A stretch of 36,455 nucleotides of DNA from a virus. Taxonomy: Duplodnaviria > Caudoviricetes. Location of the stretch: positions 1 to 36,455 of IMG/VR virus record IMGVR_UViG_3300027975_000009; one strand, written 5' to 3'. This document shows, piece after piece, positions 1-36,455 of the stretch. Position 1 is the stretch's first letter. Every line of letters begins with the position of its first letter. The position numbers and the translations under genes were made by a program. The notes under the pieces are model-generated. The model saw only the letters and a list, made by a program, of their open reading frames with translations, was not told where the DNA came from and made no database searches.

Positions 1-133
1 AGTGGATCCACTGCATTGGGCAATAAAGTTTTTCTCTGTGGATCAATCGAGTAATTAAAATAACTCGATAGCACATAAGGCTTTTGCAATTCGATGTCAG
101 ATTCTTTATAAGGAATGAAAGCTTTGCTATCTT
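1..133. repeat. Terminal direct repeat, left copy (circularisation overlap)
   Basis: 1-133 matches 36323-36455 except position 3 (T vs C) and position 128 (T vs A). Confidence 0.95.
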
Positions 134-779
134 TCTGCTGAGATAGTCTTCTATGGCTAAGATAACTTTGCGCTGCCACATCTAATCTTGAGGTCCGAGA
201 AACACCAGCCTGATCCAAGCAATAAAACAAAGGCTCTGATACATCCATGAAAGCATGCGGAATTAATCCAGCATTCTTGGCTCGAATAGCGTAATCCAAA
301 TGCTCATCACCATAAAGCGCATACTGGTCATCGTAACCTCCTATTTTATCCACTACACTTTTATTGATATACACCATGCAGCCGCAAGGATTGGAATACC
401 ATTTATGCGCACCGTATGTTTTTAATAACCGGTTACCATTTTGAATTCTTTTTGCCACAACCGAAAACGTGTATGACAGCAATGGCTGATGACTTTCGAC
501 ATAGGCTTTACACCAATCCGGCGAAGTAGGATAGCAATCATCATCTGCCAAGAATAGTTGATCGCAGCCTTTGTCAATCAGCAGCTCGATACATTTGTTT
601 TTTGCTTTGGCAATTCCAACATTGACATCGAATCGATGGTCCGCATTTGGGTATGGGTCAGTGCTTGCATCATCTACAACTATAATTATGGCTCCATTAG
701 GAAGCAATGCTTTCCACTTGGCAACTGTATCAAGCGCGGTATCTCTGCGATTGTGGGTTGTTATTGCTACGCCTATCAT
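1..779 (-). CDS. N-terminal half (GT2-family domain) of a ~460-aa two-domain glycosyltransferase that continues across the circular junction
   Basis: Manual translation from ATG 779: MIGVAITTHNRR...IIVVDDAS...NVGIAKAKN...LFLADDDCYP...KIGGYDDQYALYGDEHLDYAIR. No stop codon, and in frame with the 35719..36411 ORF. Absent from the ORF track. Confidence 0.9.
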   Translation of the reverse strand, partial: MIGVAITTHNRRDTALDTVAKWKALLPNGAIIIVVDDASTDPYPNADHRFDVNVGIAKAKNKCIELLIDKGCDQLFLADDDCYPTSPDWCKAYVESHQPLLSYTFSVVAKRIQNGNRLLKTYGAHKWYSNPCGCMVYINKSVVDKIGGYDDQYALYGDEHLDYAIRAKNAGLIPHAFMDVSEPLFYCLDQAGVSRTSRLDVAAQSYLSHRRLSQQKDSKAFIPYKESDIELQKPYVLSSYFNYSIDPQRKTLLPNAVDP

Positions 780-795
780 GTGTATAAATAAAACT

Positions 796-803
796 CAAAG
801 TTA
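796..803 (-). promoter_or_regulatory. Bacteroidota -7 promoter box (TAACTTTG) for the glycosyltransferase
   Basis: CAAAGTTA on + strand matches TAnnTTTG on - strand, 16 nt upstream of the ATG and divergent from the box at 831. Confidence 0.6.
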
Positions 804-830
804 AAGTATTTCAGGCATTGAAAACTTTCT

Positions 831-838
831 TACCTTTG
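831..838 (+). promoter_or_regulatory. Bacteroidota -7 promoter box TACCTTTG
   Basis: TAnnTTTG match, then 4 nt, then ATG 843. Confidence 0.65.
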
Positions 839-842
839 AATC

Positions 843-1109
843 ATGAGACACCTTATTCTAAGTAGTGGCCGTATCATTGAAGCCTCTGATATGGTGGCCG
901 AGCACCTTCTTAAAAAGAAAGGAGCAAGGGAATTGACATTGCAACCAATTAACACCCCTGAAATATATGCCGATCAAACCGGAGGAAGCACTGGAGATAG
1001 TGAACTTCCTAAACCTAAACGAAGCCGAAAACCTGGAGGAAGCAAAGGAGAAGTTCCAGGAGAACTGGGTCAACTCAAAGGAGCTAAACGAAAAGCTCGG
1101 AAAGATTAA
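843..1109 (+). CDS. Hypothetical protein with a basic tail, overlapping the scaffold gene
   Basis: ATG directly follows the promoter box. The last 143 nt overlap the next gene. Confidence 0.55.
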   Translation: MRHLILSSGRIIEASDMVAEHLLKKKGARELTLQPINTPEIYADQTGGSTGDSELPKPKRSRKPGGSKGEVPGELGQLKGAKRKARKD

Positions 1110-1791
1110 CGGCACAATTGCACATGTTGCCAAGCGTGCTTTCGAACCTTTCGGAGTTACCCTCACTGAGGAAGATTTCAAAGACAAGAAGGCGCAAGAT
1201 GTTCTACGCATGGCCTCAGATCGAGCTCGCGAGGCTTATGAAAAGCAGCAAGATGAATGGCAGCAACGTGCTGACAAGTCCGGCTCAGAGGAACTTGTAA
1301 AAGAGTGGGAGAAGAAATACAAGACACTCGAAAAGAAGGTTACCGATATTGACTCAGCAAGGCAAGATGCAATCAATCAGTTCGACCAGTTCAAGCTGAA
1401 GATGGCAGAGGAGCAAAAGCAGAGCAAGATAAACCATACATTCGAGCGCGAACTTGGAGCCATCAAGCTTGATCCTTCCGTGAATGAATTCACCATAAAA
1501 GGATTTAAGGCTACCATCAGCGAGAAGTATGCAATCGACCTCGAAGAGGACGGCAATATCTTCGTGAAAGACAAGAACAGCGGCGAGCGATTGAAGAGCA
1601 AGGAGAAGGCAGGCTCATTCCTTAACCTTTCTGATGTGCTGCTTCAGGAAGCAACTGCTGCCGGCATCATTCAAAAGAATCCATCAGCAGGGCAAAGAGT
1701 GCCGAGACCAGGTGCGCCAATGGTGCCGCAATTGGAGTCACAATCAGACAAGAAGATACGCGGCATCAACCCTCGATTCTTTTCGAAATGA
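967..1791 (+). CDS. Capsid scaffolding protein (putative)
   Basis: 274 aa, Glu/Lys-rich coiled coil, Pro-rich linker and short C-terminal motif, upstream of the major capsid gene. Confidence 0.7.
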   Translation: MPIKPEEALEIVNFLNLNEAENLEEAKEKFQENWVNSKELNEKLGKINGTIAHVAKRAFEPFGVTLTEEDFKDKKAQDVLRMASDRAREAYEKQQDEWQQRADKSGSEELVKEWEKKYKTLEKKVTDIDSARQDAINQFDQFKLKMAEEQKQSKINHTFERELGAIKLDPSVNEFTIKGFKATISEKYAIDLEEDGNIFVKDKNSGERLKSKEKAGSFLNLSDVLLQEATAAGIIQKNPSAGQRVPRPGAPMVPQLESQSDKKIRGINPRFFSK

Positions 1792-1949
1792 CAATCAAGC
1801 AAGCATACAAAGTATTGAAGCATCATGCCGATTGGAGGCAAGGGCTCAACAGCGAAATGGTGGAACCAGCACAGCTAACCAAGGCACTTGAGATCGTGCT
1901 TGCGTATTTGGAGAATAAACTAACAATGACCACGTATGCCACAGTATGA
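1788..1949 (+). CDS. Small hypothetical protein (53 aa, MTIKQAYKVLKHHADWRQG...)
   Basis: ATGA overlap with the scaffold stop and fills the gap to the next gene. Below the ORF-track cutoff. Confidence 0.65.
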   Translation: MTIKQAYKVLKHHADWRQGLNSEMVEPAQLTKALEIVLAYLENKLTMTTYATV

Positions 1950-2208
1950 GGGTTACAATGTCACGGCATCCGATCGCGCTGGAAAGAAATACAAAGCGGT
2001 AGATGATGACGGCAATGAGATTCATTTTGGTGCTTCGGGCTATCGGATTAAGCCCGGCACGGATGCAGGGAATTCTTACTGCGCTCGTAGTGCTGGCATC
2101 CCTTCTGAGAAAGGCTCGGCGAATTGGTGGGCTCGGCAGCTTTGGAGCTGCGAAGGTAAAAGGTCAGTAAGCGATAAACCTTTTTTTGGTAAAATCGAAT
2201 TGCCTTAA
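1936..2208 (+). CDS. Small conserved-looking viral protein (KKY...IHFGA.GY...YCARS...ANWWARQLW type)
   Basis: Motif pattern recalled from small basic proteins of aquatic phages; function unknown. Confidence 0.7.
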   Translation: MPQYEGYNVTASDRAGKKYKAVDDDGNEIHFGASGYRIKPGTDAGNSYCARSAGIPSEKGSANWWARQLWSCEGKRSVSDKPFFGKIELP

Positions 2209-2216
2209 TATATTTG
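2209..2216 (+). promoter_or_regulatory. -7 promoter box TATATTTG
   Basis: TAnnTTTG match with no ORF between it and the next terminator. Confidence 0.5.
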
Positions 2217-2220
2217 TCCT

Positions 2221-2282
2221 GTTTCATAGTACAAAGTATACGTTAAGGAAATGACTGCAAGCGACGGCAGTCATTTTTTTTT
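2221..2282 (+). ncRNA. Candidate ~60-nt small RNA
   Basis: Lies between the promoter box and an intrinsic terminator; 5' end GTTTCATAGT. Confidence 0.35.
2249..2282 (+). terminator. Intrinsic terminator
   Basis: AAATGACTGC-loop-GCAGTCATTT running into a T9 tract. Confidence 0.85.
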
Positions 2283-2303
2283 GCTCAATTCACAGCGACT
2301 CCA

Positions 2304-2311
2304 TATCTTTG
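2304..2311 (+). promoter_or_regulatory. -7 promoter box TATCTTTG for the major capsid gene
   Basis: TAnnTTTG match ~100 nt upstream of the MCP start. Confidence 0.7.
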
Positions 2312-2324
2312 CAATTCTATGATG

Positions 2325-2404
2325 ATGTAGTGAGTGCCAACTTTATCGGCACAAAGTAGGCGCAACCTTCCGGCCTAATAACTGAAGGATCTTCCAAACT
2401 ACAT
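2325..2404 (+). promoter_or_regulatory. Structured 5' leader with pseudoknot (MCP)
   Basis: Stems ATGTAGT/ACTACAT, GTGCC/GGCAC and TAGGC/GCCTA; loop CCTTC pairs with downstream GAAGG. Confidence 0.6.
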
Positions 2405-2411
2405 TTCAATC

Positions 2412-3458
2412 ATGTCTATATCTCGCATTCTATCGGAGTGTCCTAATGTGCAAATGTCACTTAGCGAACTCTTTATCGAAGTTGGTCAGCGTGAGCAATT
2501 GCCTTTCTTAGAGTTTTTGCTTTCACCTGAAAACACTAAACTAATCCGCACTGAAGTTTCTCCAGGCGGTGGAAAATTAAAAACAGTTGAAGCACGTTGG
2601 ATTCAGCGTTTGCCTGAAACAGAAGTAGAAGAGGGTGGCGACATCCTTACTTGTACTTCAACCAACAACTACGGTGACAGCACAACAACTTACACAGTAG
2701 ATACAACTGACACTTACACTGCATCACAGCTTATCAATGCTGCTGACATCGCTCGCCATTGCCAAGAGAATTCTCGCTATGTGCTTGAGTCGGTTATGCG
2801 TTTGATGGATGTAATCGACCGCAAGGTTGCTTCTGCTGCTGCTGTTCAGGCTGTTGCTGACATCGGAAACTGGGGCACTGAAGTTGAAGGTTACTACACT
2901 GTAACTGGTGACTGCTTGCAAATTGCTACTCGCCAGACTGGCGGCCAAGCATTGAATGAGTTCGCACTTGCTGACATCCTTCAAGCAACTCGCATGGCTA
3001 ACTATCCAGGTGCGCCTGTGGTATTTGGTGGTGCTGAGATGCAGCGTTATGCTAATGCTGTGCAAGCTGGTTGCTGCACCCAGTTCGGCATCGACTTGTT
3101 GGCTATCAGCCAGCAGAACGGATTCGGCTTTGCTTACGATTCTCGCGTTGCTGCTGCTCAAGGTTCTCAGTTAAAGAACTTGGTGACAACTGCCGGAGCA
3201 ATCCAGTGGTTGTCTTTCAACCTTGCTGATTGGAACACTGGCATCACTCCTGTTGCTGGATCAAACTACTCTAAGACCTTGGTGTTCACACCTGCTGGAG
3301 TACCAGTTGATTTGACAATGAAGGATGACTGCGGAAACTTGTCAATTGTGTTGACTACAACTGGAAAGATTGTAACTCTTCCAACTGACATTTACGAAGC
3401 AGGCGACAAGTACGCTGGTGTTAACTATGTTAACTGTGTTCAGATTGCAAACCCGTAA
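2412..3458 (+). CDS. Major capsid protein
   Basis: 348 aa, follows the scaffold gene, has its own promoter and terminator, and shows biased GCT/ACT/GTT codon use typical of high expression. Confidence 0.8.
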   Translation: MSISRILSECPNVQMSLSELFIEVGQREQLPFLEFLLSPENTKLIRTEVSPGGGKLKTVEARWIQRLPETEVEEGGDILTCTSTNNYGDSTTTYTVDTTDTYTASQLINAADIARHCQENSRYVLESVMRLMDVIDRKVASAAAVQAVADIGNWGTEVEGYYTVTGDCLQIATRQTGGQALNEFALADILQATRMANYPGAPVVFGGAEMQRYANAVQAGCCTQFGIDLLAISQQNGFGFAYDSRVAAAQGSQLKNLVTTAGAIQWLSFNLADWNTGITPVAGSNYSKTLVFTPAGVPVDLTMKDDCGNLSIVLTTTGKIVTLPTDIYEAGDKYAGVNYVNCVQIANP

Positions 3459-3538
3459 TAGGGTCGGTAGGTTTACTCTCGCAAGCCGATGAGGACTTAT
3501 TGACCCAAGACGGATTAGATAATCTAACCACGCAATAA
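3449..3538 (+). other. -1 programmed ribosomal frameshift signal and 27-aa capsid extension
   Basis: Heptamer A_AAC_CCG 3449-3455, 5-nt spacer, long hairpin 3461-3506; -1 frame open to TAA 3536-3538. Confidence 0.7.
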
Positions 3539-3567
3539 AGGGAGGGCTTCGTGCCCTCCTTTTTTTT
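3539..3567 (+). terminator. Intrinsic terminator after MCP and its extension
   Basis: GGAGGGC-TTCGT-GCCCTCC followed by a T run. Confidence 0.9.
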
Positions 3568-3574
3568 ATCTTTG
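3567..3574 (+). promoter_or_regulatory. -7 promoter box TATCTTTG
   Basis: TAnnTTTG overlapping the terminator tail, 14 nt before ATG 3589. Confidence 0.6.
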
Positions 3575-3588
3575 TAAAAACTAAAGAG

Positions 3589-4626
3589 ATGTGCATTGAA
3601 TCACTACTCGGATTGAGAGGCTGCGAATCACCAGAGCCATCGACTGGACTCTATATCGATGACCTCGGAATCAACCAAACATTCTTAGGGCAACTTATCA
3701 CGGACCAATACAACAATGGCGTTGAGCTGTTCGAAGATAAGCGTGCCTTTGCATGGCGCAAGATATCGTCTGATGTGCTGACTAAACTCAGCCCGATGAT
3801 GAAGAGCGACACTGTGATTGAGAACAAGCGTGTTGGACAAGTTGTGTCCAATTACTCCAATGTGCAGACTGCTCTGGGTGCCGGCAACTATGGCGGCATC
3901 AGGTTGAAGATTGACCCGAACACGGTGTCATATCTGAACTTCTACCTTGCAGATATCAATCTGGCTATTGCATCTTCCAATGTGAACGTGCCGGTGTTAA
4001 TCTTCGACATGACCACAGGCAAGTTGATTCAATCGCTCACTTATGCGGAGGGTGCACTCGACCAGTTCATCGGCAAGACACTCACCTCAGCAAAGCGGAA
4101 GCTTGACATTGCGATTGTGTATGAGTCAACCATGAACACTGTGAAGTTCACGCCAAAGAGAGGAACTTGCACAAGTTGTGGAGGTGGTCCAAGAGAATCG
4201 CATATCTGCCCTTTCGTTGATGCAATCGGGATTGAACTCACTACCGATGGCACGAATGTGCTAACCAGTAGCAGCTCGAGATATACCACAGGCATGAGCT
4301 TGACATATAGCATCAACTGCGACCGCCAAGGATGGATGTGCTCAATAGGTGGGCTGATGGCCTTACCGCTTGCATACGCCACCGCTGTTGAGATTTACAA
4401 CTATGCACTCACAGTGAGCCCGAATCAAAGGGTGAATACAACGGTGATTGTGAATAGGGGGCAGAATAAGGCGGAGTTGATGGATGGAATCATGGCCGCA
4501 CGTGACATCGCAGCTACACGCTACGGCGAAGAGCTTGGAGCGATGTTGCAGAACATGCGACTGCCTGATGACACGCATTGCTGGGATTGCAAGCGCAACA
4601 TGAAGTACGTCACAGCACTTCCATAA
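3589..4626 (+). CDS. Virion structural protein, probable head-tail adaptor (Cys-rich)
   Basis: Position directly after MCP; CTSC and CWDC motifs. Confidence 0.55.
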   Translation: MCIESLLGLRGCESPEPSTGLYIDDLGINQTFLGQLITDQYNNGVELFEDKRAFAWRKISSDVLTKLSPMMKSDTVIENKRVGQVVSNYSNVQTALGAGNYGGIRLKIDPNTVSYLNFYLADINLAIASSNVNVPVLIFDMTTGKLIQSLTYAEGALDQFIGKTLTSAKRKLDIAIVYESTMNTVKFTPKRGTCTSCGGGPRESHICPFVDAIGIELTTDGTNVLTSSSSRYTTGMSLTYSINCDRQGWMCSIGGLMALPLAYATAVEIYNYALTVSPNQRVNTTVIVNRGQNKAELMDGIMAARDIAATRYGEELGAMLQNMRLPDDTHCWDCKRNMKYVTALP

Positions 4627-4627
4627 C

Positions 4628-5185
4628 ATGCCGACACCTGCTGAAATTCAAAAGAACCTCGACATCTTGTATGAGGGATGGACATCGAAGTTCACTCCTT
4701 TGTATGTGGCGGTTCGCGAATTGAAGCGCATCATGTTCAAGAGAATCTTTGGCACTGGCTCAAGCGGAGGGACCAATACAGCAGGCGAGAAATTGCCGAC
4801 CAAGCCATACAGCACAAAGCCGATTTATGTCAGCCCAAGAGCGTTGGCATCAGCACCAAGCAAGTACAAAGTGGGCAAACGTGGCGAGCCAATTGAATCG
4901 CTATACTTCCAAGGTGGATATGCGGAGCTGAAGAAAGGAACATCTCGAAAGCTTCCGCTTGAGTTGACTGGCAAATTGAAGGGTGGATTTTTGTCGGAGG
5001 AAGTAATCACAGAAGGCTTGGAAGCTGCAATTGCTTTGCCTGGATCTGAGACTGGAAAAGTCGATGGCCTTGAGGCTAAGTACGGCATCATCTTCCTGCC
5101 AACCAAGGAAGAACAAGAGGCAATGCTTGAAGAGCATGCACAGCTATTAGTTGAGCAAATCATAAACGCAATGAACAAATCATGA
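4628..5185 (+). CDS. Probable neck/tail-completion protein
   Basis: Basic, RIF...G...Y...K...LELTGKL pattern resembling virion morphogenesis proteins; synteny. Confidence 0.5.
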   Translation: MPTPAEIQKNLDILYEGWTSKFTPLYVAVRELKRIMFKRIFGTGSSGGTNTAGEKLPTKPYSTKPIYVSPRALASAPSKYKVGKRGEPIESLYFQGGYAELKKGTSRKLPLELTGKLKGGFLSEEVITEGLEAAIALPGSETGKVDGLEAKYGIIFLPTKEEQEAMLEEHAQLLVEQIINAMNKS

Positions 5186-7542
5186 ATCTACTTTCTACCA
5201 TACTTGACAGACTCAACCGACGCATTGAAGCCGGCAATATCTTCGACAAGATATACGGCCTCAGCGAGCTTGTAGGCGAAGGCAATGACAAAGCGTGGGC
5301 CTTTTACATTGGCAATGGTCAAGCCGTTCCTGTGACCGACTTTGATGCGAAGCAGGGCACATTGTTCTGGGCCAAGCGTGGAAAGATAACAGTGGCCAAG
5401 AATGACTCTTTGAGATTGGCCGGCTGCAAGTCTATATATGAGACACGCTTCAGCATGACGGCCTATGCAATGGTGCGCAAATCGCATTTGCCTTGCGACT
5501 CTGCTGATGCGCAGGACTGGGTAGCATCGAGGGTGCTGAGGTTAATCAGCGGAACGGATCCGCAATTCAAGACTGCCATTGGTGTCATCGCTTATGAGGT
5601 TGTGCCCAATGGCTACCAGAATGAGATCCGGTACTTGCCGGTTAACTATGAGTGGGCCGCTGTGGCAATTGATGTGGATGTGAATGTCAGCACCTCAAGC
5701 GAGGACGGCTGCTATGATACATGCGCAACTGGAGACATTCCACTCCCAGACTTCGAGCCATGCACGCCATGTCTTACCGAGGTTGCTGTGGATGGCATTA
5801 CAATAGTCGGAAATGGTACACCCTCAGACCCGTTGGTAGCAGTTGGTGGCGGTCCAGGTGGTAGTTTAACCGTACGCGATGAAGGTACTGTTGTGGCTTC
5901 AGGTGTTGTAAATATGAACTTTCGCGGCGGTGCTGTGAATGCGAATAGCAGCACGCCCGGCTCGGTTAATATCGATATTCAAGAAGTGCAATTGACGGAA
6001 GGCACTGGCATAGATATAACTGGTACATATCCAAACTTTACAATTGCCAATACGCTGCCCGACCAAACGGTAGTGCTTACTGAAGGTGCTGGCATTGATA
6101 TAACTGGAACGTATCCAAACTTCACAATTGCTGCAACAGGCGGAACGGGAACGGTAACATCGGTTGCGGCAACAGTACCAAGCCCGACAAACCCTGCATT
6201 CAGCGTTAACGTACCTAACCCAACAACTACGCCAAGCATTGACATAACTGCCAACGGAGTAGTGAGCCAGTACGTGCGTGGCGATGGCTCTTTAGCTAAC
6301 TTCCCTTTGGGCGGTGGCGGTGGCGCATCGGTTAACTATTATCTCAACGGCTCGATAAGTCAGGGCACGATTGGGGGCAATGCTTATTTTCAAATGAGCC
6401 GCACTCCAGTTCTCGGAGGTGGCACGAACTTCACACGCACAAACGCGCAGGGCAATGGCTACATCGCGCAATTTATAACCGATGCAAGCGACCCAAACCT
6501 TTTGGCAATCCCTTCAGGCAATTGGAACTTCGAGACCTACTTCAATGCTTCGAGTGGCGGTGGCAACCCGAGCTTTTACATGGAGCTTTACAAGTACGAT
6601 GGTACGACCTTTACGCTCATATCTTCAGGCTCTACAAACCCCGAAGCGATTACAGGCGGCACGGTAGTCGATTTGTATGTAAGTGCGCTTGCAGTACCTT
6701 CGACTGTATTGGCTGCAACTGATAGGCTCGCAGTACGCATTTTCGTAACTACTTCGGGGCGTAACATTACCCTGCATACTGAGGACAACAACCTCTGCCA
6801 AGTAATCACAACTTTCACCACAGGGCTAAACGCATTAAACGGCTTGACCGCGCAAGTGCAAAACTTTGCAACGGGTACAAGTGGCACTGATTTCGGCATC
6901 AGCTCGGCAAGCAGCACGCATACTTTCAATCTCCCAACTGCAAGCGCAAGCAATCGAGGTGCATTAAGCACAGCCGATTGGAGTACATTCAACGGCAAGT
7001 TCAACACGCCAAGCGGCACGACAGCGCAATATGTTAGAGGCGATGGAACGCTTGCGACCTTTCCAACAGTGCCGCTGATTTACAAAGACCTAAACAACCA
7101 AACGGCGGTAACAGGAAATACCAACAATAACAAAGTTGTGAGCGTACTGATTCCTGCCAACACGATAACAGTTGGAAACATTATCGAGATTAAGGCAAGA
7201 GCAGGCAAGACGGGAGGGGCTGGTATTGCAACGCTCAGAGTTTATGCCAACACAGCCGATTCAATTGTAAGCCCTGCACCTACTCTATTAACTACAACGG
7301 GTCTTTCTTCAATTGGCACAAACTATATCGGTATTGACAGAACTGCAATAGTAAAGAGCGCAACCAATACGCAAACAGCACAAGCCAACGCATCAATTCC
7401 AACTGATGCGGCGGTGGGTACTGCATCATTAACCAATTCAAACATCAACTGGACTGTAAATCAGTATTTAATTTTTGCAATTCAGAATGGTGCAGCAGGA
7501 GATTCCACAACTTTTTCATACTATCAAATTGAAATAAAATGA
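5182..7542 (+). CDS. Virion protein: tail-terminator-like N-terminal domain fused to a Gly/Thr-rich fibre
   Basis: ~175-aa globular N-terminus, a Cys linker, then repeats LTEGxGIDITGTYPNFTIA (x2) and QYVRGDG (x2). Confidence 0.65.
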   Translation: MNLLSTILDRLNRRIEAGNIFDKIYGLSELVGEGNDKAWAFYIGNGQAVPVTDFDAKQGTLFWAKRGKITVAKNDSLRLAGCKSIYETRFSMTAYAMVRKSHLPCDSADAQDWVASRVLRLISGTDPQFKTAIGVIAYEVVPNGYQNEIRYLPVNYEWAAVAIDVDVNVSTSSEDGCYDTCATGDIPLPDFEPCTPCLTEVAVDGITIVGNGTPSDPLVAVGGGPGGSLTVRDEGTVVASGVVNMNFRGGAVNANSSTPGSVNIDIQEVQLTEGTGIDITGTYPNFTIANTLPDQTVVLTEGAGIDITGTYPNFTIAATGGTGTVTSVAATVPSPTNPAFSVNVPNPTTTPSIDITANGVVSQYVRGDGSLANFPLGGGGGASVNYYLNGSISQGTIGGNAYFQMSRTPVLGGGTNFTRTNAQGNGYIAQFITDASDPNLLAIPSGNWNFETYFNASSGGGNPSFYMELYKYDGTTFTLISSGSTNPEAITGGTVVDLYVSALAVPSTVLAATDRLAVRIFVTTSGRNITLHTEDNNLCQVITTFTTGLNALNGLTAQVQNFATGTSGTDFGISSASSTHTFNLPTASASNRGALSTADWSTFNGKFNTPSGTTAQYVRGDGTLATFPTVPLIYKDLNNQTAVTGNTNNNKVVSVLIPANTITVGNIIEIKARAGKTGGAGIATLRVYANTADSIVSPAPTLLTTTGLSSIGTNYIGIDRTAIVKSATNTQTAQANASIPTDAAVGTASLTNSNINWTVNQYLIFAIQNGAAGDSTTFSYYQIEIK

Positions 7543-7757
7543 CAAACGTAAACATCACATCCACAAATATCGAGTTCACCTCAACGGGCTTGCCGTGGCT
7601 TAATCTAATCGAGCCAAAATGGGAGGCTGTGGATGAAACATCCTTTCACGTAATAACCGAGCAGGGCGTGTACTGCATCACAGTAATAGAACACAAACTA
7701 AATGCACAAAAGTTTAAGAGTTCGGAAGATGCTTTAACGTATCTGAATAATTTGTAA
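7539..7757 (+). CDS. Small hypothetical protein, possibly a fibre chaperone
   Basis: ATGA-coupled to the fibre gene. Confidence 0.55.
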   Translation: MTNVNITSTNIEFTSTGLPWLNLIEPKWEAVDETSFHVITEQGVYCITVIEHKLNAQKFKSSEDALTYLNNL

Positions 7758-7782
7758 ATTTACCCAACTAAAAACTACCCTT

Positions 7783-8277
7783 ATGGCAGGCGTTAAAGTA
7801 ACCGATTTAACCACGTTAGGAACGGCAGACCCAACGGATATCATGTACATCGTGGATACAACTGCGAACCAATCGAAGCAGATTGAAGTGCAAAACATCT
7901 ATGACGGTTTGCCGCAGTTTGAAAGTGGTAACTACACGCCAACAATAAGCGGAGCGAATGATTGCACTCCTACGGTATTACGTGCGCTTTACAGCCGTGT
8001 AGATAATATCGTAACGATGAGTATTTACTTTGATGTTGATTTAGACGCAGGGGTCGCAAATGGCAGCTTCAATATTAGCCCACCAGTTGGTTCGACTTTC
8101 ACAAACGCTCGCGATGCCTTTGGTGTTATAACGCCAATTACAAACCCTTTTTCTGAATTAATTAGTACATTTGTTAGTGCCGATACTGGCTCGAATCAAA
8201 TTAGTATAGGGGTTGAGGTTTCGGTGCCAGATGCTGCAATAACCGTAGTCGCCAACATCCAATACATCATTCTCTAA
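7783..8277 (+). CDS. Short fibre/decoration protein with a KISEL-like N-terminus
   Basis: N-terminus MAGVKVTDLTTL...DIMYIVD; C-terminal beta domain GNYTPT...YSRVDNIVT typical of fibre heads. Confidence 0.6.
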   Translation: MAGVKVTDLTTLGTADPTDIMYIVDTTANQSKQIEVQNIYDGLPQFESGNYTPTISGANDCTPTVLRALYSRVDNIVTMSIYFDVDLDAGVANGSFNISPPVGSTFTNARDAFGVITPITNPFSELISTFVSADTGSNQISIGVEVSVPDAAITVVANIQYIIL

Positions 8278-8736
8278 ATGCGCAGCACCTCGCTTCTCGG
8301 TCTGAATCTGATTAAGAAGTACGAGGGCTTGCGGCTTAGTTCCTATCTTTGCCCTGCTGGAGTGCCGACAATTGGATATGGCAGCACTCGCTACCCGAAC
8401 GGCAAGAAGATTCTGCTCGGCGAAAAGCTCGCAAGTGAAAAGGAGGCAACGCAATTGCTACTCGCTACACTTGAGCCATTTGAAGCGGCGGTAAATAAGC
8501 ACCTTCCGAATTTGAATCAATGCCAGTTCGATGCGTTGGTAGCATTCAGTTACAACGTTGGCACGGGTGCGCTGATAAAATCCACATTGCTAAAGAAAGC
8601 CAAAGTAAACGCAGCCGACCCTTCAATATTGGATGAGTTCCTGAAGTGGAACAAGGCAGGCGGCAAAGTGCTTACAGGGCTAACCAATCGCAGGCGCGAA
8701 GAAGCGAATTTGTATTTTTCACTTTGTAATAAATAA
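8278..8736 (+). CDS. Endolysin, GH24 phage lysozyme
   Basis: IKKYEGLRL..YLCPAGVPTIGYG, QFDALVAFSYNVG and GLTNRRREE motifs. Confidence 0.95.
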   Translation: MRSTSLLGLNLIKKYEGLRLSSYLCPAGVPTIGYGSTRYPNGKKILLGEKLASEKEATQLLLATLEPFEAAVNKHLPNLNQCQFDALVAFSYNVGTGALIKSTLLKKAKVNAADPSILDEFLKWNKAGGKVLTGLTNRRREEANLYFSLCNK

Positions 8737-8782
8737 GCCTTATTTGCCCCAACGTTCGGGATGCTTTCGCGTAATTTAACCT

Positions 8783-8989
8783 ATGCGAAAACGTGCTACC
8801 AAACCGAGGCGAATAATCGACATAATCGTAAAGCATTGGCGTAGCACAATCGGAAGCCTTATGATATTAGTTTCAATCTTTCTACTAATCTTTAAAGTTA
8901 TTTCAACCGAAACACTTGCGGCAATTGTAGCAACCCTAATTGCCGCAGGATACATACCAAAAGCTAAAGACGATGCAGCAAGTTCGTAG
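8783..8989 (+). CDS. Holin (putative)
   Basis: 68 aa, basic N-terminus, two hydrophobic segments, adjacent to the lysozyme. Confidence 0.75.
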   Translation: MRKRATKPRRIIDIIVKHWRSTIGSLMILVSIFLLIFKVISTETLAAIVATLIAAGYIPKAKDDAASS

Positions 8990-9371
8990 AGATACAATAA
9001 AGACCGTGCGCCATAGTAAGGTAAATGTCGACACTATGAGCTGGGAGGCGGCTAATGCAGACACAAGCTTTGCGCAAGCTAACCGCGAAAGCTTTGAGGC
9101 TGTAATGGCACAGCCGCGAAAGGAGAAAGTGCTTACTGCATTCGACACAATTCAGCCATGCGATGTATCTTTGTTAGCGGCTCCCACGTACTACACCGTC
9201 AAACCTCAGCCTGTAAGAAACACCAAAGATTTGGAGATGCCTATGAACTACGATATACTGTTAAACGGCATTGTGTTCAGCTTCACTCTGTGGATGTCGG
9301 CAAAGTACCTTATGACATGCGGTGCTGCATGGTCAAATCTTTTGCAGGACTTACGTAAAGAATTAGCCTAA
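8973..9371 (+). CDS. Hypothetical membrane protein in the lysis cassette
   Basis: ATG 8973 overlaps the holin end; one hydrophobic segment near the C-terminus. Confidence 0.55.
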   Translation: MQQVRRDTIKTVRHSKVNVDTMSWEAANADTSFAQANRESFEAVMAQPRKEKVLTAFDTIQPCDVSLLAAPTYYTVKPQPVRNTKDLEMPMNYDILLNGIVFSFTLWMSAKYLMTCGAAWSNLLQDLRKELA

Positions 9372-9388
9372 AAGTTCAATCCTTGCCT

Positions 9389-9396
9389 TATCTTTG
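9389..9396 (+). promoter_or_regulatory. -7 promoter box TATCTTTG
   Basis: TAnnTTTG, then 4 nt, then ATG 9401. Confidence 0.65.
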
Positions 9397-9400
9397 CGAT

Positions 9401-9967
9401 ATGGCAAGCCTGCACATCCTTGAGTCGAGCATCGACCTCTTCTATGTGATCACCGACAAGGATGGCAATATCGTCACCTCCAATGATTTGTTCAAGGAGT
9501 ACAGCAGCCACATTAAGCCCGGCAACATATTGGACATTGCGGCCAACGATTCCGATCGGGATGAGTTGCTAAGTGCAATCAGGAAGTCGCAGAAGAAAGC
9601 ACCGGACCCGATTCGCACCTATGCCAAGACAAAGCAGAAGATGGCCTCTGAGCGTTACAATATGTGGAATATTTATTCCATTGTTGACATGCTGCACTTC
9701 ATCGGTATTCAACTTGTCGATGTTACTTCCATAAGCAACCATGAGCATGAACGCCAGAAGATTCTTCTGGAAGAGTTCCGCTTCATGCTATCTCACGAAC
9801 TTCGCCAGCCATTGACTTCAATCGGAGGCTTGGTGAAGATGATGATTGAGCACGAAAGCGCAACGGATCAGGAGCGCAATGATGTGATGAAGATGCTTGC
9901 AAATAGCGTTGATAAGCTTGATGATGTCATCAGGTTATTAGTTAAGAAAGCAACCAGGCAAATATGA
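9401..9967 (+). CDS. PAS-like + HisKA (DHp) protein lacking the ATPase domain
   Basis: N-terminus ILESSIDLFYVITDKDGNIVTSN is PAS-like; H-box FMLSHELRQPLTSIGGL; protein ends after the second DHp helix. ATG 9401 preferred over TTG 9383. Confidence 0.85.
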   Translation: MASLHILESSIDLFYVITDKDGNIVTSNDLFKEYSSHIKPGNILDIAANDSDRDELLSAIRKSQKKAPDPIRTYAKTKQKMASERYNMWNIYSIVDMLHFIGIQLVDVTSISNHEHERQKILLEEFRFMLSHELRQPLTSIGGLVKMMIEHESATDQERNDVMKMLANSVDKLDDVIRLLVKKATRQI

Positions 9968-10158
9968 CCAACCTACCGGCGACCGATTGCGAATGTGATG
10001 AGAGACTTGTGAAGGTGCTGGCTGTTTATATTGCAGAAAAAGCTATGCCGCTGAAGGTGGCGGCTGATATCTTGCTCAATGAATTGCGCAACAAGGATGA
10101 GTACATCAAACGACTTAACGAACTAATACAATGCACCAGAGCAACATCAGCACACTGA
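9964..10158 (+). CDS. Hypothetical protein
   Basis: ATGA-coupled to the HisKA gene; predicted helical by eye. Confidence 0.6.
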   Translation: MTNLPATDCECDERLVKVLAVYIAEKAMPLKVAADILLNELRNKDEYIKRLNELIQCTRATSAH

Positions 10159-10775
10159 GCCTATTGGCAATCTGCTTGTTTATTCTGCTTCTGCTATTGC
10201 GCACATGCGGTGCATTGAGTGAATCGGAAAGCAATGCCATGTATCTTGATTCCCTGAATTCGGAGTACACTGTGCGCATCGCGAAGGATAGCGCGAAGAT
10301 ATATTCGCAAGCCGTCAAGCTCGCGGAGTCAGGCACGAAGCTGCGAGCCTTGCAGCTGCGAGAGCCTGAAGTGGTGGTGAGGTATCAGACGCGGACCAAG
10401 ATTAAGACCGAGCTGCAACTTGGCGAGACAGTCTACATCGACAGCTTTCCGCACTTGCGCCTGCCGAGGTCATTCAGCCGAGAGGGGAAGTTCCTTCAGA
10501 TAGGTGGCTCAATAAACCGCTTAGGAAGGCTTCAAATCGATTCTATTATCATTCCGGTAAGTTATACCGTTGCAATTGGAGATACGCTGCGTAAGGGCTT
10601 GTTTTCGCGTAAGCGTGACAAGGTGGTTCGCCTTGGCATAGACAATCCATATGTAAGCATTACAGGAATGCACAACGTGATTGTAGCAGACAAGCCGAAA
10701 AAGTGGTATCAGACTCAAGTTGCAGGGGCGGTATTCGGTGGGCTTGTCGGCTTTGCGATTTGTCGCGCAAAATAA
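10131..10775 (+). CDS. Spanin-like / lysis-associated membrane protein
   Basis: N-terminal TM segment, coiled coil, C-terminal KKWYQ...GAVFGGLVGFAI hydrophobic tail; last gene of the lysis block. Confidence 0.5.
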   Translation: MHQSNISTLSLLAICLFILLLLLRTCGALSESESNAMYLDSLNSEYTVRIAKDSAKIYSQAVKLAESGTKLRALQLREPEVVVRYQTRTKIKTELQLGETVYIDSFPHLRLPRSFSREGKFLQIGGSINRLGRLQIDSIIIPVSYTVAIGDTLRKGLFSRKRDKVVRLGIDNPYVSITGMHNVIVADKPKKWYQTQVAGAVFGGLVGFAICRAK

Positions 10776-10863
10776 TTGCGTTGATTATTAAGCACTTGCG
10801 ATTTTTTACGCTGGTGGTTTGCTGTTTTCTTTGTTTAGGTATTGTGAAATCAAAATAAGGTTG

Positions 10864-10871
10864 TACATTTG
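10864..10871 (+). promoter_or_regulatory. -7 promoter box TACATTTG (start of early region)
   Basis: TAnnTTTG with an upstream TTG in the intergenic region. Confidence 0.7.
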
Positions 10872-10892
10872 TCAAACAAAACAATCACAGCC

Positions 10893-11090
10893 ATGACAAC
10901 AGCAGCCTTCACAGAAATCGCAACTCAGAGCATCAGCAAGCTATCGACTTCTGATTTAATGACTGAAATCACAAAATTAAATGCAGATAATTCAACCGCA
11001 GCAACTATGGTTTGGAGTATCGCAATGGACATTTTAATGGATAGAATTTCAGAAAACGACTTTATAACTTTTTGCAATACACTTTCCTAA
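10893..11090 (+). CDS. Hypothetical early protein
   Basis: ATG after an A-rich leader; followed by a terminator. Confidence 0.65.
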   Translation: MTTAAFTEIATQSISKLSTSDLMTEITKLNADNSTAATMVWSIAMDILMDRISENDFITFCNTLS

Positions 11091-11097
11091 CCTTAAC

Positions 11098-11122
11098 GGG
11101 GGCCCTAACCGCCCCCTTTTTT
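11098..11122 (+). terminator. Intrinsic terminator
   Basis: GGGGGC-CCTAACC-GCCCCC-TTTTTT. Confidence 0.8.
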
Positions 11123-11148
11123 CCTTAAACTTTTACACCTTTATACAC

Positions 11149-11460
11149 ATGCACACACCAGAACTCTCAACAGCAACGACCTTCAAAAATTGGAAGGGCA
11201 CAGAATTTTTCCACTACAATCACTTAACCGGCACAATGGTCATGGTTGTAAATGACGGATGCATCAAAGGGCTTTACACCCGATGCGATAGCCAAGCCGC
11301 TAACCTCGCACGCCAATACCATCGCAGCATGGAGCACGGCGTTGCACCTGAGAAACGCCTTTGGGATCCTTGCAAGATGGATGAATTCCACAACAACTTT
11401 GCACTCGTTACCGAGTATCTTCACGAACAATCAACTCAAGCACTTTTAACCTCAATTTAA
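11149..11460 (+). CDS. Hypothetical protein
   Basis: ORF track; co-oriented and well spaced. Confidence 0.65.
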   Translation: MHTPELSTATTFKNWKGTEFFHYNHLTGTMVMVVNDGCIKGLYTRCDSQAANLARQYHRSMEHGVAPEKRLWDPCKMDEFHNNFALVTEYLHEQSTQALLTSI

Positions 11461-11470
11461 TCTTTAAACC

Positions 11471-12133
11471 ATGAAAGCACCAGTAAACTCTGGCAATGGC
11501 TCAAGCCGCCAAATCGCTCCCGAAGGAGCACACGTAGCAAGATGCTACCAAATCATTGACAAGGGAACCACCTTCGACGAGAAGTGGGGAAACAAGAAAC
11601 GCAAAGTTCAATTCTTATTTGAACTGCCAATGGAAACCGCAGTCTTCAGCGATGAAAAAGGAGAACAGCCGTTCTATGTTAAGACAGTATTCAACCTCAG
11701 CATGGGCGAAAAGGCATCACTTCGCAAGTTCGTTGAATCATGGATTGGCAAAAAGATGACCGATGCGCAAGCTGGAGACTTCGACATCATCAAGCTACTC
11801 GGCCACTCTTGCATGGTAAACATCGCACACAATGGCAAAGACGACCGCACCTATGCAAACATCATGAGCATCTCGCCGCTTCCAAAAGGGATGGCGTGCC
11901 CTCCAGCAATCAACGAACTTCTAAGCTATGACAGCACAGAGCACGATGATGCAGTATTCAACAAGCTGCCGGACTTCCTGAAGGATGACATCCGCAAAAG
12001 CGATGAGTGGATTGCTCGGACTACTGCCAAGCCTGCCGCTGTGCCTGCCCCAAAATGGGAAAGCACAACTGTAACTGATGAGCCGGATCTTGACAGCCTA
12101 TTCGCTAACGACTCAGACGGCCTACCATTCTAA
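11471..12133 (+). CDS. Single-stranded DNA-binding / replication protein (putative)
   Basis: PEGAHVARCYQIIDKG...YANI pattern and acidic C-terminal tail ending DGLPF, as in phage SSBs. Confidence 0.7.
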   Translation: MKAPVNSGNGSSRQIAPEGAHVARCYQIIDKGTTFDEKWGNKKRKVQFLFELPMETAVFSDEKGEQPFYVKTVFNLSMGEKASLRKFVESWIGKKMTDAQAGDFDIIKLLGHSCMVNIAHNGKDDRTYANIMSISPLPKGMACPPAINELLSYDSTEHDDAVFNKLPDFLKDDIRKSDEWIARTTAKPAAVPAPKWESTTVTDEPDLDSLFANDSDGLPF

Positions 12134-12141
12134 AAACAACA

Positions 12142-12171
12142 AAGGCCGAGGACACACAACACCTCGGCCTT
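12142..12171 (+). promoter_or_regulatory. Intergenic hairpin without a U tract
   Basis: AAGGCCGAGG-ACACACAACA-CCTCGGCCTT, a perfect 10-bp stem. Confidence 0.55.
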
Positions 12172-12189
12172 ACTCACATATCAAAACAC

Positions 12190-12819
12190 ATGAACAGCAT
12201 CGCAAAGATAACAATTCCAATTGAGAAATTGTATCAGACAATAAATTCAGCTGAGGTATTGTCAGCCCAGCAAATAATCGAACGCAACAGCTATGAAGGC
12301 GTAGCGTATCCAATCGACAACGTAATGCACTACGCCGCTGCATCCAATGCCATAGCGGAAGTGAACAAGGCCATTAAGGCCATTCAAGATGCGCGCAAGA
12401 TGGTCACCGGCCCTCTTGATGCCTACAAGAAAGAACTCATGCGCATCGAGTCCGATGCAACAATGCCGCTGCAAAGCTTCATCGCATCGACAAAAACGGC
12501 AATGCTGGAATATAACGCAGCTTGCGAGAAGCAATTCGCAGCCGAGCAAGAGAAGGCCACTACACTTGAGAGCCTTGTGGATAACACCGCTGAGGTGAGC
12601 ATCCAGCACAGCCACATCAAAGGCATTCGCACCATCCGCCGCACTCGCATCAATGGCGAAGTAGACTGGATGAAGGTGCTGAGTGTCCTGTTCGGCTCTG
12701 GCATGTACAAGCCCGAAGACCTCACGCAGAACCTACTTAAGGCAATGGAGAAGTGCGGCGTGGATTCCATCGCAGGCATCGAGATTTATGAAGAGAAAAT
12801 CCAAACAATAACACGATGA
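12190..12819 (+). CDS. Coiled-coil protein of the recombination module
   Basis: Long helices and C-terminal IAGIEIYEE, a pattern common beside phage recombination genes. Confidence 0.6.
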   Translation: MNSIAKITIPIEKLYQTINSAEVLSAQQIIERNSYEGVAYPIDNVMHYAAASNAIAEVNKAIKAIQDARKMVTGPLDAYKKELMRIESDATMPLQSFIASTKTAMLEYNAACEKQFAAEQEKATTLESLVDNTAEVSIQHSHIKGIRTIRRTRINGEVDWMKVLSVLFGSGMYKPEDLTQNLLKAMEKCGVDSIAGIEIYEEKIQTITR

Positions 12820-13052
12820 AGCATAACCCTACCAAGCAGGTGCGCGAAATACTTGAGCGCGTGCCTGCAACACGCAAGAGCGATGCAAGGCTAATCGCTT
12901 ACGTCTGGGCCGACACAATCGGCTATGACAAACTCAATGCAACAACTGCAAAGGAGGTACTCGACATGATGAGCGAGGGCAAGCTTCCAGCTGCCGAAAG
13001 CATCCGCAGAGCACGCCAAAGAGCACAACGGTCTAACCCAAATTTGAAGTAA
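12816..13052 (+). CDS. Hypothetical protein
   Basis: Translationally coupled on both sides. Confidence 0.65.
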   Translation: MKHNPTKQVREILERVPATRKSDARLIAYVWADTIGYDKLNATTAKEVLDMMSEGKLPAAESIRRARQRAQRSNPNLK

Positions 13053-13642
13053 TGACACGCGAAGACTACATAAAATACCCAGCGGTAAGCGCAAGCAGGA
13101 TCAAACGATTCTACACGGGAGACATCAGCTATGCAAAGGCATCGCTTAACTATGGCAAGGACTTTCACTATTCGCTCCTCGAATGCGACTACTCAGAGAT
13201 GGGCGATGCAGTCCGAAACACCTATGATGCAATTCACCAGGTGGAACTACTTGGTGAGCTATTCGACAAATCAGAGAAGGAGCGCATAGTGGTGAGTGAG
13301 CTCACAGTTGGAGATAAGACCGTACTCGCCAAAGGTGCGATGGATATCTGCTGGGATGAGATGAAGATAATCGCTGATGTGAAGACCACAACGGCAAAGA
13401 ACTTGAAAGCCTTCGCTGATGACATGATAAAGCACTTCAACCATGTGCAGGCTGTGTGGTACTGCATGCTGATGGGCTGGGATCCGAAAGACTTCTACTA
13501 CATCGGAGTGCCTCCAAAGGTCAAGAAGTCGGGGCAGTTCAAAGACCTCTACCTATACCGGCACAACCAGCAAGAGCTCGACCATGCTTACGAGCTAATC
13601 GCAAATTTCCTCAATCAATTCGATGGCAACTATGGGAAATAA
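13052..13642 (+). CDS. PD-(D/E)XK exonuclease (RecE/DUF3799-like)
   Basis: VSASRIK, GKDFH, KGAMD...IADVKTT and Q..WY motifs. Confidence 0.8.
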   Translation: MTREDYIKYPAVSASRIKRFYTGDISYAKASLNYGKDFHYSLLECDYSEMGDAVRNTYDAIHQVELLGELFDKSEKERIVVSELTVGDKTVLAKGAMDICWDEMKIIADVKTTTAKNLKAFADDMIKHFNHVQAVWYCMLMGWDPKDFYYIGVPPKVKKSGQFKDLYLYRHNQQELDHAYELIANFLNQFDGNYGK

Positions 13643-14249
13643 GTATCCAAAAGAGGTCATTGACTACATCATCGAAGCATATCCAACAACGCGGACAGCA
13701 GAGATGGCTGAGGTACTCGGCATAAGCGAGAACAAGGTTTACCAGCTAGCGAACTCTCGCGGCATCAAAAAGACAAAGGAGTACATCCGCGAAATACATG
13801 GTCCTGTTGTGTCACTTGCCGGAATAAACAACCGATTCTACAAAGGCCAAGAGGCTTGGAACAAAGGAATAAAAGGACGTAACAACGCACCAGGGCACAC
13901 GCTATTCAAGCCGGGCCATATGCCTGCAAACCACAAGCCTATCGGATGGACTCGCGTAGATGGCGAAGGCTACACATGGATGAAGATTGCAGAAGGCCGT
14001 CAAGGCTGGGTGATGATTCATCGCCTTGCCTGGGAACTGGAGAACGGCCCAATCCCTGAAGGCAAGTTCCTTCGCTTCATCGATGGGAACAAAGACAACT
14101 GGCAAGTCGAGAACCTCATGCTGGTAGATCGCGAAAGCAACATGCGACTTAACACAATTCACCGATACCCTGAAGAGGTCAAATCGGCAATGAAAATACT
14201 TTCTAAACTAAAACGTAAAATCCAAACACATGGCAAAGAACAAGATTGA
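13632..14249 (+). CDS. HNH endonuclease-family protein
   Basis: FKPGHMP, HRLAWELENGPIP, FIDGNKDNWQVENL. Start could be 13623. Confidence 0.85.
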   Translation: MGNKYPKEVIDYIIEAYPTTRTAEMAEVLGISENKVYQLANSRGIKKTKEYIREIHGPVVSLAGINNRFYKGQEAWNKGIKGRNNAPGHTLFKPGHMPANHKPIGWTRVDGEGYTWMKIAEGRQGWVMIHRLAWELENGPIPEGKFLRFIDGNKDNWQVENLMLVDRESNMRLNTIHRYPEEVKSAMKILSKLKRKIQTHGKEQD

Positions 14250-14442
14250 ACACCTAAGAGACCACCTATTCGAGACAATCGAGATGCTCAAAGATGGTGA
14301 CATGGATCTCGACAAAGCACGCACAATCGCTGAGGTCGCTCAAGTAATTATTAACTCCGCAAAGGTTGAAGTTGATTTCATCAAGACCGTGCACGGCAAC
14401 GGCTCGGACTTCATCCCAATGGATAAAAGACTTGAGGCATGA
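14230..14442 (+). CDS. Hypothetical protein (LRDHLFETIE...IINSAKVEV type)
   Basis: Overlaps the HNH gene end; this pairing is recalled from other phages. Confidence 0.65.
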   Translation: MAKNKIEHLRDHLFETIEMLKDGDMDLDKARTIAEVAQVIINSAKVEVDFIKTVHGNGSDFIPMDKRLEA

Positions 14443-14660
14443 AAAAGCAGACAGCAGTTGAGTGGTTAGCACTTAAATTTTCAGAATCTTCAGAATATGA
14501 ATTAGCAGAAAACATAAATATTTGGTTTGGACAAGCCATCGCAATGGAGAAGGAGCAGATACTTGAAGCTTATCGAGAAGGCAGAACAGACCAAGATAGC
14601 GGCATGGAGAAGTTTCACAATCGCAGCTCTGCAATGTACTACAACCAAACCTACGGCTAA
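14439..14660 (+). CDS. Hypothetical protein (KQTAVEWL...MEKEQI type)
   Basis: Coupled ORF; motif recalled from Bacteroidota phage small proteins. Confidence 0.65.
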   Translation: MKKQTAVEWLALKFSESSEYELAENINIWFGQAIAMEKEQILEAYREGRTDQDSGMEKFHNRSSAMYYNQTYG

Positions 14661-16201
14661 TGACCCTCCGCCCCTACCAGGAACGATTCATTAACAACAT
14701 CGCTGCGAAGCTGAGTACCCACCGCAAGGTGGTTGCGCAGCTCGCAACTGGTGGAGGCAAGACTGTGTGCTTCGCTGCAATTTGCGACCGCTTCACAGCG
14801 CGCAACAGCACGGATATCCTAATCCTTGTGCATCGCGAAGAACTGCTCGCACAGGCCACTAAAGCCATTCGCCTCCAATCGCAAGCCGTGACCGCCGGCA
14901 TGAAGTCGATACCGCATGCTCGCGTCTATGTGGCAATGGTTGAGACGGCATACAAGCGGCTCGACAAGTTCGCCAACATCGGGCTTGTGATTGTAGATGA
15001 GTGCCATATCGGTAACTTCACCAAGGTCATCGAGCACTTCACGCAGTCTTATATCATCGGCTTCACAGCAACGCCGCTTGCAGCTCGCAAGACCAATCCG
15101 CTGCGCAACTACTTCGATGACATCGTGTGCGGCATCGACATCCCAGAACTAATCGAGCAGGGCTTCCTTTGCCCCGAACTAACCTACTCAGCGGCTCAGA
15201 TTGTGGACCGCGCAAGGCTCAAGATGAAAGCTGGTGACTTCGATGCAGCACAGATGGCGGCGGCATATAAAGCCCCTAAGTACATTGAGACAACCATAAA
15301 CGCCTACAAGCAGCACTCACTCGGCCGCAAGACCATAATCTTCAATTGCAATGTTGAGCACTCTATGGCCGTTAACGCTGCGTTCCAATCTGCTGGATTC
15401 AACTCTCGACATCTCGATGCTGACTCGCCTGATCGCTCTGAGGTGCTCCAATGGTTCGCCAACACTCCCGATGCAATACTCAACAACATCGGAATTGCAA
15501 CCACCGGATTTGACCAGCCCGACATCGAGACCGTAATCGTAAACAAGGCCACAGCATCAATGCCCTTATGGCTCCAGATGTGCGGACGCGGAGCACGGCC
15601 ACACCCCGTGAAGCTCGCATTCACCATCATCGATCTTGGAGGCAACTGCATCACGCATGGCCTCTGGTCATCACCTCGCAACTGGAGCAATATCTTCCAC
15701 AATCCAAAGAAGCCAGGCGAAGGGGTGGCTCCGGTAAAAGAGTGCCCTGATTGCGGCGCACTTATGCACACCGCCGTTCGCCTTTGCGATTGCGGCCATG
15801 CCTTCCCAGTAATCAAACCAAAGGACGAGGCCATCGAGAAGTTCATCCAAGTATCTAAGGCCATCGATGTAAAAAAGATAATTGAATCAAATGCACATTA
15901 CAAGGATTATCGCTCTCTATATGTGTTAGTTGAGCAAGTTTTCAACAAGGCTGTGCGCATATTTCATAACCCGACACCTCAGCAACACGCACAAATCGAA
16001 AAAGAAATTCACGAACTTGCGAGGCTCTGGTGCCGCGAAAAAGGCAAACGCTTTGACCAGTTCCACAGGCAGCTCATACAAGATAAACTCACAGAACTAT
16101 GCTCATCTCACACTACAACTCTATCTACACAAAACAAGCCGATGATGTCGAGCTCACTTCCTTTTTGGAAGGAGTCAGAACCGGCAAATGGCAGGACATA
16201 G
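14660..16201 (+). CDS. SF2 DExH-box helicase with C-terminal Zn ribbon
   Basis: LRPYQ, ATGGGKT, IVDECH, TAT, TGFD, QMCGRGAR, CPDC...CDC. Confidence 0.93.
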   Translation: MTLRPYQERFINNIAAKLSTHRKVVAQLATGGGKTVCFAAICDRFTARNSTDILILVHREELLAQATKAIRLQSQAVTAGMKSIPHARVYVAMVETAYKRLDKFANIGLVIVDECHIGNFTKVIEHFTQSYIIGFTATPLAARKTNPLRNYFDDIVCGIDIPELIEQGFLCPELTYSAAQIVDRARLKMKAGDFDAAQMAAAYKAPKYIETTINAYKQHSLGRKTIIFNCNVEHSMAVNAAFQSAGFNSRHLDADSPDRSEVLQWFANTPDAILNNIGIATTGFDQPDIETVIVNKATASMPLWLQMCGRGARPHPVKLAFTIIDLGGNCITHGLWSSPRNWSNIFHNPKKPGEGVAPVKECPDCGALMHTAVRLCDCGHAFPVIKPKDEAIEKFIQVSKAIDVKKIIESNAHYKDYRSLYVLVEQVFNKAVRIFHNPTPQQHAQIEKEIHELARLWCREKGKRFDQFHRQLIQDKLTELCSSHTTTLSTQNKPMMSSSLPFWKESEPANGRT

Positions 16202-18222
16202 TTCTGCAAGTTCGCGCAACTCCCGATAAGGAAGAACGCGATAAAAAGAAAAAATCAGCACCGCTAGTCACCATATCGGGGCAATTCACTGACCGAAAGG
16301 ACGAGGCTCTCACAGCACACTCTGGATTCATTGCCATCGACATTGACAACATCGACAATCCTGAAGAGACCAAGAAGCTCATTCAAGGCGATAGCTACAT
16401 CTATGCTGCGTTTACTTCCATAAGTGGACATGGACTATGCTTGATAGTGCGAATCGATGGCACACGCCACGCAGATGCGTTTAATGGCATAGCATCGTAT
16501 TTGTACCATACCTACCAGCTAATCGTTGACCAGTCCGGCAAGAACGTCTCACGCGCTCGCTTCATCTCCTACGACCCTTGGATTCACATAAACACAAAGG
16601 CAATATTATTCAAGAAGTACCTTGCCAAACCTAAAGAGCGCAAGCTCGCAAAGGTAGCAGTCATCAAAACTGACTTCGATGCCATGATCGCTGAGATGGA
16701 CCGCAAAGGGCTTAATCTCTGCGAAGACTATTCCGAGTGGATTCAAATCGCCTACGCATTGGTGTCTGAGTTCGGTGAAGGTGGTCGTGACTACTTTCAT
16801 ACGCTATCATCGCACTCAAGCAAGTACAACTCCGATGACTGCAATTCGCAGTACACTGCATGCCTGAAGAATCACAGCGAGAGCAAGGGCAAGCGGTCCA
16901 CAATTGCCACAATATACTACCACGCCAAGCAGAACGGAATACAGGCATACTCAGAGCAGACCAAGGAAATCCTGCGCGCTGCGAGCTCGCAACGTGCCGC
17001 TGGACTTTCACCCGAAGCCATCGTGAAAAGCCTCGAAGTGGCTGGCATCAGCCCAGAGGAAAGCGCGAAAGTTGTCAATGAGATAGTAGCAAAGGATATT
17101 AAATTCAAATCGGAGAACGTATCCGCTGATATTGCGGCATTTATAAAGACTTTCGACCTGCGAAAAAACATCGTTACGCGCAATGTGGAACTGAACGGAA
17201 GGCCCATCGATGACAGTGACATCAACTCCATTTTTCTTGATTGCAAAGCCGTATTCAAAGAGGCCACAAAAGACCTGATTACTTCCATCATTTTCTCGAA
17301 TCGTGTTGAGACATACAACCCATTGCATGAGTTCTTCGAGGAAGATTTGCACATCGCTGATGACTACCCGAATGTTGACATGCTAATCAACAGCGTAATC
17401 TCTGACACGCCAAACTATGACAAGTGGATAGGTAAGTGGCTGGTGTCCGTAGTCGCTTCCGCATACGGTCAACACTCACCTCTTGTGCTTATATTCTCAG
17501 GTGAGAAGCAAGGAACTGGAAAGACACATTGGTTCCGCTATCTGCTACCCAAACAGCTGAGGTACATGTTTGCTGAGTCTAAGATGGATGCAGGAAAGGA
17601 TGACGAGATTCTCATGTGCAAAAAATGGATTATTCTCGATGACGAGTACGGCGGTAAGTCCAAGAAGGAAGAGAAGCGGCTAAAGGAGCTAACCTCGAAA
17701 GAGTTCATAAACGTGCGTGAGCCATATGGCCGCGTGTCAGTTGACCTTCGCCGCTTGGCCGTGTTCTGTGGTACATCGAACGAAACGCAGATACTCAACG
17801 ATCCGACTGGGAACCGTAGGCAGCTGCCGATTCACATTATCGATATTGATCAGGAGATGTATAACAAAGTCGATAAGGTTGAGCTATGGCGTGAACTGTA
17901 TGCACTGTACCGGATTGGATACGACTTCACCATATTGCGCGATGATATCGATTCGCTTAATGAGTCAACGCTGACATTCAAGCACTCGACTCCAGAAGAG
18001 GACCTCATCCACAAGAAGCTGATGCCTGGAAGCGCAACATCATTCGGTGAGTGGTTATCGCTTACCGAGATACAACAGTGCCTGCTTGTTGAAACGAAAC
18101 TTAACTTCCTGAATCTGCAACGTATCGGCTCGATTCTCACCGCATTAGGCTATGAGAAAGACCGCAAGCGAAAGGGTTCTTCAATCGTCACAATGTACTA
18201 TGTCAGCCGGAATCCGATGTAA
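16099..18222 (+). CDS. Primase-helicase (BT4734/VirE-N-like + PriCT-2 + VirE/VapE P-loop)
   Basis: HSGFIAIDID, SISGHG, YSEWIQIAYAL, Walker A GEKQGTGKT, ILDDE, GTSN, DPTGNRR. Confidence 0.9.
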   Translation: MLISHYNSIYTKQADDVELTSFLEGVRTGKWQDIVLQVRATPDKEERDKKKKSAPLVTISGQFTDRKDEALTAHSGFIAIDIDNIDNPEETKKLIQGDSYIYAAFTSISGHGLCLIVRIDGTRHADAFNGIASYLYHTYQLIVDQSGKNVSRARFISYDPWIHINTKAILFKKYLAKPKERKLAKVAVIKTDFDAMIAEMDRKGLNLCEDYSEWIQIAYALVSEFGEGGRDYFHTLSSHSSKYNSDDCNSQYTACLKNHSESKGKRSTIATIYYHAKQNGIQAYSEQTKEILRAASSQRAAGLSPEAIVKSLEVAGISPEESAKVVNEIVAKDIKFKSENVSADIAAFIKTFDLRKNIVTRNVELNGRPIDDSDINSIFLDCKAVFKEATKDLITSIIFSNRVETYNPLHEFFEEDLHIADDYPNVDMLINSVISDTPNYDKWIGKWLVSVVASAYGQHSPLVLIFSGEKQGTGKTHWFRYLLPKQLRYMFAESKMDAGKDDEILMCKKWIILDDEYGGKSKKEEKRLKELTSKEFINVREPYGRVSVDLRRLAVFCGTSNETQILNDPTGNRRQLPIHIIDIDQEMYNKVDKVELWRELYALYRIGYDFTILRDDIDSLNESTLTFKHSTPEEDLIHKKLMPGSATSFGEWLSLTEIQQCLLVETKLNFLNLQRIGSILTALGYEKDRKRKGSSIVTMYYVSRNPM

Positions 18223-18223
18223 T

Positions 18224-18512
18224 TTGTTGCAGCTTGTTGCAGCTTGTTGCAGCTTTGTAAAAAGTAAGTTGCAACACCTTACGCCTACTCTCGTGCAGCT
18301 TTCAGAGATTTGTTGCAACTTACAACTTACTTTTTATTAAATAACAACATATATACACACACACACACATGCACACACACACACACACATGTATATATAG
18401 GGGCACTTTTTTGTTGCAAGCTGCAACAAATGGCTGCGCGCTTAGATGCTCTAAGCATACAGACGATTTTTGCCCTTGTTTTGACTGTTGCACCATCACT
18501 AAGCTGCAACAA
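18224..18512. repeat. Repeat-rich intergenic region, putative replication origin
   Basis: (TTGTTGCAGC)x3 at 18224-18253, further direct and inverted TGTTGCA copies, AT-rich patch and (CA)n tract, directly after the primase-helicase. Confidence 0.7.
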
Positions 18513-18514
18513 TT

Positions 18515-18841
18515 ATGAGCGAAGTAAAAGCCCAAGCGAAGGCATTCACAAATCTCTGGAATGCGCGCCCCGACTTACGTGGAAGAGTTTTTGCCATCAA
18601 CAATAACAGCATGAACGGCATCAAGGGAGCAATGAACAAAGCGATGGGAGTTGTGCCTGGAGTTGCCGACATGTGCTTCCTCAAGCCTGAAGGCAGAACA
18701 TGCTGGATCGAATGGAAGACAGACACCGGCAAGCAGTCACCATTGCAGATCAGGTTCCAACAGCTCTGCCTATCTTTGGGCCATGAGTATCACATCGTGC
18801 GAAATGAAGAAGAATTCTTGAAGGTTATAAATGGCGCATAA
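18515..18841 (+). CDS. VRR-NUC domain nuclease
   Basis: MSE...Q, GVVPGVADM, WIEWKTDTGKQSPLQ motifs. Confidence 0.9.
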   Translation: MSEVKAQAKAFTNLWNARPDLRGRVFAINNNSMNGIKGAMNKAMGVVPGVADMCFLKPEGRTCWIEWKTDTGKQSPLQIRFQQLCLSLGHEYHIVRNEEEFLKVINGA

Positions 18842-19216
18842 CGTTTTGCAGCTAAACGCTGTTGGCGATTTTAAAGACAAAAGTTTGATTAACCAAAAAT
18901 GTTAAATATGAAAATAGAAATTTTGATTACCCACGAACCCGCCAATAGCGATTTAGGTGCTGTTAGCGGTGAGTTTAAACCCGCCTACGAATATGTTATT
19001 AAAAACATTAAGCAGGGGGATGGAGATTTTAGGAGCAAAATACTTTATGCCACAGTTGAACGAATTGGCGAAGGGATGGTATGCTCTGCAACGGTAGATT
19101 TTATATTGAGAACGTATTATGGGCGAAGGGATGAAGTTGATAACTACGAGGAAGTGTTAGGAATGTTTTTAGATTTTTACGATAAGCTCATTAGGCGGGT
19201 TTAAATGACCGCTAAC
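18836..19216 (+). mobile_element. Integron-cassette-like unit (attC-like hairpin plus one gene bounded by inverted repeats)
   Basis: GCATAAC...GTTAGCG imperfect hairpin 18836-18968; inverted repeat 18962-18986 / 19193-19216. Confidence 0.55.
18908..19204 (+). CDS. Hypothetical cassette-borne protein (AT-rich)
   Basis: Starts inside the attC-like element (18899 or 18908) and stops inside the right inverted repeat. Confidence 0.6.
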   Translation: MKIEILITHEPANSDLGAVSGEFKPAYEYVIKNIKQGDGDFRSKILYATVERIGEGMVCSATVDFILRTYYGRRDEVDNYEEVLGMFLDFYDKLIRRV

Positions 19217-19248
19217 TCTCCGATAGCCGCTATAAATTTTCGCATTAT

Positions 19249-19485
19249 ATGAGCACATACGCCAAGATCATCCAGTACATGACCGAGAAGCTTCCAGAGG
19301 AGTGCACGCTTGTGGATGGGCCGACAACTTACACCTCAACGCAGCAGGCGCATCAGTCTCTTGCGAGGTATCTGACAACAGCGAAGCCTGGCACATCAGT
19401 GCATCGAACGTATGCGGTGAAGGCATTCAACTGGCTGAAGCTTCTGCACAAGAATAATATTAATTTGCAAAACACAAACAAATAA
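19249..19485 (+). CDS. Hypothetical protein
   Basis: ORF track; codon style matches the core genome. Confidence 0.6.
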   Translation: MSTYAKIIQYMTEKLPEECTLVDGPTTYTSTQQAHQSLARYLTTAKPGTSVHRTYAVKAFNWLKLLHKNNINLQNTNK

Positions 19486-19486
19486 A

Positions 19487-19494
19487 TACATTTG
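19487..19494 (+). promoter_or_regulatory. -7 promoter box TACATTTG
   Basis: TAnnTTTG, then 4 nt, then ATG 19499. Confidence 0.65.
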
Positions 19495-19498
19495 CATC

Positions 19499-19693
19499 AT
19501 GAACACACACAAACGAGGTCGAGGCGGTAGGCGATCAGGAGCTGGGCGCAAGCCGATGTACGGCGAAAGCATGGCAACGATATCCTTCCGCGTTCCGGCA
19601 TCAGCAAAAGAAACTATTCGCCAGATGGTCCGCAATTATCTTTCGGGTTTGACAATCGAGCGCAAGCAACATGAGCCCGAAGACGGTTGCTAA
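19499..19693 (+). CDS. Small DNA-binding protein (RGGRRSGAGRK + ribbon-helix-helix-like)
   Basis: GGxRxGAGRK motif followed by TISFRVP beta-ribbon and a helix. Confidence 0.7.
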   Translation: MNTHKRGRGGRRSGAGRKPMYGESMATISFRVPASAKETIRQMVRNYLSGLTIERKQHEPEDGC

Positions 19694-19737
19694 ACTTTGG
19701 CATGATAAATGCAATACACAATCAAAACACACACACT

Positions 19738-19953
19738 ATGACACGAGCAGAATTAAAAAAATTAAACATCAAGCACTTCGGTTTTGATTTGTTTATGGTT
19801 AATCACCCAAACTATTCAAAGTGGGCCGATGAATTCCTAATGCTTAACCCAGATCCGGTTGAAGAAACGGAAGAACAGTATGAGTCAAATGAGAAAGACT
19901 ACTACACTCTCGGCTGCGATAAATACCATGCTTGGAAAGATGACCAGCTATAA
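19738..19953 (+). CDS. Hypothetical protein
   Basis: ATG after an A/C-rich leader; start uncertain (19702 or 19738). Confidence 0.55.
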   Translation: MTRAELKKLNIKHFGFDLFMVNHPNYSKWADEFLMLNPDPVEETEEQYESNEKDYYTLGCDKYHAWKDDQL

Positions 19954-20338
19954 CCACAAACAATGCACACGCCGGCTCAGAGCTGGCGTGTTTGTCGATT
20001 CGTCATACATGGGATCGCATTGCTACTTTGGATATTTAACGCACCCTGCACTTGAATTCGATGTTGCGGTTGCCTTAAATGTTGACGAGGTGCAAAGATT
20101 TGGCAACTTCAATAAATTAATCCTGAGCAAAGAGGGCGATGTGAAATATCGATTTGGCATACTTACACCAACGCAAGACAAGGCGAAGGTTGAAGGCTAC
20201 ACAGTGAAGGCGTTTATTGATGGTAAGATACGCCACTTGTTCATCTATCAATCGCAATTAGATGAGATGATCTACAAGGGCCACGCGATTAATGTAACAC
20301 AAGAAAGCTTGTTTTTCGAAAATTTAGTAAATTTGTAA
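19940..20338 (+). CDS. Hypothetical protein
   Basis: ORF track frame; start uncertain (19928 or 19940). Confidence 0.6.
   Translation: MTSYNHKQCTRRLRAGVFVDSSYMGSHCYFGYLTHPALEFDVAVALNVDEVQRFGNFNKLILSKEGDVKYRFGILTPTQDKAKVEGYTVKAFIDGKIRHLFIYQSQLDEMIYKGHAINVTQESLFFENLVNL
20328..20335 (+). promoter_or_regulatory. -7 promoter box TAAATTTG (start of packaging/tail operon)
   Basis: TAnnTTTG, then 4 nt, then ATG 20340. Confidence 0.65.
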
Positions 20339-20339
20339 C

Positions 20340-20483
20340 ATGCCACTATTCCAAGGAGACAGCCAAGAGATAATCAGCATGAACATCCGCAAGCTAATAA
20401 GCGAGGGATATTCGTCTCAGCAAGCTGCGGCAATCGCACTTGCAGAGGCTGAGAAATTCCGTAAAGCACGCAGCAACCGATGA
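20340..20483 (+). CDS. Small phage protein (47 aa, MPLFQGDSQEIISMNIRKLISEGYSSQQAAAIAL...)
   Basis: Manual translation; resembles the widespread MPLxxGxS..IS.NI...QAVAIA phage peptides; ATGA-coupled to the next gene. Confidence 0.75.
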   Translation: MPLFQGDSQEIISMNIRKLISEGYSSQQAAAIALAEAEKFRKARSNR

Positions 20484-20791
20484 GAGTATCTTTCGACATC
20501 GATGGAGTGCTGGACACCTTAGCAGGGCAAGATATCGCAATTCGTGCCATAAATAAGGGCGATGATGTTTTTATCATCACAGCCCGAAATGAAGGCCGTG
20601 CTTCTGCTGAGGTGTTTGCGATCGCTACGAAACTTGGAATCCCTCGCTTGCGTATTTATTTCACCAACGGAGCAGACAAGTGGGGACTTGTTGACCGATT
20701 GGAAATCGATTTGCATTACGACAACAGCCGAGAGCAGGTCGACAAAATTGAGCAATACACTGATGCACAGGCTGTGCTGTTCACGAGTTGA
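20480..20791 (+). CDS. Minimal HAD-superfamily phosphatase-like protein
   Basis: Motif I SFDIDGVL, motif II IITAR, a Lys, and motif IV HYDN. Confidence 0.8.
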   Translation: MRVSFDIDGVLDTLAGQDIAIRAINKGDDVFIITARNEGRASAEVFAIATKLGIPRLRIYFTNGADKWGLVDRLEIDLHYDNSREQVDKIEQYTDAQAVLFTS

Positions 20792-20812
20792 AACAGGGAT
20801 AATTCAGGGAAT

Positions 20813-21124
20813 ATGCCAAAGGGAATACCACCAGAGCACAGTAAGTTCAAGAAGGGCGAAAGCGGCAATCCTAACGGCCGTCCAAAGAAGCTGCCTGACT
20901 TGCATGTCTTGCTGGCCAACGTGCTTGGCAAGGAGAACAAGGACGGGCTGACGGCTGCCGAGGAAATCCTGCTGGCACTTCATGCGAAGGCAAAGAAGGG
21001 TGACACCAGAGCAGCCGAGCTGCTGCTTGACCGAGGCTATGGCAAGCCTAAGCAGACCAGCGAGACCACGCTCAAGACTACTGAGCCGCTTGTGATAATC
21101 AAGACAAAAGACAGCGATGATTAA
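20813..21124 (+). CDS. Terminase small subunit (putative)
   Basis: FKKGESGNPNGRPK and LLDRGYGKPKQ motifs; upstream of TerL. Confidence 0.75.
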   Translation: MPKGIPPEHSKFKKGESGNPNGRPKKLPDLHVLLANVLGKENKDGLTAAEEILLALHAKAKKGDTRAAELLLDRGYGKPKQTSETTLKTTEPLVIIKTKDSDD

Positions 21125-21254
21125 GGGCGCAGTGATAACTATTGCCGCCTTGCTGCTATGTGCGGCCTTTGGCTGGTTCATCATCCTTGCGGTGCAGTCA
21201 TTCATGAAAGACCATCAAAATGATGATGACGATCACTTATGGCCTTCAGTTTAA
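21117..21254 (+). CDS. Small membrane protein (45 aa)
   Basis: MIKGAVITIAALLLCAAFGWFIILAVQSF...DDDD; overlaps both neighbours. Confidence 0.5.
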   Translation: MIKGAVITIAALLLCAAFGWFIILAVQSFMKDHQNDDDDHLWPSV

Positions 21255-22516
21255 CCAAGAGGCAGACCAAAGCATTTAACCAGGCAACGGCAGGCACGCA
21301 TCGTGTGGTAGTGTTTGGTGGCGCGATTCGCGGTGGTAAGACGTATTGGTTGCTGCTGACTCTCAGCTATCTTGCATTGGAATATCCGAGAAGCCGCTGG
21401 GTGATTATTCGCAGGAGCCTGCCGGATCTCAAGCGCACAACCTTTCCCAGCTTCAGCGCGATTCTAGATGACGGCATCAATCAGTACGTTCAAAGTTGGA
21501 ACAGGGACACGCAAGTCGTGACGTTCATCAATGGCTCTGAGCTGCTGTTCATGGCTGAGAGCTATGACGATGACAAGGACCTCAACCGCTTCAAAGGGCT
21601 TGAGGTGAATGGTGCAGGCTTGGATGAGGTGAATGAATTGCAGGAGCAGACGTTCTACAAAGTGCAGGAGCGCATTGGCTCATGGAACAAGGCTGAAGGC
21701 AGACCTCCGATTGTCTGCATGGCAACGTGCAACCCAGCGAACAACTGGGTGAAGTCAATCATCTATGAGCGATATAAGGACGGTACATTGCCGGAGCGTT
21801 GGAGCTTCATACCGAGCAAGATCACTGACAACCCTCACATTCCTGCTGAGTACTTGGAGAGCCTGAAGGAGCTTCCTCCTGTGCAATACGCCCGATTCGT
21901 GGAGGGGGATTGGGATGTGATGGACGATGTGGCTAATCCGTTCTTGTATGAGTGGGCTGATGAGAAGCACATCGATGACAGCGTGCAGCTGAATCGCAAT
22001 GTGCCGGTGCATGTGTCTGTGGACTTCAACATCAATCCACTTTGCGCATTGGTCATCCAGCATGTTGGCAGGGGCGCGGTGGTGGTGGATGAGATAAAGA
22101 TTGAGAAGGGCAGCGTGGATGCGTTCTGCGATGCGGTGCTTGCGCTTGGCGTGCCGATGGGCCTCATCAGGATCACGGGTGATGCGATGGGCAAGGGCGG
22201 CACAGTGCAGCAGCGTGACAACTCCAGCGCATATACGCAGATCAAGCGGAGGCTCGGCATGAGTGACAGCCAGTTCTTGATTCCGGCTAATCCAACGCAC
22301 TACAACAGCCGCATCGATTGCAATGCTGCACTGCGCAAGTTGGATATTCGCGTGAACAGTAAGCGGTGCAAGGGATTCGTGTTCGATGCGAAGCAAGTGC
22401 AGTGCGATGCGAATGGAAGCATCATCAAGACCAACAGGAAAAATATTGCGGAGCGTGCTGACTTTTTAGATTGTTTTCGTTACTTTGTGAACGCAATCCT
22501 AAAGCGATACTTATGA
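21239..22516 (+). CDS. terL: Terminase large subunit
   Basis: Walker A GGAIRGGKT, Walker B AGLDE, TCNP, DNPH, nuclease VSVDFN and DCFRY. Confidence 0.95.
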   Translation: MAFSLTKRQTKAFNQATAGTHRVVVFGGAIRGGKTYWLLLTLSYLALEYPRSRWVIIRRSLPDLKRTTFPSFSAILDDGINQYVQSWNRDTQVVTFINGSELLFMAESYDDDKDLNRFKGLEVNGAGLDEVNELQEQTFYKVQERIGSWNKAEGRPPIVCMATCNPANNWVKSIIYERYKDGTLPERWSFIPSKITDNPHIPAEYLESLKELPPVQYARFVEGDWDVMDDVANPFLYEWADEKHIDDSVQLNRNVPVHVSVDFNINPLCALVIQHVGRGAVVVDEIKIEKGSVDAFCDAVLALGVPMGLIRITGDAMGKGGTVQQRDNSSAYTQIKRRLGMSDSQFLIPANPTHYNSRIDCNAALRKLDIRVNSKRCKGFVFDAKQVQCDANGSIIKTNRKNIAERADFLDCFRYFVNAILKRYL

Positions 22517-22854
22517 GCGTATGTTCTCCTTGCTTTGATTCCGGCATCAGCGTGGCAGCTTGCAATGCTGGCATTGCCTTCGGTGTTGTGCCGGCCGAGT
22601 CAAACTACGTTGTCAGAATCACGCACAATGCAACTAAGAAGGTGCAGCAGTTCAATGTCGCATCTGATGTCGATGGCATCATCACAATCATTGGCGCGAA
22701 AATCGATGCGATGCAAGGCTACACCATCGCGTTGCAAGGATGCGAGAAGTTCACAATTTGCGAGGTTGAGTATGATTGCATCAGCTTCAGCGTGGTGAAC
22801 ATGGATGTTGATGAACCTGAAACGATAAACCTACTCGAATGCGTAAGCTGCTAA
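22513..22854 (+). CDS. Cys-rich hypothetical protein, probably virion-associated
   Basis: ATGA-coupled to terL; MSVCSPCF...ECVSC. Confidence 0.6.
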   Translation: MSVCSPCFDSGISVAACNAGIAFGVVPAESNYVVRITHNATKKVQQFNVASDVDGIITIIGAKIDAMQGYTIALQGCEKFTICEVEYDCISFSVVNMDVDEPETINLLECVSC

Positions 22855-23057
22855 ACAAACTAAAGAGCATCGCGCACGGCTGGGCGTTGTGGGCGTTTGA
22901 CACTAAGGAGAGCAGAGAGATATCGAAGCCGCGCATGGCCATCTGCAAGGAGTGTCCATACCGGATCAAGCTGACTGACACATGCAGGGAGTGCGGCTGC
23001 TTCTTGCCTGCAAAGACGAGATTGACTGATGAAGCCTGCCCGTTGTTACGCTGGTAA
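22839..23057 (+). CDS. Small Cys-rich metal-binding protein
   Basis: RMAICKECP...CRECGCFLPAKT...CPLLRW. Confidence 0.75.
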   Translation: MRKLLNKLKSIAHGWALWAFDTKESREISKPRMAICKECPYRIKLTDTCRECGCFLPAKTRLTDEACPLLRW

Positions 23058-23058
23058 T

Positions 23059-23313
23059 ATGCTCACGGGATTCATCATTGTCGAGGCATTGCTTGTTGAT
23101 GATGAAATCGACAAGCTGCTCGAGCGTGAGGAAAGGTGGACGGATTTGCTGATTAACACACATGATATAAGCACGGTGCACGAGGATAATGAAGCGGAGC
23201 GTTGCTTCATCACATTCTTGAGCACGGATAAAGAAGTCACAACAAAGAACACACTGGATGAAATTATTCAAAAGATTAGGCGAGCGACTGCGATCAACTT
23301 TTACACGCAGTAA
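23059..23313 (+). CDS. Hypothetical protein
   Basis: ATG 23059 just after the previous stop codon. Confidence 0.6.
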   Translation: MLTGFIIVEALLVDDEIDKLLEREERWTDLLINTHDISTVHEDNEAERCFITFLSTDKEVTTKNTLDEIIQKIRRATAINFYTQ

Positions 23314-23899
23314 GAAAACAAACTACAATCTTGTTGAGGTATTTAAGCACGGCGGCCATAGGTACTATCGTTTCCCGAAAGAATTGAACATGCCGCTTGA
23401 AAGGTTCGCCATGAGCATGACATTGCTTGAGCGATTGAGCAGCGGCTTAAGTGGAAGTGAGATGGACAAGATTCTCAATGAGATGGAGAAGGCACTTGCT
23501 GCCGGACTATCCAATCCCAAGACAGCGGCATTGATGGGCGCATACATTCATGTAATCCGCGAAAGGCAGAACACAGTTATACATCGCGATTTGCTGCTCA
23601 ACATCGCAGCGACTTGGATCATCCGCGAAGATGAGAATCCTGCTGTGGTGAATCCCGATGTGCATCAGCAGAAGCTAACCTTATTCGAAGAGTTGAGCAA
23701 GGGGGCGGCTCACGATTTTTTTTACAGCTTGGGTATCGAGCCTCTGATGCCCTTATTCAATATTTCAGTGGACGAGTTTCAAACGCTTTGGGAGTACAAC
23801 AATCTGGAACTTCGAAAGCTGAACGAGGCGTTACGCCAGCTGAGTTCTCACCGCAAAGCAGGGCTAAAAGGACAGCAGACCGATTCCGCGAGCAAGTGA
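23258..23899 (+). CDS. Tail assembly chaperone (putative)
   Basis: Helical protein upstream of the tape measure gene, with an overlapping open -1 frame. Confidence 0.55.
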   Translation: MKLFKRLGERLRSTFTRSKKTNYNLVEVFKHGGHRYYRFPKELNMPLERFAMSMTLLERLSSGLSGSEMDKILNEMEKALAAGLSNPKTAALMGAYIHVIRERQNTVIHRDLLLNIAATWIIREDENPAVVNPDVHQQKLTLFEELSKGAAHDFFYSLGIEPLMPLFNISVDEFQTLWEYNNLELRKLNEALRQLSSHRKAGLKGQQTDSASK

Positions 23900-24018
23900 T
23901 GGCATTGGCTGGTGGCAGCATCTCTGAGTTCAATGAGTTAATGGCCTCCGATGTTTCAACTTATTTGCTTAAATTTGAGGCAGCAATAAAGGCTCAAAAT
24001 GGCAACAGCAAAGGTTGA
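23716..24018 (+). CDS. Probable -1 frameshift extension of the tail chaperone (gpGT-like)
   Basis: -1 frame is open from ~23635 to 24018; slippery T_TTT_TTT at 23716-23722. Confidence 0.45.
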   Translation, partial: FFLQLGYRASDALIQYFSGRVSNALGVQQSGTSKAERGVTPAEFSPQSRAKRTADRFREQVMALAGGSISEFNELMASDVSTYLLKFEAAIKAQNGNSKG

Positions 24019-26506
24019 GATTATCTACGAAGCCGAGGCAACGAGCCTGAAGGCAACAGTCAATCAAGTAAACAAGGCAAACAGCGAAGTTGTAAAAGAT
24101 GCGCAAGTGTCTGCGCAAAAGGTAAGTGACAGCTTCAAAGAGGCTGGCAATAACATTGCCAATGCTTTCGCAAATCAGAAGATTAAGACTGGGCTTGATA
24201 ACCTAAACAAAGAACTTAAGCAGACCTCAGCTGTTGTAGTTAAATCAGCGCAAGATGTATCTAAGTTTGAAGACAGGCTTCGTGAATTATCAATCGCAGG
24301 CCAGCGCAACACAGACGAATTTAAAGATATTGCGAAGGCAGTCGGAGAATACAAGTCGGCCATCATTGCCGCTGACCGTGCTGTTGACTTATACGCCAAG
24401 TCTACCGATGCCGCAACTGGACGAATCGGCGAGCTTGAAGATAAGCTCTACGACTTAGCACTTGCTGGCAAAAGCAATACCAGGGAGTTCAAGGATATTG
24501 TTCGTGAGGTTGCTAATGTTAGGCGTGCTGTAATTGAAACCGATGCGCAGGTCGATGCGCTTGCGCAACGTGGTGCAAGGTTCAAGGGATTTGTGCAGAA
24601 TGTAGAACTTGTTGGCAGTGCATTCCAAGCTGTGGAAGGTGCTCAGGCATTGATTGGTCAAGAGAACGAAGATCTTCAGAAAACGCTTGTGAGGCTTCAG
24701 GCAATCACAGCAATCACTTCAGGGATTGAACAAGCCAGAGTCTTGATACTTGAGCAGCTTGCAGCTAAGACTGGGGTTGCTGGTGCAGCTCAATCTGCTT
24801 ACAATGTTATCGTTGGTACATCCACTGGATTGCTCAAAGGATTTAGAATAGCTTTGGCAGCCACAGGGATTGGGGCCTTTGTTATTGGCTTAGTTGCCTT
24901 AGTTGAGAACTTCGATAAAGTTAAGAGAACACTTGAGAATTCGATACCTGGGTTTAAGACTGTGACCAATGCGATTGGGTCCGCAGTAGATAAATTCAAG
25001 GAGTTTATTGGTTTATCTGATGAAGCAGATAAATCCGCTTCTGCTTTTGAAGCTGCATCGAAAAAGAGACAGACCGCACTTAATGAAACAGTCAAGGGAA
25101 TTGAGCGGCAAATAGATGTCGAGAAGGCCGCAGGCCGTTCGAGTGTTGCTCTTGAGATAGAAAGGGAAGAGGCTGTAATTGCAGCAAATAAAGCTATATT
25201 TAAAGACTATCAAGATAGAGCATTCGAGCTTGTTAAATTGGATGCTGAGCAAAAGCAAAAGGCAGTTGACATTGCGCGTGAGGCTGTCGAGCAAATTAAA
25301 GATGCGGAAAATAATTTAAAAGTAATCAAGATTGAGGCTGCTAAGGAAGCAGCGGAGACAGAGCTTGAAGTTGCAAAGGCTTCGCGTGAATCAATAAACA
25401 AGCTTGATGAGCAGAATGCTGAGTTTAGTAAAAATCTAAGATTATCCATTGAGCAAGAATATCAGAAAGAACTTCAGAAGCTTGCTGAGGACAAAAAGAA
25501 GCGTGATGAAGAAATAGCAAAAAGCTTTGAATCGATTAATGAAGATTTGATTGATGGCCAGATAAACAGGCTTAGAAGGTTAGAAGCTGAAGAGGGTAGT
25601 ACATCAGACCGCCGCATCCAGCTTATTGAATTAGAATCAAAAAAGCAAATTGATGCAATACGTTTGACTGTTGATGAAAAGGCAAAAGCAGACAATCAAA
25701 TTAAACTTATAGAAGCCGAGACTCAGAAGGCAATTCGTGATGAGCGAAAGAAGTCACGTGATGAAGCAATCGACAATGCGCTTCAGATAGCAAATGAGAC
25801 AATTGAACTATTCGGAAATATTTTGCAGATTCAACAGATTCAATCTCAGCAAAGGATTGAGCAGATTGATGCGGCAAGTCAAAAAGAACTTGAGGCCATT
25901 GATAAGTCATCACAAACTGAAGCGGAGAAGCAACGCCAGCGCGATGCTTTGAACTTAAGGACTCAGCAGAGGATTGCAGCCGAAAAGACAAAGCAGGCGC
26001 AGAGTGAAAAGACTCTCGCAATATTTACTGCTGTGATTAACACTGCTGCTGAGGTGACAAAGAACATTGCCAATCCTGTGCTTGCTGCCATTACTGCCGC
26101 TGCCGGTCTTGCACAGATTGCCATCATATCTGCACAGCCAGTGCCTAAGTTCAAGAAGGGTGGACCGGTAGGCGGTAGAAGCCATGAGGCTGGAGGCACA
26201 TTGATTGAGGCGGAGAAAGGCGAGTATGTGGTGAACAAGAGCTCAGTGGCACGCCATCGCCAAGCATTGGATGCAATGAACACATCAAGTGCTGCATTCA
26301 AGAAGTTCATCGATGAGAAGTATGTGCGCCCTGCCATCGCTGGCTATGCTATGAACAGCAAGCGTGATGGCATTACTGTTAATGCATCGCTGAATAGCAA
26401 GAGCATGGAGCGTGAGTTGAAAGGATTGCGGAAGGATATGCGAAACAAGAACACAGTGATTAATTTTAACGGCAGCGATTCGCGATACTCATGGCAGCAG
26501 AATTAA
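23999..26506 (+). CDS. Tail tape measure protein
   Basis: 835 aa, Ala/Glu/Lys-rich helical, ALAATGIGAFVIGL hydrophobic segment, C-terminal PKFKKGG...GRSHEAGG...AEKGEYVVN. Confidence 0.9.
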   Translation: MATAKVEIIYEAEATSLKATVNQVNKANSEVVKDAQVSAQKVSDSFKEAGNNIANAFANQKIKTGLDNLNKELKQTSAVVVKSAQDVSKFEDRLRELSIAGQRNTDEFKDIAKAVGEYKSAIIAADRAVDLYAKSTDAATGRIGELEDKLYDLALAGKSNTREFKDIVREVANVRRAVIETDAQVDALAQRGARFKGFVQNVELVGSAFQAVEGAQALIGQENEDLQKTLVRLQAITAITSGIEQARVLILEQLAAKTGVAGAAQSAYNVIVGTSTGLLKGFRIALAATGIGAFVIGLVALVENFDKVKRTLENSIPGFKTVTNAIGSAVDKFKEFIGLSDEADKSASAFEAASKKRQTALNETVKGIERQIDVEKAAGRSSVALEIEREEAVIAANKAIFKDYQDRAFELVKLDAEQKQKAVDIAREAVEQIKDAENNLKVIKIEAAKEAAETELEVAKASRESINKLDEQNAEFSKNLRLSIEQEYQKELQKLAEDKKKRDEEIAKSFESINEDLIDGQINRLRRLEAEEGSTSDRRIQLIELESKKQIDAIRLTVDEKAKADNQIKLIEAETQKAIRDERKKSRDEAIDNALQIANETIELFGNILQIQQIQSQQRIEQIDAASQKELEAIDKSSQTEAEKQRQRDALNLRTQQRIAAEKTKQAQSEKTLAIFTAVINTAAEVTKNIANPVLAAITAAAGLAQIAIISAQPVPKFKKGGPVGGRSHEAGGTLIEAEKGEYVVNKSSVARHRQALDAMNTSSAAFKKFIDEKYVRPAIAGYAMNSKRDGITVNASLNSKSMERELKGLRKDMRNKNTVINFNGSDSRYSWQQN

Positions 26507-28485
26507 AGTTTTTGATTGACGGCTTGGATAGGGGCCAGCCATTGAATCCGGAGGACTTTGGCATCACGATAAATGAAGATGATAGCATTGGAGCTCGCAT
26601 AGTTTCCTACGATGCCGAGCTAATCTTCGGAGGCGATGTGTTCACGTATCTTTACAGCAAGCTTGAAACAACTGGCTACTGCGAATTGGTGCAATGCTCG
26701 GTGCAATATCTTTGCCCATCAGGAACGTGGGAGCGATTGGTGGATGGGTACATCATTGCAACCGAATGCGCCTTCCTGCTTGACCGGTGCCAGGTGAAGA
26801 CCAAGCTTTATGATGAAAGCTTCAGCACCAAGATCAATAACAACAAAGCGATTCCGTTCTCAATGGATTTGACATTGTCAAAGAATGGAACGACAATCAT
26901 TCCGCCCACAAGAAAGACTTTGCGATTGTTCAATCCTGCCAATGGTGCAACAATTAATCCTCCTTCAATATGCTTTACTGTTTATGATACATTCACTCAT
27001 TTGGTGAATTGCATGAGTGATGGCTTGATTGATTTCCATTCTGATTTCTTTTTTATTCCATTTACATCAGCACAGCCTAACGTATTTGTTTACACTCAGG
27101 GCAATGTGATGCGCGGATTAATAGGCCAGGAGATTGTTGCAACCTTTGAGACCCTTTACAACGCTTTACGATTTAAACTGAATCTTGGAATTGGATTCGA
27201 AAGGCAATCTAATGGCAGGCCATTATTGCGCATAGAGCCAATTGCCTATTTCCAGCAAAGCACTCCATCGAGCAATTTGTATGATCAGCCAGACATCGAG
27301 ATGAAGTTCGATGTCTCAAGACTTTATGCAGCTGTGAATTTTGGCAGCAGTCCAATGCTTGAGGACTTTGAGTGCGATGGAGGCGAGACAGCCTGCTCAT
27401 TCGTGCAGACTCCATTCAGGGGATTCAGAGATGAGACATTCGGATTCATTGGAGAATGCAACTCATCGAATGTTTTAAGACTTAAAACTGATGAGATAGT
27501 ATTCGATACAAATGTGATTGAGGACGTTGTAAGATTCAACAATCAGAACTATGACAACAACGGCTTTGTGATTCAATCCGATGTTGTAACCTCATCAATC
27601 CTGCAAGCTTCTGAGGGAGATCCGTATTCAATTGGCGGTTTTGTTTATAATGATTTATTTAGAAACGAATCTGTTTCGGCAAATTGGATCAGTGGATATC
27701 CGAATTCGTTGCAATCATTTTTATCCGGCTTCGATCCTATATTGACTCAGTTTAATGCAAGGGCAACGGTTGACACTCAATGCTGGGATATTGATGACGG
27801 AGTATGGATTTCATACAACGAATCGACAGGAAATTATCTTTCATTCCCGAATGAGATAAGTGATGTAGGCAACAACTTCAACGGCACTGAGTATGTGGTG
27901 CCATTTACGGGGCTTTACACGTTCGTGCTTGTGGTGCAGTTCGATTCTGTATTCACAACTGGAAATAAGTTGAGCAAGGCAATCATTAGACACCAGACTA
28001 CTAACGATGTTGACATCGCATTCTATGAAGGAGCTGTTGTGACATCGACAACTGCAAGCTTTGTGCAGACTTTGGTGACAGCGCAATTCGTTTGCAATGC
28101 TGGCGATAAGATTAAAGCTGATGCTGCCGGTCAATTAACAGCAGCAGGCCCACCGGCACAACAGTGCATACTATCTCAATGGACCGATATTCCAAGCGGC
28201 ACAACCTTTAGAACTACATTCAGCGGAAACGGAATCCCATTGCTACCTTCAGAACTTCAGCCAGTCGACATCAACGATGTGCAGACCTATCTATACAAGT
28301 TCAAACGTCCTCTGACGATGGCAGAGATAAACGCCATTACAAGCGAACCATCGAAGCCAATTCTATTGGGTCGGAAAGATGATGTTCTTGCGGTTTCTCC
28401 GACCTACATCAAAGCAATCAACATTGAATCAGTCATGCGCAAAGGCGCGCAATTCGAACTAAGATCCAACAAGCTACTGCCATGA
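26491..28485 (+). CDS. Tail tip/hub protein
   Basis: Directly after TMP; beta-rich; internal YVVPFTGLYTF C1q/TNF-like segment. Confidence 0.7.
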   Translation: MAAELKFLIDGLDRGQPLNPEDFGITINEDDSIGARIVSYDAELIFGGDVFTYLYSKLETTGYCELVQCSVQYLCPSGTWERLVDGYIIATECAFLLDRCQVKTKLYDESFSTKINNNKAIPFSMDLTLSKNGTTIIPPTRKTLRLFNPANGATINPPSICFTVYDTFTHLVNCMSDGLIDFHSDFFFIPFTSAQPNVFVYTQGNVMRGLIGQEIVATFETLYNALRFKLNLGIGFERQSNGRPLLRIEPIAYFQQSTPSSNLYDQPDIEMKFDVSRLYAAVNFGSSPMLEDFECDGGETACSFVQTPFRGFRDETFGFIGECNSSNVLRLKTDEIVFDTNVIEDVVRFNNQNYDNNGFVIQSDVVTSSILQASEGDPYSIGGFVYNDLFRNESVSANWISGYPNSLQSFLSGFDPILTQFNARATVDTQCWDIDDGVWISYNESTGNYLSFPNEISDVGNNFNGTEYVVPFTGLYTFVLVVQFDSVFTTGNKLSKAIIRHQTTNDVDIAFYEGAVVTSTTASFVQTLVTAQFVCNAGDKIKADAAGQLTAAGPPAQQCILSQWTDIPSGTTFRTTFSGNGIPLLPSELQPVDINDVQTYLYKFKRPLTMAEINAITSEPSKPILLGRKDDVLAVSPTYIKAINIESVMRKGAQFELRSNKLLP

Positions 28486-30110
28486 GTTATACCTCGATAC
28501 CTAACCAACCGATAATCTTCAATTCTATTTTGCCTGAAGGCTGCGAGGGCTGTGGCTCGGAGTATTCGCAGTTGGTAGATTTCAACGACCAATTATTCTA
28601 CCAACTTGAAGTAGGCGTTTGCGGCGTATCCAAAAGAGGAGACCAAATATTATTCGGTGATTGGACACAATCGGGAAGCACGATAACGGGAACGGGCAAT
28701 CTTGGTGGATATGTTGAAGGCCGAATACTTTATGACATCGTTCGCAATTGGAGAATAACGGTAACAATAGACACATATAACAGCGGAACATTATCTGTTG
28801 GAACGCTGGTAGGCACAACTGTGAATTTATCCGCACCGGGTACGCACACGTTTATAATCGACAATTATGACCAGACCAATAACGAAATTGCGTTCTTTTT
28901 CGCAGGATTGTCTGGAGATGAATTCGATGGCACATTCACGGTTGACCAAATTGAAACGTTAGCAAGCGGCTGGCTATTTACAGGATTGGTAGATGCGCAA
29001 ACCCTTGCGATAGTTCAAAGGTTTGACCCCGTTCTAACTTTAAGGGATAACTATCTAACGGCTGCAATCAACATGGCCGATTACGATATCGAGCCGGGCT
29101 GCTATCGGTTAGCGATTGCGGACTATTGCGAAAATACTTGCGGTCAGTATTTCATTTACAACCCGTTCTTCAATGGCCCGTCCTTAGCAAGCGGCTGGAC
29201 TTCGAATCCAATTGTTGGGTCAACAAATTGGACGGTAGGTAATGGCGAGGCAGCGATTGAATTATCAGGCACGAACTCAACTGAGCTGGTAAGTGTTACG
29301 GAGTTGTGCGAGGATAAGGATTACTACATCACAATCGTTGTAGATACCATTGACAACTGCACACTTGAGCTGCAAGTTGACGGCATCATATACGGCCCTA
29401 CAATAACAACGGCAGGCACGTATAGCTTTCTTATAACGCCAACAACAAACGGCGCGGTTAGCTTACTTGGAACATCCATAAGCGGTTCTCGAAATGAGAT
29501 AATCGTTACCAAGATAACCGTGCAAGCCGATAAGAACTGGGCAACCTATGACCAGTACAGCGACCTAATCAGCGTAGGGGATTTCTCGGACGATTGCAAG
29601 TTCTTCAAGCTTGAAGGCTGTAATGCGGAGAATCAATTCGGCCTCGCGTTTAATGGCACATCGTTCTTGCCTGGCATCCGTTTGGAGGGCCGCAGATTCA
29701 GAGCTCAGTACAACTCGGATGTGGACTTGTTCAGATATGCAAGCGGCAAGGCTGTGACATCCTATGCGGATATTCGCAAGCGTGTGTCCTTCTTCTTTGG
29801 CCAATTGCCTGAGTACGTATTCGACTTCCTTTCGATTATCACGTACTTCGACAACTTGTATGTGAACGGCGATTTGTATTCGCCAGCTGAGGCTGACTTC
29901 CCAGACATCGAGTACAACGATGCCAATGAACTTGGCTCCATCACCATCGACTTGTATAAGAAGAACGACAGGGTGCGTAAGACTGTCTGTACGGCAGCCG
30001 ATGCGAACTGCCTACCTTCGATATTGGATTTGGATACTGAGCCGTTTATATTGGCTCAGGATGGCGATCGCTTGCTAACACAAGACAACATCAATTTGTA
30101 TCAAGAATAA
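28482..30110 (+). CDS. Tail/baseplate protein with carbohydrate-binding-like inserts and C-terminal LLTQD motif
   Basis: Beta-rich, two Thr/Gly-rich inserts; ends FILAQDGDRLLTQDNINLYQE. Confidence 0.65.
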   Translation: MSYTSIPNQPIIFNSILPEGCEGCGSEYSQLVDFNDQLFYQLEVGVCGVSKRGDQILFGDWTQSGSTITGTGNLGGYVEGRILYDIVRNWRITVTIDTYNSGTLSVGTLVGTTVNLSAPGTHTFIIDNYDQTNNEIAFFFAGLSGDEFDGTFTVDQIETLASGWLFTGLVDAQTLAIVQRFDPVLTLRDNYLTAAINMADYDIEPGCYRLAIADYCENTCGQYFIYNPFFNGPSLASGWTSNPIVGSTNWTVGNGEAAIELSGTNSTELVSVTELCEDKDYYITIVVDTIDNCTLELQVDGIIYGPTITTAGTYSFLITPTTNGAVSLLGTSISGSRNEIIVTKITVQADKNWATYDQYSDLISVGDFSDDCKFFKLEGCNAENQFGLAFNGTSFLPGIRLEGRRFRAQYNSDVDLFRYASGKAVTSYADIRKRVSFFFGQLPEYVFDFLSIITYFDNLYVNGDLYSPAEADFPDIEYNDANELGSITIDLYKKNDRVRKTVCTAADANCLPSILDLDTEPFILAQDGDRLLTQDNINLYQE

Positions 30111-30115
30111 ATTCG

Positions 30116-30123
30116 TATATTTG
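30116..30123 (+). promoter_or_regulatory. -7 promoter box TATATTTG for the tail tube gene
   Basis: TAnnTTTG ~80 nt upstream of ATG 30205. Confidence 0.7.
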
Positions 30124-30134
30124 CACAGATCATC

Positions 30135-30201
30135 ATAGAGACGTAGGACTTAGTGAGCCATCCTATTCAACTGGCATCACACCAACAAATTAAATCTCTA
30201 T
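30135..30201 (+). promoter_or_regulatory. Structured 5' leader with pseudoknot (tail tube)
   Basis: Stems ATAGAGA/TCTCTAT and TAGGA/TCCTA; loop GTGAGCCA pairs with downstream TGGCaTCAC. Confidence 0.6.
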
Positions 30202-30204
30202 ACT

Positions 30205-30744
30205 ATGGCTTGTGTAAGCTACTGCGACTCTTCGCTACTTGATCACAACTTAGTAAACTGCAACGAATACAAGCTCGGTGGCGTTTCTGCGATTATCGTA
30301 GGAGCCTGTGGAACAGAACTTGTGAATCCTGAAGATGAGGCAGCACTTGAAGCATTGCTTTTGAATGGCACTGCAAAGCTCATCGAGGATATCCGCTTCG
30401 CTCTTCCTGCTGGTTCTCCGGTAACTGTTGACAGCCCAATCGGCTGCGGTACTCCTATTCGTATTAATGAAGACCGTACTGCAACCCTGTTTGATGCAAA
30501 CGTAACTGATGAAAACAATACTTTCTGGAATGATGTAAACAACCGCCGCATCGCATGGATACTTGCGTACATGTGCGACAGCGGAAAGGTGATATACATC
30601 GATCCACCACAAGGATTGACTACCTCAGCGAACTTCATCTTGCCTGAGCAGAACAATGAATTGCAGCGTTACGAAGTAACATTCTCATGGCGCGATAAGA
30701 ACATCCCAACACAATACGAGGCCCCTGCTGGCATCTTTGGATAA
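30205..30744 (+). CDS. Major tail (tube) protein (putative)
   Basis: 179 aa, acidic and beta-rich, LGGVSAI N-terminal and YEVTFSW C-terminal strands, own promoter and an MCP-like leader. Confidence 0.65.
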   Translation: MACVSYCDSSLLDHNLVNCNEYKLGGVSAIIVGACGTELVNPEDEAALEALLLNGTAKLIEDIRFALPAGSPVTVDSPIGCGTPIRINEDRTATLFDANVTDENNTFWNDVNNRRIAWILAYMCDSGKVIYIDPPQGLTTSANFILPEQNNELQRYEVTFSWRDKNIPTQYEAPAGIFG

Positions 30745-31664
30745 TGGATATTCAACCAACAAATCAGAGTGACAAGCACGCCTCAACAGGGGTGGTGCTT
30801 GTTGCTTTTGGTAAGCCTCAGTATTATCAAGCGGCTTATCTGTTGGCCTATTCTATTAAGCGATTCAATAAGGATTTGCAGATTGCATTGATAAGCGATG
30901 CAAAAGATCGTGCTTTGTATTACTGCTATGATTTACTGCATGTGATTGATATACATGTTGAACTTCCAGAGCAGCACATCTACACGAATAAAAAATTAGA
31001 TCCAGGCAAGGCGAAAGTTTTGCTTTACGATTACTTGCCATACCAGAACAACCTATACCTTGATGTAGATGCTGTATGCCTGAAAGACTTGCAGCCTTTG
31101 ATTGATATCTGCATGGCATCAGATGCGCCATACATTACTCATGTCATGGGTGAGCATAACATCGACAAAGGCAGAGACTTCAGGGACATGCAATGGGCGT
31201 GGGCTGATCATGTATGGGAGCACTTTGGACTTAATACGTCCGACACGATTTACGCAATTAACAGCTCGATTCAGTTCATCAAGAAATGTGAAACGAGCGA
31301 AAAGATATACGCCATTGCCTCGAATGAATACCTCAACAACCCGATGCCTCTTGGAAAGCTTCGCATGAAGTGGGGAGGTGGCCAGCCTGATGAGCTTTAT
31401 ATGAATGTGGCATTCGGCAAGGCTAAGTACAAGCCGGAAGATATTGATGCCATATGCTTTCAGATGCAGAGGCAATACAGCTATTCAGAAATTGAAAGCA
31501 AGTTTTATTTAATGAGCTACTTTGGCGGCAAAGGATTCACTCCCAGCTTTTACATTGACTGGCTAGACCGAAAACTCAAAGCATGGATGCAAGAGGACGG
31601 CATCACTCATAAATATTTTATTCACAGAATAACAGATCACAAGCATGCAGACCCAAAGCGATAA
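30744..31664 (+). CDS. GT-A fold glycosyltransferase (GT8-like)
   Basis: VVLVAFG, LAYSIK, KAK..LY, LYLDVD (DxD), INSS, QPDE. Confidence 0.75.
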   Translation: MDIQPTNQSDKHASTGVVLVAFGKPQYYQAAYLLAYSIKRFNKDLQIALISDAKDRALYYCYDLLHVIDIHVELPEQHIYTNKKLDPGKAKVLLYDYLPYQNNLYLDVDAVCLKDLQPLIDICMASDAPYITHVMGEHNIDKGRDFRDMQWAWADHVWEHFGLNTSDTIYAINSSIQFIKKCETSEKIYAIASNEYLNNPMPLGKLRMKWGGGQPDELYMNVAFGKAKYKPEDIDAICFQMQRQYSYSEIESKFYLMSYFGGKGFTPSFYIDWLDRKLKAWMQEDGITHKYFIHRITDHKHADPKR

Positions 31665-32172
31665 AGAAGTTGTTCGCCATGAATGGAATTCTGAAGATGA
31701 ATGCGGAGCGTTTATGGCATCGCTAATCAAGATGAGCAAGTACAAGACCGTACTTGAGATTGGAGTCTTTGAAGGCGAGACAGCACAGCATCTTATCAAT
31801 GGCATTCCACAAGGTGGGCAGTATATTGGAATTGATATCAATGACTATCGCACTGACAAGACTAAGCAAGCAATGCAAGAACGTGGCAAGTCAATTGAAT
31901 TTATCCTTGGCAATTCACTCGATGAATTAAAGCATTTACCGCATGAACATTTTGACCTTATCTTTATTGATGGAGACCACAGCTTTGAGCATGTATTGGA
32001 AGAATTCAAGATTGCTGAGACTTTGATAAGCCAAGGCGGTGTGATAGTGTTGCATGACACAATCCATTTGGAAGGGCCTCGAAAAGTAGTAGAGCACGCA
32101 TGGTATTATAAGTATAACACAGTCACGGTTAACACTCCAGAAGGGCGTGGCATAACGATATTGAAAAGGTGA
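31645..32172 (+). CDS. Class I SAM-dependent methyltransferase (Methyltransf_24-like)
   Basis: VLEIGVFEG, GID, FDLIFIDGDHS, GGVIVLHD. Confidence 0.9.
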   Translation: MQTQSDKEVVRHEWNSEDECGAFMASLIKMSKYKTVLEIGVFEGETAQHLINGIPQGGQYIGIDINDYRTDKTKQAMQERGKSIEFILGNSLDELKHLPHEHFDLIFIDGDHSFEHVLEEFKIAETLISQGGVIVLHDTIHLEGPRKVVEHAWYYKYNTVTVNTPEGRGITILKR

Positions 32173-32840
32173 ATATCAAAGTAAACATAGCAGTTCAGCG
32201 CAACCGAATAAGCGTAGCACAGCGGTTAATTGATTCGTTAAATAAACAATCGATTAAGCCCGACTTAATTACGATTATATTGCAGGGCTTTCGCCACGAA
32301 TTTAAAAGCTCGATTGAATTAAAATGTGTTTACAACGATAGTAACAAAGGTTCAGCGGAGCGATTAAAGCACGTAGGCGACGGGGTTAACTTAATTATTG
32401 ACGATGACTTTATAGCATCGAACCAATACATTGAAACCGCGCTAAAGGGCTTAGAACGCAACCCTAACGCGTTTTGTTCTTTTTGGGGTTATCGGTTTTT
32501 AAATGACAAAGATTATTTTAAATCTTGGGCTAATCTCGAATCGTGGAAAACGTTTGAAACAGATGTTAAATGTTTAATGCTTGGCGTGGGTTTGTCGGTT
32601 TGGGATGAATCAATTTTAAATTTAAAAGAGGTTCAATTCGAGCGTATTAATTACGTTGATGTTCAATTAGCAGTGCATTGTTTAGCTAACCAAATCGAAC
32701 AATTTAAAATCGCACACCCTGCTAATATTGCGCAGAGTATCGCAGATGTAAGGATTCAGGCTAACGCCCTTTGGCGCGGGCAAATGGATAATAAAGTATT
32801 TTTGCAAAGTCAACACGACAAACTAATCAAGCTATTATGA
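32169..32840 (+). CDS. GT-A fold glycosyltransferase (GT2-like), AT-rich
   Basis: IDSLNKQSIKPD, NKGSAER, LIIDDDF, LGVG, VDV. Confidence 0.75.
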   Translation: MNIKVNIAVQRNRISVAQRLIDSLNKQSIKPDLITIILQGFRHEFKSSIELKCVYNDSNKGSAERLKHVGDGVNLIIDDDFIASNQYIETALKGLERNPNAFCSFWGYRFLNDKDYFKSWANLESWKTFETDVKCLMLGVGLSVWDESILNLKEVQFERINYVDVQLAVHCLANQIEQFKIAHPANIAQSIADVRIQANALWRGQMDNKVFLQSQHDKLIKLL

Positions 32841-32914
32841 AACCAACTTTCTGCCGATCTAAGAGCTGCGGCTCGCACATCATAAACCAACCAACAACTA
32901 AAGCAGTTGCATAA
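32837..32914 (+). CDS. 25-aa micro-ORF MKPTFCRSKSCGSHIINQPTTKAVA
   Basis: ATGA overlap upstream and TAATG overlap with the portal start. Confidence 0.5.
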   Translation: MKPTFCRSKSCGSHIINQPTTKAVA

Positions 32915-34821
32915 TGGCACTTTCTACTGAGGACATTGACAAGATTGTTCGGAGGTTCGCATACCAGTACAAGGGATGGGAGACCGCTTCGAAGAGCTCA
33001 CCCATAAACCCAGTCACTAAGGAGCGCACTGGTGTAACTCAATATCCTGAGTATTGGCCGGGGTATAACTATGCCGCTAAGATGTATGACAGCATCTTGC
33101 CGCATACCCGGCCTGACATTTACCCAGCTCACTTGCTGAGTGTGCGTGCACCTAATCAAACCGATTTGCAGGCTGAGTACATCAGAGCCAACTACAAGCC
33201 CACAACACTCAGCGTGTTTGAGGACTTCAAGGCTACGATAAGCCGTGCCTTTGCAGATCAGAATTGGTCCATCCGATACACGCCAGAACTTGAGCCAATC
33301 TTCGGGGATGATACGTTTCAGCGTTATGTGAATAACGAGATTGAAAAGTTCGGATCACTGGAGTCATTCGTCAAGACCATGCTTCCAACATTGAAGCTGA
33401 TTGACCCCAATGGCATCATTGCTATCTCACCGGAAGAGGTTGAGACCATCGAGAATGAAGAGGGAGAAGAGGTGATAAGCAACGATCTTATCAAGCCGAT
33501 GCCGGAATACTATTCCTGCAAGAGCATCGTGGGGCAGAAGTTCGGAGAGTATTTCATGGTGATATCCGATGACAAGAGTGAAGTGAAGGCAGGCAGCAAG
33601 ATGGAGCATTCAGGCCTTGTGCTTGAGATATATGACACCGATGCAATTTGGAAGGTATATCAGTACGGCAAGAAGTCCGACATGACATTCTCAGAGCCTG
33701 TGCTGTATTATCAGCACAACCTTGGATATGTGCCTGCGCAAAAGCTTCAGGGCACTCCACAGCTCATCAATGGAGAGATTGCATTCCAGTCACCATTCAT
33801 CACGGCTGTGCCCTTGTTGGACCAAGTGATTCTCGATGAGTCATACTTGCAAATCAGCAAAGCCACAAGTGCCTTCCCTTTCATGGTTGCACTTGGAGAG
33901 ATTTGCGAGTTCATTGACCGCGAAGGAAACAAATGCCAGGACGGCCAAATCTTTGATCCAATCAATGGCGGTTACAGGACTTGCGGTTCATGTAACGGGT
34001 CCGGAGTGAAGTCAAGATTTTCGCCTACTGGCATGCTATTAATCAAGCCAAAGACTGCATTGAGCGAAGGCGACAGTGCTTTATCTGGTGAGTACCTAAA
34101 GTTCGTGAGCCCTCCAATGGACACATTGAACTTCCTGCGTACAGAGATTGAGCAGCAGATGGCCAAGGCAAGAAGGATATTGCACTTGCCATCGAGTGAC
34201 GAAAGCGGAACCATTGGCGAAGCATCGACTGCAACGGGCTCATTGAATAAGCTGCGTGCGCTGTATGCCTTCATCAAGCCTATCTCAGACCAGCTGTTCA
34301 ACCTATACGAATTCTGCTTGGTGACAATGGGGCAAATGCGATACGGCGAATTCTTTGGCGGTATCAACTTGGTGTATCCAACATCATTCGACATCAGCAC
34401 TCCGAGCGACTACCTTGCTGTTATCAGCGAAGGCGTGAAGGCTGGTGTGCCTCCATCGATTACATTCAGTAATGTCTACAACTACATCCGAGCAATTCAC
34501 TACACCGATGAGGAGACCTCAGCGATTTACGACCTGATCATCAATGCGGATGAGTTGCTGCTTATGAGCAGTGCAGACATCGCGTTGCGTGTTGCAAATG
34601 GCACGGTTGAAAAGTACCAAGATGTGATTCACCACAGCGCACCTCAGCTGATCATGGAGCTCATTCGGAACTACATCCCGACTGAAGATGCACCTCGTTT
34701 CATTGACTTACCAATGAGCGAACAGATTGCAGCATTGAATCGCTTGGCATCGGATAAGATAGGCACGCAACTGGATCCAATCCAACAGGCGCAACAGGAG
34801 CTACTGAATGGCATCATTTGA
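32914..34821 (+). CDS. Portal protein
   Basis: 635 aa, mixed alpha/beta, YQHNLGYVP motif, followed by a gpF-like gene. Confidence 0.8.
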   Translation: MALSTEDIDKIVRRFAYQYKGWETASKSSPINPVTKERTGVTQYPEYWPGYNYAAKMYDSILPHTRPDIYPAHLLSVRAPNQTDLQAEYIRANYKPTTLSVFEDFKATISRAFADQNWSIRYTPELEPIFGDDTFQRYVNNEIEKFGSLESFVKTMLPTLKLIDPNGIIAISPEEVETIENEEGEEVISNDLIKPMPEYYSCKSIVGQKFGEYFMVISDDKSEVKAGSKMEHSGLVLEIYDTDAIWKVYQYGKKSDMTFSEPVLYYQHNLGYVPAQKLQGTPQLINGEIAFQSPFITAVPLLDQVILDESYLQISKATSAFPFMVALGEICEFIDREGNKCQDGQIFDPINGGYRTCGSCNGSGVKSRFSPTGMLLIKPKTALSEGDSALSGEYLKFVSPPMDTLNFLRTEIEQQMAKARRILHLPSSDESGTIGEASTATGSLNKLRALYAFIKPISDQLFNLYEFCLVTMGQMRYGEFFGGINLVYPTSFDISTPSDYLAVISEGVKAGVPPSITFSNVYNYIRAIHYTDEETSAIYDLIINADELLLMSSADIALRVANGTVEKYQDVIHHSAPQLIMELIRNYIPTEDAPRFIDLPMSEQIAALNRLASDKIGTQLDPIQQAQQELLNGII

Positions 34822-35716
34822 TTCCTTAGTTCGCGATAAGATTGCGCTGTTCGAGTCAGTGCCTGAGAAGCTGGCAACGGCTGCTCAGAAGACTCAAGCT
34901 GAGATATGGCGCAAGATTCGCCCTATCTTGGAAGACATGGATGTCACAGCTGCCGGAAACATCGAGCAGACTGAAGGTAACATAAGGCGCATTGCACTTA
35001 TCAGCGATGAACTCAAGAAGGTGCTGGCAGGCGGTGAATACCGCGAAGCAGTTCGTGCCTTCCTTGGTTCGATTGATGAAGGCGTGCAGTTGACAAATGA
35101 GATTGCACGTACATTCGAGAGTGCATTCGAGCCTACTGAAGTGCAAAAGCAATTGCTACAAATTAGCAAGCAGAATGCAATTAACACCTTTTTTGGTGCT
35201 GGGCTGGATGCAAGATTCACGCAGCCATTCCTTGAGCAGCTGACAACCAACATCGCAGCAAGGTCACCACTACGCGAGACCGTTGCAGCATTAGAGGGAA
35301 TAGTCACCGGCACAGAGGCGAATGATGGCAGGCTGCTCGCCAACATCAAGACCACAGCAACAACTGCTCAGGCTGTTGCAGATAGAAGCTATTCAGCGGC
35401 TGTTAATGATGAACTTGGCATTGAGTGGTTTGAATATCTTGGCGGCGAGATACCTACAACACGGCCGTTCTGCGAGCATCGTGAAGGGGAGATATTCCAC
35501 CGCAAGGAGATTGAAGCATGGGGAGACGGCAAGAATAGTGGTGGCATAAGAGACATACGTGACGGCACTTGGGCTGGGCGCATAGATGGCACAGATAGCA
35601 AGTCAATCTTCACTTTAGTGGGTGGGTGGAATTGCCGACACTATCTGGTGCCAGTGCCCGATCGCAAAGTGCCTGAGACGGTAAAAGCAAGAGCAAGAGC
35701 CGAGGGGTTTATCTAA
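34808..35716 (+). CDS. Minor capsid / head morphogenesis protein (SPP1 gp7 / Mu gpF-like)
   Basis: Follows portal; TRPFC...GGWNCRH motif. Confidence 0.85.
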   Translation: MASFDSLVRDKIALFESVPEKLATAAQKTQAEIWRKIRPILEDMDVTAAGNIEQTEGNIRRIALISDELKKVLAGGEYREAVRAFLGSIDEGVQLTNEIARTFESAFEPTEVQKQLLQISKQNAINTFFGAGLDARFTQPFLEQLTTNIAARSPLRETVAALEGIVTGTEANDGRLLANIKTTATTAQAVADRSYSAAVNDELGIEWFEYLGGEIPTTRPFCEHREGEIFHRKEIEAWGDGKNSGGIRDIRDGTWAGRIDGTDSKSIFTLVGGWNCRHYLVPVPDRKVPETVKARARAEGFI

Positions 35717-35718
35717 GC

Positions 35719-36455
35719 CTACTTGTGCTTAAATATTGACACGGTATTGCGTTCATTCGCTTTGAATTCCGTCACCACTTCAGGACCAGTTGTAAAGTCA
35801 TTAGCGAAGTGAGAATAAACCACATAGTTAAAGCTTGCCATGTCCATCGGTATTGATGCTTTTTGCACATTGAAATATGTTTCATTTGCCATGAGCTGAA
35901 AGAATCTTAGCGCAATAGCATAAGCACCACCAACAACACCACAATTCAACAGAGCCAAGCTTCTTGCATGTTTATACAAGGTCGTGTATTTATGGCTTTT
36001 GCAATGCCGCCATTGGTTTAACTTTAGCCAAGGGCTGGAAAGTGTCTGGCCTTTCTCATAGCCTACATATAGCAAATTCTCATCAACATCAAAAGGATTT
36101 CTAAGGACCTCAACATCGGTAGCATCCACGCACCATACATGGCTTGATCTATTCTTTTGGATGTAGTCCAACTGCATCAACCAGCGAAAGTCATTCGGGC
36201 TGAATTTATGGTCCGGATTTTCTATCTTTACAAATTCGGTCGTGCCTTGATTTTCAAAATCGCAATTGGTCAATATTACCAATCGAATGCCTAAATCTTT
36301 GCAGCTATTCATAAGTGGCAAAAGCGGATCCACTGCATTGGGCAATAAAGTTTTTCTCTGTGGATCAATCGAGTAATTAAAATAACTCGATAGCACATAA
36401 GGCTTTTGCAATTCGATGTCAGATTCTTTATAAGGAATGAAAGCTTTGCAATCTT
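35719..36455 (-). CDS. C-terminal half (second GT-A domain) of the junction-spanning glycosyltransferase
   Basis: Frame is open to the window end; VWCVDATDV, LNCGVVGG and DMASFN motifs. Confidence 0.85.
   Translation of the reverse strand, partial: DCKAFIPYKESDIELQKPYVLSSYFNYSIDPQRKTLLPNAVDPLLPLMNSCKDLGIRLVILTNCDFENQGTTEFVKIENPDHKFSPNDFRWLMQLDYIQKNRSSHVWCVDATDVEVLRNPFDVDENLLYVGYEKGQTLSSPWLKLNQWRHCKSHKYTTLYKHARSLALLNCGVVGGAYAIALRFFQLMANETYFNVQKASIPMDMASFNYVVYSHFANDFTTGPEVVTEFKANERNTVSIFKHK
36323..36455. repeat. Terminal direct repeat, right copy
   Basis: Matches 1-133 with two mismatches. Confidence 0.95.

Follow-up and report, generated by a model that had tools for sequence, protein, structure and literature searches.

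The leaders of the major capsid gene and of a probable tail-tube gene in this phage genome carry a feature that is larger than the one first described, comprising a new family of small pseudoknots and a reciprocal, covarying complementarity between the 5' segments of the two virion mRNAs. Modelling suggests that this complementarity may act as a switch, by which each message would expose the start codon of the other. The window, which is the whole stretch of 36,455 bases analysed here, is a complete virus record with annotated terminase, portal, tape-measure, primase and endolysin genes, and the positions of the leader elements within it are collected in Table 1. The start codons of the capsid and tube genes lie at 2412 and 30205, respectively.

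Table 1. Elements of the capsid and tail-tube leaders, and the genes that follow them, by position in the window
Feature	Position	Strand	Details
-7 promoter box, Bacteroidota type, capsid gene	2304..2311	+	TATCTTTG; start site predicted at 2316-2317
Capsid handshake segment	2316..2326	+	All 11 nt complementary to 30129-30139; a second pairing, in cis, covers the capsid AUG
Closing stem 5' arm, capsid leader	2325..2331	+	Partner 2398-2404; ATGTAGT/ACTACAT; clade-specific
Extra hairpin, capsid leader	2334..2352	+	GTGCC 2334-2338/GGCAC 2348-2352
Capsid pseudoknot (H-type)	2357..2388	+	Stem 1 TAGGC 2357-2361/GCCTA 2373-2377
Capsid pseudoknot stem 2	2366-2370/2384-2388	+	CCTTC/GAAGG; AA-containing loop 3
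AACTG, capsid leader	2380-2384	+	
Capsid initiation region, A/C-rich	2389..2411	+	Without Shine-Dalgarno sequence, A at -3; contains the closing stem 3' arm
Major capsid protein, HK97 fold, 348 aa	2412..3458	+	Foldseek E 1.8e-8
-7 promoter box, tail-tube gene	30116..30123	+	TATATTTG; start site predicted at 30128-30129
Tube handshake segment	30129..30139	+	Fully complementary to 2316-2326; shares bases with the cis closing stem (30135-30141/30195-30201)
Closing stem, tube leader	30135-30141/30195-30201	+	ATAGAGA/TCTCTAT
Tube pseudoknot (H-type)	30144..30180	+	Stem 1 TAGGA 30144-30148/TCCTA 30161-30165
Tube pseudoknot stem 2	30153-30160/30172-30180	+	GTGAGCCA/TGGCATCAC
Tube initiation region, A-rich	30181..30204	+	Without Shine-Dalgarno sequence, A at -3
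Probable tail-tube protein, 179 aa	30205..30744	+	Weak fold match; downstream of the tape-measure gene

Neither the capsid ORF (2412-3458) nor the tube ORF (30205-30744) had a match in a PHROG search. The tail-tube label of the latter is probable and rests on a weak fold match, the best Foldseek hit to tail-tube folds having E 1.8e-3 (probability 0.98) and none reaching E ≤ 0.001. A glycosyltransferase gene (phrog_1579), which alone among the main genes lies on the minus strand, was split over the two ends of the record (35719-36455 and 1-779), so the genome is probably circularly permuted. The end of the capsid gene (3449-3538, plus strand) contains A AAC CCG TAA, a slippery-type heptamer ahead of the stop, and 27 further codons in the -1 frame encode an acidic LLTQDG-like repeat that resembles the end of ORF 28482-30110. 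Extensions of 25-29 codons in the -1 frame were present in 50 of 67 relatives, with a few in the +1 frame instead, and this region is possibly a frameshifted capsid extension or a small separate ORF.

We inferred a Bacteroidota host from the TAnnTTTG boxes before both genes, the A at -3 relative to the start codon (86 of 90 capsid leaders and 64 of 79 tube leaders) and the best matches of the primase and terminase, which were to phages of Cellulophaga, Nonlabens and Flavobacterium. The sole full-length match of the capsid search in cellular genomes was a 5-kb contig (L248) of a Bacteriovoracaceae MAG, with a leader typical of the family; this contig is probably mis-binned, and would otherwise be at odds with a Bacteroidota host. 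Searches by tblastn with the capsid, the tube and a distant capsid (P0209) against 50,697 phage records gave no match. Four cultured Bacteroidota phages chosen by primase or terminase similarity (phi46:1, P12024L, 11b and mymlan6-1) had no capsid or tube homologue in a profile search and no match to the leader descriptor, and thus no cultured model was found.

All the pairings that the first-pass annotation described for the two leaders, together with the extra hairpin of the capsid leader and the AACTG, were found where it had placed them. Folding of the single leaders was only moderately better than that of shuffled sequences (z = -2.54 for capsid and tube alike), and support for the fold therefore comes from relatives. 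Of the loci retrieved, 90 of 99 for the capsid and 79 of 80 for the tube were kept, these having a complete start preceded by 100 nt or more of sequence. The stem 1 pattern TAGG-x..y-CCT (x and y paired), which was derived from the window itself, was present in all 169 leaders (90/90 capsid and 79/79 tube) and ended 33-46 nt before the AUG; the background for this pattern was 17 loose matches across the whole window on both strands. The fifth pair of stem 1 was C-G in all but one of the 90 capsid leaders, and was A-U, U-A or G-U in those of the tube.

Other parts of the motif as first proposed varied more. The common core had been given as GTAGG...CCTA, of which the TAGG/CCT stem was universal, whereas the full GTAGG occurred in 69/90 capsid and 60/79 tube leaders. 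The 7-bp closing stem was not a fixed part, since a Watson-Crick run of at least 7 was found in only 44/90 capsid and 11/79 tube leaders, nor was AACTG (26/90 and 7/79), of which AA alone was kept in 169/169. A hairpin of -3 kcal/mol or better stood at the place of the extra hairpin in 69 of 90 capsid leaders.

Stem 2 was examined by an alignment-free test on 45 loop types, in which the loop paired with its own downstream partner at -7.8 kcal/mol compared with -3.9 for other partners, and none of 100,000 permutations was as good as the real pairing; the own partner was superior to every dissimilar partner in only 15 of the 45 types. Two ungapped alignments, of 17 tube and eight capsid leaders selected for equal loop length, showed changes on both sides in five of six stem 2 pairs (tube; covariation 0.380, compared with at most 0.114 when slid) and in six of six (capsid). 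The covariation score was reached in 0 of 500 shuffles. Loop and stem 2 were otherwise almost fully variable, with 13 invariant columns among 37. Judged from these alignments, the conserved part of the leaders is an H-type pseudoknot with a covarying second stem, and the earlier observation that pairing is preserved while sequence differs was borne out. The proposal of a motif common to both genes held for the architecture and stem 1 but not for the overall sequence: a covariance model built from the 17 tube leaders matched six tube leaders (E < 0.02) but none of the capsid gene.

In two distant phages (31-37% identity) the fold was kept, with stem 1 as TTGCC/GGCA or TTGGC/GCCA in both leaders. 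These phages came from a narrower alignment (A6), which contributed two among 11 loci; broader alignments had no conserved seed, and searches for distant loci with P0188 and P0209 gave none. Eleven genomes scanned with a descriptor yielded 18 matches, 17 of them before capsid or tube genes, so that 17 of the 22 capsid and tube leaders were recovered. In the distant phage G005 a third match lay before a 75-aa ORF on the other strand. One capsid leader (L173:1412-1490) had two pseudoknots in tandem. In the clade of L042 and L130 the 5' arm of stem 1 was seen by eye to have a second complement near the start codon, in the capsid and tube leaders alike; pairing there would give another fold, in competition with the pseudoknot. 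In the L023 clade (L183:4689 and L186:3810) another AGG..CCT hairpin, with a strong loop-downstream complement, lay between the tube and capsid genes.

Small H-type pseudoknots with an A-containing loop 3 are features of the preQ1-I and SAM-II riboswitches, and the phage element resembles them in both respects. A ligand-binding aptamer of this type is nevertheless extremely unlikely here, as neither leader matched any Rfam family at E ≤ 10, loop and stem 2 vary almost throughout and the downstream genes encode virion proteins rather than metabolic ones. The window and nine related loci likewise gave no match at gathering score in Rfam 15, which includes preQ1, SAM-II and int-alpA, in keeping with the original statement that the family was not a recognized one. 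A ribozyme reading was ranked low, the consensus cores not being seen in the leaders.

The strongest sign of coordination between the two genes was one that the first-pass annotation had overlooked, namely the direct complementarity of the 5' segments of the leaders. Its suggestion of a link between capsid and tube genes is thus supported, although by this complementarity more than by the shared fold. In the window the two 11-nt segments, each just 3' of its TAnnTTTG box, are exact complements. Same-record capsid/tube pairs numbered 68: the locus lists supplied 37, a tube-gene search of 30 records supplied 11 (13 matches, two incomplete) and a capsid-gene search of 30 records supplied 20 (21 matches, one incomplete); four further pairs with one leader cut were excluded. 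In windows defined independently of the promoter, a Watson-Crick run of at least 8 was present in 61 of the 68 pairs.

Both boxes were present in 65 of the 68 pairs, which gave 35 distinct pairs of 18-nt segments. All 35 formed same-genome duplexes of -11.2 to -19.5 kcal/mol, whereas 414 cross-group pairs had a mean of -4.3 and a best value of -10.9 kcal/mol, none reaching -11.2. The 35 pairs represent only four linkage groups (28, 5, 1 and 1), and hence the exact group permutation can give only 1 of 24. Unrelated sequence solutions were found in L163/L195, L173/L199, L042/L130, L040/L108 and L170/L200. Among pairs lacking one or both boxes, L170/L200 had an 8-bp match and the distant pair L182/L203 a 10-bp match, with no promoter box found before the capsid-side segment of L182. 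When the partner was ranked among the 66-221 promoter-like, box-adjacent segments of each genome, it came first in six of eight genomes with the capsid segment as query and in seven of eight with the tube segment; the misses were one tie and one segment's own antisense strand, and three further genomes were not rankable. The best handshake partner was therefore the leader of the other mRNA in most genomes, and not a separate small RNA.

At capsid identities of 85-90% the sequence turnover of the segments was already complete, which is hardly compatible with a site read by a protein. This bears on the proposal that the complementarity is a DNA feature, for example an operator in opposite orientations at two late promoters, which would fit the overlap of the segments with predicted start sites, a common location of operators. 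The internal duplex mismatches (two G-U, two A-C and four other) do not discriminate in this respect, and so leave RNA and DNA pairing unseparated. The segments were, however, always complements and never the same strand (longest identical run at most 7 in 53 of 55 window pairs), and the chances of an operator appear slight. Complementarity, lineage turnover and within-genome specificity are established by sequence comparison, and the two mRNAs very probably pair with each other.

RNA libraries contained contigs of relatives on the capsid and tube genes (four of four runs, from three studies), and the first base of one contig falls at 2329, within the leader. The runs had been selected with the capsid stretch, the contigs show neither strand nor start and empty flanks prove nothing, so these data were not counted as support. 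The capsid handshake segment at 2319-2330 (plus strand) reads ATG ATG ATG TAG, an upstream frame of three codons that may be a simple mimic of the partner's start region. A short upstream frame near the segment was present in several relatives and absent from others.

The distant phage G005 (L181/L202) had both pseudoknots directly after an apparent promoter, with no 5' segment and no clear handshake. By eye, the loops of its two pseudoknots contain a 7-nt complement, which may be fortuitous or may represent a handshake made between loops. Retention of pseudoknots without a handshake in this phage is one of the observations that would suit a pseudoknot with the central regulatory role, to which a protein of phage or host would bind, either in autoregulation of the T4 gene 32 type or as a bS1 enhancer, with the handshake only co-localizing or fine-tuning the messages. 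The near-invariance of stem 1 in the near clade and its change in both leaders of distant phages, the tandem pseudoknots of L173 and the succession of pseudoknot and A-rich tract, as in the gene 32 leader (PMC3014915, in part), point the same way. Such a core would leave the inter-leader complementarity of 35/35 pairs unexplained; furthermore, the sequence of stem 2 is free and no candidate binding protein was identified, and we consider it improbable.

In folding of the window, each 5' segment paired with its own start region; the closing stems of the earlier reading are these cis pairings of the two handshake segments. Compared with versions whose first 13 nt were shuffled, 26/30 capsid and 20/27 tube leaders had a more closed start region, although the effect was significant (at most 10% of shuffles as closed) in only 16/30 and 9/27, among leaders that are mutually related. 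Tube segments had their best cis pairing with the start region of their own group in four of four groups. For the capsid segment, pairing with its own start was no stronger than with foreign starts in one group, and had only a slight advantage in a second.

Co-folding with the pseudoknot held fixed gave a favourable dimer in 35/35 pairs (mean -7.4). From monomer to dimer, the modelled unpaired fraction at -10 to +12 rose from 0.49 to 0.66 for the capsid and from 0.52 to 0.62 for the tube, and the start region opened by more than 0.1 in 27/35 capsid leaders, 15/35 tube leaders and at least one partner of 33/35 pairs; without the pseudoknot constraint the corresponding counts were 18/35, 16/35 and 28/35. 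Start unmasking by pairing in trans is thus moderately supported by these models, more clearly for the capsid than for the tube.

Antisense pairing usually represses, and pairing here might likewise repress or destroy the messages, as a brake that titrates excess partner. The duplex, however, lies well upstream of the start codons, no start region was closed by more than 0.1 in the 35 modelled pairs, and runs of 8-14 bp are short substrates for RNase III, which makes a brake very unlikely. Repression, a DNA operator and a riboswitch are improbable even when taken jointly.

A simpler reading would be one of stability, in which both 5' ends would be concealed within the mRNA duplex, nuclease scanning would be stopped by the pseudoknot and the cis stems would be incidental. 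The duplex started 5-6 nt past the box in 50/65 capsid and 40/65 tube leaders (transcription starts being predicted), a distance that fits Flavobacterium start sites, which are spaced 4-5 nt from the -7 box (PMC6847099, in part), and would therefore begin at the predicted first nucleotides of both messages. A parallel is hly-prsA2, in which one message is protected by pairing at its very 5' end (PMC8722363, in part); pseudoknots are known to block RNase E scanning (PMC9943677, in part), and the modelled opening of the tube start was small. Real 5' segments, however, closed their own starts more than shuffled ones in most leaders, and the tube segments paired best with their own group's start in every group, and both results speak against this reading. 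We regard stability as the sole function as possible but rather unlikely.

The mechanism that we favour is mutual activation of translation by mRNA-mRNA pairing, to which we would give about even chances. The capsid and tail-tube mRNAs, with inferred transcription starts at the handshake segments, would pair 5' end to 5' end in the cell; this pairing is predicted to lift the cis pairing over each start codon, and the unmasked starts would switch on both messages together. Such an unmasking switch is plausible, since translation initiation in Flavobacterium is tuned by structure near the start codon (PMC6847099, in part). The pseudoknot, between switch and start region, would be a constitutive module, most likely a block to 5'-end-dependent decay because H-type pseudoknots hinder RNase E scanning in E. 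coli (PMC9943677, in part); alternatively it might be a landing site for bS1 or the ribosome just upstream of a start without a Shine-Dalgarno sequence, as H-type pseudoknots are also high-affinity targets of bS1 (PMC10931766, in part). The presumed purpose would be to couple the output of the two highest-copy virion proteins, whose genes have separate promoters. A stricter version, which we put forward tentatively and with less than even confidence, is a reciprocal natural toehold switch in which both mRNAs are self-silenced and well translated only once paired, an RNA AND-gate that would balance heads and tails.

A literature search, which left most subscription journals outside its reach, found nothing on the pseudoknot motif or on pairing of capsid and tail mRNAs. 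In the tables of Fremin et al. (2023; PMC10690425, in part), an IMG/VR screen, none of six motifs or four contig names was matched. The pseudoknot may be among the unnamed candidates of that study or of the supplement of Weinberg et al. (2017; PMC5737381).

If the proposed mechanism is true, the rapid turnover of the 10-letter code would tie each gate to its own lineage, and co-infecting relatives or mismatched recombinants would not be cross-activated. Head/tail balance in tailed phages is usually ascribed to promoter strength and ribosome-binding strength, and a reciprocal, direct link between mRNAs would be a new answer to it. The system is small, with two leaders of less than 100 nt and natural compensatory variants, and lends itself to reporter assays in Flavobacterium; further gains would be orthogonal riboregulator pairs and a new pseudoknot family for a phylum whose ribosomes ignore Shine-Dalgarno sequences.

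In anti-antisense activation (DsrA-rpoS and RNAIII-hla) and in the synthetic toehold and crR/taR systems, an RNA acting in trans frees a start that is hidden in cis. The phage leaders would resemble these in that cis pairing is predicted to hide the start and trans pairing of the inhibitory strand to free it; in those systems, however, the activator is a separate small RNA and acts one way. Protein-coding mRNAs of linked function that pair in trans are exemplified by hly-prsA2 of Listeria monocytogenes and irvA-gbpC of Streptococcus mutans, and a count from 2020 gave only these two cases of full bacterial mRNAs acting in trans, both one-way (PMC8722363, in part). The phage pair is like them in that two coding mRNAs with linked functions carry segments complementary to each other, which are conserved here. 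Those cases are bacterial, with a 3' UTR or 5' UTR donor acting one way onto a target, and involve stability through RNase J (PMC8722363, in part), whereas the phage leaders both use their 5' ends, apparently reciprocally, and their segments also pair over their own start codons and are followed by a pseudoknot.

For the pseudoknot, the nearest likeness is the gene 32 leader of T4, T2 and RB69, in which a small two-stem pseudoknot and an A-rich tract likewise precede a highly expressed phage gene; the product of gene 32 is a single-strand binding protein and represses the message that encodes it (PMC3014915, in part), whereas the leaders described here serve two genes, with capsid and tail-tube folds. 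The pseudoknots that act as RNase E obstacles (PMC9943677, in part) or bS1 targets (PMC10931766, in part) resemble the predicted phage elements in being coaxial, with about 10-13 pairs, and in lying in 5' UTRs upstream of the coding region; the RNase E results were obtained in E. coli with engineered reporters, and both roles are carried over to the phage leaders by analogy. The phage system is a member of neither the anti-antisense class nor the hly-prsA2/irvA-gbpC class, having no separate small RNA and no one-way donor: each of the two mRNAs would be switch and trigger at once.
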